Positions 1 to 64,000 of a DNA stretch of 64,000 nucleotides are shown piece after piece. Made by a program: the position numbers and the translations under genes. The notes under the pieces are model-generated. The model was not told the origin of the DNA, did not search any database, and saw only the letters and a program-made list of their open reading frames with translations. Origin of the DNA: a virus. Taxonomy: Duplodnaviria > Caudoviricetes. Every line of letters begins with the position of its first letter. Within the stretch, counting starts at the first letter, position 1. The stretch spans positions 32,001 to 96,000 of the IMG/VR virus record IMGVR_UViG_3300013426_000025; one strand, 5' to 3'.

Positions 1-1395
1 AATACTGACAGGAATTTCTATCTTGTATTCCCCATCTTCTTTTTTGAGGGTAAATCTCCTTAATCCTCTGTCCTTACTAATTCTGATTTGTTCTAATATA
101 GATTCACGCCTTTTAACTAGAGCTTCTTCTATTTTTTCTCTTCCTTTTGTATAAGAAGAAGCATTGGATTCACCTATTTCACCCTTATCTATATGTAAAC
201 TGATTGTAGATATTGCTTTTTCAAGGTAAGTACCATTAATGTCTTTACCCAAGTATTTAGATAAAAATTGCTTAAGTTTATTATACAACTTAGAAAGAAT
301 TGAAGTCTTTTTATCTGTTTTTATATTAGACAAAGTGTCTTGTAATATAGGATTAGTCATCACATTGGCGATAAACTCTTTTACATGCTTTGCTCTCCCT
401 TCTAAAGTATCAATGTTATAGCCGTAATCAATAAACAGATTATGGTTATTATTTAAATCTGTTATTATATCCCAAACATCATTTACAAATTTAGTTTCTT
501 CTTTACTTCCTTTGTTTAATATAACATTATCTACAGCATTTGCTGTTACTGTATGTACTAATTCGTGTGCTATAATATAATCGATTCTCTTACTATCTAT
601 AGATACAAGTTTAGGATTATAATTGAGATATACCACCTTACCTTGTATTCCCACATTCATTGTACTTTCAAGATTATCTACAGGAGTTATAGTAATTGAA
701 TATCCTGTTTTCTCTAACTTATTAATAATTTGCTGAGACAATTCATTGACATAAGATTTCCTGTCAGTATTATCTTCAATGTTTGTAGTTATTTTTGAGG
801 TAGGTTTTGTTTCTACACCACTATCAACATGATGTTTATTGTTGTACTCTTTTATAGAATTTTTGATTGCCTGCTTGAAATTATTAATACTTTGTGATAC
901 AGAGCCTTTGTCTGTACTATAATTAGTATTTATATTTCTTCCTTGTAAAGTAGTTATCTCACTTTCGTAAAAATCCCTGTTAGCACTAATTTTTTCAGTA
1001 TTCAATACAGGTCTTGTGACAAGTACTTGATATTTGCCATCTTTAGTTTCTTTTATTATTACTGACCTTTTATCAAACCATTGTAGTGCTTCTGTATATT
1101 CTTTCTGTGCTTCTTGTAATGTGTCTTTTATAATAGGTTTGCTATAATTTTTATCCCAAAACTCAACAACTGTATTATCATAAACAGTAGATGCGGGGGC
1201 AAAATAATGCCCCTGCACATACTGTTCTGATGGGAAAGGTAGTTCACCTCTTTCAAATAATTCTTGATTTTCTGGTAAACTCTGATATTCTTGTAATATC
1301 AACTCTAAATCTCCAGAAGTCATATTAAACATATCAAGCATATCTTGATATTCTTTAGACTTCTTTTGTAAAGATGTTACACAATTTGTCTTCAT
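1..1395 (-). CDS. N-terminal part of a giant virion protein with a zincin metallopeptidase domain (probably of the virion RNA polymerase block); runs off the window edge
   Basis: Not in ORF track. ATG at 1395, just after the stop of the 2098-aa ORF. I checked positions 1-660 codon by codon and found no stop. Translation includes IDYIIAHELVHTVT...HVKEFIANVMTNP (HExxH plus downstream E). Promoter at 1580-1610. Confidence 0.75.
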   Translation of the reverse strand, partial: MKTNCVTSLQKKSKEYQDMLDMFNMTSGDLELILQEYQSLPENQELFERGELPFPSEQYVQGHYFAPASTVYDNTVVEFWDKNYSKPIIKDTLQEAQKEYTEALQWFDKRSVIIKETKDGKYQVLVTRPVLNTEKISANRDFYESEITTLQGRNINTNYSTDKGSVSQSINNFKQAIKNSIKEYNNKHHVDSGVETKPTSKITTNIEDNTDRKSYVNELSQQIINKLEKTGYSITITPVDNLESTMNVGIQGKVVYLNYNPKLVSIDSKRIDYIIAHELVHTVTANAVDNVILNKGSKEETKFVNDVWDIITDLNNNHNLFIDYGYNIDTLEGRAKHVKEFIANVMTNPILQDTLSNIKTDKKTSILSKLYNKLKQFLSKYLGKDINGTYLEKAISTISLHIDKGEIGESNASSYTKGREKIEEALVKRRESILEQIRISKDRGLRRFTLKKEDGEYKIEIPVSI

Positions 1396-1397
1396 AT

Positions 1398-4300
1398 TTA
1401 TCTGCAATTTTCAATCATTTCTAACCACGTATCAATATTATTAATACCTTGTGTAAGAATTTTTTTACTTCTTAAAAAGGCTTCTTGGTCTTCCTGTTCT
1501 TTAGGTAAAGCATCTCCAAATTTTTTAGTTAAAACCTCTTTGACTCTCTTCCTATTTTCTTTATTTCTTATTATTCCTGCAAAGGTATGTAAATTATCTG
1601 AATTATGCAAGGTAGGAGATGATTTTTCTTCTATTTCATTAACATTTTTCTTAGATTTCCTCACTCTTTTAGGTTTTGGTTGTTCAGGCTCTTCTTCAAA
1701 AGATACAGAAGTTTGTACTGGAGCAGGTTTTTTATTATTATCCCTACTTTCTTTTGCATTAGGCTCTACAGTAGGTTCTGTTGTAGTATTTGAATTATTA
1801 TTTTCTTCAAAATCAAAATCCAATTGCTCCTTCTTACCTTCTGCCTCTATTTTTTCTTTTGCTTTTTCTGCTTGTTTTTTCTTTTCAATTCTATCTATAA
1901 CCTTCAAAGCATCTTCCCCTTTTAGTACTTTAACATGATTACCTTGGTCAAACTCTAAAACAAGAGGATTATTACTATCGGTATTCACAACATAAGCATC
2001 GTATACACCGTCTTTAATATCTGGTTTAATAGCAGGATTATCATTATATTGAACTACATAATCTACTCTTTGTATAGTTTCACTATCTGTAATTACTTTA
2101 TCATTTTCATCATAATAAACATTATCTATAATCCTATAAGTTTTACCATCAAGCAGTACTGTCTTACCTACTTTCTCTACTAATGCAGAACCTCTTCTTG
2201 CTTCTATTGGTCTTGCTTGTTGTACATTAATAGGTTTACCATCAGTATCTACATTATAAATATCAAAATAACTTCCTGCTGTACCAAGTAATGCTGCATC
2301 TGTTTGTAAAGCACCTGCTTCATCCATCATTTTCATTTCGTCAACATTCTTTATTGTTGAAGCAGTAAAATTCACTCTAAAACCGTTATCTACATTAAAG
2401 ATAGCATTTATCAGTGATTGTACTTCAGCACTTTGGTCGGCACTTGGTTTATCAAGATTTAACCTAAATACATCAACACCGTTTGCTCTGATAGTAATAT
2501 TATTTCTGTCCTTAGTACCAATAAATATGTTATTTGTATTGTCAAGGTTTATCCAGTGGCACAACTCTCTAACAGCATTATATCTTACAGCATGGTCAGT
2601 ATTATATAGCATTCTTATGGTTTCTATAAGATGGTCTTTGAGAGGACTGTCTTTAAGTTCACCGACTTTAGTAGGCTTAATTGCTATAGGGATATAGTCA
2701 CCATTGGAACTCTTAACGAGCATGAATAAGTTACCAGCATTACCTATATCGTCTCTTACAAGATTTACAGAGGCGTTGAGTGCTTTAGACATAACGTATT
2801 TAGTGGTCATCTGTATCATCCAAGGTATCTCATCAAACTGTACACCTAAAGGATTCCTTGTAGCATCATTAATAAGTTCTGACACACTTCTTATTGAGCT
2901 TTCTTCATCTGTTGCAAGTCTTTTAACAAGATTACCTGTAGCAATAAATTTAATCTTGCTCTTAAAGTAAGGGTATACCGTAAATCTATCATTTGCTCTA
3001 TCACCAACAAATGTGTGCATACCATGAGTATAGAAGGCAGGCAAAAATCTATTTCTAAATTCTTTTTCTTGGGCTGTAGGATTGTTTCTATCCTTACTAG
3101 ATATATAACCCATACTACCTATAACCAAGTAGTTTTTACCATCTGCTGTAATAACTCCTCCTTTTTTTCCACCATGTATCTTCTTTACAGCATCTGTATA
3201 TTCTACTACAAGTAATGGAATCTTTTCAAGACACGCATCATCTAACTCATTTGCCACAGGGTTTGTAATTACTACTTGTACATCAGGGTTTAATTCTCTA
3301 ATCCTTGCAAGTTCATAATCTACAATTTCCTGCATATTAATGCCCATATTATCACACCATTTAAAAAATCTACCCATTATATCTGTTTCACTTCTTGATT
3401 TTCTCAGAACTATAGTTTTAAATTTTCTAAGTGGTTCAATAACATATCTATAAAAAGGAAGCCCTAAGAAGGAACTTGCTTTATCTGCTTGAGAAGTTTC
3501 TCTATCAACATCTTCAATAGATGTAGGAAGATTAGTAGGCATACTTTGGACTTCTACACCTTTTGTTTGTACTTCCTCTTCTTCTGTAGGACTATTTACA
3601 CTTTCAGTAGTTTCAGTATGATTACTCTCTTCTACAGACTCAGATGTAGTTTCAGGTGTAGTAGGATCTTCTTTTGTAGGTTCTTCATTAGATTTAGTAC
3701 TTTCTTCTGGTTTTGTTTCATTAGATTTCTCAGTAGTTTTTATACTATTATCTTCATCACTAAAATCTATACTTTCTTGTTGTCCTTCTTTAACTGCTTT
3801 TTCTTTTTCTTCTTGAGTAGGCTCATATTCATCAACTTTAGGTTTTTCCTCTATTTGCTTCTTTTCCTCTTGTTTAGCCTTCTCTTCTTTTGCTTTATTT
3901 TCTTCTCTCTTTCTTTTTGCTTCTCTCTTCTGAACTTTTGTTGCACTTCTTTGATACCCTACTTGGTCAATACTATTAAGAATGTTATCAATCCAACTTT
4001 TAGTATTATTGTCTACATTAGGGTCATCAATTGCTCTTTCCAATGCAAGAATTGCATCTTTAGTTGTTTTTGCTGACTCTGTAATAATCATAACATTTCT
4101 TTTAATATTATCCTTACCTTGTTTTAGTATATCCCAAGTATCAATTATTTTATTAACTTCATCAAAAAATTTATTGTTTTCTATAGCATTGTATAATACA
4201 GTATTTCTTTTTGTATCTGCTGTACCATCAGGGTTAACAAAACCTATTTTAGATAGTTCTTCAAGTACACCTCTTGAAGCAGAGTTGAGTTTTTTATAAA

Positions 4301-7300
4301 AGTCAGCATTAATGGGAGTGGTAGATAGAACACTATGTAAAGTATTCGCCTGGTTTGATATTACCTTATCCCATAAAGAACGTAGCATTGCTTTCTTGTT
4401 ATAATCATTCAATTGCTCCAACTCTTGAGGTTTGCTAAGTATATACTTATAAGCCTCATTATTATATTCTATTTTATCTTGTAAGGTCTCAATATCTTCT
4501 AATTTACTTAAGTACTCAGGGTCTTTTTGTGCAAGCATATTTTCTGCTTTTTCTATTTCTTCCTCTTGTTCATAAGTATAGTTACTCTTTTTATGATGAA
4601 ACATATTATTTCTTTCATTTGCTGAAAGATTTAATATTTCTTCAGCAGTAAGTAGGGCAGGATTGTCGAGCATCTTTAAGGACTCTTGTAGCTCTTTTTT
4701 CTTTTTCTTAAAGTACTTTTCTCTTAAACCAGTTACTTTTTTGTTTTGTAATATGTCATCTATTTCTTTAATTCTTTCTCTAACTTGTTGCTCTCTTTCT
4801 TGTATACCTCTTTCAGTTAAAGCACCAACACCAGTATTAGTAGCATTGCCAGCAACACCCAGTTCTTTCTGCATCTGTTGTAATCTTTCTTGCCACTGTT
4901 GTCCCATTAAAGACATATAAGTAAGTTGGTTTTTTGCTTCCTTACTCATAGAATCTCCATATACAGAATTTAACATAGAAGACATTGACTTATAAGCTTC
5001 ATGTAACTTTAACATTTCTTGAGCATTTTTTTGTATTTGCTCTCTTGCTTCACTTACATTTGCTTCATTGGTGCCTTTCTTTAATCTCTTCTCATTAGCA
5101 GCAATATATTGTTGTATCTCTTCTTCTGTAATATTACCTTGTGCAGCCTCTTGGAGTTCTTGCATATATTGCTCTACAACTTCAGGGTGTTCTTGAGAAA
5201 GTTCTTCAGTATTGATTAAGAACTGAAATCCCATAGTAAAATGGTCATCTTTAGTGTTTTTCTTATCTCTTACTGCTTTATCATTTTCCATAGCAGACAA
5301 CATACTGAAAGCAGTCATAAGATTTTTATAATCTCCTGCATGCTCCTGCATGATTTTCTCTATTCTTGCTTGCTCTTCATTATGTTTTTTTCTTTCATTG
5401 TAAACTTCACCTATATCACTAAGAATAGGATTAAACAACATCTTATTGAGATTATCAATGGTACTGTTCTGTCTCCAATTTTTATATGTAGATGGGTCAA
5501 ACATGCCTACTTTAGGAGATGCTTGTAATAACGGTGCAACACCTCCAACAAATGCTTGTTGCCAAGTAGATGGGTCCATAGTAGCACCAGAAGCACCTTC
5601 TATATAAGATGTACTGAAATCAAATATGTTTTTAAAAACACTACTAACAGGACCAATAGTGCCTGTATTATAGAGATGTTGTAGATAATTATTACCCACA
5701 TCAAGACCTAACTGTTGAGAACCCTGGTTAACCATTTCATCAGTAAATTCATCTAATGCGCCACCAAATATAGAACCTCCTATCTTTTTAGTATAGTCAA
5801 ACCATGCAGCATGTTTACCTGCTTCTCCTAACTTAGAGAAAGGAGATTTATAGTATTTCCAGCCTGCCATTAATCTATCAGTAGGTAGATTCTTAAGCAT
5901 GTGAGATGCAAAAGTAGTATTAAAAGCAGTAAAAGCTGCTTCCTTTGCTGCCTCTTCTACTTTCTTTTTAACAAAGTTCTGATAATCTTTTGTATATTGC
6001 TGCCTTAACTCTTCTCTTCTTGCTGATGTAACATTAACTAAAGCATTAGTGTCTTCCCCAACTCTTTTCAAAACATCCCCATCAGGAAATTCTTTCCTAA
6101 TTTGTTCTTCTACAGCAGACTCAATTACGTTTCTTGCAAATTCTGGGTTACTAAATGCTTCTTCCATTCCTTTACTATAGACTTCATCATAAACAGCATC
6201 CCAGGCACTTCTTGCTTCTGATGCAGCCATAGGTATAGTATGTAGAGCATAATTACTTGCTTTAGCAACACCTTCTCCTGCTTCTGCTGCTAATTTTACT
6301 GCTTTTTGCGCTTTTACTCCTGCTTTTCCTGCTTGAGTAACAAGTTTTCTTTGCATTGCTTTCATAGGAGCACTTGCAGACTTGGTTACTGCCATTTCAA
6401 CAAGGGTTGGCATTAAATAACCAAGCATTTGAACACCTTCACCAAGTGTTTCTTTTGTGAACCATTTATATTCTTCACCAGCAGGTCTTATATGAGTATT
6501 AGCATTAACTAATCCCATTGTTTTTATTCTCTGTTGCTTTACAGGGTCAAATGTACCAGTATTTTGCCAATCTCCTATAAATTCTTGATTTAAAAGTAAA
6601 GGTGCTTTACTACCGTCTTTTTTTAGTCCCATGTGCCAATTTATGGCTTGTTGTTTTATATCATCATCAAATGCTGCTCCTAAATCAAGAGCAACTCCCC
6701 ATAAATCACTGGGTAATGCAACCACCATAGTTGCAGCATTTATTGCAATATTACTGGCATTAATTTCAAATCTTCTCCAACTAGTTCTTGTGTCATATAT
6801 ATTCCTTTTAACAGCATTTTCTACAAACTCAGCACCCATAGCATAATAGTAGGATGCCATTCTGTCATCCCCCTTTTCATGGGCTTCTTCTGCTAAAGAA
6901 GCAAATGAAGCATATTGAGACATTAGTTTAATTTTCTCAGAATCAGATAGTTTTAATTCACCATTTTCAGAAAATGTAGCATAATTAGGAAACAATACTT
7001 GACCAGTATCTTCATCTGTCCTAGTGAAGAAATCATCAATTTCATTAATGGTTTTTCTAGCACCATTAACTATATCACTATTCATTTGGTCAATATAGTA
7101 GTTCTCAAAAGATTCTGTAATCTGTTTATTTATAGGATTTTCTGCTTGTGTCTCAGCCTCAATAACTCTTGCATCTTGCATAAGCCTTTCCCTTTTTTTA
7201 TCTACAGCACCCAAGAAAGCAGCATCTGCATCTTCTTGAGACCGGTTAGCTACAGAAACACCACGACTCTGACTTAAAGACTGACCAATCCTTCCTAAAA

Positions 7301-7694
7301 GAGTAGGTTGTTCTTTTCTCTGTTCTTCTAATAACCTTTCTTTATCTTTTGCAAGTTCTTCTCTCTCTTTAGAAGTCATGTAGTCATTTTCTAAGAGATA
7401 TTTTATTGCCTCTGGTGTATACAGATCCTCAAAGTCACTTATATCTTCTTTGTATCTTCTATCAAATGCTTCTGCTATTGCTTGATTATTATAATAAGTA
7501 TCTCTTTGCTCAGCATCCATAGAGTTAAATACATCTTTTCCAAATTTATTTACAAATTGTTGGTTTTTGTAAACTCTATCTAACTGTTTGAAAGATTTAC
7601 TCCCTTTATAACCACTATCAAGTAAATGCTGTCTCCAGATAGAGTAATCCTCATTACTCATATCATTAACACCTTTTAAATATTCAATTCCCAT
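1398..7694 (-). CDS. Giant virion cargo protein (2098 aa) of the crAss RNAP/ejection gene block
   Basis: Size, coiled-coil N-half, E/K/T-rich linker, position after muzzle and cargo genes; no RNAP catalytic DxDxD motif seen. Confidence 0.6.
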   Translation of the reverse strand: MGIEYLKGVNDMSNEDYSIWRQHLLDSGYKGSKSFKQLDRVYKNQQFVNKFGKDVFNSMDAEQRDTYYNNQAIAEAFDRRYKEDISDFEDLYTPEAIKYLLENDYMTSKEREELAKDKERLLEEQRKEQPTLLGRIGQSLSQSRGVSVANRSQEDADAAFLGAVDKKRERLMQDARVIEAETQAENPINKQITESFENYYIDQMNSDIVNGARKTINEIDDFFTRTDEDTGQVLFPNYATFSENGELKLSDSEKIKLMSQYASFASLAEEAHEKGDDRMASYYYAMGAEFVENAVKRNIYDTRTSWRRFEINASNIAINAATMVVALPSDLWGVALDLGAAFDDDIKQQAINWHMGLKKDGSKAPLLLNQEFIGDWQNTGTFDPVKQQRIKTMGLVNANTHIRPAGEEYKWFTKETLGEGVQMLGYLMPTLVEMAVTKSASAPMKAMQRKLVTQAGKAGVKAQKAVKLAAEAGEGVAKASNYALHTIPMAASEARSAWDAVYDEVYSKGMEEAFSNPEFARNVIESAVEEQIRKEFPDGDVLKRVGEDTNALVNVTSARREELRQQYTKDYQNFVKKKVEEAAKEAAFTAFNTTFASHMLKNLPTDRLMAGWKYYKSPFSKLGEAGKHAAWFDYTKKIGGSIFGGALDEFTDEMVNQGSQQLGLDVGNNYLQHLYNTGTIGPVSSVFKNIFDFSTSYIEGASGATMDPSTWQQAFVGGVAPLLQASPKVGMFDPSTYKNWRQNSTIDNLNKMLFNPILSDIGEVYNERKKHNEEQARIEKIMQEHAGDYKNLMTAFSMLSAMENDKAVRDKKNTKDDHFTMGFQFLINTEELSQEHPEVVEQYMQELQEAAQGNITEEEIQQYIAANEKRLKKGTNEANVSEAREQIQKNAQEMLKLHEAYKSMSSMLNSVYGDSMSKEAKNQLTYMSLMGQQWQERLQQMQKELGVAGNATNTGVGALTERGIQEREQQVRERIKEIDDILQNKKVTGLREKYFKKKKKELQESLKMLDNPALLTAEEILNLSANERNNMFHHKKSNYTYEQEEEIEKAENMLAQKDPEYLSKLEDIETLQDKIEYNNEAYKYILSKPQELEQLNDYNKKAMLRSLWDKVISNQANTLHSVLSTTPINADFYKKLNSASRGVLEELSKIGFVNPDGTADTKRNTVLYNAIENNKFFDEVNKIIDTWDILKQGKDNIKRNVMIITESAKTTKDAILALERAIDDPNVDNNTKSWIDNILNSIDQVGYQRSATKVQKREAKRKREENKAKEEKAKQEEKKQIEEKPKVDEYEPTQEEKEKAVKEGQQESIDFSDEDNSIKTTEKSNETKPEESTKSNEEPTKEDPTTPETTSESVEESNHTETTESVNSPTEEEEVQTKGVEVQSMPTNLPTSIEDVDRETSQADKASSFLGLPFYRYVIEPLRKFKTIVLRKSRSETDIMGRFFKWCDNMGINMQEIVDYELARIRELNPDVQVVITNPVANELDDACLEKIPLLVVEYTDAVKKIHGGKKGGVITADGKNYLVIGSMGYISSKDRNNPTAQEKEFRNRFLPAFYTHGMHTFVGDRANDRFTVYPYFKSKIKFIATGNLVKRLATDEESSIRSVSELINDATRNPLGVQFDEIPWMIQMTTKYVMSKALNASVNLVRDDIGNAGNLFMLVKSSNGDYIPIAIKPTKVGELKDSPLKDHLIETIRMLYNTDHAVRYNAVRELCHWINLDNTNNIFIGTKDRNNITIRANGVDVFRLNLDKPSADQSAEVQSLINAIFNVDNGFRVNFTASTIKNVDEMKMMDEAGALQTDAALLGTAGSYFDIYNVDTDGKPINVQQARPIEARRGSALVEKVGKTVLLDGKTYRIIDNVYYDENDKVITDSETIQRVDYVVQYNDNPAIKPDIKDGVYDAYVVNTDSNNPLVLEFDQGNHVKVLKGEDALKVIDRIEKKKQAEKAKEKIEAEGKKEQLDFDFEENNNSNTTTEPTVEPNAKESRDNNKKPAPVQTSVSFEEEPEQPKPKRVRKSKKNVNEIEEKSSPTLHNSDNLHTFAGIIRNKENRKRVKEVLTKKFGDALPKEQEDQEAFLRSKKILTQGINNIDTWLEMIENCR
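1580..1610 (-). promoter_or_regulatory. Bacteroidota sigma-A-type promoter inside the 3' end of the 2098-aa gene
   Basis: Minus strand TTG-N6-TCA-N11-TACCTTTG; matches -33 TTG / -7 TAnnTTTG. Confidence 0.7.
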
Positions 7695-7708
7695 ACTTAA
7701 TTTTTAAT

Positions 7709-9358
7709 TTATACTCCAGCGTCTGGGTCATAAAAATCTTCTTCAGTTTGTGTTACATCAGAAGCCAGAGTAGATTTTGTTGAACTCTTAGGTACTATTG
7801 CAATCTCATATTCACTCATATCACTATTGTAATACATATAATATTCAAAGTCATGTGGATTAGCCTCGCCAATTTGAGACTTAATGTATTTCTTAACATC
7901 TTCAGACTCTTCGTTCATTGTCTGTAATGTTAAATTAGTACTAGTTTTACCATTACTTATGGCCACATCATCCAATTTTCCACTTGTCAAATCCTCATAA
8001 GAAGTAATAATAGGATGTTCATCACGTTTAAATATCCAACCATGTGATTTTTTCAAATCTTTGGATTTTTCCACCACTCTTACAGAACCTTTCTTATCTC
8101 CACCTCTAACTGTAATAATTACAGCATTTTTAGAGAGTAAAGCAGCAGATGGTTTCTTCCTTTTTCTTCCTGTTACAGAATTAATATCATCACTTTTATC
8201 GTAAGTAACAATGTTATTATTTTCATCGAGTATTGGAACTCTTGTATATGGATTGTTTGTTATATAGTCTTTACCATTCTTGTTTTGAACAACATAAAGA
8301 TTATGCATTACAGGTTGTCCATTATCATCTCTTTGTAGTTTAGGAACAGTTTTTTCAACCCCATTTTCATCAGTATAAGTTTCAGTTTGCATATCGCTTT
8401 CTCTGCTGCCTGGTGTATCATCATAAGTGTATTCCCCAGTGTCAGGATTAATTGCTATATACACATCTTTACCGTCTTTATTTTTAGCAAGTACTCTATA
8501 AGAAAGAATTTGTAAGTCATCGTCTGTACCACTACCTGCAAGTTGTTTTTTATAATTAGCCTCATACAAATCCCAATTCTTGTTGCTTACAAGACTTGCA
8601 TCATCTACAATACCTTCTAAGATACCAGTTACAATTCTATCTCTAAGTTGGTCTTTTTGTGTATCTGTATATTGTCCATTGTTTATACCATAACTATCAT
8701 ACACTTGGTCAACTATTTGTGATAAGTTAGAACCTTCAGTACCTAAAGCAGTTAAAGCATCTTGAGTAGATGCACCTAATCTTCTCATCTCTAAGTATTG
8801 ACTACCAAATGCTTGTGCTTGTTGTAAAGTAATAGGCAATCTACTTGCATAAGCTTTACCTTCTTTAAAACCCGTATCTTCCAATTCTGATTGACTTACT
8901 GCTTTGTAAGTAGGATTAGGATTTTTCAGGAAGAAGTCTACACCAGCATTACTGAAATCGGTATCATAAACAAGGTCTCCTTTAGGATTATTTTTCCTTT
9001 GTTCGTCTGCCATACTTTTCCAAGTATTATATGCTTCTTTAATAGGAACAATATCTTCTGCAAATTGTCTTCTTAAATCCATAGCAGATTGTATATCTCT
9101 ATCTCTATTCCAACCTGTTGTTGCAAGATTATTAGCAGCCTCCTTTAATTGTTTTTGATAAGCATCATAAGTAGCATAGGCTTGCTCACTACCTTCCATT
9201 TCTGCTAATTTCTTTAAATCAGCAGTAGCATCTATCATATCTTGATACCTTTTCTCATAATCTTTATATGTCTGCACATAAGCAAGTCCTGGTCTTAAGT
9301 AATCTTCTACAGATGTAGGATTAAAAGTAGAACCTACATGAAATCCATATTTAGGCAT
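7709..9358 (-). CDS. Putative virion cargo/ejection protein (549 aa)
   Basis: Synteny between cargo gene and giant genes; helical N-terminus. Confidence 0.5.
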   Translation of the reverse strand: MPKYGFHVGSTFNPTSVEDYLRPGLAYVQTYKDYEKRYQDMIDATADLKKLAEMEGSEQAYATYDAYQKQLKEAANNLATTGWNRDRDIQSAMDLRRQFAEDIVPIKEAYNTWKSMADEQRKNNPKGDLVYDTDFSNAGVDFFLKNPNPTYKAVSQSELEDTGFKEGKAYASRLPITLQQAQAFGSQYLEMRRLGASTQDALTALGTEGSNLSQIVDQVYDSYGINNGQYTDTQKDQLRDRIVTGILEGIVDDASLVSNKNWDLYEANYKKQLAGSGTDDDLQILSYRVLAKNKDGKDVYIAINPDTGEYTYDDTPGSRESDMQTETYTDENGVEKTVPKLQRDDNGQPVMHNLYVVQNKNGKDYITNNPYTRVPILDENNNIVTYDKSDDINSVTGRKRKKPSAALLSKNAVIITVRGGDKKGSVRVVEKSKDLKKSHGWIFKRDEHPIITSYEDLTSGKLDDVAISNGKTSTNLTLQTMNEESEDVKKYIKSQIGEANPHDFEYYMYYNSDMSEYEIAIVPKSSTKSTLASDVTQTEEDFYDPDAGV

Positions 9359-11195
9359 GTTTACCTCCTTTCTTCTTTGTTTTTAAATTACCACCAAATG
9401 CTTTCTTATTTGTTGCATTCCATAAGTCATAAAACGCTGCAATAACATCATTTAAGGGAACACCTGAATTTGCAGTTGTAACTCCTGCAATATCTTTATT
9501 TTGTCTATCCTTACCAAAGTTACCAATACTATCAAACAAACTTGTAAACGCAGCACTTCTACCTTGTTGTGTAGCATCTCTTTCAGCATTTCTCATACCA
9601 GCAATATATTTATAGGCATCAGCAATTCGAGCATCCCTACCTTGATTTAATTGTTGTGCTTTCATATTCATATCAGCATTTGTACTATCTGTGTCTCTAT
9701 TAAATGCTAATACTCTACCAAGTAACTCATCATTATATTGCCTTGCTGCTTGTGCTGCTTGACCTTGATTTACTTGGTCTGTGTAAGCATCTGCCATTAC
9801 AGCATTAGTCATAGCACCAGGTGTAGCACCATTTTCAATTATTGCTCTTCTATTACCTAATGCTATATTGTTTGCTTGATTAATTACAGAGTAAGGGTCA
9901 ATAGGATTATAAGTCATCTTCTGAGTAATATACTTAGGAGACACTTCTCTAATACTATCTACTTTATTTTGAAAACTATTTATATTACTATAATCAGGAC
10001 TATCTATAGCAGACATTAAAGCAGCACTAGCATTACCAAATATAGGTGCGCTTCTTAAAATGTTATTCCAAGATTCTTGTCTTTTTATATCCCATGCTTC
10101 TCTTGTCAAAATATCTTTCTTATTATCAGGATGTCTTTTATTATAATCCGTTTGTCTATCTACGTATTTATCATATAACCTATCTCCTAAACCGTATTTA
10201 TGTCCTAACAAACCACCTTTTGCAAACTGTCTAAGCAGTCTTTGTTCTTCTTTTTTCTGCTTTAATGTTTCTTGTTCTTGTTGTAATCTTCCCATTAAAG
10301 CCTTTAAACCATTATTACTAATCATATCATTAGGTCTTTCTTCAGATTCTTTTTGTATCTTCTTTGCAGCATCTGCAAATGTTAAATTCTTACCTGTAAG
10401 TTTCATATCTTGTTTTACTTTCTCAGGAACTTTTAATCTGTTACTGAATACATAATCATCATATATTACTTCATCTTCTTCTACAAGATTAGGTAATCCA
10501 TCACTTGCAATTCCTTGAGGTACACCTCCTAAAGGATTTTGCTCATGGGTACCTCCACCATCTATGGTTCTAACTCCATTAGTAAAGTTACTATCTATAT
10601 TACCACCAAATGCTTTTAGGTTTCTCAAAGCATTAAAACTATCTTGATAATTAAGGTTTAGTGCTGCATTTTCAATCTTCCTATCCATTAACTCATTAGC
10701 AGCCTTTGCTTCTTGATTTAATTGGGCAGCAAGATTATTTGCTTTAACTCTTTGAGAAGCAGCAAGTAAACCTGCACCAGCAGTTCCTCCAACTCCCATG
10801 GCAGCAGAAGATATTAATTTACTAAATATACCTCCACCACCTGACATGCCTTGTATAATACCATTAGCACCTGCACCAGCAATACCTACTCCAAGTTCTG
10901 CATCAGACATCATAAAGTCTTTGTAGGAATTATTTTGATTCAGTTTCTTTCTATCATTATACAATTTATCAAAGTCATCCCAGTTATTTACATCTACTGT
11001 CTGAGCATTTAAGGAATCTATTTGGTCCCACTGTTCAGAACCATCATTTTTCAATTGAGCAAGGCTTGGGTCTGCAAGACCGCCTGCTAAAGTAGTACCT
11101 AAAATAGCCAAAGCATCACTACCTGCTGTATTACCACCCCTATCAAACCTATGATTAGGGTATTGAATTAACATTTTATTTTTCTTCTTATTCAT
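9351..11195 (-). CDS. Virion cargo protein (C1-like, 614 aa)
   Basis: Gly/Ala-rich hydrophobic segment; GGTHEQNPLGGVPQG...LVEEDEVIYDDYVFSNRL motif recalled from crAss cargo proteins; directly after muzzle gene. Confidence 0.6.
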   Translation of the reverse strand: MNKKKNKMLIQYPNHRFDRGGNTAGSDALAILGTTLAGGLADPSLAQLKNDGSEQWDQIDSLNAQTVDVNNWDDFDKLYNDRKKLNQNNSYKDFMMSDAELGVGIAGAGANGIIQGMSGGGGIFSKLISSAAMGVGGTAGAGLLAASQRVKANNLAAQLNQEAKAANELMDRKIENAALNLNYQDSFNALRNLKAFGGNIDSNFTNGVRTIDGGGTHEQNPLGGVPQGIASDGLPNLVEEDEVIYDDYVFSNRLKVPEKVKQDMKLTGKNLTFADAAKKIQKESEERPNDMISNNGLKALMGRLQQEQETLKQKKEEQRLLRQFAKGGLLGHKYGLGDRLYDKYVDRQTDYNKRHPDNKKDILTREAWDIKRQESWNNILRSAPIFGNASAALMSAIDSPDYSNINSFQNKVDSIREVSPKYITQKMTYNPIDPYSVINQANNIALGNRRAIIENGATPGAMTNAVMADAYTDQVNQGQAAQAARQYNDELLGRVLAFNRDTDSTNADMNMKAQQLNQGRDARIADAYKYIAGMRNAERDATQQGRSAAFTSLFDSIGNFGKDRQNKDIAGVTTANSGVPLNDVIAAFYDLWNATNKKAFGGNLKTKKKGGKHA

Positions 11196-11217
11196 AGTAC
11201 TATGTATGTAATAAATA

Positions 11218-11248
11218 CAAAGGTATAAAAATTATTTCATTTATGCAA
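11218..11248 (-). promoter_or_regulatory. Bacteroidota-type promoter for cargo genes
   Basis: TTG-N6-TGA-N11-TACCTTTG on minus strand. Confidence 0.75.
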
Positions 11249-11257
11249 TAGTATAAT

Positions 11258-11302
11258 AAAAAAACTGACTAAGAGAATTAATTTATTATTCTTAGTCAGT
11301 TT
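11258..11302 (-). terminator. Intrinsic terminator after the muzzle genes
   Basis: AAACTGACTAAGA / TCTTAGTCAGTTT inverted repeat followed by a T-run on the minus strand. Confidence 0.75.
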
Positions 11303-11307
11303 AATTA

Positions 11308-13143
11308 TTATTCGTAGTAATTCATTACTATATTATGTAGTTCAAGTTTAGTGTTCGCTTTGGGATTACCTTCTAAATAAAGATGTACCCAAGGATTTCT
11401 AATCCTATCTCTACTATTCTGATTTCTTGGTACGGTAGTTCTCCATATTCTAAACTTCTGTTGTAAATTATTAGTAACTTTACCTAAAACTCTATCTCTA
11501 TCATATATAAGAGGCTGAACCCCAGTATCTTGATACTCATCCCATACTCTTATTTTATCAAAAGGCTGTACATCAGATTTAGTACTATTATCTTTACTTA
11601 CACCTAAGTCAGCAAGGAACTCCACATTAGTAAATACTTTATCTGTATATGTACCAGGATTTACTCTGTACTCTATAGAGTATGGAACATAATTGTTGTC
11701 AAATATCTTATTGTACTCACCATCAAACATTCTGTAACATTGTACTTGAGCAAGGTTGTTACTAGAAGTATCTAATGCACTGAAAGCATAAGATTCTCCG
11801 CCATAAGAAAACATCATACTGATGTAAGGAGCATCTATAAAGGAAGTAAACGCTTGTAATATCTCATTATACACAATACACTCAGAAGCATTCTCATAAG
11901 GATTATTTATAATAATGTATACATCTTTATGTATATTGTCATAATAGAACCTTGAAGAATCTAACTTATTACTTTCACTGGATATTGTGATAGCATTTTT
12001 AAAGTATGATTCCATTGTAGTATAAGGAAGTTCTTTACAATTACCATCATGTCCTATACATACAATTGTATTCTTATTATCATCTACAAAGTAAACACCT
12101 ACATCTGTAATGAGAACATTAGAACAATGAGTACCATAATTAGGATTAGCAAGTAGTGTATTGACTTTGTCATTAAAGTCTACATTAATCTGCATGCCTG
12201 AAGTAGTATTAATAAGGTTTCTCTCCTTGAAGTTAATTGTTTCTATACAATTAGTTTCAAGAGCATATAATGTTTCTCTGCCTGCATTAATTATCTTGGT
12301 AATTTCATTCCTTGTTCTCTCACTTGAGTTAGTAGAAAGATTGGTCCACGTATCAACTCTTCCTGCATAATTTTTATTCAATGACCAAACATAAGTACTC
12401 TTGAAAGCAGATTGATTAACTAACTCAGGTAGTACACTTCCTGTAAAGATATTATTCTTCTGATTGTAAGCATCATTATATAAACCAAAGTTATCAGGTC
12501 TTGCCATAATGTTAAAATTCTTTCTATTTACATCAGTTCTTGCGTCAAGATTATGATGGGTTTCAATCATTACTGAAGCAAGTTCTGTAACTTGATTTAT
12601 ATTGGTACTATCATCATCGGGATAAGTCTTTAAGCAATCATATCTTTGAAAATAAGTATCGCCTGTAGTTTGAAATACAACCTTATTTATAGGAGTATAA
12701 TTACTTGCAGGAAGCCATGTTAGATTTTCTATAGCACTGTCAGAGTAGCCACCATATAAAACATTATGTGGTAGATTTCTTCTCAACTCTCCTATATAAA
12801 GCATTGTTGCTTTACTATCAAGAGAAGAATCACACACATCATTCTTATATATAGGCTTTGCTTCTTTACTAAGTATTGTTACTTCTGACATACTTTTAAC
12901 CAAAGTTCTTATAGAATAATAAGTTTGATTTCTTAACAAAATCAATAAAGCTTCTGCTGCCTTTTTCTTTTCATCGTCATCTTCTGTGGGTTTATTTGGA
13001 TTTGGACCTGGTTCATCTCCATCCCAATCTATAGGGTCATCAAAACCCCAAACCCATGGTTTATCAGGGTCTTGATACTTAGTAGGGTCTCTCCATATTT
13101 CAAGAGAGTCTGCAAATGAATTGTCTGTATTTATATTACTCAT
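11308..13143 (-). CDS. Muzzle / tail stabilisation protein, C-terminal half
   Basis: LYIGELRR...LYGG...GDTYFQRYDCLKTYP and KFRIWR...RDRIRNPW motifs typical of the crAss Tstab C-terminus. Confidence 0.7.
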   Translation of the reverse strand: MSNINTDNSFADSLEIWRDPTKYQDPDKPWVWGFDDPIDWDGDEPGPNPNKPTEDDDEKKKAAEALLILLRNQTYYSIRTLVKSMSEVTILSKEAKPIYKNDVCDSSLDSKATMLYIGELRRNLPHNVLYGGYSDSAIENLTWLPASNYTPINKVVFQTTGDTYFQRYDCLKTYPDDDSTNINQVTELASVMIETHHNLDARTDVNRKNFNIMARPDNFGLYNDAYNQKNNIFTGSVLPELVNQSAFKSTYVWSLNKNYAGRVDTWTNLSTNSSERTRNEITKIINAGRETLYALETNCIETINFKERNLINTTSGMQINVDFNDKVNTLLANPNYGTHCSNVLITDVGVYFVDDNKNTIVCIGHDGNCKELPYTTMESYFKNAITISSESNKLDSSRFYYDNIHKDVYIIINNPYENASECIVYNEILQAFTSFIDAPYISMMFSYGGESYAFSALDTSSNNLAQVQCYRMFDGEYNKIFDNNYVPYSIEYRVNPGTYTDKVFTNVEFLADLGVSKDNSTKSDVQPFDKIRVWDEYQDTGVQPLIYDRDRVLGKVTNNLQQKFRIWRTTVPRNQNSRDRIRNPWVHLYLEGNPKANTKLELHNIVMNYYE

Positions 13144-13153
13144 AATTTATCAT

Positions 13154-16100
13154 TTAAGTATGAATTGTAAAAGTTATAGTTTTACCACTTTTATTTTTAA
13201 AAGTTAACGTTCCTTCTTCATTACCTTGTGAAATGTTTTTATATGCTACTATAGCATGTCCTGTATCATCAATATGAATAGTACCATAGTTTTCGTCCTG
13301 GTCTATCTGGATGCTTACTCCTTTTACTTCCCACTCAACATCGCTTGTACTTTCTATATACCAATCATCATTTTCTTGGTCTTGCATTTGTATATATGTA
13401 CCATCAACCAGTTCTCTACCGTTTGAATCACGTTCTTGTATTTTTAAGAAAGGTACATCCTCAAATTTACCAAAACTTGGTAGAACATCTTCCGCAGTAT
13501 TATATAAATTTTCAAAAGTGGCTTTAGCCCATTTTTGGGTTCTTGATACTTCTTTTAATTCACTACCATAATACCAAGTAAACAAGTCTTGTCCATTTCT
13601 ATAATATTGTTTTGATGTTATCAAAGAATATTCTATGTTATAACCTTTAATACCATAAGAACAATGTTTTAGCCTTATTGGAAATTTAACACCTTTTACT
13701 TTAAAATCATAAGTGTTGTCTTTATTATCTACTACTTTATATTTGTATAAGATTGTAATTAATAAATCAATTGCTGGAGATTCTGTTATATTGCCGTCTT
13801 CATCTTCATTGTATATTTTTACAACCCTGTCTTTTGCTATTAGTTTAAAAATAGATGGAAATTCATTTACTAATTCTTTACGATATGTTTGTAAAAACAT
13901 ACTTATTATAGAGCTAACACCATTTACCTCTAAAAAAGATTTAATAGAGGTCGTAGAATAGTCTGAAACAAACAGAGAGTCTGTAATCCAACCATTGTTT
14001 TCATTGGCTTTCAATGATGTGTGTACCTGATTATTTAGTTTATCCCAGTAATATTTCAAATTATTATATAATGACACTAGTTCACTATAATTACTTACCA
14101 TAGATAAATCTACAGGTGTGTTAAAATCAACACCACCACTTGATTCATAAATAGAATTAAAAGATGCAATATCACAAAGACATCCTTCAAATACATTAGT
14201 ATTTATTTTATCTCTAATTAAATCCCAATAATTAAACCCATTCACAGTAGCCCAAGGATAATTTAAATAAGTAGAATTGATAGAATCAGAGAAGAAAGTA
14301 TCATTACTATAACCACAAAAATAAGTATTATTACTAAATGAATCTGATGAAGTTGAAGCAGGTAAAGTTTGAAATTGGTCTCCAGATAACCCTAATGAGA
14401 ATACAAGATGAGGAGAAGAATTATAAGTAATCCTTACTGTATCTTGTTTATCTACATTGGATTGATAAGAACTTTCTACTTTTTTTGTTTCTGTTGTTAC
14501 TGTGTCTCCCTCCTTCTTTGTTTCATCGTAAAAGAAATCATTAGCATATTCATTCTTTGCTAATAAAGCATTATCAATTTGCAATAAAGATGCTGAGGTA
14601 AGTCCAGTTGCCTTTATCTCATCCAACAATTTGTTGTCTATAATAAAATTTGAAAATGTTGCTTTGCCAGTAGTTTTAATATCTGATTCAGGATTTCTAA
14701 TATCATCTCTTTCATCTCCTATTTGCTCCTCAATATATTTTTTATATATATTTATATCAGGATAAACATCTGGTGTGTTACTTGTAAGATACTTAAGATT
14801 TGACTTAGCATATAACAACTTTTCTATATGTTTAGGATAGGAGAATACATTAAAGTATTGAGTATCTAAGAAACTATCCTCAGCAGAATATGTTATAGGA
14901 CCAGTTAAATAAGAGTTTTCGCTATTACCTATAACATACTGTGTTTGTTCTGCTATCTTATAATTATAAGTTTTATTTGACTTTATCTTACCGTACCCTT
15001 CAGGTATAGGATGTTCCAAAGTATTGTATGGATAGTACAATCCGGTAATATCAAGTCTTCCTGTCACAGCAGTATTATTTGAAGATATACCTGTAATAGA
15101 ACCTGAAGACTCCCATGGGTGTATCATAAAGTAGGCAAGTTTTGTAGTATCTACAACTATTGAAGTTTTATTCTCGGCATTTTTTACAAAGTTTTCAGCA
15201 GATAACCCTTCTTTAGTATCTTTATTTAAGAAAGAACCTTGTACTTCTGTAAGGAAATGGTCCAAGTAACTGTATTCTGCTGTCATTGACATTAGAGGTT
15301 TGTCTCCTTTATATTGTTTAGTAATGTACTTATTTGAGTTAACCTCAACAACACCTCCAGAATTACTCATTGATGTTCCAGCCTCCAAGAGATTTCTCTT
15401 ACCATAGTTAGAGTTAATGTATGCTGCACCAACAATATTCATTTTAAGGTTTGACCCATGTACTTGTTGAAAATTATTTTCTTCAGGAGAATTAAAGGTA
15501 ACAATTGAATCATCTACAAACAAGGCATCATTCTTCATATACATGCTAACTTGTTTTCTTTCTCCTAATTCTGCATTTATTTCTGAACTATTGTACTGGG
15601 TTTCCTTAATGTTAATAATTACTCCATTAGGAAGAGCCCAAGAAAACTTTATTCCTGCTGCATCAAAAAAACATTTTAGATTAGGTAATGTAGGAAGTCC
15701 TTTATCAAAATAATTGTACATGTTCCCACATTTAATCGCCTCATCTGAGTAAATAGGAGGATTAAATTCAGGTAAGAACAACCATCCTTTTTGTAATAAT
15801 TCTCTCCATGCTCTAAATGGTTTTCTAGTACCACTACTTTCATTTATATCTGAAGTAAAGGCTTTCTCTTTATTTACACCAGAGTTTGTGCCCTTACCCA
15901 TCCAAGCATCTTTGAATTTATCATTAAATTCCTGTTCGGAATAAGCGTCTGCAAGGTCACTATAGGTACTACTATAAGTATGCTCAAAAATAGTTTTATA
16001 ATTAAATGCTTCTGATACTTTTGCTTTATCCTTGTCTCCTTTTAATTCTTCAAGCCAATATCTACAATAAGCCAAGAATAATAATTGAGCAAAACATCCT

Positions 16101-18595
16101 GCATCATCTACTGATTGTGCTGTACTATCATTAGGAAAACAATATTTTATGTGGTCTTTATATGTAATTTCAGGTCTTTCAAAATCAAAACTAAACTGGT
16201 CAAATTTAGTTTGCTGCATTTGTATATACAGGTCGCTCAACTCATTGGGTACTGCATTATATGCATCAGTGACTTTCTTACTTACTCCTTTACATTCTAC
16301 AAAAGCTTTTTTCCGCTGCTCTTCATCTAATTTGCTCCAATCATACCCACTCTCATAAAATTCTTGAGACACTCTTGCAGCAATCATATATACCCAAGTT
16401 TCTTTATTTGTAGTATTTGATGGTATAATTACAGTAAGTAATACTTTCCTACCATTAATTAATTTTTCAGCCGAGTCTTGTGTTTTTGCTGTCTCTTCTT
16501 TTAATTGCTCAATAAGCTTCAACCCATTATTAGGTCTACTGTATATAGACTCATATCCTGCTATATTACTTACTTCTGCTGTTCTTTCCCAATAAGAAGC
16601 AAGTCTTTGAAAATGATGATAAGGCAAGTCACCATTAACAGGTCTAAATGACCAAGAAGGTAGGGCCCAACTTGTTTTCATATACCTATTAAGAGGAGAG
16701 AATACAGTAGGGTTCAATATACCTTGTGCTATAATATTTCTGCCATTATGCAATTCAGGGTCAGCAAACACTAATCTGTAATTAACATAATCAAAGTCTT
16801 TGCATATACTGATTAACTTCTCTGGTAATTTAACTATAGCGTTAGTGTAGTATATGTTTTTATTTACTGTATCTACTGCTGGAGAACATCTACATTCACC
16901 GTCTCCTATATATACAACCTCAGTCCACTGGCCTGTTTTATCTTGAAACTGTAAGCCAAATCTATATATCTCACCAAACTTAAAACCTGTGTATCTTATA
17001 GAAGAATCATTAGTAGGAGTATAAGGATAAATACTGTCTCCATCTATTACATAATCTGTTTGTTTATACACTGTTTGATAATCATTATCATATAATGTAC
17101 TTGATTTCAAGTCAGCACTCAAAATATCATCTTCTATATTATCCATCCATGTAGCACCTTTACCACAATATTCTGAAGTAAAGTAATTAATCATTGCACC
17201 ACCATTCTTTTTTACTTGCTCAATTTCATCCCACCACAACAAAGAGTGTAAATCTTGTTCTGTTTTATCAGGTTTTTTTGAATCAGTGATAATATCATTT
17301 TTGAGATATTGTTGTCCTCTTCTTACAAACTTTACAAGTTTAGTCCACTTATCTACTATCTCTCCTGGATTTTCTTTAGTACCTTCTCTAACTATAGTGA
17401 CATAAGGATTTTCTACACCTGTTTCCTCATCTACATACCCTTCTTCAAACAGGTCTTTTATTACTTGAGGTAACGTAATGTGTGAAGTGTGTATATTACC
17501 TGCAAACAAAGTACCCATCTTCTGGTCTATTGTCTTAGCAGCAATAGGAGTACCACCAATAAAGTAAAGTTGGTTTGCTTCAATTTGTTCTTGGTTCCTG
17601 TAAGTGTCTATAAAGGTAAGAGGCTGCAATGCTTCTCCTTCTTTAGGTTTTGTTATATTCAAGTCTCCTACAATATGTACAGCCATAGCACCATCTAATG
17701 AACTTCTTACAGCAGAATAAATCCTAATGTAATCAAAGTCTGTGCTGTAGTTATATATCTTTATAGATACAGAACAAGAAGCCTTTTCATCAACTTTACC
17801 ACCTCTGTCTTTCTTTGTAAGTGTAATAAGAGGAGAGTCTTGGCATATCTTAGTCTCAGCACCATTTATGTTATAATAAGTAAAGAAGTACTGAACAGTA
17901 CCAGAAGGAAAGTCTACATCTTGGTCATACTTCTTCTGCACTTTAATTCTTGGTGCTTTACCTATTGCAGGATAGAACTCAAATTCATTATTCATATAAG
18001 GTGTGAAAGTATTATTGCCAAATCTTTCTCCTTCAGTAATAATGTTAATGAATCTAAGATTATTATTATCTTCATTACCATTATTACCACCTTCTCTCCA
18101 ATCTTCGCACCAATATACTTTCTTTATATTTGCATTTTCTTCATAGTATAAAGTATCATAAGTCCTGTCAACATGGAAATTCAAATTTCCTCTATACAGA
18201 ACTCTTGCTTGATGTGTTCCATATTTAGTTAAGTCTTGCAAACTTATTCTATAAATAACATCAAGAGTATTGGCAGCAAATTTATTGTCTGCTGGTAATT
18301 TTGCAAAGACAACAAGATATTCTGGAGTAATACAATAAGTAAGTAAAGTGCCCCATAAGAAACCTGGCGTAGGAGACTCAAACCAAGTAGTCCCATTACT
18401 TATTTTCTCTCTTACTTGAAAGTTGAGTGACTTACCTCCTTTATAGTTAGTGATAGATAACAATGTACCATCTTCTGATGCAGTAATTCTTATATTCTTA
18501 TTTTTATAAGCAAACTTATTACTCTCTTTACTTATAGACTTATCTTGAGACATTCCTGTATTCTCAAGAGGTGACTTTTTCAATTCCATAATCAA
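13154..18595 (-). CDS. Muzzle / tail stabilisation protein, N-terminal half with large insertions
   Basis: GMSQDKSISK...NIRIT start, YRGNLNF, GTVQYFFTYYN, FKFGEIYRFGLQFQ motifs; follows the tail tubular gene. Confidence 0.7.
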   Translation of the reverse strand: MIMELKKSPLENTGMSQDKSISKESNKFAYKNKNIRITASEDGTLLSITNYKGGKSLNFQVREKISNGTTWFESPTPGFLWGTLLTYCITPEYLVVFAKLPADNKFAANTLDVIYRISLQDLTKYGTHQARVLYRGNLNFHVDRTYDTLYYEENANIKKVYWCEDWREGGNNGNEDNNNLRFINIITEGERFGNNTFTPYMNNEFEFYPAIGKAPRIKVQKKYDQDVDFPSGTVQYFFTYYNINGAETKICQDSPLITLTKKDRGGKVDEKASCSVSIKIYNYSTDFDYIRIYSAVRSSLDGAMAVHIVGDLNITKPKEGEALQPLTFIDTYRNQEQIEANQLYFIGGTPIAAKTIDQKMGTLFAGNIHTSHITLPQVIKDLFEEGYVDEETGVENPYVTIVREGTKENPGEIVDKWTKLVKFVRRGQQYLKNDIITDSKKPDKTEQDLHSLLWWDEIEQVKKNGGAMINYFTSEYCGKGATWMDNIEDDILSADLKSSTLYDNDYQTVYKQTDYVIDGDSIYPYTPTNDSSIRYTGFKFGEIYRFGLQFQDKTGQWTEVVYIGDGECRCSPAVDTVNKNIYYTNAIVKLPEKLISICKDFDYVNYRLVFADPELHNGRNIIAQGILNPTVFSPLNRYMKTSWALPSWSFRPVNGDLPYHHFQRLASYWERTAEVSNIAGYESIYSRPNNGLKLIEQLKEETAKTQDSAEKLINGRKVLLTVIIPSNTTNKETWVYMIAARVSQEFYESGYDWSKLDEEQRKKAFVECKGVSKKVTDAYNAVPNELSDLYIQMQQTKFDQFSFDFERPEITYKDHIKYCFPNDSTAQSVDDAGCFAQLLFLAYCRYWLEELKGDKDKAKVSEAFNYKTIFEHTYSSTYSDLADAYSEQEFNDKFKDAWMGKGTNSGVNKEKAFTSDINESSGTRKPFRAWRELLQKGWLFLPEFNPPIYSDEAIKCGNMYNYFDKGLPTLPNLKCFFDAAGIKFSWALPNGVIINIKETQYNSSEINAELGERKQVSMYMKNDALFVDDSIVTFNSPEENNFQQVHGSNLKMNIVGAAYINSNYGKRNLLEAGTSMSNSGGVVEVNSNKYITKQYKGDKPLMSMTAEYSYLDHFLTEVQGSFLNKDTKEGLSAENFVKNAENKTSIVVDTTKLAYFMIHPWESSGSITGISSNNTAVTGRLDITGLYYPYNTLEHPIPEGYGKIKSNKTYNYKIAEQTQYVIGNSENSYLTGPITYSAEDSFLDTQYFNVFSYPKHIEKLLYAKSNLKYLTSNTPDVYPDINIYKKYIEEQIGDERDDIRNPESDIKTTGKATFSNFIIDNKLLDEIKATGLTSASLLQIDNALLAKNEYANDFFYDETKKEGDTVTTETKKVESSYQSNVDKQDTVRITYNSSPHLVFSLGLSGDQFQTLPASTSSDSFSNNTYFCGYSNDTFFSDSINSTYLNYPWATVNGFNYWDLIRDKINTNVFEGCLCDIASFNSIYESSGGVDFNTPVDLSMVSNYSELVSLYNNLKYYWDKLNNQVHTSLKANENNGWITDSLFVSDYSTTSIKSFLEVNGVSSIISMFLQTYRKELVNEFPSIFKLIAKDRVVKIYNEDEDGNITESPAIDLLITILYKYKVVDNKDNTYDFKVKGVKFPIRLKHCSYGIKGYNIEYSLITSKQYYRNGQDLFTWYYGSELKEVSRTQKWAKATFENLYNTAEDVLPSFGKFEDVPFLKIQERDSNGRELVDGTYIQMQDQENDDWYIESTSDVEWEVKGVSIQIDQDENYGTIHIDDTGHAIVAYKNISQGNEEGTLTFKNKSGKTITFTIHT

Positions 18596-19263
18596 TGTAT
18601 GTTAAAATGTTGCTGACTCCCTAAACTATTAAATCCATCTTCAAACTGTCTATTATTCATCAACAGTGTATTATGAGCATTTGAGATACTTTGCATCTCT
18701 GATAGAGAAGGAGTATTAAGTTCTTCCTGTAATTGTCCTACAGCCCAAGCATATTCTTGTTGTGAGTTCTGTAGTACATTACCATTAAGTTTACCTACTT
18801 CAAATAATGTAGTAAATGTTTTTACCTTGATATACTCATATAAAGCATTTATGTACCTTTCATTATCCAATATCATAGGATAACCTTCTTCATCAAGAGG
18901 TATTGCCCTGTAAGCAATCTCTAAGTCACATTCAGGAACATTTGTATAGATAATTGAATTTTGTGTTTTGAATACAAGTTCTGTATCATCCATAAAATTG
19001 CTTGACATATATTTTATACACTTTCCTGTATCACAATCCTTAACTTGTATAATAGAAACCAAATCACAAGGTAATACTGCCCTGTATTCATGTATGTGCA
19101 TTATTTCATATTTGGTTGTATACAAATTAGGCATATTAAGAATACCATTAAAAGAAGAGACATATTGTAGTATCTGCTCCAATGTAATATCCTGCATTAA
19201 TGGGTGTTGTAAACATTTATCCCACACAGGTATTACACTTGTAAATTTAACTTCATTAACCAT
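18592..19263 (-). CDS. Tail tubular / ring protein
   Basis: LPCDLVSIIQV, IAYRAIPLDEEGYP, QQEYAWAVGQ; canonical position before the muzzle gene. Confidence 0.7.
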   Translation of the reverse strand: MVNEVKFTSVIPVWDKCLQHPLMQDITLEQILQYVSSFNGILNMPNLYTTKYEIMHIHEYRAVLPCDLVSIIQVKDCDTGKCIKYMSSNFMDDTELVFKTQNSIIYTNVPECDLEIAYRAIPLDEEGYPMILDNERYINALYEYIKVKTFTTLFEVGKLNGNVLQNSQQEYAWAVGQLQEELNTPSLSEMQSISNAHNTLLMNNRQFEDGFNSLGSQQHFNIH

Positions 19264-19268
19264 ATTTA

Positions 19269-19790
19269 TTATATTTTATAAGTACTTATGTTGTTATTTT
19301 CTATAGAGTGTGCAACAATACTATGAAAACTCCTATTGGGTCTAAATCTCATAAAAGTGCAATTCTCATAGTTAGTATTACGTTTATTGTAAAATATAAA
19401 ATACCTTACATTTCTTTCCTTCCTTACAAGAGTTTTATTTTGTAGGGCTTCTTCATCCTCATGCCATAATTTTAGAGTTTCTCCCCAATCAATAGCCCTA
19501 TTAGTTTTAACTTTACCCTCTTCAAATTTTATGTAAGTATCTGCTTGTCTTACTTCAAGTTTACCCATTCTATAGGGAAATTTAAATTCTTTACCTTCCG
19601 ATAGATCTTTGATTGCTTCTTTATGTACAGTAGAAACTATTTTATAAAATTCAGACTCATTAGAAGTTATCATTTTATTTTTCTTTAACCATCTATATGC
19701 TTCTCTAACTCCAGCAGAATTTGTTATTTTATGAACTCTCTTTCCTGTTACTTTAAGTACTTTCTTTCTAAACTCTTTCAAATCTTCCAT
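19269..19790 (-). CDS. IHF/HU-like DNA-binding protein
   Basis: Basic; LSEGKEFKFPYRMGKLEVR and FRPNRSF segments resemble the HU fold; conserved crAss position. Confidence 0.65.
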   Translation of the reverse strand: MEDLKEFRKKVLKVTGKRVHKITNSAGVREAYRWLKKNKMITSNESEFYKIVSTVHKEAIKDLSEGKEFKFPYRMGKLEVRQADTYIKFEEGKVKTNRAIDWGETLKLWHEDEEALQNKTLVRKERNVRYFIFYNKRNTNYENCTFMRFRPNRSFHSIVAHSIENNNISTYKI

Positions 19791-20512
19791 TACTCGTCTC
19801 CTTCTAATTGCTTTTGTAAAGGCTTCTTCATATTTTGTCTAATGAAATACATCAAATCAGATAAATCATCAGAAGCATTATTAGTATTATCCTTGGGTCT
19901 ATATGCAGTACCAAGTATTTCTTTTACAATGTAAGCAATTAATTCAGGTACCAATGCAGGTTCTATAGGAAATTCTGTGTCAAGAACATCACAAGTCTTC
20001 TCAGTACCATTACAATTTAATTCATAAGCCTTCTCATAATCTTCAAATATTGCTTTGAGTTTTATCTTCTTCAAGTAAGAAGACTCAAAATTATTTGATT
20101 TAAAATATAAATGCTTATCTTCCCCTAAAGCGCAATAAATAAAGTTCTTACTATATTTACCTGCTCCCACTGCTTTTAGCCTTTTGAATGAAGTGAAAAT
20201 AATATTCTCACTTTCCATACCATTATAAAGAAGAATTGTAGGTGTAACAATATCAAGCATTACAGGAATTTCCTGTGTACTTCTCATAATATTACCTGTA
20301 CTACAAATAGACCGAGAATACTTTTCAATATCTAAACATATAGTCTGATAATTACTCTCTGATAATCCTTTCTTACCTTCTCCATACTTCTTTAATAGTA
20401 ATGCTCTGTATTTACCTACAAGGTATAATACATGTTCCTCATTAATAGAGGAGTCATCACTAAATGCTTTTATAGCATCTAAACAATAATAAACGATATG
20501 TCTTACATCCAT
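19790..20512 (-). CDS. Tail ring / structural protein
   Basis: Start moved to MDVRH at 20512 because a promoter occupies 20541-20571; NYQTICLD, FPIEPALVP motifs. Confidence 0.6.
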   Translation of the reverse strand: MDVRHIVYYCLDAIKAFSDDSSINEEHVLYLVGKYRALLLKKYGEGKKGLSESNYQTICLDIEKYSRSICSTGNIMRSTQEIPVMLDIVTPTILLYNGMESENIIFTSFKRLKAVGAGKYSKNFIYCALGEDKHLYFKSNNFESSYLKKIKLKAIFEDYEKAYELNCNGTEKTCDVLDTEFPIEPALVPELIAYIVKEILGTAYRPKDNTNNASDDLSDLMYFIRQNMKKPLQKQLEGDE

Positions 20513-20540
20513 AATATGTACATATATAAAAATCCACTTG

Positions 20541-20571
20541 CAAAGATACGAAAAATATTTCATATTTGCAA
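20541..20571 (-). promoter_or_regulatory. Bacteroidota-type promoter embedded in a 14-bp inverted repeat
   Basis: TTG-N6-TGA-N11-TATCTTTG; arms AATCCACTTGCAAA / TTTGCAAGTGGATT span 20531-20578. Confidence 0.75.
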
Positions 20572-20605
20572 GTGGATTAATTATTTTTTATAGGTAATAA
20601 AAAAA

Positions 20606-23600
20606 TTAATATAATATTATATTGGCTGTTGTTATATTATTTATGTTACTATTTATACTTCCTATAAAATCATCAGAAAAAGTATTATCTGATGTATTAG
20701 GTAAATATATTTTACAAGCAGCATCTGGCTCAAATAAATGACACCCTAATTCAGCACCTGTACAGTTAGTAACTTTAAATAATAATACTTTAGTGATAAT
20801 ACTAAAGAATACATACGAATTATCATAAGGAGCAAATGTATCAACAATATTTCCAACACCAAGTGCTGTTTTTACTTTAGTGGCAAAAGCCCCTTCTTTT
20901 AATATATAATTACTATCTGAAAATTGAACGTCTGTATACCAAATACCAGAACTTGATAATTTAGATGTTATAGTACAAGAACTATCGCTTATGTTATTTT
21001 TTTGTAAATTTAAATCGCTCTGGTTATTATTACCTACAAGTCTTATGCAGTTATCTGGAGTGTTTTTAAGTAAATCCACTAATTGTTGCTCTGTAATTTT
21101 ATTGACATCCTGCACTTGTGCAAGAATAGGAAGTTCTTTTATTGTTATTTGGTTTGTTAACACATCCATAGTAACAATTGTAGAAAACCCTTTCTTAAAT
21201 GTATATAGAGAGTTATCCTTACTATATATTGAATTATTATAATAGACTACATTTGTAGCATCACTCCAAATATTCAGACTTATGACAGCAGTAGACGTAT
21301 CTGCTAAGTTCACTATTAAAGTGAATGTACCAGCAGTTTTATAGGCTGCATTAGGATTTATGTAAATAAAACTACTTGTATCACTTAATTTTGTGCCGTT
21401 TATAGTATATACAACACTGTTATTTGGTTTTGGTACAATTGTAATATCTGGTGAAGAAATAGAAACAACATTGTCAGGGTCACTATTATTTTTTACAACC
21501 ATATAATTATTTGACGTAACAGCTTCTACAGAAAGATTTATAACAGACGCAGTTGTGACATTAGCAATTTTTGAATTAATGTTATCAATTTTAACTCCTA
21601 AATCGGTAACTTTACTATCTACCTGTGTTGAAGTATAATAACTGTTTAAAGTAGTAGTAGTAACCAAATTCTTACTTGTAACAATATCATTTATTTTAGT
21701 ATTTAAAGTAGTTTCATCTATTGTTGCTTCAATAATTTGATTATCTACATAATCCTTACTAGCTAATGTATATTCATCCATGCTATTAAGTAGAGCATCT
21801 CCTGATATTTTACCATCTCCATCAACATAGCAAAATACTGTATCAGAAGTTATGAAATTATTATCACAATCAGTCTTTGTATAATAATTACTTAAATCTA
21901 CAGAGGTACTGCCAGTATTTAAGTTTTTAAGTTTATTATCAATATCTGTTTTGGTATAGAAGTTAGTACCAAAGTCTGTGAGACTACTGTTGGTAACATA
22001 AGTGTTTTGAGCCGCTGTTTTAGTTAAATAGTTAGTTAATGCACTATTAGTAACATATCCTTTGCTGTCTAAAATATTACTAAGTGCAGTTGTAGTAACA
22101 TATCCTGAAAGATAACTGCTCATTGCTGTATTTGTTACGTAGCTTTTTAATGTATCAGTCAGTGAGGTTTTACTTGTATAATTATCAAGAGATGTTTTTG
22201 TAGCATAAGTATTAGCAGCATCAGTTTTCTTCAAATATAAGTTGATAGCACTTAATGTGTTCAAGGGTACAAGTTGTTTATCAGTATCATGTGCAATCAT
22301 TTGAATACTACATGTTTGGAGGAAAGTATCAATTGTAATAACAGCTGTAACTTCCTCATCAACAGCAACGCCTCTAGAAACATTATAAGGAGCATTAACA
22401 ACGTTGTCTATTAAAGTACCAAGTTCAGAGTTCATTTTATTAGTAAATGAAAACGTATACCCCTCAGCCTTACGGGTACCTTTAATAACTAAAACACACT
22501 TAGTAGAACCTCTATATTGTTCTTCTTTTGGTGCATTAATATTTATATTAAATGGTCTTCCTGCTTCCGAATTTGCTTCTGTACCATCTATAATAAACAT
22601 AAAGCCTGGTCTAGGTGTAAAATCAAATTCAGTACCTTCTTCTGAATCACCACTTAACCAATTAGGAATTTCTATAGCCACATCTCCTTTAATATCGAAT
22701 GTAATAGTTTTCTTAATATATTCAGGAAAAGCAATTACATTATTTATTGCTTTATTATCACAAATTATAGTATTTTCATCAGTACTAATACTTAAAAAAT
22801 TAACTAATTCGTTTGTTCCATTTGAATTTCCTTGATATATTTTTAATTTAAATTGTTCTGAAAAACTACTATTAACATAATTCTTACTTGCGTATGTACT
22901 TTCTGCCTCTGTTTTCTTCAAATACCCATCTAAATCAACACTGCCCCCAGTAGAAATATTTGCTAATTTAGTATCTATTTCTGATTTGTTGTAGAAGTTA
23001 CTTAAAGCTCTTATATCTACCAATACATAATCTGACAAACCGTTAAAATCACAGTCTTTATGGTCATCTGCAATACCAGTATCGTTTATAAGGAACTCCC
23101 AATCAGTTGTAACATAATTAACTAATATATCACCAATATTATCTTCTGTTAGCCACCCCCCATCTGCATTAATGGGCATATACTTATTATCACTCTCTGT
23201 CTTATTATAGAAATTAGGAAGAGTAGTTACTGACTTTTCTACTAATACAACATCATGGTTACCTTGACCTATCGAGCCATCATTGGTAATCTTGTTAGTT
23301 ATTGTTGAAAATGGTATTTTAGCATCACCCTTACTACCAGCAATATAAAAAAAGTCCTGTTTTACTAGTGCCTGCTGCTGAACAAATGGTATCATTTGTT
23401 CTACTTGCCACCTTTGTATATCAGCCATTGCAGATTGATTATTTGTTACTGTAGAACTTAACTCACTAAATTGAGTATTAGTTACATAATTACTGAGGCT
23501 ATTGTCTATAAGGGTTTGTACATCTTGTTCTGTCATAGTTTCTCCTCCTGGATTTGGGTTAGGGTTATAATTTTTTAATAATTTATCAATTTCACTTTTA

Positions 23601-23863
23601 GTGTAATAATTTTTGAATAAGTCTTTTACCTCATCGTTTGTTGGGTAATTATTTAATTCTTCTTTTTTTACAAAAGTATCATCTGCCTCATCTTTAGTAT
23701 AATGGGTAGCATCCTTTGCATCTACTTCTTGTTTAGTGTAGTAATTATCTATAAGATAATCTCTTACACTTCTAAGTTCTTCCAGTGCTCCTTGCAGCAT
23801 ACTGTTAATACTTCTATTAAATATAGAAGTAGCAGTACACCACATACCTTTTTTCTGTATCAT
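20606..23863 (-). CDS. Tail fibre / spike protein (1085 aa)
   Basis: Many [YF]YTKxE[IV]D and LxNY[VL]T repeats, beta-rich globular segments. Confidence 0.7.
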   Translation of the reverse strand: MIQKKGMWCTATSIFNRSINSMLQGALEELRSVRDYLIDNYYTKQEVDAKDATHYTKDEADDTFVKKEELNNYPTNDEVKDLFKNYYTKSEIDKLLKNYNPNPNPGGETMTEQDVQTLIDNSLSNYVTNTQFSELSSTVTNNQSAMADIQRWQVEQMIPFVQQQALVKQDFFYIAGSKGDAKIPFSTITNKITNDGSIGQGNHDVVLVEKSVTTLPNFYNKTESDNKYMPINADGGWLTEDNIGDILVNYVTTDWEFLINDTGIADDHKDCDFNGLSDYVLVDIRALSNFYNKSEIDTKLANISTGGSVDLDGYLKKTEAESTYASKNYVNSSFSEQFKLKIYQGNSNGTNELVNFLSISTDENTIICDNKAINNVIAFPEYIKKTITFDIKGDVAIEIPNWLSGDSEEGTEFDFTPRPGFMFIIDGTEANSEAGRPFNININAPKEEQYRGSTKCVLVIKGTRKAEGYTFSFTNKMNSELGTLIDNVVNAPYNVSRGVAVDEEVTAVITIDTFLQTCSIQMIAHDTDKQLVPLNTLSAINLYLKKTDAANTYATKTSLDNYTSKTSLTDTLKSYVTNTAMSSYLSGYVTTTALSNILDSKGYVTNSALTNYLTKTAAQNTYVTNSSLTDFGTNFYTKTDIDNKLKNLNTGSTSVDLSNYYTKTDCDNNFITSDTVFCYVDGDGKISGDALLNSMDEYTLASKDYVDNQIIEATIDETTLNTKINDIVTSKNLVTTTTLNSYYTSTQVDSKVTDLGVKIDNINSKIANVTTASVINLSVEAVTSNNYMVVKNNSDPDNVVSISSPDITIVPKPNNSVVYTINGTKLSDTSSFIYINPNAAYKTAGTFTLIVNLADTSTAVISLNIWSDATNVVYYNNSIYSKDNSLYTFKKGFSTIVTMDVLTNQITIKELPILAQVQDVNKITEQQLVDLLKNTPDNCIRLVGNNNQSDLNLQKNNISDSSCTITSKLSSSGIWYTDVQFSDSNYILKEGAFATKVKTALGVGNIVDTFAPYDNSYVFFSIITKVLLFKVTNCTGAELGCHLFEPDAACKIYLPNTSDNTFSDDFIGSINSNINNITTANIILY

Positions 23864-23866
23864 ATA

Positions 23867-24088
23867 TTATATATTTTGAGTATTTAAACAGTTATTAAAG
23901 CATTTAATATATTTATCCAAATAAATAAGGTCATCATCTTCCAAATAAGCAAGCACATCTTCATTATTAGATACTTCATTTATAAAATCAAGTACAATAA
24001 GAAGATTAAGTAAGCCTTTATTTATATGACCTCCTTCTTCTAATGCTTTAAAATAGTTCTCATACATAGTTAAAATAACATCATCCAT
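23867..24088 (-). CDS. Small tail-associated (hub-like) protein
   Basis: Tightly packed ORF upstream of the fibre gene. Confidence 0.45.
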   Translation of the reverse strand: MDDVILTMYENYFKALEEGGHINKGLLNLLIVLDFINEVSNNEDVLAYLEDDDLIYLDKYIKCFNNCLNTQNI

Positions 24089-24761
24089 TGCAATTACATT
24101 TACCTGTTAGTGTGTAAGAAACACTTGTACCTGGCTGACTATCTTGGTAGAACTTATTAAACAAATTCTTTGCTAATGTCCAATCTTGTACAGTAAGTGC
24201 AGCATTAAACATTCTATATTCTATTACTTTTTGTAATAATGCGTCAGGTACTTTATTACAAGATACACAATCATCACCTAAATATCTACCATACCTTACA
24301 ATATCAGCCATCATTTTCTCTTTATCATATACTGCAAAAGTAAGAGTAGAATCAGAACAATCCGCTTGATATTTTGCTTCTGTCAGTGGGTCTAACTTAA
24401 GAGTAATGAAAATAATATCATTGCTGTCAAGTTCTATACCATTCAAATAAGAACTGTCAAAACCATTCGTCCAACTAAAATTTGTTTTAAGTTGGTAAGT
24501 AATCATTTTATCATTTTCATACAATTTATTAAAGGCAATGTCAATCCAGTCTGCATAATCACTTTCTCCAATAGCAACAGAATAATCTATTATATCATAT
24601 AAAGAATCTGTTATTTGAGGATTGGTGCTTAAATTTTTTCCATGCGCAATACATATACTTTGAAAATACGAATTTTTTGGTATAGTCACTGTAAAAGTTA
24701 CAATTGGTTTATTATTTTCATTAGGTACAAATGATATATTATTAAGTGTTATTAAATTCAT
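24081..24761 (-). CDS. Tail-associated (hub-like) protein
   Basis: CxxC and terminal CxC (GKCNCNG); synteny. Confidence 0.5.
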   Translation of the reverse strand: MNLITLNNISFVPNENNKPIVTFTVTIPKNSYFQSICIAHGKNLSTNPQITDSLYDIIDYSVAIGESDYADWIDIAFNKLYENDKMITYQLKTNFSWTNGFDSSYLNGIELDSNDIIFITLKLDPLTEAKYQADCSDSTLTFAVYDKEKMMADIVRYGRYLGDDCVSCNKVPDALLQKVIEYRMFNAALTVQDWTLAKNLFNKFYQDSQPGTSVSYTLTGKCNCNG

Positions 24762-24776
24762 AACATTTAAAAAATA

Positions 24777-24810
24777 AAAGGGAGAACACTATAAAAGTAA
24801 TGCTCTCCCT
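24777..24810 (-). terminator. Intrinsic terminator
   Basis: AGGGAGA / TCTCCCT stem, T-run on minus strand, after the auxiliary capsid gene. Confidence 0.6.
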
Positions 24811-24826
24811 ATAATTAGTAATCTAA

Positions 24827-25810
24827 TTAAACTGTAGGTTTATCAACAGTAAGGCCAGCACCCTCAAGTGCAGTGACAATACTTGCAGTTACACCTGTTG
24901 CAGTAGTAGGAATTGCAATCAAGATGTCTTTCTCAGACTGCTTGTAATCTACACCTCTACCAAGATAGTTATGATGAATTTCAATAACATCATAAGATGC
25001 TTCCTCATCAATCATATACTTAGTAGGAATTACATTAGGATAACCCATCATTCTCAGTCTGTCACCTCTTTCACCCATGCAGAAGTACTCAGTATCAGCA
25101 AGGTCATAGCCATTACCTACTACAGTAGCAGTATCTTGAAGAACTACTTCCTCAATAGCAGGAACCTCATCATTATTATACATGATGTCATCTGCATAAA
25201 CTTTAAAGTAAACAGGTTTCATAGGAGTAAGACCTCTTACCCAATCTTGCTTCAATTCAGTAAGTTTAACACCAGTATAAGTACCAGTAAAGTCATCTAC
25301 CTTCTTGTCAGCAGTAACCTCAGTATTAGCAGAAGCACCTACCAACTCAATCTTGAAGAACTTATTAATCTCTCTAGAGAAATTCTTAGCAAGACTTACT
25401 GCAAGAGTAGCATAGAACTTACTCTCAGTCATACCAATAGTAGCAGCAACTACACCATACTTAGTGTAAATACTCTCATCCGAAATGTCAATATACTGAC
25501 TAATTGCTACTCTGATAATATAGTTCTGACCAGGTACAGGAACTACTTTACCACCCTCTTTAATGTTCTGATTCAACTTAATAGTTGCAGACTTCAAAGG
25601 TCTGTTCATCATTGCTGCTGTATATTTTGCAGCCTTTACACCATTAGCAGGGATGATATAATCACTTGTAATAGGACCAGCAGGACCTTGATACAAAAGC
25701 CATACTCTATCACCATTACTTTTTACTTCAATGTTACCAAGAGTGGTAGCATCTGCTGTGTTTGTTTTAGCCACATACATGTGTCTAACTTGGTTTGTTT
25801 GTACACCCAT
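24827..25810 (-). CDS. Auxiliary capsid / abundant structural protein
   Basis: NQVRHMYVA start, EYFCMGERGD motif; conserved crAss capsid module. Confidence 0.6.
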   Translation of the reverse strand: MGVQTNQVRHMYVAKTNTADATTLGNIEVKSNGDRVWLLYQGPAGPITSDYIIPANGVKAAKYTAAMMNRPLKSATIKLNQNIKEGGKVVPVPGQNYIIRVAISQYIDISDESIYTKYGVVAATIGMTESKFYATLAVSLAKNFSREINKFFKIELVGASANTEVTADKKVDDFTGTYTGVKLTELKQDWVRGLTPMKPVYFKVYADDIMYNNDEVPAIEEVVLQDTATVVGNGYDLADTEYFCMGERGDRLRMMGYPNVIPTKYMIDEEASYDVIEIHHNYLGRGVDYKQSEKDILIAIPTTATGVTASIVTALEGAGLTVDKPTV

Positions 25811-25827
25811 TTTTCAAAAAAATTAAA

Positions 25828-26550
25828 TTAAACATTAGATTGTCCTGCTTTCTTAGGCATCTTACTTTGTATAGCAAGATTTACTGCTCTTTCTAATATT
25901 GTTCTATGCAGTATAGGACTAACTTTACATTCTGTCTTTTTATTTATATTATCTATAGATAAACCAGTTGGTAAATCTGTTAGAATAATTGGAGTTGGTT
26001 TAGATAGGTATCTTACTAAGTATCTACCTATATTGTATTTAGAAATTAACTCTACTGCATCAGTACCTACATCAAGTCTGAGTACTCTCCTATTACTTGC
26101 TCCTTGAAAAGGATTTTTAGCAATTCTATAATATTCATCTTGTGTTACAGGAACAACAGGAATATCTTCCCCATTAAAACACATATCTTTATCATCTATA
26201 GTAACAGATTCATAAGTAATGAAAAGTAAGTCAGATGGAAGTTTATAGAAACTTGAGTTCTTAGATAATCCTATATAAGAACTTGAATTAAGTTTAGTAT
26301 TTACAGTATATGTTTTAACAAGACCGCTTAAATATCTTCTCAGTTCTTCTGACTTTTCAAAGGATTCTCCAGAAAGTCTTCCTGTATACAAACTTATTAA
26401 GATTGCTTCTTGAGCATTAGAGAGGAATACTGATTTTTCGTATTCATCCAATTCTATAGTAGTAGTGGTGGTAGTAGTACCAAAATCAAATTGTTTTGAA
26501 TAACTATCTAATAGAGAATCAAACTCATTGGAAAATTCTTCTGTTGTCAT
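25828..26550 (-). CDS. Ring (head-tail connector) protein, paralog 2
   Basis: MTTEEFSNEFD...LDEYEKSVFL...PIILTDLPTGLSI; clear paralog of the neighbour. Confidence 0.65.
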   Translation of the reverse strand: MTTEEFSNEFDSLLDSYSKQFDFGTTTTTTTIELDEYEKSVFLSNAQEAILISLYTGRLSGESFEKSEELRRYLSGLVKTYTVNTKLNSSSYIGLSKNSSFYKLPSDLLFITYESVTIDDKDMCFNGEDIPVVPVTQDEYYRIAKNPFQGASNRRVLRLDVGTDAVELISKYNIGRYLVRYLSKPTPIILTDLPTGLSIDNINKKTECKVSPILHRTILERAVNLAIQSKMPKKAGQSNV

Positions 26551-26561
26551 AATAAATTATC

Positions 26562-27332
26562 TTATTCTGCTCTGGTTCCTAATTGTGTAACAGATGCTAC
26601 ATCTCCTTGATATGCAATTTTAGCAAGTTCTACTGCTCTTTGAAGAATATCAGCGTGAACTTCTTCTGTAAGTTCACATCCTGTTTCTATACTTGTATTA
26701 TGAATCGATAATCCTGTAGGCAAATCAGTAAGAACAATAGGCCGAGGATATTTTACATATCTGATTTCATAGCCTCTCGCTCCTTCAGCAAACGTATTTG
26801 GTCCAGTTTGAGCCTTAATAAAGTTATCATTGTTACCAACAATGATTTGCGCAATTCCAGGAGAAGAAATTAATCTCCACGCTTGGTTCTTAAGAGGAAA
26901 CTTATAAGGTTTTGAAATAAGTCTGTTATATTCAGTATAAGTAATAGGAACTACACTAAGTCTTATTGTGTTTCCTCCCCTATTAACAATCATGTATTCG
27001 TTTAAAATTGCTATAGTATCTTTAGGAAATTCATAAAATTTAGAATCACCTTCTGTAATATTATTACCTAATCTAGTATTTTGATTACTTGCTAGATTAG
27101 GAATACTTGTAACAATCAAATTTGAAAAATCAATTTGTCTTTTTGCAGTATCATCAAAACCTTTCTTAATAGTATTACCTGTACTCTCAGCAGTAAAATA
27201 GTTCTTTACAATTTCATTCTGTGCTTTTGTAAGAAATACTGATTTCTCATATTCATCTAAACCAGGAGCCTGATTACTACTGATGTTATTATAGAGAACA
27301 TCAAACTCATTAGAGAACTCACTAGTTGTCAT
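26562..27332 (-). CDS. Ring (head-tail connector) protein, paralog 1
   Basis: MTTSEFSNEFD...LDEYEKSVFL...PIVLTDLPTGLSI. Confidence 0.65.
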   Translation of the reverse strand: MTTSEFSNEFDVLYNNISSNQAPGLDEYEKSVFLTKAQNEIVKNYFTAESTGNTIKKGFDDTAKRQIDFSNLIVTSIPNLASNQNTRLGNNITEGDSKFYEFPKDTIAILNEYMIVNRGGNTIRLSVVPITYTEYNRLISKPYKFPLKNQAWRLISSPGIAQIIVGNNDNFIKAQTGPNTFAEGARGYEIRYVKYPRPIVLTDLPTGLSIHNTSIETGCELTEEVHADILQRAVELAKIAYQGDVASVTQLGTRAE

Positions 27333-27338
27333 AGTATT

Positions 27339-28214
27339 TTATTTTTTCAGTTGAGCCTCAAGAGCAAATTTCATCTCTTGATTTTTAGGATTAAGCAAGA
27401 ACTTGATTGCATTATCCATTGTTGGGTCTTCACCTTCTCTACACATTGGTACTTTAGTCTTATCATTCTTATAATAATAGAAATCACCATTCTTAACAAC
27501 AAGACCATTACCAACAGATTTTTGCAACAAAATCATAATAGGCAATTTATCATTATTGATAATATCATATACCTTTTGTGCATCTTCCTCAATCTTCTTA
27601 TCAATCTCATTCTGAATAAACTCAATACTTGCATCATCAGATACTGCCCTACCATCAAGCATCTCCAATACTGTCTTAAGCATTGCAAAATCATCAGAGT
27701 TCTTACCTGCCCATTTAATACACTCAACTTTAATGTTTCTTTTCTTAGTCGCTCTTTTAAGTTCTGCTTGGTCTGATGTGATTACATAAAGATACGTAGC
27801 CAAAGGTCTCTCATCATAATCCTCTTGTGAAGGACAAATAAGGTTCTTATTAGCAAGCAAAACTTTATATTTAATATAATCATCAGGGTCAGTGAGGTGC
27901 AATACATTGTCTCCTTTGGACAGTTCTACCTTATAGTTATCCCAAAAGTTTACACCATTCTTTCTATAAGCACCCATATCTACATCATAGATACTTTCAA
28001 AATATGCTTTTTCTTCATTTGTAAGCACATTAACATAAGTACCTGTAGATTCCAAAATAGGTACAGTAAAAGTCTTTTTAGCACCCTCAGCCATACCACC
28101 ATACAATACATGATGGGGTTCCATAATAGAGCCTGGCTTTACTATAAATCTGATGATTAAAGTTTCATTTCTCAAGGGATTTACAATCCCATTTTCTTGT
28201 TCTCTTTCTTTCAT
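27339..28214 (-). CDS. Conserved crAss capsid-module protein downstream of MCP
   Basis: HVLYGGMAEGA, PDDYIKYKVLLAN motifs; synteny. Confidence 0.6.
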   Translation of the reverse strand: MKEREQENGIVNPLRNETLIIRFIVKPGSIMEPHHVLYGGMAEGAKKTFTVPILESTGTYVNVLTNEEKAYFESIYDVDMGAYRKNGVNFWDNYKVELSKGDNVLHLTDPDDYIKYKVLLANKNLICPSQEDYDERPLATYLYVITSDQAELKRATKKRNIKVECIKWAGKNSDDFAMLKTVLEMLDGRAVSDDASIEFIQNEIDKKIEEDAQKVYDIINNDKLPIMILLQKSVGNGLVVKNGDFYYYKNDKTKVPMCREGEDPTMDNAIKFLLNPKNQEMKFALEAQLKK

Positions 28215-28238
28215 TTTATCTTCTCCTAAAAAGTGAGC

Positions 28239-28267
28239 ATAAGGAGAGCCATTTATACTCTCCTTAT
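28239..28267 (-). terminator. Hairpin after the MCP gene (terminator or stabiliser)
   Basis: ATAAGGAGAG / CTCTCCTTAT perfect 10-bp stem. Confidence 0.55.
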
Positions 28268-28287
28268 ACCCTATGTTATTAAATTAA

Positions 28288-29805
28288 TTAACCTTGCAAT
28301 ACAGCAGGAATCAATGATACAGTTCTAGTTGGGTCAAGAACACAAGCACCCAAACTTGTCATAATATGTACTGTAGCACTATCCTCAGCATGGCTCATAT
28401 TAGGATTACCATACTCACCTGTATAAGGATTGTAAAGACCCCACTCATAACCTCTTGCCTCGGGTTTATTCTTTACAGTACACTTGAAGATATTAGCCTC
28501 TCTAGAGGTACCCATATCAAAGATGTCAAATCTGCTAGACATTGCAGGCTTACCTTGCAACATAATCTTATTTCTAACATTGTCATCATAAGATGGGTCA
28601 ACATCCAACTTAACATTAATTCCATTAGGAGCAATCCACTCTGTAAACTGATAACCAGCCTTCAAAGCATTAGGATGCAACTTAGATGTAGTCTTAGAAA
28701 CTGCACCAAGAGCAGCAGCATCCAACTCCATATTAAACCAACCACTTGTCTCTTCTTTTACTGCCTTATGGAACTTAATAGCACCAACTTGGCCAGTCTT
28801 CAAAACAAAGGTTCTCTGCTCCATACCAATAACATTTGTAGTCAAATCATACAAAATGTCATCCAACAAGTCCAGAGTAAACTTATTGTAATACTGAGTA
28901 TTTGCTACTTCAATCTGTCTGTAAATACCATCACCCATTCTGATGACTTCACCACCCTTATCGTAGTTAGTGTACTCACCATTCATATTTCTGTTACTTA
29001 CACCATAAGCCAATACATTAGACTTATACTCAGACCAAGTTTTCTCAAACTCCCAGTTCTCAATATGCATCCACATAGTCTCAGTGGTCTCTTGCATCCT
29101 ACCAGATTCCATTTGTCTTACCATAGGAATACCAAATGCAATCTTCTCATTGAACATATCACCAGAGAGTTTATCTTTCAATCTGATAGTAGTAAACTCA
29201 TTTCTCATAGAAGCAGGTGCTACATGTCTCACCCCGCCCACCTCTCTTGAGAGGCCACGTGCAACAGGTGCATAGTCATAAGAAAATTTCTTACCAGGAA
29301 GCAATTGTTTGGGGTCCATACCTCCCATTACATTACCCATCAATTCTACAGTATAAGAAACTGTAGTTCCTCTATACTTAGCAGGACCCAAAATTCTCAA
29401 AGGATAAACCTCATTAAGTTCACCCATGATTACCTCACCATCAAAGAACCAATCCTCACCAAATACAACCTCAAAAGGTGCTTTACCTTTACCTACCATA
29501 GTTGTAGTAGAGGTTGTTACTTTATTACCATTCTCATCAATAGCATAGAGCAATGGAATGTTTCTTCTAGACGAGCCAATAATATCCCATGTATAATCAT
29601 GGTCATTTTCAAACTCTTTAACAGAGAATTGAGAGAGGAAAGCATCCAAAGTCTTACCTCTATTTACAGCCAAAAGTTGTACCATTATATTGGTAGCCTT
29701 TTGGGGGTGGAGTTGCATAAAATACCCCAAGTGGTTTTGTTTAGTAACCTCTGAAGCCCAGCCTTGAAAAGCTGCTGCTTGAAATTTACCTAATTTTCCA
29801 GCCAT
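28288..29805 (-). CDS. Major capsid protein, crAss-like
   Basis: MAGKLGKFQ...PQKATNIMVQLLA...WDIIGSSRRNIPL, recognised as crAssphage-type MCP; 505 aa. Confidence 0.9.
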   Translation of the reverse strand: MAGKLGKFQAAAFQGWASEVTKQNHLGYFMQLHPQKATNIMVQLLAVNRGKTLDAFLSQFSVKEFENDHDYTWDIIGSSRRNIPLLYAIDENGNKVTTSTTTMVGKGKAPFEVVFGEDWFFDGEVIMGELNEVYPLRILGPAKYRGTTVSYTVELMGNVMGGMDPKQLLPGKKFSYDYAPVARGLSREVGGVRHVAPASMRNEFTTIRLKDKLSGDMFNEKIAFGIPMVRQMESGRMQETTETMWMHIENWEFEKTWSEYKSNVLAYGVSNRNMNGEYTNYDKGGEVIRMGDGIYRQIEVANTQYYNKFTLDLLDDILYDLTTNVIGMEQRTFVLKTGQVGAIKFHKAVKEETSGWFNMELDAAALGAVSKTTSKLHPNALKAGYQFTEWIAPNGINVKLDVDPSYDDNVRNKIMLQGKPAMSSRFDIFDMGTSREANIFKCTVKNKPEARGYEWGLYNPYTGEYGNPNMSHAEDSATVHIMTSLGACVLDPTRTVSLIPAVLQG

Positions 29806-29832
29806 TTTATTTCTAATTTAAAAGTTAAAGTC

Positions 29833-30960
29833 TTAAACATCTGCAAAGTCCCATCCCTTAAAATTAGCATTTGAATCTTTTGAGAATCCCAAATCAAGTA
29901 CACCTGCACTATTTCTTTGAGTGTTTTGAATAGCAGTTTCTAATTCAGAGATAGCCTTTTTCTTTTCTTTCTTTACAGCACCCTTAAACAGACTTCCAAC
30001 TTCTTTAAATCCATTTGTCATTTGGTAAATCAGACCTATAGTTTCTTGGAACTCCAAAGGATGCTCATTAATGTATTTATTCACAGCAGTAAGGTAATTA
30101 CCATCCTTACCTCTATAAGTAGGTTTAGTTAAAGCGTCAAAAGCCTTTTGTCTTGTAACATTATCAATCTCTAATTCACCAAACAGTTTTCTTTTACTAT
30201 CAAGCATATTAGTTTTCAATGTTTCAACATTCTTTTTAGTTTCAGCCTCTGCTTCTTCTTGTGCCTTCTTCTGTGTGTCAATTTCTTTTTGATACGAGTC
30301 CTTATAATAATTCTTCAGATTCTCAAGATACTCTTTTGCATCTTCTATATCAGTACCAGCACTAAAAGATTTGGTTGCTTCTTTCTCTGCCCTTTCCCTA
30401 CTGAATCCTTTATTAGTGAACTCTAACATAATAAGATTCTTTCTTAATGCTTCTCCATTATCATCTTCAGCAATAAGTTGTTCCTCAGTAATGGAACTTA
30501 AAGAATCTATTGCGTTTTGATATTGTTGTATTACAGAAGGTTCTACACCCGCATTAAGTGCTTCATCTGCTTTTCTAATTCTATCTTCCATACTAGCAGT
30601 AATTTGTTTATTTACTGCTGCATAAAGAGTTTCAGCATCTGTAATACCATCAATTTCTTCATCAGTAAGGTCAGGAAGAGTACCATCCTCTCTCATAAGG
30701 CTGGCAATGGAAGAGTATATTTTTGGAGAAGAACCACCCTTAATATCCTTAGGTTGGTCTTCTTCCTTTCCTTCTGTATCTTGCTCTTCATTACCTACGC
30801 TCTCTGGATGTTGTTCATCCTCAGTAATTACTTCATTTTCATCTGGTTCTTGTTCCTGTGTTTCTTCAACATCAGGATTTTCAATATCAGGAGAGCCCTT
30901 AAACAAATCTGCAATGGCTTCTTGTCCTGATAATATTCCTTCAACTTGATAACTTGCCAT
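29833..30960 (-). CDS. Acidic protein upstream of MCP (putative scaffold)
   Basis: Acidic disordered N-terminus, helical core, position. Confidence 0.6.
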   Translation of the reverse strand: MASYQVEGILSGQEAIADLFKGSPDIENPDVEETQEQEPDENEVITEDEQHPESVGNEEQDTEGKEEDQPKDIKGGSSPKIYSSIASLMREDGTLPDLTDEEIDGITDAETLYAAVNKQITASMEDRIRKADEALNAGVEPSVIQQYQNAIDSLSSITEEQLIAEDDNGEALRKNLIMLEFTNKGFSRERAEKEATKSFSAGTDIEDAKEYLENLKNYYKDSYQKEIDTQKKAQEEAEAETKKNVETLKTNMLDSKRKLFGELEIDNVTRQKAFDALTKPTYRGKDGNYLTAVNKYINEHPLEFQETIGLIYQMTNGFKEVGSLFKGAVKKEKKKAISELETAIQNTQRNSAGVLDLGFSKDSNANFKGWDFADV

Positions 30961-30984
30961 ATTTACTTCTCCTTAAAATTTTCA

Positions 30985-31015
30985 CAAAGTTATATAAAAA
31001 GATTGAATCCTACAA
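30985..31015 (-). promoter_or_regulatory. Bacteroidota-type promoter for the capsid operon
   Basis: TTG-N6-TCA-N11-TAACTTTG. Confidence 0.7.
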
Positions 31016-31056
31016 GTTGATTATAATTTTTATTATAAACACATAATAAAATTGTA

Positions 31057-31482
31057 TTATTCAATTCCTAAATATCCTTGTCTACAATGTTTACACAGAA
31101 ACTGCTTTGATTTCTTAAACAATATTTTACTAACATTTCCTGATAAATACTGTATTTCTTCTCCATAAGGATTTAGTTCATAATATTTTCCTATATGTGT
31201 TATAAGATGACCTTTTTCATGTTCTAATACATCTTGAAATTCATCAGGAGACGATGTAAGACCTATAACAATAAGCGTTCTCTTTAAAGAATAGTTTGTG
31301 TATGTAAATCCTTCATTATATCTACATTCATCAAGTAATCTCTTTGCCTTAAAGTATTCACTTGCACTTGGGTCTAACTCAAGTAAATCTGAAAGAATAT
31401 CATCAGTATAGTAAGTATCTACAGCATAATAAATCTTAACTGACCAATCATATTCTTTCAGATAAAACTCTTGAGTAATCAT
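31057..31482 (-). CDS. Small zincin-like metalloprotein (cassette gene 6)
   Basis: HEKGH...PYGEE; start MITQEF forms an ATGA overlap with the upstream stop. Confidence 0.55.
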   Translation of the reverse strand: MITQEFYLKEYDWSVKIYYAVDTYYTDDILSDLLELDPSASEYFKAKRLLDECRYNEGFTYTNYSLKRTLIVIGLTSSPDEFQDVLEHEKGHLITHIGKYYELNPYGEEIQYLSGNVSKILFKKSKQFLCKHCRQGYLGIE

Positions 31483-31877
31483 AGCATATCTTCCCAATCT
31501 ATAACAACACCTTTACCTATAACATCAGCAAAGTATCTAGTCATAGGAAGTCCATCATAGCCATCTGGGTCATCTATGTAGTCTTTAATAAATCTTACAA
31601 GATAATCTTCACTTGGTATTGAAGAGCCATAGTAATCTGCTTTAGCCATATTTGCTACAAATACAGCATCATAGCCTTTACACTTCTCTAATACAATACC
31701 ATATCTATCAAGCATTTGTTCTATACTTTCTTTAGTAATTGCTTCTACTTTAGCACCATCACTAATAGTCATGTGTTTCACAGCAAAGTCACAAAGTTTC
31801 TTATTAAAGTGCCAACCATAAAAGTTTAAATAATCTTTCATTCCTGAAGGCATTTTTTCATTACTATCCAGTCTCAT
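31479..31877 (-). CDS. Hypothetical protein (cassette gene 5)
   Basis: Start MRLDSNEK at 31877; YGWHFNKKLCDFAV...DDPDGYDG. Confidence 0.65.
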   Translation of the reverse strand: MRLDSNEKMPSGMKDYLNFYGWHFNKKLCDFAVKHMTISDGAKVEAITKESIEQMLDRYGIVLEKCKGYDAVFVANMAKADYYGSSIPSEDYLVRFIKDYIDDPDGYDGLPMTRYFADVIGKGVVIDWEDML

Positions 31878-31890
31878 ATTATAATAAAAT

Positions 31891-31923
31891 AAAAGGGGAA
31901 TAAAGTACAATACTTTACTCCCC
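31891..31923 (-). terminator. Terminator-like hairpin inside the cassette
   Basis: GGGGA(A)TAAAGTA / TACTTTA(C)TCCCC with T-run on minus strand. Confidence 0.6.
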
Positions 31924-31932
31924 AAGTTAAAC

Positions 31933-32157
31933 TTATCTACCCATTCTTCTTTCACCATAATCAGAAACTGACATTCTACCTTCTTTGTAGCCCTTTTCAT
32001 AACCACAAGCATAAGCATCTTCAATTTCATCTTTATAGTCTTCAGAGTATTTCATACCCATTCTATAATCCTCATTATAGTCTCTTCTACTGTTCCTATA
32101 GTCTCTGTCTCTATAGTCTCTGGGGCTTCTACCTTTTTCAATTATTTCCCACATCAT
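31933..32157 (-). CDS. Small R/D/Y-rich low-complexity protein (cassette gene 4)
   Basis: RDYRDRDYRNSRRDY; AYACGYEKGYKEG. Confidence 0.6.
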   Translation of the reverse strand: MMWEIIEKGRSPRDYRDRDYRNSRRDYNEDYRMGMKYSEDYKDEIEDAYACGYEKGYKEGRMSVSDYGERRMGR

Positions 32158-32681
32158 ACTTTATTTTGTTTTAGTTGTTCAATCAACAGCCTGTTAGCCT
32201 CTACTAATTCTGACACATTACTTGATAAAGAGTTTACTTGTGTCTTTAATGCGGCAATTTCATCTCTTTGAGATTGCTTCTCAGCAATTTCAGGGTTGAC
32301 TTGACATATTATCTTTTCATAATCACTCAGTAGTTTTTTATGAAAATTAACACTATTAATTATGTCCTCACTTTTCTTTTTAAGATTAAGTAATTCTGAG
32401 TTCATAGCATCTTTACTGTCAGATATAGTGATTGAATCACCTCCTACAAATGAATCTGCTATATCAAGATTTGCAGGTAATCCATTATAATTAATAACAG
32501 TATCACTTACTTTAGCAGTAACATCTACTATCATCTCTTGTGGATTTGTAGCAAAAGGAGTTGTAACACCATATTTGTTTCTTGGTGCTGATACATTAGT
32601 AATGTAACCTATTTCAAATTTAGGTGTTTCTCCTTTGTGTAGTATATAAATAGGGCTACTAGGTCGTAATGATTGAAACAT
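32154..32681 (-). CDS. Hypothetical protein with C-terminal coiled coil (cassette gene 3)
   Basis: MFQSLRPSSPIYILHK beta domain plus coiled coil. Confidence 0.65.
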   Translation of the reverse strand: MFQSLRPSSPIYILHKGETPKFEIGYITNVSAPRNKYGVTTPFATNPQEMIVDVTAKVSDTVINYNGLPANLDIADSFVGGDSITISDSKDAMNSELLNLKKKSEDIINSVNFHKKLLSDYEKIICQVNPEIAEKQSQRDEIAALKTQVNSLSSNVSELVEANRLLIEQLKQNKV

Positions 32682-32693
32682 AATGAATATTAA

Positions 32694-33020
32694 TTAAGCA
32701 TTTAACAATTGTAATTTGTTAGTATCTCTGTCATAAAAAGCAATATAAATACCATCAGCAATAGTTGCCGTGGTTATTGCTGTACCATTTTTATCTAATA
32801 CTTCTGTAGTGTTACTTCCTTGAGTAAGGAAATATACAGGTACTGCTGTTGTAGGAGCAGTAGGAGTGCCACTTATCTTAACAAACAAACCACCATAAAA
32901 GTAATTGTTCACATAAGGATGTCTGTTAAAAGTATAAGTCAATCCAGTAGTAGTTAATGTTGCAGCAGTGCTTTCTATGCAAGGAAAACCGTTTCTATTT
33001 GAATATCTTAATGGAGTCAT
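32694..33020 (-). CDS. Small beta-rich protein (cassette gene 2)
   Basis: Thr-rich, beta-strand pattern. Confidence 0.6.
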   Translation of the reverse strand: MTPLRYSNRNGFPCIESTAATLTTTGLTYTFNRHPYVNNYFYGGLFVKISGTPTAPTTAVPVYFLTQGSNTTEVLDKNGTAITTATIADGIYIAFYDRDTNKLQLLNA

Positions 33021-33035
33021 AATTACCTCCTTTCT

Positions 33036-33869
33036 TTAAGACCAAATAGAGCCTGTGTTAATACCATACCCATACAGATTTGCTGTAGGTACAGCAGTTA
33101 ATTGTGGATATTGAACAGGTACAGTCTGAGGTTGAGCAGCCTTAATAGATGCAACATCAGCAACCAAAGGATTGATAACACTTGCTATATAAGATTGAAT
33201 CTGTGCAGTCTGATTAGCATTACTGATAGTAGATTCTAATGTAGAGTTTCTCTCAAGCAATGAATCAATCTTACTTTGCATTTCTCTTTCTCTAATAGCA
33301 CAGAACTCTTTGTTGAGTGCTGTAGTTTGAGCATCAATTTTAGCACCCAAAAGTGCTGTATTCTCACCTGCTGAAATTCTATTCTCATAACCTTGTGTGG
33401 TTATTAAGAGTTTATTATCACAGCAACACTGACTAAGTTGGCTTGCTAAAGCAGCATTACCACTCTGTATAGAGTTAACAACTGCTTGAGAACTCATACC
33501 AACTTGATTACCCACAGCCTGTATATTAGACTGTACTTGACCAATAGCATTTTGGATAGCATTAACACTGCAATTAAGTGTGCTTGCTAACTGAGAAATA
33601 GCAGTACCATTACCATTGATAGCCTGCATAAGCAAACCTCTACCATAATCATTATTGATTTCATTAGCAAGACCACTACCATTACCTCTACCAAACATGC
33701 CATTACCTCCCCAACCATAAAGGAAGAATAAGAAGATTACCCACAGCCAGTTACCATTACCACCAAAACCACCATTACCATTGTTCATCATTGCAAACAA
33801 CATATTAGGGTCTAACTGATTGTTACCTCTGGGGGAATCAAAGACATAAGTTTTACTTTCCTCTGCCAT
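33036..33869 (-). CDS. Gly-rich membrane-segment / coiled-coil / CCC protein (cassette gene 1)
   Basis: Start MAEESK at 33869; GGFGGNGNWLWVIFLFFLYGWGG, heptad region, SQCCCDN. Confidence 0.7.
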   Translation of the reverse strand: MAEESKTYVFDSPRGNNQLDPNMLFAMMNNGNGGFGGNGNWLWVIFLFFLYGWGGNGMFGRGNGSGLANEINNDYGRGLLMQAINGNGTAISQLASTLNCSVNAIQNAIGQVQSNIQAVGNQVGMSSQAVVNSIQSGNAALASQLSQCCCDNKLLITTQGYENRISAGENTALLGAKIDAQTTALNKEFCAIREREMQSKIDSLLERNSTLESTISNANQTAQIQSYIASVINPLVADVASIKAAQPQTVPVQYPQLTAVPTANLYGYGINTGSIWS

Positions 33870-33923
33870 AATTTTAAATTTTAAATAATTAAACATAAAC
33901 AAGTTTAGGCCTTAAACTTGGTG

Positions 33924-33954
33924 CAAAGGTAAGTATAATATCTGATTTATAACT
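33924..33954 (-). promoter_or_regulatory. Promoter for the six-gene cassette (lacks the -33 TTG)
   Basis: TCA-N11-TACCTTTG present. Confidence 0.6.
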
Positions 33955-33970
33955 AACATTACTAATATAC

Positions 33971-34017
33971 AAAAACAAAAATACCTAACTACTTAAGAAT
34001 TAAGCAATTAGGTATTT
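33971..34017 (-). terminator. Intrinsic terminator after the LRR gene
   Basis: AAATACCTAA / TTAGGTATTT stem with T-run on minus strand. Confidence 0.65.
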
Positions 34018-34044
34018 GTATATTTAGTAATGTGTTACAAAAAA

Positions 34045-35181
34045 TTAAGACGCTTCCTCAATAATATCAGTATAACAACAAAAACCTGGTGCAGCATCAT
34101 ATACTGCTTTGCAGCCTTTTGGTACTATAATTTTAGTAACACCATTAAAATAAGAACTTATGGGCGGGGTTGCTGATAAAAAGTTAAGGGTAGCGTTGTC
34201 CCCAAATTCTTGTGTTCCTATATAAGTGACACTTTTTGGAATTGTAATGTTTACATTAGAGACTGAAGGCATACTAATTGCATTACCATACAACTCCAAA
34301 GCATTATGCGAAAGCTGTATGCTTGTCACACTATTATTTGTATTACTAAAACTATATAAACTAAATAAGCTATAATATTTTGCATTTGTGATTACTGGCA
34401 ATGAAGTTACACCATCACCAACAGTTCCTGTAACTGTTACAAAACAATCTCCCAACTCAAAAACGTTTAGCCCCTGTTCTTCCTTAGTAATTACTCCAGG
34501 TAAAACTGTACCAAGGTTGAGAGCACAACATTTAATATTTTTACAATCACTAACATCAAACCTCCCATATTCAGTCGTAGCGATACAAGAGTTTTCATCT
34601 ATACATCTCACAGTACTTGGTAAAGTAATAAGTTTGGTTCTCGTACAATTTATTGTTGGATTTATTACGTCCTGGCAGATAAATCTAGTACCTTCTTTTA
34701 CACTAAATGTATCATCTAAAGTGTCGCCAATGAATCCCATTAAAATGTCTTTATAATACATAAATCCATTTTCTTTTTTATTTATTCTTTGAAGAAAGGA
34801 TTTCATAACACCATTAAATGACATCGTTAAATCAAAACCAATAAATTCTTTCAAATTGCTTGTATTTAAATTAAGATAATTAATTTGATTATTACTGTTA
34901 AAATAACAACATTGAATCGAATCAGGAAATGAAATCTGAGATATTTTGCCATCAACATTAAAGAATATCATATCATAAAACGATACTATCGTAGAACTAC
35001 ACACAATCTCAAAGCATTTTAATTCCTGATTGTAAGAATGATTTATTATATTGGCTCCTAAATATTTGCTTGGGTTTGTTTCGTACTCATCAAAAGGCAT
35101 GATTTCATTATCGATTGTCCTATAATAAATTTTATTTAGGGGGGGAGTTGGTAACGGTGTATTAAATAATACTTTAACCAT
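34045..35181 (-). CDS. BspA-like leucine-rich-repeat protein (degenerate), possible receptor-binding module
   Basis: ISFPDSI, ITLPSTVRCI, ITIPKSVTYIG, ATPP...IIVPKGCKAVY cap. Confidence 0.65.
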   Translation of the reverse strand: MVKVLFNTPLPTPPLNKIYYRTIDNEIMPFDEYETNPSKYLGANIINHSYNQELKCFEIVCSSTIVSFYDMIFFNVDGKISQISFPDSIQCCYFNSNNQINYLNLNTSNLKEFIGFDLTMSFNGVMKSFLQRINKKENGFMYYKDILMGFIGDTLDDTFSVKEGTRFICQDVINPTINCTRTKLITLPSTVRCIDENSCIATTEYGRFDVSDCKNIKCCALNLGTVLPGVITKEEQGLNVFELGDCFVTVTGTVGDGVTSLPVITNAKYYSLFSLYSFSNTNNSVTSIQLSHNALELYGNAISMPSVSNVNITIPKSVTYIGTQEFGDNATLNFLSATPPISSYFNGVTKIIVPKGCKAVYDAAPGFCCYTDIIEEAS

Positions 35182-35188
35182 TTGTATA

Positions 35189-35509
35189 TTAAATATTAAT
35201 TTTATTCTTTTCTATTTTATGTGAAAGAAAACTATCTAAATCTTTCTTCAACCAAGACAATTCTTTAAATCCTTGTTGCTTAATTCCTTTAGGTAGTTTT
35301 CCTTCTTTAACTAAATTATCAAATGTTGCTCTGCTAATGTGTAGATAACCACAAGCCTGATATTTACTTAAATGTGTATCTTTATCAGTATACTTTTTCA
35401 ATATACTAAGTACATCAGTCATCTCATCATCTGATAGATTTGAATTTCCAGTATCTATATTGTCAATTATTTTTACTAATTCGTTTCTTATTATTTGTAG
35501 TAACGACAT
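35189..35509 (-). CDS. AlpA/excisionase-like HTH protein
   Basis: LSKYQACGYLHISRATFDNLVKEGKLPKG...W. Confidence 0.7.
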   Translation of the reverse strand: MSLLQIIRNELVKIIDNIDTGNSNLSDDEMTDVLSILKKYTDKDTHLSKYQACGYLHISRATFDNLVKEGKLPKGIKQQGFKELSWLKKDLDSFLSHKIEKNKINI

Positions 35510-35882
35510 GTTTCTTCTTATTGTTTAAATATAATATTGTTGTTATTATGCAAAATACAGCAGTAATAACCATAAACCAAGAGAAATACATACAAATTGA
35601 CATATTAAAATCATAAGCGTAGACTAACCAATTCACAAAATTATTCAACATTACATAATATACAGGCATCCTATGATATACACAATACCTGAATATATAA
35701 GATAATAGTAAAATAAAAATTGCTGGTACAAATCCTATTCCTGCAAAGACACTTAACCACATTGTATCTATACCATGTATTTCAAGTATTGTGGTTAGAA
35801 AATAACTAACTGACAATATGAATGGTATGTATTTCAATAGGATTAAGAATATCTTATACTCACTTTTTAAGACGTCCACCAC
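35463..35882 (-). CDS. Four-TM membrane protein (start uncertain, probable GTG at 35882)
   Basis: Four hydrophobic segments, FRYCVYHRMP loop. Confidence 0.55.
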   Translation of the reverse strand: MVDVLKSEYKIFLILLKYIPFILSVSYFLTTILEIHGIDTMWLSVFAGIGFVPAIFILLLSYIFRYCVYHRMPVYYVMLNNFVNWLVYAYDFNMSICMYFSWFMVITAVFCIITTILYLNNKKKHVVTTNNKKRISKNN

Positions 35883-36045
35883 ATTTGTATCTTTGTGTAG
35901 GTGATTGAATGACTCCTGCTGGAGGTACATTAGGACCTGGTAATCTTTTGGCAAACTTATTAACTGCTTCCTTGTACTTTTTTGCAGCATTGCTGTTCTT
36001 TACTTTATTTACTGCTTTCTTTACAACAGTCTTAACCTTTCCCAT
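35860..36045 (-). CDS. Small basic protein ending RYKCGGRLKK
   Basis: Lys-rich; AT-rich translation start context after DUF5675-like gene. Confidence 0.55.
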   Translation of the reverse strand: MGKVKTVVKKAVNKVKNSNAAKKYKEAVNKFAKRLPGPNVPPAGVIQSPTQRYKCGGRLKK

Positions 36046-36052
36046 AATCTTA

Positions 36053-36475
36053 TTATTTAATAGTTATACTGCAATCATTTCCTTTTAACTTACTCATTAG
36101 AGAGTCTATGTGTACTCTTGAGTATGTTATATAGTTATCTTTTAACTTCATACCTACAAGAATACACCCTTCAGTGTTTTCTACTGTATTGCCTGCATGT
36201 ATTCTTACTCCTGTAAATCCCTTTACTCCTATAAGTAAAGGTAACACTTTCTTAAACCTTGCAGAATAGTTAAGTATCACTTTATACTTACCTGAAGGAA
36301 TACTTATCTTATGTAATTTCTTTTCTTCTTCAATTATATTGACAGCATCGTTTTGAGTAAGCCCACTATCAAAAGGCTCTAAAGTATCACAGAAGTAAAC
36401 CCCATTGAGGTAGAGTTTACCTTCTGTGTACTTATCTGTTTTAGCCAATCTCTTCAATGTTAAATTAATCTTCAT
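36053..36475 (-). CDS. DUF5675-like protein, candidate cell-wall enzyme/endolysin
   Basis: TEGKLYLNG.YFCDTLE, IPSGKY, GVRIHAGNTVENTEGCILVG (His...Cys); start MKINL at 36475. Confidence 0.7.
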   Translation of the reverse strand: MKINLTLKRLAKTDKYTEGKLYLNGVYFCDTLEPFDSGLTQNDAVNIIEEEKKLHKISIPSGKYKVILNYSARFKKVLPLLIGVKGFTGVRIHAGNTVENTEGCILVGMKLKDNYITYSRVHIDSLMSKLKGNDCSITIK

Positions 36476-36500
36476 ATCTTTTAATTCATTTAATGATATA

Positions 36501-36531
36501 CAAAGGTATGAAAAATAATTGATACATACAA
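36501..36531 (-). promoter_or_regulatory. Bacteroidota-type promoter
   Basis: TTG-N6-TCA-N11-TACCTTTG. Confidence 0.75.
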
Positions 36532-36572
36532 GAGGTTTGTATAAATTTAACAACAATTAACACACATGTTGA

Positions 36573-37958
36573 TTAATACATAGTATGGTGTATATTACTT
36601 CCTTCATAAAAAAACCAAGTATTTCCATCATCACCATCCGCCTCTTGATTTTTTGTTCCTTCTATTGTAGTTACAGTGTTTAATTCAGTAGGAGATTCAG
36701 TACTGTCTACATCAATAATGTAGACATTAATATCATTACTTTGTGTTACTATCGTATACAACTCTTGAGATTGATATTCTGACAATCTTACAGTAACTGC
36801 ATAAGGCAATTCTGGAAAGAGACTCATAAAAAAGTTGCCAGCTTCACCTGATATAATTTCAGATTCTATTCCTTGACCTTGTAATTCATTCGTAGTAGGA
36901 CTGAACCAATACACTTTACCTTCCTCTGCGCTTGTAATTACAATACGTACTCTGCTTAAAAGACTATTAGGATCTAAATTAGGCTGTAAATCTGATAATA
37001 TTGCTATTCCTGCTTTTTTGTTGTCATTGTCAATATAAATGCCTACTGTTGCATTAGAACTAACCTGAAGATAAGATGGTGTGTAATATGCAAAGTAGCC
37101 ATCAGATAATTCTGCCCTTTCACCAGTTTGTGTACTATATAAAATTGGAGCTGTCTGCTCTTTAAATAAATCTTTTAGAGTATTATTAGAATCAAATTGT
37201 ATATTTAAATCAAAAGGCATTGGACATTCGTTACCACCTTGATTTACAAGACAAAAAGCATCATTTATCGCTATTATTTTTTGAAAGGCTTCATCAAATC
37301 CATCAGTATTTTCAACAAATATTGGCATAACACTATCATCCCCTTCATTAAGATAGTACTTTGTGTTACTATAATATGGGCTTATACATGTACTAATAGT
37401 ACTAAAACTCTCACCATCTGGTATTAAGAGGGGGCATTTTGAGAAAACATAATCACCATTAACTATAATGTCAGTAAAAGCATCTTGAGTAAATATGATG
37501 CTAATAACACTCTCTAAGTCGTTATACGAAATGTTTACACCTGCTGGAATATAAAACTCTGGATTATTATATAAATATACTGCGTTCAAGATCGGAAGAG
37601 CGACTGATGTGATTTTAATTTTACCGTTCTGGAAAAAATCGTCTCCTAATGAGGAACCCTCCAGGCCAACATCTACAGTATTTGGTATAGTAAATAAATC
37701 AGTAAAACCATCTGGAGCAATAGTAGTGGTATTTTTAATTATATTTCCTTTATTATCTCTTAATCCGAATTGGAGTTTTTTACAAGGCATCCCATCAAAT
37801 GTTGCAGCTTGAGGGGTAGTACTTACAAAAAAGTAATTATTAGCGATATTTGTATCTTTTATTAAATTACTTTCATAAAAATTATTTATTATATACAACT
37901 CACCGTAATTATTACTTGCACTTCCACCTGCAATTTTCAATAAAAATCTTCTATTCAT
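36573..37958 (-). CDS. Variable acidic beta-rich protein, putative fibre tip / receptor-binding protein
   Basis: MNRRFLL N-terminus, follows the fibre gene. Confidence 0.45.
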   Translation of the reverse strand: MNRRFLLKIAGGSASNNYGELYIINNFYESNLIKDTNIANNYFFVSTTPQAATFDGMPCKKLQFGLRDNKGNIIKNTTTIAPDGFTDLFTIPNTVDVGLEGSSLGDDFFQNGKIKITSVALPILNAVYLYNNPEFYIPAGVNISYNDLESVISIIFTQDAFTDIIVNGDYVFSKCPLLIPDGESFSTISTCISPYYSNTKYYLNEGDDSVMPIFVENTDGFDEAFQKIIAINDAFCLVNQGGNECPMPFDLNIQFDSNNTLKDLFKEQTAPILYSTQTGERAELSDGYFAYYTPSYLQVSSNATVGIYIDNDNKKAGIAILSDLQPNLDPNSLLSRVRIVITSAEEGKVYWFSPTTNELQGQGIESEIISGEAGNFFMSLFPELPYAVTVRLSEYQSQELYTIVTQSNDINVYIIDVDSTESPTELNTVTTIEGTKNQEADGDDGNTWFFYEGSNIHHTMY

Positions 37959-37994
37959 ATTTATAAAAACTTACCTATTTGTATTTAAAAAAGT

Positions 37995-40160
37995 TTACGC
38001 TGTGTAAAATTCAGCACATACACCACAACCATTCAATATAGAAATCTCATAAGTTCTACCAGAAGTAAAAGTAGGAACCTCACCATCAAGCCATTTAATT
38101 GTACCAAAACCATCATATTCAACTGTACAAGATGTTCCTGCTGTAAACTGAAATTTATATTCATTCGCAATACCAGGAATGTCTGTACCCTTAGTAATTG
38201 TAAGTGTTTCTACCGTATCAGATACAATACACAATTTATTAGAAGTAAGTGTAACAGCAGTAGATGATGTAGCTGTTTCTATTGTGCCTGTAATCTCATT
38301 TATACCATAAGAAGGTTTAGTAGAAGCCTTAGCCCAAGCACTAACTGCTGTAGATGCTAGAGCACCTACATTTGCTGCTGTAATATTTATAGTCTTTGCA
38401 GCACTACCATCATAAGTAAACTTATTTGTTCCTTCTGTTGTGCCTCCATTAAGAGTCAAAATGATACTTGAAGGGTTCTTGAGTGATGCAGGAAAATCAG
38501 TAATCTGACTCTTTGTATGTGTGTGTGTGTCAGGAGTGTACGTACTAGGTTTATTACTAATATTATTCCAAGTGAGAGAATTACTATCTACAAGAACTGT
38601 AGTACCATTACTGATAGCATCAAGAGTAACATCAGCAGTAGTACTTGCACCTTTTACTTTAAGAGTGTAAGAGTCACTTTTTGCGTATTCACCATCTATA
38701 AAGTCATATACTGCTTTTACAGAAGGATATTTTGTAGCACTTGTTTTATCTGTAGTAACAGAAGTAGACAAGTTTGAAGTGGCTTGTTTACCATCAAGTG
38801 TTGTTTGTAGATTTGTTATATTAGATATAGCATGTGTATGAGAACTTGCTGCTGCACCAATACCTACTGCTGTAATATTTAATTGTTTCTCTACACTGCC
38901 ATCATAAGTTACCAAATTAGTCCCTTCAGTAGTACCACCGCTAAGACTAATTTTAATGGTATGAGGATTCTTTAATGAACTTGGTACAGTAGGTATAGTA
39001 GGAAAGTCTGTGATTTGACTTATAGTATGACTATGTGTACTAGGAGTAAAAGTAGTGGGTTTATTCCCAATGTTTGCCCATGTTAAGCCACTCTTTAAAA
39101 CAAGAGCTGATGACCCATCACTAACAGCATCTTGCCATTCCAAGTCACCAAAAGTAAGTTGATTTACACCACCACTGCTAAGAACACCAATAACATCAGT
39201 ATCATCCATTTTAGTACCTATTGTACTAGCCATTTGATTAACCTCTTGTGTAGATGCGGCTCCTATACTATCGGGGGTTATATTAAGTATCACTTCACTA
39301 CTACCATCATATACAAACCTATTAGTGCCAACAGTATCACCGTTATTAAATCTAACAGTTAAAGTAGTAGGATTCTTAAGTGTTGTAGGAATAGTCAAAT
39401 CAGTAATCTGACTCTTTGTGTGAGTATGAGTAGCAGGAGAAAATGTTGAAGGTTTACCTGTTATATTACCCCAAGTAAGAGCATCACTGCCTACAAGTAT
39501 AGTAGTACCAGCATTAATATCATCAAGTGATACACTACTATTACCACTTGCTCCTTTTACTGTAAGAGTATATGTATCTGATTTTGCATATCCTGTATCT
39601 ACAAAATCGTATACTGCTTTTACAGTAGGTACTGATTGTGTATTTGTATTATTGTCGGGTACACTTGATTTTACTAAACTTTGATAAAAGTTCTTCAAAC
39701 AATGCCCACTAACAAGTATACGGGTACTATTGCCAAAACTTCCCTCAAAATCATCAAAACCAAAATCAGCTTTTGTTAGTTCATCAAGACCTATATCTGT
39801 AACAAAATCATACTTTCCATCAGTATCATTAAGTACAGCAGAAAGACTTTTTGTGAATCTTTTTGCACCAGTGCCCTCACCATACAAAAGATTAATGTTA
39901 GCAGTATCTTTTACTAATCCTGTAGTGTCTACTGTAGTAGTCTCCTCTTTCCAACTAAGGTCTGCTTGACATCTGTATGTTTTCTTTGTAGCAACAACAT
40001 AACAGAGCATCCCTTCTTTTCTCTTTGTTGTTGCAAATTTACTGGCATCTTTATCTGCTTCTGTAGCAAATACTACGTAACCACCTTTACCATTTGTATC
40101 AAGATGAGAGGGGTATTTGCTATTTGCGTTTTCAATATAATCTGCTAAAAGCGTTGCCAT
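37995..40160 (-). CDS. Fibre protein with internal repeats and HxH motifs
   Basis: Three LTWxNIxxKPxT[FY]xPxTHxHTxSQITD...LKNP...GTN.[FL].YDGS repeats. Confidence 0.7.
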   Translation of the reverse strand: MATLLADYIENANSKYPSHLDTNGKGGYVVFATEADKDASKFATTKRKEGMLCYVVATKKTYRCQADLSWKEETTTVDTTGLVKDTANINLLYGEGTGAKRFTKSLSAVLNDTDGKYDFVTDIGLDELTKADFGFDDFEGSFGNSTRILVSGHCLKNFYQSLVKSSVPDNNTNTQSVPTVKAVYDFVDTGYAKSDTYTLTVKGASGNSSVSLDDINAGTTILVGSDALTWGNITGKPSTFSPATHTHTKSQITDLTIPTTLKNPTTLTVRFNNGDTVGTNRFVYDGSSEVILNITPDSIGAASTQEVNQMASTIGTKMDDTDVIGVLSSGGVNQLTFGDLEWQDAVSDGSSALVLKSGLTWANIGNKPTTFTPSTHSHTISQITDFPTIPTVPSSLKNPHTIKISLSGGTTEGTNLVTYDGSVEKQLNITAVGIGAAASSHTHAISNITNLQTTLDGKQATSNLSTSVTTDKTSATKYPSVKAVYDFIDGEYAKSDSYTLKVKGASTTADVTLDAISNGTTVLVDSNSLTWNNISNKPSTYTPDTHTHTKSQITDFPASLKNPSSIILTLNGGTTEGTNKFTYDGSAAKTINITAANVGALASTAVSAWAKASTKPSYGINEITGTIETATSSTAVTLTSNKLCIVSDTVETLTITKGTDIPGIANEYKFQFTAGTSCTVEYDGFGTIKWLDGEVPTFTSGRTYEISILNGCGVCAEFYTA

Positions 40161-40163
40161 ATA

Positions 40164-41273
40164 TTAACTAAAATTAAAGGTTATTTTACTCTCATAAGGT
40201 TGTTTACTTACCAATACTTTATAAGTAACTGTACTACCAGATGAATTAACTACATCAACTGTTCCTTTATTATCCCAAGTTACAGAGTTTACACCAAACT
40301 TAATAGTAGGAGTAGCATAAGTATTGGGAACTACAAGATAAGTATAATGGTTTGTACAAGCAAAATCTTTATTTCCTATTGCAGCAGAACCAGCAAATCC
40401 CTTACTCATTGCCATAACTTCAGCAGCAGTGAGTAATTTACTTGTAGGTTGAATACCCCAATAAACTTTATTTGTAAAAGTGATTGACACACTATTAGAT
40501 TTTGAATCAGAACCTGAAGCAGGAACTACCGCGCCACCACTTACAAGCAACCCAGATTTAGGTTTATAGAATGTTACAGTTTTTGTAGTATTACTTGTAA
40601 CATTTGTCATAATAGTTTTCTCAGCAGAAGTGCCACCAACAGCAGGAAGGATTGTACCAAAATCACCACTACAACTTGTAGGAGATGCTTGAGAAGAGTT
40701 AGGAGTAGGATTAGTGAATTTAGCCTTACAACTTGTAACAGTAATGCCAGGCTCAACTTGTACACTAGCACCCCAACCTGTAGTTGTTACTGCTGTACCA
40801 CTTGCGTTAGTAGCAGCCCAAGTAACTCCTGTAATACCTGGAGTAACCAAAGTCTTTTGCACAGCAGAATAATTACTACCATCTGCTTTCATAAAATTAC
40901 TTGTATCTACATCAGCAAGACCTATCTTCTCCCATTTCTTTTCATTGTTTACTGTAACTATTACATACTCTTCGTGTGTATTATTACCAGAAGCACCAGC
41001 AATAGTCTTGAAATAGATAGTACTTTCATCTGCTGCACTTACTGCTGGCAGTTCACTCACTATACTAAACGAAAGACTCTTTTTACTTTCAAGAGTATCA
41101 AGTCTTGCCTTAACGTCTTCTATTTCAGTTTCTGATGTAGCACTTGGACCATCTTGCCATCTTCCACCTTCAAAAACTTTTAGTGTTTTCGCCTCAGGAT
41201 TGTACCAAAAAATACCATCTCTATAAACAGTAGGTGCTGTAACAGAGAATAAAATTTCAGCAACTGTTATCAT
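40164..41273 (-). CDS. Structural Ig-like / fibre protein
   Basis: IVSELP...IYF...EEYV...WEKIG module plus Thr/Ser-rich beta domains. Confidence 0.55.
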   Translation of the reverse strand: MITVAEILFSVTAPTVYRDGIFWYNPEAKTLKVFEGGRWQDGPSATSETEIEDVKARLDTLESKKSLSFSIVSELPAVSAADESTIYFKTIAGASGNNTHEEYVIVTVNNEKKWEKIGLADVDTSNFMKADGSNYSAVQKTLVTPGITGVTWAATNASGTAVTTTGWGASVQVEPGITVTSCKAKFTNPTPNSSQASPTSCSGDFGTILPAVGGTSAEKTIMTNVTSNTTKTVTFYKPKSGLLVSGGAVVPASGSDSKSNSVSITFTNKVYWGIQPTSKLLTAAEVMAMSKGFAGSAAIGNKDFACTNHYTYLVVPNTYATPTIKFGVNSVTWDNKGTVDVVNSSGSTVTYKVLVSKQPYESKITFNFS

Positions 41274-41308
41274 ATTACTTATTTATATTTTTAATTTTAT
41301 TAACTTCT

Positions 41309-41677
41309 TTATTTTTTTACAGAGACTTCTTTTGCTTTATTTTTGTCTTTATCATCATAAGGTATTCTTTCCATACACTTAAAATTTAAGCACACCTGAC
41401 CATATACAGCAAGCATTTGATTTTTCATAGATGTGATTTCTTGCTGTTGGTCAGACAATTGTTTTTCTAAAAACGCTATCTTGGCTAGTTCTTCATCTAT
41501 TCTTTTTTTGTTGTCATCTAAAATACTTTTGTAAAATTCAAACGATTCTTTCATGTTTTTAATGTTTGAATTTTCAACTTCACTGTTATATTTCCTCTTG
41601 CTAAGGAACCAAGATACCAAAGCAGAAATACCAGCAGCAGCAGTACTAATCAGAGTTGTAATTATAACTGTTTCCAT
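41309..41677 (-). CDS. N-terminal TM plus coiled-coil protein (holin-like)
   Basis: One TM then heptads, CLNFKC; next to a spanin-like gene. Confidence 0.5.
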   Translation of the reverse strand: METVIITTLISTAAAGISALVSWFLSKRKYNSEVENSNIKNMKESFEFYKSILDDNKKRIDEELAKIAFLEKQLSDQQQEITSMKNQMLAVYGQVCLNFKCMERIPYDDKDKNKAKEVSVKK

Positions 41678-41707
41678 ACATAAATAAACACTCTCCCATA
41701 CTTAGCA

Positions 41708-42103
41708 TCATTTAATGTAAATTTTAATTATTATTTTTAATACTGTTAATCCTATCACACAAAGTAACAGAATAAAAAATCCCCAAGTACAAACACTATA
41801 AAATTTAGGTACATACCTAACGATTTGAGTATTTTCAATCTTCCTGTCTTGATAGATTGTATCATGCTTCAATATAAGTTTGTCTTTATATCTGTACTTA
41901 AAAACTTCTTTATAAATTGTATCTTTTGTTCTATCTAAATAAACGGAGTCTCTTTCATAAAAGTACACTGAATCAAGTTTATATTCAGTTCTTATACTGT
42001 CTCTAACTACTTCTATAGGAATACAAGGTTCTTGTACCTTGCATCCTACAAAAGATAGAATATATATTGACAATATGAAAAGGAAATTACTTAATTTTTT
42101 CAT
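41708..42103 (-). CDS. Putative unimolecular spanin
   Basis: Signal with lipobox FVGC, D[ST][IV]Y beta repeats, C-terminal TM with basic tail. Confidence 0.6.
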   Translation of the reverse strand: MKKLSNFLFILSIYILSFVGCKVQEPCIPIEVVRDSIRTEYKLDSVYFYERDSVYLDRTKDTIYKEVFKYRYKDKLILKHDTIYQDRKIENTQIVRYVPKFYSVCTWGFFILLLCVIGLTVLKIIIKIYIK

Positions 42104-44541
42104 TTGCTTGCAGGTTTTTTATTAGCCTGTTTCCTTTTTATTTCAAAATCTTTAGCAGCCTTATCCTTATCAAAAGCAAGTCTTGCTTTATCCATTTGTT
42201 CAAGATGGTCTTGTTTTCTTGTATCAAGCCTGAGTCTTTCATCCATCTCTTTCATCTTAGCCATCAACTCTTGAGACTTCATTTCAGTATCAACTTGGGA
42301 TAAATCATATCCTTCATTTTGATTATTTGACTGTGCTTGTATTAAAGCAATTTCAATCTTAGTCTCATTATCTCTTTGGTTGATAACATCTTTTGCTTGA
42401 ATTTCAGCCATCTGTGTTTGTTGTTGCATTTGTGCTGCTTCTTGTTGTGCTTGAAGTTGAGCCTGTTGCTGTTGTTGTACTCTTTGTTGTACCTCTTTCT
42501 CACTGTTTTCAATCATTCTTTGTTTTTCAGCAAGTGAGCAAGAATTATACAATTTCATTAAAGCAGAGAAATCAATTGTTTGATTTTGCATTGCTGCTTG
42601 AGCCAACCCATCAAGTCTTTGTTTCAATTCTTGAGACTGACTACTACTATCTACTACAAGACCATAATCACTTTCAGCAAACTCATCACCATCAATATTC
42701 ATCAAGTACTTAGAATTATCAGGAAGAATGTAATTAAACTTTTTATTTCTTCCTTTCATTGCTATTTTAGCAGTTTCAAGAAAACACTCAAGTACTCTCT
42801 TCTTTACATCATCGTGTGTAAGGAATAGATATTCAGTAATATGAGAGGATTGAAGTGTTGCTCTTTCTACACCACCAACAGTCTCTCTATTAGAGATTTG
42901 ACCTTCTCTCTGCTTACTAATACCTACAAGTTCACCCATCTTAAGATTAATAAACTCAAGTAGGTTAATATATTGTTGTATTATATTACCTTGGTCAGCA
43001 TCAATAACACCTCTTGAAGCATTATTCATACCACCTACAACTTTACCTGTAGCAGCCCCTTTCTTACCTTCATTGAAACTGTTGGTAATATACAAGCCAT
43101 CTCTTCTCGCAAAGTATAGCCATTTATCCATTTCCCAAGAATCAGGCTTCTTTGCTAAATCAAGTTCAAGCAATCTACCATAGTTATGTGCTAATGCCTT
43201 AAGAAGTCTGTCTTGTACAGCATCATACAAATAACTATAAGGTTTCATCATATCTACCAAAGAGTAAGGCTTACCATCACAAGTATTGTAAATAGAACCT
43301 ACAATACCAAAATGGCATCTTGAAGGATTACTAAGTCTATTATATTGTATAGGTCTTGGTCTAATATTTACATAAACATCATTACCAATTTTAGTACCTT
43401 CCCATGCTTCATTAATCCACATGGTTTCTTCAGTTTCACCCATTGCTTTATTGCAAATGTAGGTTTCAGGATAAAAGTCATATTGCTCTTCTCCTGTTTC
43501 AGGGTCATAAGATTTTACCTTTTTAACCTTTCTTCTTGATTTCCAAAATACCCTCATAACTCTGATATTACCATTAAAGTCATAAGGAGAAGAAGCCTCC
43601 ATTTCTGATACTTGACCAAAAATTTCTCTTATCTTATCCTTATCTTTGATAACATCAAACTTCATTCCTAAATTAATAAAGCCATTTCTTTCATCAAGAT
43701 TACCATTTTCATCTACATCTCCACCAGATGTACTTTGTACTAATTCTTCTATATATTTTCTATCCTTTTCAGTAAGTACATCATAGTAAGTATCTATAAT
43801 TCTCCCAGGGCTCCAATAATCTTCCATCACAATCATATCAGCATCTTCAATATTACTGGAGTAACCTGACCTCATTACTCTTACTTTCATAGGATTGAGT
43901 TTTTCTATAACAGGTTCTCCACCTACTATATCACACATATAGAGTTCTTCACCTGTAATAAGAGCATCCTCAAATCCTTTATTAAACAAGAGTTTAAAAT
44001 TGTTTTCCTTACTATAATGATTAAGTAGAGCATTTGCTCTTAACTCCCTGAAATCCTGATATTCATAAGAATAGTATTTACTAAGGTCTGCTATTCTTTG
44101 CTGATACTCATCATCACTTTGAGAAGTATTTTCTACCTCTTGCTGTAATTGCTGTAGTATCAATGCTTTTTTCTGATTCTCTATCTCTGATATTGAATTA
44201 GGATTAGTAACTACAACTCTATAATCAAATACTCTGTCAGACTCTTCTCCTGTAAGAACTCTCAACCTTGGGTTCATTATAGGATAATGTTGTATTTTAT
44301 CTGGTACAAATTTTGAATCAAGGTTAGTAGGATTGATGACACTTGCAACATCGCTCATATCCAACTGACCATTATAGAGTTTATAATTTATCTTCTTATG
44401 AATGACAGAATTTCTAACTGCACTATCAGTCCAAAAAGAATGGTTAGCAGCATAGTCTACACACTCTTTTCTCCATTTCTTACCTTTTTGTGAAAAAGGT
44501 AATTGTTGGGCAGGAAATTTGTTAGTTAGAATACTATTCAT
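42100..44541 (-). CDS. Portal protein
   Basis: FPAQQLPFSQKGKKWRK, IQHYPIMN, QREGQISNRETVGGVER, Gln-rich C-terminal barrel; after TerL. Confidence 0.9.
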   Translation of the reverse strand: MNSILTNKFPAQQLPFSQKGKKWRKECVDYAANHSFWTDSAVRNSVIHKKINYKLYNGQLDMSDVASVINPTNLDSKFVPDKIQHYPIMNPRLRVLTGEESDRVFDYRVVVTNPNSISEIENQKKALILQQLQQEVENTSQSDDEYQQRIADLSKYYSYEYQDFRELRANALLNHYSKENNFKLLFNKGFEDALITGEELYMCDIVGGEPVIEKLNPMKVRVMRSGYSSNIEDADMIVMEDYWSPGRIIDTYYDVLTEKDRKYIEELVQSTSGGDVDENGNLDERNGFINLGMKFDVIKDKDKIREIFGQVSEMEASSPYDFNGNIRVMRVFWKSRRKVKKVKSYDPETGEEQYDFYPETYICNKAMGETEETMWINEAWEGTKIGNDVYVNIRPRPIQYNRLSNPSRCHFGIVGSIYNTCDGKPYSLVDMMKPYSYLYDAVQDRLLKALAHNYGRLLELDLAKKPDSWEMDKWLYFARRDGLYITNSFNEGKKGAATGKVVGGMNNASRGVIDADQGNIIQQYINLLEFINLKMGELVGISKQREGQISNRETVGGVERATLQSSHITEYLFLTHDDVKKRVLECFLETAKIAMKGRNKKFNYILPDNSKYLMNIDGDEFAESDYGLVVDSSSQSQELKQRLDGLAQAAMQNQTIDFSALMKLYNSCSLAEKQRMIENSEKEVQQRVQQQQQAQLQAQQEAAQMQQQTQMAEIQAKDVINQRDNETKIEIALIQAQSNNQNEGYDLSQVDTEMKSQELMAKMKEMDERLRLDTRKQDHLEQMDKARLAFDKDKAAKDFEIKRKQANKKPASK

Positions 44542-44561
44542 ATTTACATATTAATTTTACA

Positions 44562-44592
44562 CAAAATTACATAAAATTTTTCATTTACACAA
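44562..44592 (-). promoter_or_regulatory. Bacteroidota-type promoter for the portal operon
   Basis: TTG-N6-TGA-N11-TAATTTTG. Confidence 0.65.
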
Positions 44593-44630
44593 GTCCCATA
44601 ATAAAATTATATTTATTGCATAATAAAAAA

Positions 44631-46859
44631 TTATATGCTGTCATAAGCCTTAAAGTAGTCATCATCCCATGCTGGGTCTTCAACATCTTCTATTGCTCTA
44701 CTCATATCACCCTCGTACATATCTATGAATTGGCCCCTGTAAAGCATTACTGCACCTAGAGCTCTGATTCTATCAAAGTTCCCAGCAGGATTGTAATCAA
44801 TCAACTCTCTAAGTAATGCTCTATTCTTTAATAGAGCGACATTAGGAACCACTTTCTGTTCAAATTCTCCATCTTCTTGTACTTCTATTGTAATTGGTTT
44901 TAACAACCAGTCTCTTATTAAAGTATCTGCGTAGTTATTGACGGGTTTTGTAGCATTAAAACCTTTTGCTGTATTGCCAAAACCTCTTGTTTTTATTATC
45001 TGCTTGTCAAACAAGTACTCTGGAGTATCTGCTAACAAATGGAGACACCTCCTTGTGCTAAAATAAGCATAAGGTCCTTTAATATTATTCTCATACAAAC
45101 AGGTAGCATTATAGAATATACACAACTTTCTAGTCAATTCATAAGCATCATCTGCATAGTCAGTTCTTCCTGTGTATTCTGCTACAATTCTATCAGTGAA
45201 TAAATCAAAGACAAACATTGATGATAATGAAGCAGTATCTGCTTGGTCATTGTTAACAGGGTCTAAACCTACAATATATCTATTGTAAGGTATCTTACCA
45301 GAAGCATCTTTTTGAGGCATATTATATATTTCTAACGCTCCTTTATCCTTATTGTCTTGTAAGGGATAATTTCTAATTGGCATGTCTGTTGTAGGAGTAA
45401 ATTCTATAGTACCGTCACTTTTTTGAATCAAATTTCCTATATAAATGTCATCAAAAATAGAAGGGGTAGAATCTAATTCACACAATCTTTCTGTCAATTG
45501 AGCAGTTGGGAATATATTTCCTGTAGTCCTTAATATAGCCTCTTGAGGTACAATTGGTACTTCAGCAGTTCTCTTTGTTACTGCATTTAAATCTGTAGAA
45601 TTATACTTTAACTGATTTCTATCTATAATAATTTCGAGTAATGCTTTTGTTACATCAGAATTACCATTATTATCATAACACCCAGACCTGTTTAAATAAC
45701 CAGGGAAGAAGAAAGCAAAGTCTTGAGGTGCTTTACCTTCAAAATCATATACATTTTTAACACCATAAACATGGTAACCAGTAGGATGATACATCATCTC
45801 AGACATAGCATAGAAGTCAGATAAATCATCACCAGATGTGCCATAACCAAACAGAAGGCCATATACATCATCTCCATCCTCTACAGAAGGAAGCATATTG
45901 CCCCAGAGTTGTAATAACCTTGGAAAACTGCCTGCTTCCTCTATAATATATAATACACCTCTTGTGCCTCTCAACTTAGATTCATCGTCTTTAGATGTTA
46001 CACCAACAACAGCATTAAGAGTTCCAGTTCTTGCTCCTGTTATAAGGTCTTGAGAACCCATAATCCATTGCATATTCTGTAATGTACTTATGAGTCTTTT
46101 TCTTGGGAATTGTGTTGTTTTTGCCAAAAAGTCTATATCATATAAGAATTTATCCAAAGTTTGGTCGCCACCTGTCAAATATCCTTTTGACGCTGCTGTG
46201 GCATAACAAGTAACTTTTTGATTAACCTCCCAGGATTCTCCTGCCACAAATCTTTTAGAAAGCATTGCAGCAGCACAAAACGATTTTCCCTTATGTCTTG
46301 ATGCTAATTCTAGTGCGTGCTTGCCACTATTTCTTGCTTGTTCTAAATAGTGAAATTTTAAATAGTGTCCATCCCATACCGAAGGAAAACTTAACACACG
46401 ATTTGCTCTTTTCTTATTTTTGTCTTGTTTTTGTGCTACAAGCATAGGACAATAGTTGAGAAAGAAATAGTAATCACCTGGAATCCACTCTCCATCACTT
46501 TCTCTTACATACCCATTATAGCACCTATTTAATTCTTCTTTAAACCATTTACCAAACTCGCTATTAGGATTATTGTTGGGTCTAAGTTTAGTATAACAAC
46601 CATTTTGTTCATAATACCTTGCAGCAGGTCTAAAATAATCCATATCCTCTAATATATGAGGTTGAGTTATATCTACAATAATTTTACCTGTTTTGTCTCT
46701 TTGTAAATCCTTTGCTCTTTTTCTGTCTGCGCTTGTAAGAGTTCTTATGAAAGGTACATTATAAATGAAGTCAAAGAAGGAATCCTGAATCTCTTTTGAA
46801 TATCTTTCTAGATTCAAGTCTTTAATAGGTGTTTGAAATTCATTACACAATAACTCCAT
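44631..46859 (-). CDS. terL: Terminase large subunit
   Basis: Walker A ASRHKGKS, Walker B YIIEEAG, nuclease IVGLDP, YENN, NFDR. Confidence 0.92.
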   Translation of the reverse strand: MELLCNEFQTPIKDLNLERYSKEIQDSFFDFIYNVPFIRTLTSADRKRAKDLQRDKTGKIIVDITQPHILEDMDYFRPAARYYEQNGCYTKLRPNNNPNSEFGKWFKEELNRCYNGYVRESDGEWIPGDYYFFLNYCPMLVAQKQDKNKKRANRVLSFPSVWDGHYLKFHYLEQARNSGKHALELASRHKGKSFCAAAMLSKRFVAGESWEVNQKVTCYATAASKGYLTGGDQTLDKFLYDIDFLAKTTQFPRKRLISTLQNMQWIMGSQDLITGARTGTLNAVVGVTSKDDESKLRGTRGVLYIIEEAGSFPRLLQLWGNMLPSVEDGDDVYGLLFGYGTSGDDLSDFYAMSEMMYHPTGYHVYGVKNVYDFEGKAPQDFAFFFPGYLNRSGCYDNNGNSDVTKALLEIIIDRNQLKYNSTDLNAVTKRTAEVPIVPQEAILRTTGNIFPTAQLTERLCELDSTPSIFDDIYIGNLIQKSDGTIEFTPTTDMPIRNYPLQDNKDKGALEIYNMPQKDASGKIPYNRYIVGLDPVNNDQADTASLSSMFVFDLFTDRIVAEYTGRTDYADDAYELTRKLCIFYNATCLYENNIKGPYAYFSTRRCLHLLADTPEYLFDKQIIKTRGFGNTAKGFNATKPVNNYADTLIRDWLLKPITIEVQEDGEFEQKVVPNVALLKNRALLRELIDYNPAGNFDRIRALGAVMLYRGQFIDMYEGDMSRAIEDVEDPAWDDDYFKAYDSI

Positions 46860-46865
46860 ATTCTA

Positions 46866-47429
46866 TCACTTAAAGACATTAAAACCATCTTCAAAAACAG
46901 ATTTTCCAGTATCTCCACCACGTGTTCTTCCTGTTTCTTCAATCTCTTTTGTTACCATCTTCTCTGTCTCTTGAAGGTCTTTAACAATGCTTGGTATCTG
47001 TTTAATAGCACTTGCTACAGTATTGATAGGAAACAATAATTTACCTTTATCATCAGTAGCAGTAAAATCAACATCTTCAAGGAACTTACCTAACTTATCT
47101 GCACTCTTTTGTGCCCTCCTTAAAAGTAACAAAGAAGAAGTCATAGTATGTGCCTTATAAGCATCTATCGCTTTCTGTAATTTCTCATCTATCTTAAAAT
47201 TCTTAGGCAATCCCTCTTGCTCTATAATAGCCTGTAGTCTCTCATCTTCATCCAATATAAAGTTATAAGATGTTCTAGGGTCTGCCATATTATACAATAC
47301 TGAAGCCTGCTGCATAAACCTTTCTTTTGTTTTGCTTCTATCAGAGTTCCATAATTCTCTGATAGGTCTAATCATCATAGCCTCTTCAGTCAACTGTATA
47401 TTATAATCAACTATTTCAATAATGTGCAT
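46866..47429 (-). CDS. Conserved protein upstream of TerL (possible small terminase)
   Basis: Position; likely start MHIIE at 47429. Confidence 0.45.
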   Translation of the reverse strand: MHIIEIVDYNIQLTEEAMMIRPIRELWNSDRSKTKERFMQQASVLYNMADPRTSYNFILDEDERLQAIIEQEGLPKNFKIDEKLQKAIDAYKAHTMTSSLLLLRRAQKSADKLGKFLEDVDFTATDDKGKLLFPINTVASAIKQIPSIVKDLQETEKMVTKEIEETGRTRGGDTGKSVFEDGFNVFK

Positions 47430-47479
47430 ATATAAATAAAATAAGTCCCCACTCATAAAAGCAGGGACTGTTAAACCTA

Positions 47480-47884
47480 TTACTCTGTGATAATTACTTC
47501 TGAACTATCATCAATATCTTCCTCATCAAACTTCTCTACAATGAAGTCTATATCTCTTTCAGTAAGTTTATTATATCTCTTACCGTCAATCATTACTTTT
47601 GGTACTCTATAAGTAACTACATTTTCCTGGCCCATCATGTCATTCTTAATAGAGTTATCTTTATACATAGGTACCATGTAACTCTGTAAATCTATTTTAA
47701 CAAGGTCTCCCTTTTTAACCTCATTACAGGTGTGCCCTACAGCAATTACTTTCTGATAGTCTTTCATGTCACCTTTACGTGCCATTACAATACCATCTTC
47801 AATCCAATCATCTTCCCAACAATCTTCAGTAACAATTACTGTAGTAAACAAAGGTCTAATCTCTTTTACTACTATTTTTTTCAT
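47480..47884 (-). CDS. GroES-like co-chaperonin
   Basis: IRPLFTTVIV, KVIAVG...EVKKGDLV, LTERDI. Confidence 0.7.
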   Translation of the reverse strand: MKKIVVKEIRPLFTTVIVTEDCWEDDWIEDGIVMARKGDMKDYQKVIAVGHTCNEVKKGDLVKIDLQSYMVPMYKDNSIKNDMMGQENVVTYRVPKVMIDGKRYNKLTERDIDFIVEKFDEEDIDDSSEVIITE

Positions 47885-48131
47885 AACTTTCTTGCATATT
47901 CTTTAGTCTGTCAAAAGTACAGTAAAGTTTACCTAAATAAGGTAAACTTACACTGTGCTTATAACTATCATACTCTTCCTCTGTTATCTTTTCTTTAAGT
48001 GGTAAAGATGCAATATGCTGTTTATTAAATTTCCAATATGCCCTATACACTCTAAGAACATAATCATAAGGAAGTCCCAATTTAAGAGATGCCCTCAGTA
48101 TTGTCTGGTTCTTTGTCATATTTGTAAACAA
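47856..48131 (-). CDS. Small HU/IHF-like protein
   Basis: ASLKLGLPYDYV...SVSLPYLGKLY. Confidence 0.45.
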   Translation of the reverse strand: MFTNMTKNQTILRASLKLGLPYDYVLRVYRAYWKFNKQHIASLPLKEKITEEEYDSYKHSVSLPYLGKLYCTFDRLKNMQESYEKNSSKRD

Positions 48132-48498
48132 TCAACAACCTAAGTTCCCCTCTTTCAACAGCCTCTCTATCAGGAATTAATTTTGGGGCTATTTTACCAC
48201 CAACCATCAAGCCTTTCTTTTTAAACTGAGCAATAGCAACTTGTAATTGTCCTTTACTGATATTGCACTCTTCTATTACTTGAAGTTTGGTAGTTTCATC
48301 CAAAAGTACTCTACTTAAAATAGCCTCATCATTAATCTTTTGACTTAACTCATAATGTTTTCTCAAGAAAACAGCCATAATAGACCTTTCTTTAGCAGTG
48401 AGTTTATGCAACAAAAGATAAGTAGAGTCAAGCCATGCCTCAAAGAATCCTGTAAAAGAAGTCTTTATAGGGATTACACTATCGGCTATTCTATTCAT
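48082..48498 (-). CDS. Putative winged-helix DNA-binding protein
   Basis: LTAKE...IEECNISKGQLQVAIAQFKKKGL. Confidence 0.5.
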   Translation of the reverse strand: MNRIADSVIPIKTSFTGFFEAWLDSTYLLLHKLTAKERSIMAVFLRKHYELSQKINDEAILSRVLLDETTKLQVIEECNISKGQLQVAIAQFKKKGLMVGGKIAPKLIPDREAVERGELRLLIVYKYDKEPDNTEGIS

Positions 48499-48503
48499 AC
48501 TGT

Positions 48504-48809
48504 TTACTTACTTTCCTCCTCAGTATTCTCCTCAGTATTCTCTTCAGGTGCTTTAGGAGTCAATGCTTGAGTAATAACAGAAGTTGCATATTTAACAAAC
48601 TCAGGGTCAAATACATCACTGTGCTCAATAACCTTAAAGAAGTAATCAAGTGTTCTATCAGCAAGCAACTGATTCAGTCTTTGAATCTCTTGAGCAGCCT
48701 TTTGAATATTGGTATTATACTGCTCTACCATTGCTTGTACTTTCTCTACTTCAATTGCTTTAGGAGCCTCTTGCTTCTTTTCAACAGTTTTCTTTTTGTT
48801 CTCTTCCAT
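48504..48809 (-). CDS. Hypothetical coiled-coil protein
   Basis: ORF in tightly packed operon. Confidence 0.55.
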   Translation of the reverse strand: MEENKKKTVEKKQEAPKAIEVEKVQAMVEQYNTNIQKAAQEIQRLNQLLADRTLDYFFKVIEHSDVFDPEFVKYATSVITQALTPKAPEENTEENTEEESK

Positions 48810-48828
48810 ATTATTTAAAATTTAAAAA

Positions 48829-49050
48829 TTATTCTTCTGGATATTTATGATATTTATTAAAATATAATTCTCTATAACTAAATATATCAGTAATACCTAT
48901 ATCAGTTTTACTACAATTCTCACAATAGCAACCTTCATCAGGATTAAAAGCATCAAGACTCACAATGTAAAGTGATAAACAATTCTTGCAGTAATATACA
49001 GGTTCATCATTATACTGACTCTCTATTGAATCTTTGCTTAATTCCCTCAT
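48829..49050 (-). CDS. Small zinc-ribbon protein
   Basis: CKNC...CENC. Confidence 0.6.
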   Translation of the reverse strand: MRELSKDSIESQYNDEPVYYCKNCLSLYIVSLDAFNPDEGCYCENCSKTDIGITDIFSYRELYFNKYHKYPEE

Positions 49051-49258
49051 AACATTTCTTTTTATAAGTGTTTGTTTCTCTGCTATCTTTACCTCTTGTA
49101 CAGGTATTACCTCTATTATTAAAAGGTCTCTTAGGCACTGTCATATCATTGGGTGCTATATGACCTCTTTTAATTGCTCTCATTATTGATTTGTAAGGAC
49201 AATATCTTATCAATCTCATCAAATTACTGAGTGCAGTAACATCAATATTCTCTTCCAT
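49010..49258 (-). CDS. Hypothetical basic protein
   Basis: KSIMRAIKRGH...PKRPFNNR. Confidence 0.5.
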   Translation of the reverse strand: MEENIDVTALSNLMRLIRYCPYKSIMRAIKRGHIAPNDMTVPKRPFNNRGNTCTRGKDSRETNTYKKKCYEGIKQRFNRESV

Positions 49259-49279
49259 ACATTCTTCAAGTTTAATTTG

Positions 49280-49350
49280 AGGCTAATGTAGGAATCGAAC
49301 CCACAAATGTTGTTTACAATACAACTGTTTTACCATTAAACTAATCAGCC
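49280..49350 (-). tRNA. tRNA with UGU anticodon (Thr), atypical body
   Basis: GGCTGAT/ATTAGCC acceptor, GTTGT-ATTGTAA-ACAAC arm, GTGGG-TTCGATT-CCTAC; no encoded CCA. Confidence 0.75.
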
Positions 49351-49361
49351 TGTAGGAGGAT

Positions 49362-49730
49362 TTAATCCTCCTTTTTAGTATTTTTCACTACTTCTTTTTT
49401 CTTATCAGGTGTCTTGGTTTTTTTACCCGCCTTAAAAACCACAACCTTACCATCATCTGTCACAGACATATCTAAGGTTTTACCTTTGAGGATGTCACCA
49501 AAGTTTTTCATAAGATAATCAGACATTTGCTTTAGAATTGAAGCAACTCTGCAAAACCATCCTCTACAAAATCCTGCGAAGTATAGAACAGGATAACCAA
49601 TCAAACAAAATAAACCAGTAGACCATGAAACAAAAAATGCTCCAATAATTGCACCAACAACAATCAAAATGCCTACTACACCAATTACAATGTGTTTAAC
49701 CAACTCTTTATTACTTTTCTTCTCTTCCAT
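49362..49730 (-). CDS. Two-TM membrane protein
   Basis: Two hydrophobic segments, basic tail. Confidence 0.6.
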   Translation of the reverse strand: MEEKKSNKELVKHIVIGVVGILIVVGAIIGAFFVSWSTGLFCLIGYPVLYFAGFCRGWFCRVASILKQMSDYLMKNFGDILKGKTLDMSVTDDGKVVVFKAGKKTKTPDKKKEVVKNTKKED

Positions 49731-49755
49731 ATTCTTTATATATTATATAAGTAAG

Positions 49756-49829
49756 CGGGTCAAAGTGGACTTGAACCAATAACCTTCTGATTAACAGTCA
49801 GATGCTCTAACCAATTGAGCTATTAACCC
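49756..49829 (-). tRNA. tRNA-Asn(GUU)
   Basis: GGGTTAA/TTGACCC, TCTGA-CTGTTAA-TCAGA, TTCAAGT loop, G73. Confidence 0.9.
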
Positions 49830-49832
49830 TAC

Positions 49833-49945
49833 AATAAACTTCTTAGTCATACTCTCCTAACTTACACTCAGGTCAACTTAATGTACCCAACTGAGACTTG
49901 CACTCATTCACTCTATGGCTACAACTCTATTGCAAGAAGTTTATT
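49833..49945 (-). ncRNA. Candidate structured RNA between two tRNAs
   Basis: 12-bp closing stem AATAAACTTCTT/AAGAAGTTTATT; inner TAGCCATA/TATGACTA; TGAG-TGCAAGT-CTCA hairpin. Confidence 0.45.
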
Positions 49946-49949
49946 TTAG

Positions 49950-50023
49950 TGACTCCTAAAGGACTCGAACCTTTGACCCACAGCTTAGAAGGCTGTTGCT
50001 CTATCCAACTGAGCTAAGGAGCC
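49950..50023 (-). tRNA. tRNA-Arg(UCU)
   Basis: GGCTCCT/AGGAGTC, ACAGC-CTTCTAA-GCTGT, AAAGG-TTCGAGT-CCTTT. Confidence 0.93.
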
Positions 50024-50097
50024 ATTAAAAAACAGTTAAGATGAACTGAGAAAAGGTATTAAATACTTCACCTTAACCGTTTTTCTTAAAACCAATG

Positions 50098-50128
50098 CAA
50101 AGGTAATACAAATATTTGATATATGCAA
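50098..50128 (-). promoter_or_regulatory. Bacteroidota-type promoter for the tRNA/packaging operon
   Basis: TTG-N6-TCA-N11-TACCTTTG. Confidence 0.8.
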
Positions 50129-50160
50129 ATCTTTTGAAAGATTTTTTGCATTTTTAACAT

Positions 50161-52515
50161 TTACTTACTCTTCTTTGATATTGTTTTAACTTTATCTTTA
50201 TTCTTTCCTTTTGATAATTCATACAGAACATTATTTCTATGCAAACTATTGTTTTGATTTCTCAAGATAAAATTAACATAATCTTGAGTTTCTTTAGGAA
50301 AAGCATTTAGCCAATCCCAACCATTATATATATCAACACCTTTACCTTTTGCTTTATTTAGAGTACTCAATGTATTACCTGGACCATAATTATAAGCAGC
50401 CAATGCTTTAGCAACTCTTATACTATCATTCTGTCCTTCTTTATTAACCCAAGGTCTATTCATCAAATTCTCTTGTAAATACCAGTTTCTTACATCAGTA
50501 TTAATAGCATCATCATAAAGTTGTGAAGCATCATAAGTAGTACCATTAACCCTATTAAAATCATCAAGTACTGCTGGAACTATTTGAAACATGCCTCTTG
50601 CATCAGCCCTACTTGTTTTATCAGAAATAAATCCACTTTCAGCATAGGCTTGTCTATTAGCAAGTTCACCCATGTCTATAAGGTCAGTCTTATTATTTAT
50701 TTCATCATTAAGACCAAACAGATTTCTAATAAAACCCCCCAAATCATACCTTACAGATGGTATAGGTTTATAACTAAAAGGTTTTGATGTTAGGTTTTGA
50801 AGATAGCCTCCATTGGCATACCCTTGCTCTAATGTTTTACGTGCTAAATCTACTACATTATCTGTCACGCCTAATTTTTCTAAAGATTTAAATCTGAAGC
50901 TCAAAAATTCTCTCAGTAGGTCTTCTTGGTGTTTATTCCATAATGTTGGGTATTCTGGAATATCATATTCATATAATATATTACGTATTTCAGAATTTAA
51001 TTCAGCGGGACTCCCTTCCCAAAAAGACATGGCGGCCCTATTGTACTCAGGAAACAATTTGCCAAATTCTGATGTTGGATTTACAACATTATAATAATAA
51101 GGCTCTCCTTTTGAAAAATCTATATATTTGTGTGGAATTTCCCAACCAAAATATCTTGGAAGCGCGAATTGTACAGCATGTTGTGTTTCATGTTTCATTG
51201 TTCCTGCTACACTTTGCATTTGTCCTACCGGACTTTGATTTTTATTTAGATGTAAAGGGCGAACTATATTGGGTTGACCATAATCTCTTAGTCTTAATTC
51301 TATAAGAGGTTTATCAGAATCAAACGCCCCAATTTCACCTTCCTTGGCTTTAGTTTTTATATTTACAGGTAAATAATTAATATACCAATCAGTATTCCGA
51401 ATGTCATTAGCATTAGAATAATTTAGTACTAATCCATTTCCTTTCTTCCAATCAAGTTTTGCTTGTTCTGCTATTTTTCTACTTTCTTGAATATAATCCC
51501 TCATATTTTTTCTACTCATAAAAGGAACATATCTTCCCTCAATTATGGCATCTATAACCTGCATTGGATTATCAGCATTTATAAAATCTTTTCCCAATGT
51601 CTTAATGGTTTTAGCATATTGAGATACAGGTTTTATTAGATTATAAGTGCCTAACATATCAAATATGTCTCCAACCCCAGATATAACACTTCTACCATAT
51701 TTACCCTCTTGTGCCAATTTGTATGTTTTTTGTACTCCATTATCAGATAATAAATTTCTTGCACCGTCTATAGTAAATAAAGCATCCAATGTTTTTGAAA
51801 CTTTTGGATATGCAAGCCTAACCATGTTATCAAGACTTGCTATTTCAGATAAAGATTGTAGTGCAATGGGCACTCCTAAAGTAGTCATCATTGGTAATGC
51901 TATTGCTCCACCAACAACATTACCTAATTTGTCATATCCTGTACCTGTGCTTTGTCTGGCCTGATAATCATTATAAGTAACCCTATTACCAGTATTACTA
52001 TCCTTAATGTAACGTATATTCTTAGGTTTTGCAGCAGTAACGGTCACTTCTGGTAATGATGTTTCGTACTGCATATTATTAGAGATCTTGTTCAATGCGT
52101 AATTTGCAGCATTACTACCCTTAAATCCTAATACTTCTGCTTCTTGCAGTGCTTTATTATATTGAGAAGTTGTATATTCCGTATCAACCTTTAAGGTATG
52201 TAACTTTGAGTCACTTTCGGTACCCTCATGTTTATGTGCCCATTTCTTTGCATTAAGAGCAAAAGTAGCCATCTTCTTTTGAGCAGGTGTACCATGTTCT
52301 TTATACCAAGTTGATGACTTACCTGTTCTTTCTTTAAGTTCTGTAAACTTACCTCTATTCTCAGGCTTTATATTTATACTACCTCCACCGGCATAAACAT
52401 TAAAGGAGTCCCTGACCATACTCAGGTCTGAGACTCCATTATCCAATGCCAGTTTTATGTATTTTGCTTTTTCATGCATTGAGAGTTCATCCCAATGTGT
52501 TTTTTGTCTATCCAT
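50161..52515 (-). CDS. Multidomain protein: small basic module, HExxH domain and C-terminal lytic transglycosylase (SLT)
   Basis: HETQH; AESGF...ARGMFQI...ALAAYNYGPG...ETQDYV. Confidence 0.75.
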   Translation of the reverse strand: MDRQKTHWDELSMHEKAKYIKLALDNGVSDLSMVRDSFNVYAGGGSINIKPENRGKFTELKERTGKSSTWYKEHGTPAQKKMATFALNAKKWAHKHEGTESDSKLHTLKVDTEYTTSQYNKALQEAEVLGFKGSNAANYALNKISNNMQYETSLPEVTVTAAKPKNIRYIKDSNTGNRVTYNDYQARQSTGTGYDKLGNVVGGAIALPMMTTLGVPIALQSLSEIASLDNMVRLAYPKVSKTLDALFTIDGARNLLSDNGVQKTYKLAQEGKYGRSVISGVGDIFDMLGTYNLIKPVSQYAKTIKTLGKDFINADNPMQVIDAIIEGRYVPFMSRKNMRDYIQESRKIAEQAKLDWKKGNGLVLNYSNANDIRNTDWYINYLPVNIKTKAKEGEIGAFDSDKPLIELRLRDYGQPNIVRPLHLNKNQSPVGQMQSVAGTMKHETQHAVQFALPRYFGWEIPHKYIDFSKGEPYYYNVVNPTSEFGKLFPEYNRAAMSFWEGSPAELNSEIRNILYEYDIPEYPTLWNKHQEDLLREFLSFRFKSLEKLGVTDNVVDLARKTLEQGYANGGYLQNLTSKPFSYKPIPSVRYDLGGFIRNLFGLNDEINNKTDLIDMGELANRQAYAESGFISDKTSRADARGMFQIVPAVLDDFNRVNGTTYDASQLYDDAINTDVRNWYLQENLMNRPWVNKEGQNDSIRVAKALAAYNYGPGNTLSTLNKAKGKGVDIYNGWDWLNAFPKETQDYVNFILRNQNNSLHRNNVLYELSKGKNKDKVKTISKKSK

Positions 52516-52727
52516 AATCCTAACTTTCTTAATATTCTATTTCTCTTTTCTTTATCCTTAAAGTACCCCACATACTTACCTTTAGGTTCCTCTAAATTAT
52601 TTGCTGCATGATACTTATTACTTACAGGTAATGGTTTTATTCTTGTATACTCATACTTCCTATCATACTCTATAGAAGTACAACAATAACCATCTCCTTC
52701 AATCAATTTAATCCTGTATCTTATCAT
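52455..52727 (-). CDS. Hypothetical basic protein
   Basis: ORF overlapping both neighbours. Confidence 0.4.
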   Translation of the reverse strand: MIRYRIKLIEGDGYCCTSIEYDRKYEYTRIKPLPVSNKYHAANNLEEPKGKYVGYFKDKEKRNRILRKLGLWIDKKHIGMNSQCMKKQNT

Positions 52728-53049
52728 ATAATCCTTGTTTTAAAAGTAATGCAAATCCTCTACCTAATGTTTCTACTAATGGTTCGTTACCATTCTCTTC
52801 AATAAACTGAAATGTACATAAAATAGCATGTACAAATTCATGTAGTACTATAGTTTGAATTTCAAAATCTGGCATATCTTCACCCTTCTCATTCACTAAA
52901 GAAACAATAATATCTTTAGTACTACCATTATGCCAACCATCACAAAATTCATTAGGGTCATTATCTATCTTATCTCTTGTAAAGTGTACCTTATATACAC
53001 TACCAAAGACTTCAATTTCAAAATCTTTCCATTCTCTTTTCTTCTCCAT
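52708..53049 (-). CDS. Small zincin-like metallopeptidase
   Basis: VLHEFVHAIL...NEPLVE. Confidence 0.7.
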   Translation of the reverse strand: MEKKREWKDFEIEVFGSVYKVHFTRDKIDNDPNEFCDGWHNGSTKDIIVSLVNEKGEDMPDFEIQTIVLHEFVHAILCTFQFIEENGNEPLVETLGRGFALLLKQGLYDKIQD

Positions 53050-53159
53050 ATCTTATATTTTTACTTACTTCACATTTTGACACAGTAATGTGCTATGATG
53101 AGAGTATATCTAAAAGATTAAAACTAAGTTATCAAGTATTACTTTACAACTTAAATCAT

Positions 53160-53505
53160 CAAATAACTTTATTCAATATCCTTTATTGAAGTTTTGATAT
53201 AGTAATCCCTTAGAGTGGAACCCTAACTTATTGCAAATCAATGAGTTGTGTTTCACTCTCACCTTGCCATCACTGGTAGGTCTATCTATAAATCTTGAAT
53301 AGTGGCGGTTAATACTTCCCTAAAGACTCTTTACCCTCAACCCTTTCTCAGACTAATTGGTGAGTCACACTATTCTTGTATCTATAGACTGTTTTGACAG
53401 AGGGTTGATAACTAAAGTGCCCTCTTAAGGCCTCATTCTTTTACCTATTAAGTAGTGATAAGGCGATATACTGACTTAGTCATATCAGTAGTCTATTCAT
53501 TAAAA
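53160..53505 (-). ncRNA. Candidate structured ncRNA or long leader
   Basis: Promoter at 53512-53542, no ORF in track, nested stems (ATAGACT/AGTCTAT, GAATAGTG/CACTATTC, AGAGGG/CCCTCT); ends approximate. Confidence 0.45.
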
Positions 53506-53511
53506 ACTATG

Positions 53512-53542
53512 CAAAGATAGTAAAAATATTTGATATATGCAA
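53512..53542 (-). promoter_or_regulatory. Bacteroidota-type promoter
   Basis: TTG-N6-TCA-N11-TATCTTTG. Confidence 0.8.
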
Positions 53543-53609
53543 GTACTAATGTAAAATACTTAACAATTTTAATATAGTAAAGGTAAGACTAAATTTAAAT
53601 CAGGGCTCT

Positions 53610-53870
53610 AGTATGTAGGGATTGCTCCCTACATACTTAAACAATTTGATGGTTAAAGCATCAATAAGACACCGCTTCCATTACCCCTTAGCCTTTCACC
53701 CTTAGCTGGGAGGTGTTTTACATGTCCTCACATACACTTTTTACATGGTCCAACATGGGTCTGTCCTCTTTTCCTTGATAATTGTTCTCAGGGTTCTTAT
53801 TCCCACTTTCCCCTTTAATGCAGGTAAATGTTTAGCCCACAGGTTGCTCTCTTTTCCTTGATATAATCTC
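53610..53870 (-). ncRNA. Candidate stand-alone sRNA of about 260 nt
   Basis: Promoter at 53875-53905, strong 3' hairpin AGTATGTAGGGA/TCCCTACATACT at 53610-53637, no ORF in track. Confidence 0.5.
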
Positions 53871-53874
53871 AGTG

Positions 53875-53905
53875 CAAAGGTAATATATTTATCTGATATA
53901 TACAA
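53875..53905 (-). promoter_or_regulatory. Bacteroidota-type promoter
   Basis: TTG-N6-TCA-N11-TACCTTTG. Confidence 0.75.
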
Positions 53906-54031
53906 TAGAAATAATAAAATTGTAATAGGTACAAAAAATTTTTTTTATTTTATTTTTTTTGAAATTTTTTTATATTTATGAAAGTTGGAGAATTTTTTCT
54001 ATATTTATAAAAGCGAGGGATAATCCCCCTA

Positions 54032-54356
54032 CACACCACCCCTTCCATATTTTGATGGGTCTATTCCCCCCATTTGTACTATTATGAAATGTGATGCTGG
54101 TGACCATTGTGTTATCTGTGCATTTCAAGATAGTTGTCCATTGTATGATGAGTATATAGACTACCGTCTTGAAATGTACAATGAAAGTGTGTCAGATGCT
54201 TATTAGTGTCTGACATACTTTAATCAATAAATCTCCACACCACTTCTCCTATATTTTGATGTGGTTATATTGTGTAGTATAAATAATGTAGCACTTACAT
54301 TGTGTGTTACATTATCTAATCAATAAATCTCCACACCACTTTGGTTATATTTTGAT
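54032..54356 (+). repeat. Three copies of CACACCAC-N7-ATATTTTGAT (candidate early promoters)
   Basis: 54032-54056, 54236-54260, 54332-54356; copies 2 and 3 also share upstream TAATCAATAAATCTC. Confidence 0.8.
54084..54206 (+). CDS. 40-aa Cys-rich micro-protein
   Basis: MKCDAGDHCVICAFQDSCPLYDEYIDYRLEMYNESVSDAY; lies between motif copy 1 and a hairpin at about 54184-54221. Confidence 0.45.
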   Translation: MKCDAGDHCVICAFQDSCPLYDEYIDYRLEMYNESVSDAY

Positions 54357-54442
54357 ATTAGGATTTTGTGGAATTTACCCAGTCACAAAGTCTATTATAA
54401 CAATTGGGTACATGCTACTATAATAGAGAGTAGTGAATTACT

Positions 54443-54757
54443 ATGGCTGCAACAAACATTAAAGAGCAGTGGTCATTGCGAGAGTGGTGCAGAATGTACG
54501 GTACCACATTTACCAGAGCACCATTCACTAACAAAGAAACAGGAGAGAAATTCAACTCACTTGTCTGGAGCCACAATGGTGGTCTTATCTTTGTTAATTT
54601 CTCTCAAAATCTTGGTGAGTTGAATAACAAGGAAATGAGAGAATTGAAGGAGCAACTGTCTGTCTACCAAGTAGTTAAGGAGTCTGGTGAAATGGGATTT
54701 TCACTTGGCAAAACAGGCTCCATTAACGGCACAGAAGAGTCTCTGGACTTTGACTAA
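54443..54757 (+). CDS. Early protein, beta-rich with acidic tail
   Basis: FTNKETGEKF; ends EESLDFD; followed by a hairpin at about 54774-54808. Confidence 0.7.
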   Translation: MAATNIKEQWSLREWCRMYGTTFTRAPFTNKETGEKFNSLVWSHNGGLIFVNFSQNLGELNNKEMRELKEQLSVYQVVKESGEMGFSLGKTGSINGTEESLDFD

Positions 54758-54814
54758 TCTCTCCAAGAATCAAACTATCTATCCATACAATTTGTGTGGG
54801 TAGATAGTACTTTT

Positions 54815-55432
54815 ATTCAGTAAACCATTGTATTTATCCTTGTGGTGCAGGCTAACCATTACAATGATTTACTGATTTTAACAATAAGTGTTCATAGGGC
54901 AAGCACTTTCAAAACAACCTATGCTGGATTCCGCTAGTGTGCTAGGACCTTTAACAGTGGGGAACCTGTGGTTAAACTGTTACTTAAACCAAGTCTCATA
55001 AAGTTAGTGGAGAGACTCTTTTGCTAGTTATGCTGTATAAACTAGTGAGGTCATTAGACCAAATGTCATATAGCAGTGACATCATGCAGTGAAGAGACTA
55101 GGCTGCATTTTAACACTCCTTGCAACGAGTCTTGTGGAGTATAAATCAGGAAAGACACGTATCTATTATTAATTTCTTTTAATAGTTTTCTTTGTAGATA
55201 GACCAAACTGAGTCATTCTCAGCATGAATATTTAAAGTAAAACTATTACTTATATAGAATAAGTTAAAACACGATAGGGTCATTGTAAGTTCGACTCTTA
55301 CAACCTCTTAGAGATATATAATAGTTCTAGACACCATTATATATTGCTCAGATGAGTAAAGTGGATGACGGTTCGTCACTTATTCTATTCTTTACTTATA
55401 AGGGATTGGTTTCCCTTATAGGTTCTAAGTAA
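54815..55432 (+). ncRNA. Dense array of structured RNA elements
   Basis: ORF-free; three pseudoknots, a kissing-hairpin pair and a T-loop multibranch domain (see findings). Confidence 0.55.
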
Positions 55433-55437
55433 ATAAT

Positions 55438-55698
55438 ATGATGTTTAACTTACAAGGTGATACTTTGGAAATAATACTTCCACAAGGTCACACTATGTCA
55501 GAATTGAACACCATGGCTAAAGCAGAGTTATCTGCATTGATTAAAGAAGGTCAATTCTTCGGAAAAGACATCAAAATCAATGGTAAATGTACTACTGCAA
55601 TGGCTATTCTTTTAGGGCATGAACTTGCACATGTATGTAAGAGTGTAAGTATCTTTGACCCTAAAGAGAATACCTATGTCATGTGTGTACAACATTGA
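55438..55698 (+). CDS. csx3: Csx3/Crn3-like ring nuclease homolog
   Basis: GKDIKINGK...LLGHELAH...VSIFDPK...YVMCVQH matches the recalled Csx3 pattern GVVISGR...LAHKYAH...VAVYDPR...VVQSH. Confidence 0.7.
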   Translation: MMFNLQGDTLEIILPQGHTMSELNTMAKAELSALIKEGQFFGKDIKINGKCTTAMAILLGHELAHVCKSVSIFDPKENTYVMCVQH

Positions 55699-55783
55699 TA
55701 TAGCACTGAGCAAGACTCGGAGTAACTATACTTGGCAACAGAAAATAGTTTTTTATTATTAACAACTAAACAACAATACAATT

Positions 55784-56134
55784 ATGAAAACAACAATATT
55801 CGTAGTAAATGAGTATTTTAATGATGTAAATACTCAGATTGCCTTCACTGATAAGGAGGAAGCAAAAAAATATATCAAAGAAAGACAAAAATTCTTTGAT
55901 GAAATAGATATGCTGTACAGAGAACATGACAGTCTGTCTTTTGTACTTCCTGTATTATCTATTATCGAAATGCCACTACATGGTATTGAGATTATCAGAA
56001 AGGCTGCTATAGAAGATTATCTTAATTGCAGAAAAATGTGGGAGGATTATTTAGCAAGTAACATTGAAGATGATGAATTTGTTGATAATCTCAACAACGA
56101 TTTAGATGAACTTCTAAATAATAAGAACTCCTAA
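55784..56134 (+). CDS. Hypothetical early protein
   Basis: AFTDKEEAKKYI motif; A-rich start context. Confidence 0.65.
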   Translation: MKTTIFVVNEYFNDVNTQIAFTDKEEAKKYIKERQKFFDEIDMLYREHDSLSFVLPVLSIIEMPLHGIEIIRKAAIEDYLNCRKMWEDYLASNIEDDEFVDNLNNDLDELLNNKNS

Positions 56135-56187
56135 GCAAGAGTATAAACTGCTTATTTTTAATTATTAACTAATAAAACAATACAACA

Positions 56188-56409
56188 ATGAAACAGGGAA
56201 AAACAGTGCTCGGAGACACTATAATCCTCCGTAAAGAACAAGTACTGATAGTAGGTGAAAATCATTTTCAAACCTATTCGTTTCCTAACAATGAACTCGC
56301 TAAAGAGTTCTATAATAGAAAATGTATGCACCCTAAAAGAGGTAGAAAACCTAATAGGGTAAGAGAATGTGCTGTTGTTTATTATAATCAATTAATCATA
56401 CAATTATGA
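56188..56409 (+). CDS. Hypothetical early protein
   Basis: Leader TTATTAAC-x-ACTAAACAACAATACAA-like, similar to that of the previous gene. Confidence 0.55.
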   Translation: MKQGKTVLGDTIILRKEQVLIVGENHFQTYSFPNNELAKEFYNRKCMHPKRGRKPNRVRECAVVYYNQLIIQL

Positions 56410-56597
56410 TAATCAACAATTATCTCAATAAAAGAACAAATTGTCTTCGCACTCTTTCAATAGAGTGTGAGGACAATAATATTGATATTGACCTTATAAT
56501 AAAACATAAGGGATTTGAGAAATTGAATACATTAAACTTGAATAAAATAGAAGCAAAGAGTTTGATGTATTCTTTAATGGAGATTTTTGACCAATGA
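56406..56597 (+). CDS. Hypothetical early protein
   Basis: ATGA-coupled ORF. Confidence 0.5.
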   Translation: MIINNYLNKRTNCLRTLSIECEDNNIDIDLIIKHKGFEKLNTLNLNKIEAKSLMYSLMEIFDQ

Positions 56598-56824
56598 ATA
56601 AACCAATGAATAAACTTAAATTAGTATATAGTGCCATAGCATTTTATGGCACTATATTATTATTTTTTATGTGGCTATTATGTGTAGCACCTATTTTAGA
56701 TGTGGGTGATACATATTTAGCACTCATACTGACAATATCATTACTTATATGTGTCTTCATTAATATAAAAATATATGATGAAGATACATACAATAAAATA
56801 CTACCAAAATGGTTCAATAAATAA
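56594..56824 (+). CDS. Small two-TM membrane protein
   Basis: Two hydrophobic segments. Confidence 0.55.
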   Translation: MNKPMNKLKLVYSAIAFYGTILLFFMWLLCVAPILDVGDTYLALILTISLLICVFINIKIYDEDTYNKILPKWFNK

Positions 56825-56912
56825 GCGATTGAATTTTTGTTAGTTTGTTAGACATAATTTTTATTTTAGTGGTTATTCAACTATAAGAATCTGTGACAGA
56901 CCTTATAGTTAT

Positions 56913-56984
56913 GCTCCTATAGTTCAATGGACAGAACAACATCCTTCTAAGATGAAAATCTTGGTTCGATTCCAAGTAGGGGTA
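56913..56984 (+). tRNA. tRNA-Arg(UCU), second divergent copy
   Basis: GCTCCTA/TAGGGGT, ACATC-CTTCTAA-GATGA, CTTGG-TTCGATT-CCAAG. Confidence 0.85.
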
Positions 56985-57173
56985 CAATGTATTTTTCATG
57001 TTTTTTGTTGTTTTATTTGTTAATTATTTACTTGTAATCTAATCTATACCTACAATCTTAACTCAAAAGCACAAGGTTGCTAAATAGTCTCTGTTTATAT
57101 ATTAGTTTTTTGATTAGCGTTCCTATTATATATTCAAACTATTTAGCATTATCCTTAATAGATTAGATGAACA

Positions 57174-57222
57174 GACAGTACTATGGTTAGTATAATAAAG
57201 GTTCGATTCCTTTATACTGTCC
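57174..57222 (+). ncRNA. tRNA-like mini-RNA lacking an anticodon arm
   Basis: GACAGTA/TACTGTC stem, CTA-TGGT-TAG hairpin, TAAAGG-TTCGATT-CCTTTA T-arm. Confidence 0.5.
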
Positions 57223-57479
57223 TTTTAGTGGTTTATGTTGGTTAATATGAAAAACATTATTTAGACTTATGTGGGAATAACATTAACACACCCGATTGAT
57301 AGAGAGTTGTATAAGAATTTATATGTATTGTCTATAAAAGTGTAATGTAGGTCATTAATGATTCACCTTTAATAATAAAAATATAAGGTAAAGAGAAAAC
57401 TTAATCAACTTTCATTACTTTATAAAGTATATTATGCTATGAATCATAATAGTACAAGAGTGATTACTTGTACTATTCT

Positions 57480-57565
57480 ACCTCTGTGTTGGAATCAGAA
57501 GACAAGCAAGTCTTAAAAACTTGTGGTCAGAATTGACCGTGTGGGTGCAAGTCCCATCAGAGGTA
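57480..57565 (+). tRNA. tRNA-Leu(UAA)
   Basis: ACCTCTG/CAGAGGT, CAAGT-CTTAAAA-ACTTG, long variable arm GGTCA-GAAT-TGACC, A73. Confidence 0.88.
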
Positions 57566-57595
57566 CAAATTATTAACTTATTAAATAATAAAAGT

Positions 57596-57853
57596 ATGAA
57601 AGAAAAGAAAAAGATTTACAAATTGTATTCTCAATCTCATAGTATTGGGAATCTGTCAATGGAAAAAGAGGCTTATTATTCTAATAAAGAAACTGCAATA
57701 CAAGAATATAAGGCTCTTAAGAAAGCAATTCTTGATGAGTTTGATAAAGAACATCCAACTATTATTGAAAAGAATAATAATTTCAAACTCTTTAATGGTG
57801 CTATTAATAGTTGGATAGAAATAGATTTAAGTGAAATTGAATTATCAAATTAA
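57596..57853 (+). CDS. Hypothetical protein
   Basis: Start moved to MKEKKK because the track start lies inside tRNA-Leu. Confidence 0.6.
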   Translation: MKEKKKIYKLYSQSHSIGNLSMEKEAYYSNKETAIQEYKALKKAILDEFDKEHPTIIEKNNNFKLFNGAINSWIEIDLSEIELSN

Positions 57854-57860
57854 TTATTTT

Positions 57861-58763
57861 ATGGGAGTAGAAATAAATAAAAAAGAATTAATAAAATTAC
57901 CATTTGTTAATTGTTTTTGTAACTATTTTGTTGATGAAAGCAATGTTTATGATGCAAATGGTCGTGTATTAGTCAAAACAATTAGAAAAGAGAATAATAG
58001 GAATAGACTTTATATTAATCTCAAAAAGGCTAACGGTGAATATAAACAAATTAAATTGAAATCCTTAATTGTTTTAGGACATCTTTTTTCTAAATACAAT
58101 AAAATAGATTTGGATTTTTACAGTAACAAACTTTTTGAAGGGGAACGTAGTGGTAGATTTGAAATATATCATAAAGATTCTGACCCAACAAATTGTGCAT
58201 TTTCTAATCTTAGAATAATAGATAAAGTAAAGAACATTACTGTAACTCAAGATACACAATATGATATTGGTATTTTACATAATTTTGAGTACAAGAAACG
58301 TAAAGAAAGGAAGAAAAAGATAGAAGAAGAGGAACAAATTACACCAATGGTTGAAGATAATAAACTAGAGAGTGTTGATGTAAACAAACCTTGTAAAGAA
58401 GAAGAACATGACAAACTGTTGCCTCTGTATTATATCAATGCCAATCATGAGATTAAGCAAGTCAGTACAAAAGAAATCACTGATGCTTTTCCATTTATCT
58501 TTGCAGATGAACAAGACGCTAAAATGTTTACATCAATGATTGTTCTTAGGTTACTTTATAAGAATTGGAAAGAAGGAAAAGATTTAATTGGGGGAAATAT
58601 TCAATATAACCCAAAATATAAGCGTAATCATTGGATTATAGGGTCAGCAACAAATAGTCCTCTTAGTAATCTATTTGCAGGCACATTAGCCTTTTCTGAT
58701 AAAGAATCTTGTAAGAAATTCATTCAAGAAAATAAAGAATGGTTAAACGGACTACTTGGATAA
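57861..58763 (+). CDS. NUMOD4/HNH-like domain fused to a C-terminal domain
   Basis: EIYHKDSDPTNCAFSNL; acidic linker; C-terminus resembles ORF 61045-61479. Confidence 0.6.
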   Translation: MGVEINKKELIKLPFVNCFCNYFVDESNVYDANGRVLVKTIRKENNRNRLYINLKKANGEYKQIKLKSLIVLGHLFSKYNKIDLDFYSNKLFEGERSGRFEIYHKDSDPTNCAFSNLRIIDKVKNITVTQDTQYDIGILHNFEYKKRKERKKKIEEEEQITPMVEDNKLESVDVNKPCKEEEHDKLLPLYYINANHEIKQVSTKEITDAFPFIFADEQDAKMFTSMIVLRLLYKNWKEGKDLIGGNIQYNPKYKRNHWIIGSATNSPLSNLFAGTLAFSDKESCKKFIQENKEWLNGLLG

Positions 58764-58808
58764 AATATAAAGTTAATTCAATTCAATTCATAAATCAAAT
58801 AAACATTA

Positions 58809-59594
58809 ATGAAAACTATTAATGTAGCATTAAATCGTATACCTCTCATAGCAGATTTTGCATATTATGCAGATATAGAGGGCAATGTATACAGAGCATT
58901 AAGGATGGATGAAAAAGTTAATGAGGAAACTGTTTATATTATAAAAAACAGCTTGTATCAAAAATTAACTACAAGAACGGATAAAGAACATCCTACACCA
59001 AGTGTAATCCTTAAATGTAATAATAAGAGTATTCGTATATTAGTACCTACACTAATAATACTAGCATGGAGATTTGCTGAGCAAAATCCCATACTCTTGG
59101 AAAACTTCGATTACCAAAATTTTGGTAAAAAGGGTACTTTTGTAATTAAACAGAAGAATCCTAAAAGAAAAGATGATACAAGTGTATCAAATTTGATGTT
59201 AATTAATACCAAATTTGCAGATAAGTGTCATAATGGAGAAATAATAAGAATGTTGCCTAAGGGCATTTATCTTAAAGAATATATGCGTAATACCCCTTCT
59301 ATTCCTATTATAGAAGAGGAAGAGGAAGAGCCTGAGGTTAGACGAGTTGTGTTAAAAAAAGACAAAGAATTTAAGTCTGACTCTTGGACAACAGAAGATA
59401 ACAGGTTTATACAATTAAAAGGGGAACGTGATGAAACTGTTTATATCAATGTAAATACGATAGCTTTTGTTGAAGAGAGCACCAGAACTCCTAATTTGAC
59501 TCTTATTTATGTTTTAGGCTCGTTTAAAAATTGTATTACTGTAAAAGGTAAAATCGAAAATATAATCGATAAAATTAAATATAGTAAGATTTAA
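58809..59594 (+). CDS. Degenerate NUMOD4/HNH-like domain fused to a FlbD-like domain
   Basis: YYADIEGNVY, DDTSVSNL; C-terminal FIQL...VYINVNTIAFVEE. Confidence 0.55.
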   Translation: MKTINVALNRIPLIADFAYYADIEGNVYRALRMDEKVNEETVYIIKNSLYQKLTTRTDKEHPTPSVILKCNNKSIRILVPTLIILAWRFAEQNPILLENFDYQNFGKKGTFVIKQKNPKRKDDTSVSNLMLINTKFADKCHNGEIIRMLPKGIYLKEYMRNTPSIPIIEEEEEEPEVRRVVLKKDKEFKSDSWTTEDNRFIQLKGERDETVYINVNTIAFVEESTRTPNLTLIYVLGSFKNCITVKGKIENIIDKIKYSKI

Positions 59595-59722
59595 TTAATA
59601 AGAACCCAACACCCTAAACAACAAAAGTTGAGTATAGCCTTCTGGGGGATGACTGCTTTTTTAGCCTTTTGTTGTGCTGTAGGTCATTGTTAGTGTTGGG
59701 TTCTATTTTTTTCTTTTTTATT

Positions 59723-59908
59723 ATGAAATTATTTAAAATTCAAGAAAAAGATAGTCATAGAGATTATTATATTAATCCTGATAAGATAGTATTGATTACT
59801 ACTTCTTATATGAATAATACAGCAACAAGAGTGATATTGGATAAATATTGTTCTGTTATTGTTGATGAACCTATAGATTCATTTATCAATAGAGTAAATA
59901 AATTGTAA
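59723..59908 (+). CDS. Small FlbD-like protein
   Basis: Start MKLFKI; YYINPDKIVLI...VIVDEPIDSFI. Confidence 0.55.
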   Translation: MKLFKIQEKDSHRDYYINPDKIVLITTSYMNNTATRVILDKYCSVIVDEPIDSFINRVNKL

Positions 59909-59918
59909 GATTGTAAGA

Positions 59919-60299
59919 ATGAAAGAAGTAACTTATGAAGTTTTCCAACAAGAGCTGGAGAAATTCAGAAATCATTCAGATTTTATTTTTGACTTAAAAA
60001 TCTGGGTTAATAAGCATTTAAAACCTATCTGGTTAAACTCTATAGGTCATTGGCTTATAGAGCATATTTTTCCTAGAACTTGGTGGGATATGTATTCTTT
60101 CCCGTACTATTACGAAGCTAATAAAGATAATTATCCTTATACTAAAGAACTATCTATGATTGGTAAAAAGATTACTGATGGCTGTAAAGAAGGAGTAGTT
60201 CAAAGGATTATAGTATTCTTAGACGACTCTTATTATGAAGTAATGGATGATGGTTGGACTTCTCTTCTATTGTGTAATTCACAAATAGAAGTATTATGA
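59919..60299 (+). CDS. Hypothetical protein
   Basis: ORF in packed early operon. Confidence 0.6.
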   Translation: MKEVTYEVFQQELEKFRNHSDFIFDLKIWVNKHLKPIWLNSIGHWLIEHIFPRTWWDMYSFPYYYEANKDNYPYTKELSMIGKKITDGCKEGVVQRIIVFLDDSYYEVMDDGWTSLLLCNSQIEVL

Positions 60300-60370
60300 G
60301 TAATTACGAAGGAAAACTAGATTTAATTATAAGTTTTGGAATCATTATTTTAATTTATTTATAAAAATTT

Positions 60371-60643
60371 ATGAAAAGTAAGTTTTTTATTACTCCTATT
60401 ATTTCAAACATACTAGAAAAGAAAGGATGTCCTTTTCCTCATACCTATTGTGTAATTATAGATTGGCTAGATTCAAAAGGCTACGTAATAACTATAGAAG
60501 TTGCTTATTATGATATAAATAATTATTCTTTTAGAAGTAACTTATATTATAAAGCTGAAAAGATATATACTTCTAAATGGATGCAATCTAGAGAAAAAGC
60601 ATTAGATGCTAGTATTCTTAAAACGTTGGAAGATTATTTATGA
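60371..60643 (+). CDS. Hypothetical protein, paralog of ORF starting at 63674
   Basis: TY..[IV]I[DN]WL[DE]SK...SR[EK][KE]ALD shared. Confidence 0.6.
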   Translation: MKSKFFITPIISNILEKKGCPFPHTYCVIIDWLDSKGYVITIEVAYYDINNYSFRSNLYYKAEKIYTSKWMQSREKALDASILKTLEDYL

Positions 60644-61038
60644 CAAAAGAAGAACAAGAAAGAATTGATTGCCAAATATCGGTAATGCAAGCATACAGAG
60701 ATGGTGCTGAAATTGAATTTATTGATAAACATGTGAGTGATGATACTTGGGAGATTTGTGATAATCCTGGTTGGGATTGGACAAAATATGATTATCGAGT
60801 AAAACCGTCCCCAAAATATCGCCCTTATAACAATACAACAGAATTTTTAATTACGCAGAAAGAACATGGGCCATACCTTTGTATGAATAAAGAGAAACAT
60901 ACTTTTATTATACCAACAAGTGTTGTTATTGGGGGAGTTGAATTTACTCAGTTAGGGGAAAGTATTACTTATGGTTGGGAGTTACTTTTTGAAAACTTCA
61001 CATGGCAAGATGGAATACCTTGTGGAATAAAAGAATAA
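60640..61038 (+). CDS. Hypothetical phage protein
   Basis: VMQAYRDGAEIE...PGWDWTKYDYRVKP..KYRPY. Confidence 0.65.
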   Translation: MTKEEQERIDCQISVMQAYRDGAEIEFIDKHVSDDTWEICDNPGWDWTKYDYRVKPSPKYRPYNNTTEFLITQKEHGPYLCMNKEKHTFIIPTSVVIGGVEFTQLGESITYGWELLFENFTWQDGIPCGIKE

Positions 61039-61044
61039 ATTAAT

Positions 61045-61479
61045 ATGGAAACAATAAAAATAAATGGTGAAGAGTATTTGCTTGATATAGAGCAAGCAAA
61101 ATCTCAAGGTCTACTTAAAGAAAAAAATAATAAGCCAAGAAGTTGGGGTGAGTATCTCAATACTCAACCGTGTGGTGTTAATTCTACAAATGATGTATAT
61201 CATATTGGAGAATATGATTCTTTCAATTCTTTAGAAGAAGCCAAAGCCTTTTGTGTATTAGGTAAGTTAATCCAACTCCGAGACTCTTGGTGGGGTGATT
61301 GGAGACCTAATTGGGAAGATAATGAATATAAATACAGTATTGTATCGTTGTGTAACAAGATTGATACTACATATAGTAGCAATCTGCTGTATATTCTCGC
61401 TTTTCCAACAGCAGAAATGCGAGATGATTTTTCTGATACTTTCCGAGATTTAATCGAACAAGCCAAAATGTTTTTGTAA
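61045..61479 (+). CDS. Hypothetical phage protein
   Basis: EEAKAF..LGKLIQLRD..WGDWRPNW...LAFPTAEMRDDF. Confidence 0.65.
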   Translation: METIKINGEEYLLDIEQAKSQGLLKEKNNKPRSWGEYLNTQPCGVNSTNDVYHIGEYDSFNSLEEAKAFCVLGKLIQLRDSWWGDWRPNWEDNEYKYSIVSLCNKIDTTYSSNLLYILAFPTAEMRDDFSDTFRDLIEQAKMFL

Positions 61480-61682
61480 TGACTTATCAAGAATATTCAA
61501 CTCTTAAATTAGGAGATTATGTCAAAGACAAAAGAACTGGTGAAGTAGGTCAAATTAGAGTATTTTCTAGAGATGAAATCTATGTTGCTTTTACAAAAGA
61601 TTGTCTAACTTCTTATTGTCTGGATGATTATAATAACCTTAAAGAATTTAAAGAAGAAATTAAATATTTAGAAAAAGTATGA
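61479..61682 (+). CDS. Small SH3/KOW-like protein
   Basis: LKLGDYVKDKRTGEVGQI. Confidence 0.5.
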   Translation: MTYQEYSTLKLGDYVKDKRTGEVGQIRVFSRDEIYVAFTKDCLTSYCLDDYNNLKEFKEEIKYLEKV

Positions 61683-61999
61683 ATATTGTATTGGTAATTT
61701 TACTAATTCTTTGCTGGTTGTGTAGTTTTATGTTATTAGTATGCACAGTCTTATCTAATAGATATTTATGGGCTGCTAAACTAATGTATAAACTATTATT
61801 TCCACAAGATTATAAGGACTATAAAGAAGCACTTTCTTTACCAAATATTCCTATTTGTAATAAAGATAGTGAAAAACCAAATGGTTATTATATCTATTGG
61901 TTTGACGATAGACATCAGGCATTATTTTATGATACTGAGTGTGTATTAAGTGACAATCCTTTGTTAGACAATCTTATTAAGAAACATGGCAGGAATTGA
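61679..61999 (+). CDS. Membrane-anchored hypothetical protein
   Basis: N-terminal TM. Confidence 0.55.
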   Translation: MNIVLVILLILCWLCSFMLLVCTVLSNRYLWAAKLMYKLLFPQDYKDYKEALSLPNIPICNKDSEKPNGYYIYWFDDRHQALFYDTECVLSDNPLLDNLIKKHGRN

Positions 62000-62660
62000 T
62001 AAAACATATATTTCTTCTAAGGAACAATATTATGAAGTAAAGGAGTGGGCTAAAGGCAAACTCCTTACTTCATTTTATGAATTTGTAGACCCTTATTATC
62101 CTAAATGGGGGCAAAAACTTACTAAATTTTATTTATCTGATTGGATTAGAAAATATTCAGAAGAAGAGATGGATGAAGTATTTAGTAAGGGTGGAGAATT
62201 AGTACTTTGGAATACTCCTGAATTTGTAGATGCTTATTTAATACAGCATTGTGAGTTACCATTTATTATAGAAAGATTGAAAGAGCAATATCCTAAGTCT
62301 TTTGCTAAAATCAAAAAGCAAGGTCTTGCATATAATGATACCTTTATACATACTTATAATCCTCATATTAAATTAAAGGGGAAATTCAAAAAGAAAGGAG
62401 TATTATTTACTTCAATCTATATAACAGTTGATGAAGAATATCTTTGGTATCTTAGTAATATAGATAAATGGGTGGCAAGGAATTATCCTTGGAGTATGTT
62501 ATTTGATAATATGCCTTGTTATTGGGTTAGAGGTTCAATTCCTAAGAAAACTCTAATGAGATGGTTAAGAAAATGGCAATTACCTAAGGGTGCTGAGGTA
62601 TGTATTCAAAGTGAATGGAAGGGTCATATATTTAAAAATAAAATAGTAAAAATAAAATGA
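61986..62660 (+). CDS. Hypothetical phage protein
   Basis: MAGIDKTY...LWNTPEFVDAYLIQHC. Confidence 0.65.
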   Translation: MAGIDKTYISSKEQYYEVKEWAKGKLLTSFYEFVDPYYPKWGQKLTKFYLSDWIRKYSEEEMDEVFSKGGELVLWNTPEFVDAYLIQHCELPFIIERLKEQYPKSFAKIKKQGLAYNDTFIHTYNPHIKLKGKFKKKGVLFTSIYITVDEEYLWYLSNIDKWVARNYPWSMLFDNMPCYWVRGSIPKKTLMRWLRKWQLPKGAEVCIQSEWKGHIFKNKIVKIK

Positions 62661-62995
62661 AATTGTGGATTATAATACTTGTTCTTGTAATAATTTTTTT
62701 AATTCCATTGTGTGTTGTTTTATTTATTGAAACAAGATTATACAAAAGTCTTTATAATACTCTTATTGGAAAAATTAATACTATTGTTAAGTATATAAGT
62801 GTAAGTACAATAAATTATGAAAAATTAGACAAAATAGGTTATACTGATTTGCTTGAGTGTGTCTTGGAAGATGAAATAGTATTAAAAGATAAAAACGAGG
62901 AAATAAAAAGATTAAAAAAGATGATTGAATTTATAAATGCTCCAGGAACTGTACTTCTAAATAAAATAGAAAAAAATAGTGAAATAAAATTATGA
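62657..62995 (+). CDS. Membrane-anchored hypothetical protein
   Basis: N-terminal TM, coiled coil. Confidence 0.55.
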   Translation: MKLWIIILVLVIIFLIPLCVVLFIETRLYKSLYNTLIGKINTIVKYISVSTINYEKLDKIGYTDLLECVLEDEIVLKDKNEEIKRLKKMIEFINAPGTVLLNKIEKNSEIKL

Positions 62996-63327
62996 TTTAT
63001 GATGAAATAATAGAGTTATCTCAAAATAAAAGTATTAATGAAATTAGTGATATTGCTTTACTGTTAGAACAATCTATTCTACATTATTTTTCAAGACTTC
63101 TCATAGACACATCTATAGAAAAGCCTATAAAATGTAATATACGATTAGAGTATTTCTTAGATGGTAATGATATTAATTGTACAATTACATCAATATATCA
63201 AGAACCATCTGAAGGATTAGTTTGTCTATATATAAAAGAAATAGAAGATTGGGCTAACCTTGATGATTTCTCTTATGATATGCAATTGAATATATTAAAG
63301 AAATTATGTTACGAGATTAAATTATGA
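62992..63327 (+). CDS. Hypothetical acidic protein
   Basis: ATGA-coupled ORF. Confidence 0.55.
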   Translation: MIYDEIIELSQNKSINEISDIALLLEQSILHYFSRLLIDTSIEKPIKCNIRLEYFLDGNDINCTITSIYQEPSEGLVCLYIKEIEDWANLDDFSYDMQLNILKKLCYEIKL

Positions 63328-63677
63328 TAAGTGAAATTTATTTTATAGATGATGATGTAATGTTAGGTCAATACTTTCCTCCAGTTCCTTCTTATAATTT
63401 GGTAGTATTGTACGGCAATTATTCTAAAAAGTTGAATCTACTTTATGATTTATTTAAAAGTGACGCTAAGCATTCTTTAATAGTAAATCATCCTATAGAC
63501 ATAGATATGGCAAGAAATTATGGTAAATTATCTTGGAATCACATCTATGGGTATGATTGGGGTAAACAAAAGTTTGTATTATTTAAAGATGTTAAATCTT
63601 GTTTTAGGCTTACTCCTAATACTAAAATATGGGATAGAATTACTAAATTTGGAGATTATAATTGTTTTTTAAGATGA
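63324..63677 (+). CDS. Hypothetical protein
   Basis: ATGA-coupled ORF. Confidence 0.55.
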   Translation: MISEIYFIDDDVMLGQYFPPVPSYNLVVLYGNYSKKLNLLYDLFKSDAKHSLIVNHPIDIDMARNYGKLSWNHIYGYDWGKQKFVLFKDVKSCFRLTPNTKIWDRITKFGDYNCFLR

Positions 63678-64000
63678 AAGAGAATATGTATATCCCTCAT
63701 AAATTAGCAGTTAAATTATCAAGATATTGGGATAAAGACCACCCTGATGATGCAGATGAAAATGCTGTGTGGGGTACTATTACAGCACTTACTTATAGTG
63801 AGGTTATAAATTGGTTAGAATCTAAGAATATTTACTTAGAGATATGTCCTACAGCAATACCTCAAGATGCATTTAATGAAGAATCTTCATTATGGAAAGT
63901 TGGATATTATATATGTGTTTATGAGAATATAATGGCTGTACGATTCTATGATTATGCTTATAGTACTCCGTATTTATCCAGTAGGAAAGAAGCATTAGAT
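63674..64000 (+). CDS. Hypothetical protein, truncated by window end
   Basis: MKENMYIPHK... open to the end; paralog of 60371-60643. Confidence 0.55.
   Translation, partial: MKENMYIPHKLAVKLSRYWDKDHPDDADENAVWGTITALTYSEVINWLESKNIYLEICPTAIPQDAFNEESSLWKVGYYICVYENIMAVRFYDYAYSTPYLSSRKEALD

Follow-up and report, generated by a model that had tools for sequence, protein, structure and literature searches.

A short-form Csx3/Crn3 family member encoded by a crAss-like phage, a candidate viral cyclic tetra-adenylate ring nuclease

Csx3/Crn3 is an enzyme by which bacteria destroy the cyclic tetra-adenylate (cA4) alarm of type III CRISPR. Crassvirales are a dominant order of gut phages, and few counter-defence functions are known in them. 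The locus described here raises the question of whether a crAss-like phage carries such an enzyme of its own, since an 86-residue protein (P0001) encoded in the window (the whole stretch of 64,000 nt that was analysed) had been read in a first-pass annotation, from its motifs, as a Csx3/Crn3-like ring nuclease of host type.

The gene and its surroundings in the phage

The phage record that contains the window is 105.7 kb long and crAss-like, as had been proposed: its TerL protein is 57.6% identical to that of uncultured phage cr116_1 and 51% identical to that of IAS virus, and its capsid and portal proteins match phage head and portal PHROGs. The 86-aa ORF (Table 1) is real, and all of the motifs listed for it were confirmed, namely G42-K-D-I-K-I-N-G-K50 (GxxIxINGK), G60-H-E-L-A-H65, I72-F-D-P-K76 and the C-terminal H86. 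Its 37 close homologues (83–105 aa), its invariant residues and an AlphaFold (AF2) model with a pLDDT of 92.1 show that it is not a chance frame. The frame opens with ATGATG and, because most homologues begin MF..., translation may really begin at the second ATG.

The gene lies about 1 kb into a rightward block of small ORFs and, judging from this position, is probably expressed early. It is preceded by a 630-nt leader free of ORFs, the 5' limit of which is the terminator-like hairpin of the upstream ORF. The second hairpin, close to the start codon, may act as an operator or form an RNA structure, or it may be what is left of a cassette boundary; a hairpin or terminator also precedes several of the homologues on other elements. 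A scan for sigma-70 promoters found 33 where 28.8 were expected, no better than shuffled sequences, and no promoter is claimed; the Rfam matches near the gene were two tRNAs and nothing else. The five neighbouring small ORFs (54443-54757, 55784-56134, 56188-56409, 56406-56597 and 57521-57853) belong to no Pfam family and have no homologues adjoining the gene in other elements; neither a conserved partner nor an Aca-like regulator is put forward for the window.

Table 1. Coordinates in the window of the P0001 gene, its putative functional codons and the hairpins upstream
Feature	Position	Strand	Basis and remarks
Terminator-like hairpin (16-bp stem, then T-rich tail), closes upstream 104-aa ORF	54774..54808	+	
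12-bp hairpin, 3' end 15 nt before the P0001 start codon	55395..55422	+	Sequence and RNAfold
Gene for short-form Csx3/Crn3 homologue (P0001, 86 aa)	55438..55698	+	ORF and translation; stop included; alternative start 55441
N48-G49-K50 codons, equivalent to cA4-contacting S44-G45-R46 of AfCsx3	55579..55587	+	Alignment
H61-E-L-A-H65 codons, His pair equivalent to AfCsx3 H57 and H60/H61, metal-binding 'H60 face'	55618..55632	+	HMM alignment to 3wzg_A
D74-P-K76 codons, equivalent to AfCsx3 D69-P-R71, cA4-binding 'D69 face'	55657..55665	+	Alignment, invariance
H86 codon, C-terminal, equivalent to AfCsx3 H80	55693..55695	+	Alignment; protein ends here

Membership of the Csx3/Crn3 family

P0001 truly belongs to the Csx3/Crn3 family, and the match proposed in the first-pass annotation was upheld by fold, profile and residue tests. 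When the protein was scanned directly against Pfam, NCBIfam, PHROGs and PDB sequences, Csx3 was not among the matches, and membership rests on profiles, transitive links and fold. A phmmer search of 1.84 billion representatives linked P0001 (E values between 4e-19 and 1e-6) with proteins above the gathering score of PF09620 (P0040 at 4e-19 and P0066 at 3e-9, for example), and a further relative, P0028, matched genes on Nostoc plasmids that are annotated as Csx3 by NCBI. In a comparison of profiles by hhalign, the phage family (A1) matched long-form Csx3 (A4, where 16 of the 17 members are Pfam-positive) at a probability of 99.7%, with an E value of 1.4e-25 over 80 columns, and a mixed profile (A2) matched Archaeoglobus fulgidus Csx3 (AfCsx3) at E 2.5e-4. 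The top row of the A2 search, the designed Kelch repeat protein SAKe6AR, was rejected as a repeat artefact of a DPxxNxW-like motif, and the narrow A1 profile retrieved only spurious alcohol-dehydrogenase matches from the PDB (E 0.014). No match was obtained by tblastn of P0001 and of its homologue P0114 against 50,697 GenBank phage records, nor by megablast of the gene region; IMG/VR contained only three other loci of the family and a pattern scan of the genome collection returned two.

The Csx3 fold is a small β-β-α-β-α-β-β domain, distantly related to CARF and STAS, and the AF2 model of P0001 has this topology. The expected Csx3/STAS-like fold match was found when the model was aligned against 48,161 PDB chains (VIA-align): AfCsx3 ranked first (3wzh_A; Z 8.6, rmsd 1.9 Å, 76 of the 86 residues), followed by the sensor domain of Cat1 (9mud_K; Z 7.5, 84 residues), with the remaining rows at Z 7.5 or lower. 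The top 13 Foldseek matches were all Csx3/Crn3 entries, including 6yud (E 7e-3, probability 1.00), and in BFVD, Foldseek retrieved no viral structure that was convincingly related (best E 0.017, TMq 0.37). Weaker matches comprised CBASS Cap5 and other SAVED sensors (Z 5.3–5.4) and STAS-domain or MlaB-type proteins (Z 5.0–5.5).

The first-pass annotation had remarked on a missing C-terminal extension, and P0001 does end at H86. The same is true of an entire short-form clade of 52 sequences, all ending exactly at the last catalytic His, which is separated from the long form by a tree branch with an SH-aLRT of 100 and is missed by a Pfam scan; the absence of the extension is thus a trait of the subfamily and not damage. 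Bacterial long-form Csx3 proteins (Pfam-positive, 91–131 aa; for example those of Nostoc plasmids NZ_CP046704 and NZ_CP151101) share the H-x3-H-x8-DPK-x9-H spacing of P0001 exactly, but continue for 10–24 residues beyond the last His, typically with ...SH(D/G)xxxxxGDLI, where the short form has none.

Two members of the short-form clade, P0113 and P0114, bear out the description of the nuclease as host-type, since these 52–53% identical homologues sit inside bacterial type III CRISPR operons; such type III-B operons are the setting that the close relatives of P0001 share with Crn3/Csx3. P0113 (88 aa, 52% identical) is encoded directly upstream of a cmr1-cas10-cmr3-cmr4-cmr5-cmr6-cas6 operon, while P0114 (53% identical, aligned without gaps) is encoded 20 bp after RAMP genes, and the ORFs that come next encode, separately, SAVED and TIR domains. 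As both end at the last His, the C-terminal segment is not required for association with CRISPR. In contrast to these, P0001 is encoded by a phage without cas genes: no CRISPR-like array was found in the window and no RAMP or Cas10 match in the whole 105.7-kb record, as the first reading had noted for the window, and the gene neither lies within nor adjoins a type III CRISPR-Cas locus, which is a feature of its context and not of the protein. Among the copies sampled, those on phage- or plasmid-like contigs all lack cas neighbours as well; their flanking genes are not shared, and the family gene is all that these contigs have in common with the window. The contigs that carry P0039, P0042 and P0044 are too short to show neighbouring genes. 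One record carrying a family member (L005) has no crAss-type capsid gene. The tree of this 86-residue protein is compatible with passage of the gene from cells to phages or in reverse, and linkage to CBASS was seen in none of the contexts examined.

Catalytic residues and the predicted dimer

AfCsx3 (AF_1864; PDB 3WZG/3WZH/3WZI, 6YUD and 6VJG), with M. mazei Csx3 and PF09620, provides the closest comparison. The fold is the same, both proteins are small and stand alone, and P0001 has equivalents of G45, R46, H57, H60/61, D69, R71 and H80; residue roles in AfCsx3 are known from mutagenesis and ligand contacts, the D69A variant being inactive and R71A strongly reduced (PMC7371418). P0001 differs in ending at the H80 equivalent, without the C-terminal segment of about 30 residues, and in having H-x3-H spacing and a Lys in place of R71, both of which are the norm in bacterial Csx3; the R71-to-K change is common to all of the bacterial members listed with the D-P-K motif. 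The H-x3-H motif, which had been given as a trait of Csx3 at large, therefore holds for the bacterial proteins and not for archaeal AfCsx3, which has H57-x2-H60 followed by H61. Across P0001 and its 34 closest homologues, G49, T52, T53, G60, H61, L63, H65, S69-V-S71 and F73-D-P-K76 are invariant, H86 is conserved in at least 90%, and position 50 is Arg in at least 90% of the homologues.

The motif G-H-E-L-A-H contains H-E-L-A-H and drew a weak match to the HExxH of Pfam eCIS_core (E 0.14; 12.8 bits with a cut-off of 22), so the possibility that P0001 is a small zinc metallopeptidase of the zincin type was considered. This reading is barely credible and was rejected, given that the Glu is not conserved (E62 is replaced by Thr or Ile in P0005, P0006, P0007 and P0010), that a Csx3-type β-α-β sandwich is predicted, and that there is no peptidase among the structural matches.

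The predicted homodimer of P0001 reached an ipSAE of 0.89 (best of three controls, 0.00), a mark attained by 20 of 30 proteins solved as same-chain pairs and by 1 of 23 solved as single chains, with the qualification that a similar dimer, that of AfCsx3, has already been solved and the pass may reflect likeness only. The dimer runs agreed in at least 97% of contacts, the partner pLDDT was at least 93, and H61 contacts H61 across the predicted axis. A homodimer with His on the two-fold axis, as in AfCsx3, is therefore what the prediction gives, in keeping with the comparison that had been suggested; dimer and tetramer assembly of P0001 are both matters of structure prediction.

Proposed activity and its alternatives

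Considering these features together, we place at roughly 0.6 the probability that P0001 is a viral cA4 ring nuclease, carried as a single-gene cassette and acting as an anti-type III CRISPR factor. On the model of AfCsx3, P0001 would form a symmetric homodimer through helix α2, and a divalent metal, probably Mn2+, would be bound at the two-fold axis by H61 and H65 from each subunit. A second dimer would present the opposite face (N48-G49-K50, D74 and K76) to cA4. Held head-to-tail between the two dimers, the ligand would be cleaved into linear di-adenylate while H86 fixes the ribose in position. The phage-made enzyme would in this way remove the cA4 produced by host Cas10, so that effectors activated by cA4, among them Csx1, Can2 and Cat1-type TIR NADases, would not be switched on.

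A precedent exists in M. mazei Csx3, which partly relieved cA4-dependent type III immunity when supplied from the targeted plasmid (PMC7371418). Crn3 works slowly and cooperatively (0.075 per min under multiple turnover), and such an enzyme is not obviously suited to an anti-CRISPR role unless the protein is abundant; the short form, which lacks the C-terminal segment of AfCsx3, may also differ in its kinetics and in its tetramer contacts. Some type III systems of Bacteroides signal with SAM-AMP instead of cA4 (PMC12830947).

The family is known for tight binding of cA4 (apparent KD < 100 nM) as well as for its slow turnover, both of which would suit a protein that traps cA4 between stacked dimers and hardly cleaves it, if at all, as a sponge or filament-former giving stoichiometric protection. 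In Cat1 the Csx3-type domain binds cA4 but leaves it uncut (PMC12162218), sponges for other immune nucleotides are a strategy reportedly known from phages, and binding-only variants probably exist within the short form itself, because four homologues (P0045, P0054, P0057 and P0088) wholly lack the His/Asp motif. We nevertheless regard this role as unlikely for P0001, in which H61, H65, D74 and K76 belong to the invariant set and H86 to the conserved positions. Cat1-like proteins, which combine a TIR with a Csx3 domain (L028 and L029; 33% identical to P0001, with the LPxG, GR-TT and FDPK motifs in common), have kept DPK but have Ala and Asn at the H-x3-H positions and no terminal His. Binding-only domains have thus lost exactly those His that the phage clade retains, a pattern expected from selection for catalysis and one that, as a feature of sequences, argues for a catalytic P0001.

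Cat1 itself (PDB 9MUD) is a TIR effector that senses cA4 through a Csx3-family domain and does not act as a ring nuclease; P0001 has no TIR. The likeness of P0001 to Cat1-like sensor domains, together with the head-to-tail binding of cA4 between dimers in this family, means that the phage dimer might stack onto a cA4-loaded Cat1 or Crn3 dimer of the host and cap the effector filament, its intact His face cutting the cA4 'glue'. Such a dominant-negative filament terminator, mimicking the host's Csx3-type cA4 sensor domain, would work only in hosts where the type III effectors sense through Csx3-family domains, and is distinctly improbable.

Our best guess for the substrate of P0001 is cA4. The SAVED- and TIR-domain ORFs that follow CRISPR-linked P0114, the cA3 activation of the TIR-SAVED-Crn4 effector TSR1 (bioRxiv 10.64898/2026.09.16.751991), the broad specificity that the small ring nucleases Csx15 and Crn4 can have, and the structural matches to Cap5 and SAVED sensors, which show a fold serving several ligands, would all be compatible with another signal, be it cA3, cA6, a cyclic tri- or dinucleotide of CBASS or some other messenger. 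Both of the characterised Csx3 branches are nevertheless cA4-specific (Crn3) or cA4-activated (Cat1), the cA4-contacting residues of Crn3 (G45, R46, D69 and R71) are conserved in P0001, and the contexts examined offer no link to CBASS, which makes a different signal rather unlikely.

A role apart from cyclic oligoadenylates, either on RNA as a Mn-dependent 3' deadenylase or as a non-defence regulator of STAS or anti-sigma-antagonist type in host takeover, appears very unlikely. According to Yan et al. (2015), as cited in PMC7371418, AfCsx3 trims A residues from RNA 3' ends in vitro, but it cleaves RNA about 600-fold more slowly than cA4; the STAS and MlaB-type fold matches are much weaker than that to Csx3, and the close homologues in type III operons tie the clade to cyclic oligoadenylate signalling.

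Viral ring nucleases are an established route to defeating type III CRISPR, and the searchable literature attributes them to AcrIII-1/Crn2, Csx16, Csx20, homologues of Crn4 and a viral SAVED protein, all of families other than Crn3; a 2025 survey that covered 28,114 phage genomes names AcrIII-1, Csx20 and Csx16 but not Crn3 among the ring nucleases detected (PMC12409355). AcrIII-1/Crn2 (DUF1874), the established viral cA4 ring nuclease, has the role predicted for P0001, that of a small virus-encoded destroyer of cA4, and both families occur on mobile elements and in CRISPR loci. The folds are unrelated, however: AcrIII-1 is metal-independent and encloses cA4 in a single dimer, whereas Crn3-type enzymes need metal and sandwich cA4 between two dimers. 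Csx16, Csx20, the Crn4 homologues and the viral SAVED AcrIII protein, found on phages and plasmids, embody the same concept of host-type enzymes degrading cyclic oligoadenylates on mobile elements, with folds other than that of P0001.

A Crn3-type gene in a crAss-like phage would add an enzyme family to the viral anti-CRISPR repertoire, and with P0001 the Crassvirales would have a specific counter-defence gene that can be put to the test. The short form constitutes a minimal version of the family, of 85–90 residues, that is present in CRISPR loci and on mobile elements and escapes current Pfam models, and it offers a compact subject for studying the mechanism in which two dimers share one substrate.

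Family membership, fold and short form

The protein encoded by the Csx3-like gene (P0001) contains GKDIKINGK (residues 42–50), GHELAH (60–65), IFDPK (72–76) and a C-terminal H86, and thus every motif that the first-pass annotation had listed for this 86-aa ORF. Among 5.8 billion clustered proteins, 37 homologues were found (83–105 aa, 51–71% identity to P0001), and in an alignment of 35 of these G49, T52, T53, G60, H61, L63, H65, S69-V-S71 and F73-D-P-K76 were invariant and H86 was conserved in at least 90%; the ORF is no chance frame. Two Met codons open it and, since most homologues begin MF..., the true start may lie at 55441. A reading of GHELAH as an HExxH metallopeptidase motif was rejected, as four homologues have T or I instead of the Glu and the predicted structure is no zincin, so that the probability of P0001 being a zincin is negligible.

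Membership of the Csx3/Crn3 family (Crn3 being Csx3 as a ring nuclease of cyclic tetra-adenylate, cA4), proposed at first pass, was borne out by four independent lines: fold, single-sequence homology, profile comparison and annotation. The single P0001 sequence had no Csx3 match in Pfam, PHROGs, NCBIfam or PDB sequences. The AlphaFold2 model (35-sequence alignment as input, pLDDT 92.1) has the order β-β-α-β-α-β-β, and in an exhaustive comparison with 48,161 PDB representatives its best match was Archaeoglobus fulgidus Csx3 (AfCsx3, 3wzh_A; Z 8.6, rmsd 1.9 Å, 76 of 86 residues), followed by the Csx3-family cA4 sensor domain of the TIR effector Cat1 (9mud_K, Z 7.5); all top 13 Foldseek entries were Csx3/Crn3. 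From 1.84 billion representatives phmmer found 76 proteins, and the longer ones among them all score above the gathering cut-off for Pfam PF09620 Cas_csx3 (P0040, E 4e-19; P0066, P0071, P0074, P0077 and others). The comparison with Csx3 profiles proposed at first pass gave an hhalign probability of 99.7% (E 1.4e-25, 80 columns) between the profile of the phage-type family (A1) and that of 17 long-form proteins, 16 of them Pfam Csx3-positive (A4), and a mixed profile matched AfCsx3 itself at E 2.5e-4. The family member P0028 matches Nostoc plasmid genes annotated by NCBI as 'CRISPR-associated protein Csx3'.

In 52 homologues, P0001 included, the chain ends at the last conserved His, whereas classical Pfam-positive Csx3 proteins carry 10–24 further residues. 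The lack of the usual C-terminal extension, remarked on earlier, is therefore confirmed and is a subfamily trait, since these 52 proteins share it and a branch with SH-aLRT 100 splits short from long forms in a maximum-likelihood tree, which has one long-branch exception on the wrong side and poor internal resolution because the protein is so short. Four short-form homologues (P0045, P0054, P0057, P0088) are without H-x3-H and/or DPK (e.g. ...GRDIAPL...FDMR...) and may be natural non-catalytic derivatives, sponge-like or regulatory.

Prediction of P0001 paired with itself gave an ipSAE of 0.89 (best of three controls, 0.00), a mark that 20 of 30 proteins known as one-chain pairs attain, against 1 of 23 whose solved form is a single chain; contact agreement between runs was at least 97% and partner pLDDT at least 93. 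The predicted interface is helix 53–64, with an H61–H61 contact across the axis that matches AfCsx3, where H57 and H60 lie on the symmetry plane (PMC7371418). As a similar dimer is already solved, the prediction is to be read as likeness to that dimer rather than as independent proof.

Genomic setting and expression of the gene

The window covers bases 32001–96000 of a 105,701-bp IMG/VR virus record rated 100% complete by CheckV. The ends of this record (G000:C1:1–60 and 105642–105701) share a 42-nt identical overlap, so the genome is probably circular or terminally redundant, though classed as linear by IMG/VR. Capsid, portal and large terminase were matched to phage head, portal and terminase PHROGs, and the nearest terminases are crAss-like (cr116_1, 57.6%; IAS virus, 51%; PhiCrAss-series Bacteroides phages, about 49%), which upholds the earlier assignment to crAss-like phages. 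No RAMP or Cas10 domain was found in the whole record and no CRISPR-like array in the window, consistent with the absence of cas genes and arrays first reported.

A 1.4-kb intergenic region separates a leftward from a rightward block, and the Csx3-like gene is the second ORF of the latter, neighboured by small unannotated ORFs and two of the five phage tRNA genes in the window. In this divergent region (53050–54442) a ~36-nt repeat (CTCCACACCAC...TATATTTTGAT) occurs three times, at 54029, 54233 and 54329, with two of the copies inside 76-nt units spaced 96 nt apart; the repeats may represent early promoters, operators or an origin. The 113-aa protein that closes the leftward block had no Pfam match and may be a small metallopeptidase-like protein; the 310-aa HNH ORF may be a homing endonuclease.

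Features of the phage genome and of related TIR fusion loci
Feature	Position	Strand	Remarks
tRNA Thr-TGT, Asn-GTT, Arg-TCT	49279-50023	-	
113-aa protein	52708-53049	-	last gene of leftward block; H-E-F-V-H motif; phrog_1233 (unknown function), E 9e-11
Leftward block	ends 53049	-	structural and giant proteins
Rightward block	from ~54.4 kb	+	~39 kb; wraps round record end
Terminator-like hairpin	54774-54808		strong; ORF-free stretch starts just after
ORF-free stretch	54809-55437		630 nt; no + strand ORF of at least 40 aa; Csx3-like gene next
Csx3-like gene	55438-55698	+	ATG start, 86 residues
tRNA second Arg-TCT, Leu-TAA	56913-57566	+	just downstream of Csx3-like gene
310-aa ORF	57831-58763	+	HNH endonuclease PHROG match, E 3e-5; amid small rightward genes
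TIR + Csx3-family-domain protein	L028:1203-1970	-	adjoins RAMP genes (one of the two loci also Cas10)
TIR + Csx3-family-domain protein	L029:11711-12409	+	adjoins RAMP genes (one of the two loci also Cas10)

The ORF-free stretch has an RNA fold z-score of -2.96 (20 shuffles) and no Rfam match, and a 12-bp hairpin ends 15 nt upstream of the Csx3-like start codon. In the crAss-like phage phi14:2 an injected virion RNA polymerase transcribes the early genes, early transcripts have no detected common upstream motif, and there is heavy transcription of the long intergenic regions with which the rightward early region starts (bioRxiv 10.1101/2020.03.07.982082). Those abundantly transcribed non-coding regions are comparable in position to the stretch described here, and by analogy with this layout early expression of the Csx3-like gene is plausible.

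Mobile elements and type III loci

Homologues on mobile elements lie on 22–96 kb contigs with a giant LPD38/RadC protein, with RtcB and a helicase, or with DnaB and DNA methyltransferases, on an IMG/VR virus of 72.6 kb that lacks a crAss-type capsid gene, and on a plasmid- or phage-like element that encodes a ParM-type actin together with a MazE/PIN pair. No cas genes were found near the gene in the window or the sampled contigs, and a hairpin or terminator often lies upstream of it. By BLASTP comparison, the Csx3-like gene is the only one shared between the window and any of these loci; its behaviour is therefore that of a mobile single-gene cassette. On two phage-like gut-metagenome contigs (~62–65 kb) a small HTH_17 protein is encoded just ahead of it and two DNA methyltransferases follow (L011:5524-5781, L011:7365-9965), an arrangement that looks like an anti-defence cluster with a possible Aca-like regulator.

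The same clade also occurs beside type III genes. P0113 (88 aa, 52% identical; contig titled Deltaproteobacteria bacterium TL4) is encoded directly upstream of a complete cmr1-cas10-cmr3-cmr4-cmr5-cmr6-cas6 operon. Of 167 genomes in the phylum to which a MAG titled 'uncultured Cytophagia bacterium' belongs, 4 had Csx3-like matches; a Cas10 palm-domain match occurred in at most about a third of the 167, an upper bound as an E. coli control was also positive. One match is P0114, whose ungapped alignment of 86 aa shows 53% identity. Its gene is located 20 bp downstream of RAMP genes, and directly after it come two separate ORFs, the first with a SAVED and the second with a TIR domain (L027:3-1018, minus strand; the former of 169 aa, the latter cut by the contig end), which suggests a split or unusual SAVED/TIR effector in this operon. 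In two others the Csx3-family domain is the C-terminus of TIR fusions with Cat1-like architecture, and the fourth is truncated where its contig stops, in a genome that gave no match to Cas10 or RAMP.

Catalytic residues and proposed function

In AfCsx3, H57, H60 and H80 show absolute conservation; the H60A and D69A variants have no activity, and R71A and H80A lose much of theirs. Residues S44, G45, R46, I49 and R71 contact cA4, which is held between two dimers, against the 'D69 face' of one and the 'H60 face' of the other, and is cut in a Mn2+-dependent reaction (PMC7371418). In HMM and hhalign alignments the counterparts in P0001 are N48-G49-K50, H61, H65, D74, K76 and H86, with Lys in place of Arg71 as in bacterial Csx3 proteins. 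The conserved residues of the signature named at first pass (H-x3-H, DP[RK] and a C-terminal His) accordingly align to AfCsx3, and its form in P0001, H-x3-H-x8-DPK-x9-H, has identical spacing in the bacterial proteins.

Cat1 binds cA4 between stacked dimers, with no ring nuclease activity detected (PMC12162218). LPxG, GR-TT and FDPK are retained in the Cat1-like sensor domains, which carry Ala and Asn in place of the two motif His and lack the terminal one; those of L028 and L029 (33% identity to P0001) have lost both motif His and the terminal His. All three His are kept, in contrast, in stand-alone proteins, whether phage-borne or CRISPR-linked. This difference is the best sequence-level argument that P0001 would be an enzyme and not a passive binder, and makes it rather unlikely that P0001 is a non-catalytic cA4 sponge.

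We consider P0001 most likely (probability about 0.6) to be a viral Crn3-type ring nuclease that would remove cA4, so that cA4-dependent type III effectors would not be activated. As a precedent, Methanosarcina mazei Csx3, when expressed from a targeted plasmid, partially but significantly relieved cA4-dependent immunity (PMC7371418). Action on a different nucleotide substrate is unlikely, and an RNA or non-defence role quite improbable. A more novel possibility is that the P0001 dimer might stack on host sensors of the Cat1 type that have bound cA4, capping the filaments they form.

A 2025 ring-nuclease HMM survey of 28,114 phage genomes reported AcrIII-1 in 36, Csx20 in 4 and Csx16 in 2, with no Crn3 listed (PMC12409355). 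Our literature search returned no paper on phage Csx3 and none tying Csx3 to crAss-like phages, and no P0001 homologue was detectable in GenBank phage records. The Csx3/Crn3 family and the ring-nuclease counter-defence strategy are already known; what is new is a viral, minimal short-form Csx3/Crn3 subfamily and its presence in Crassvirales.
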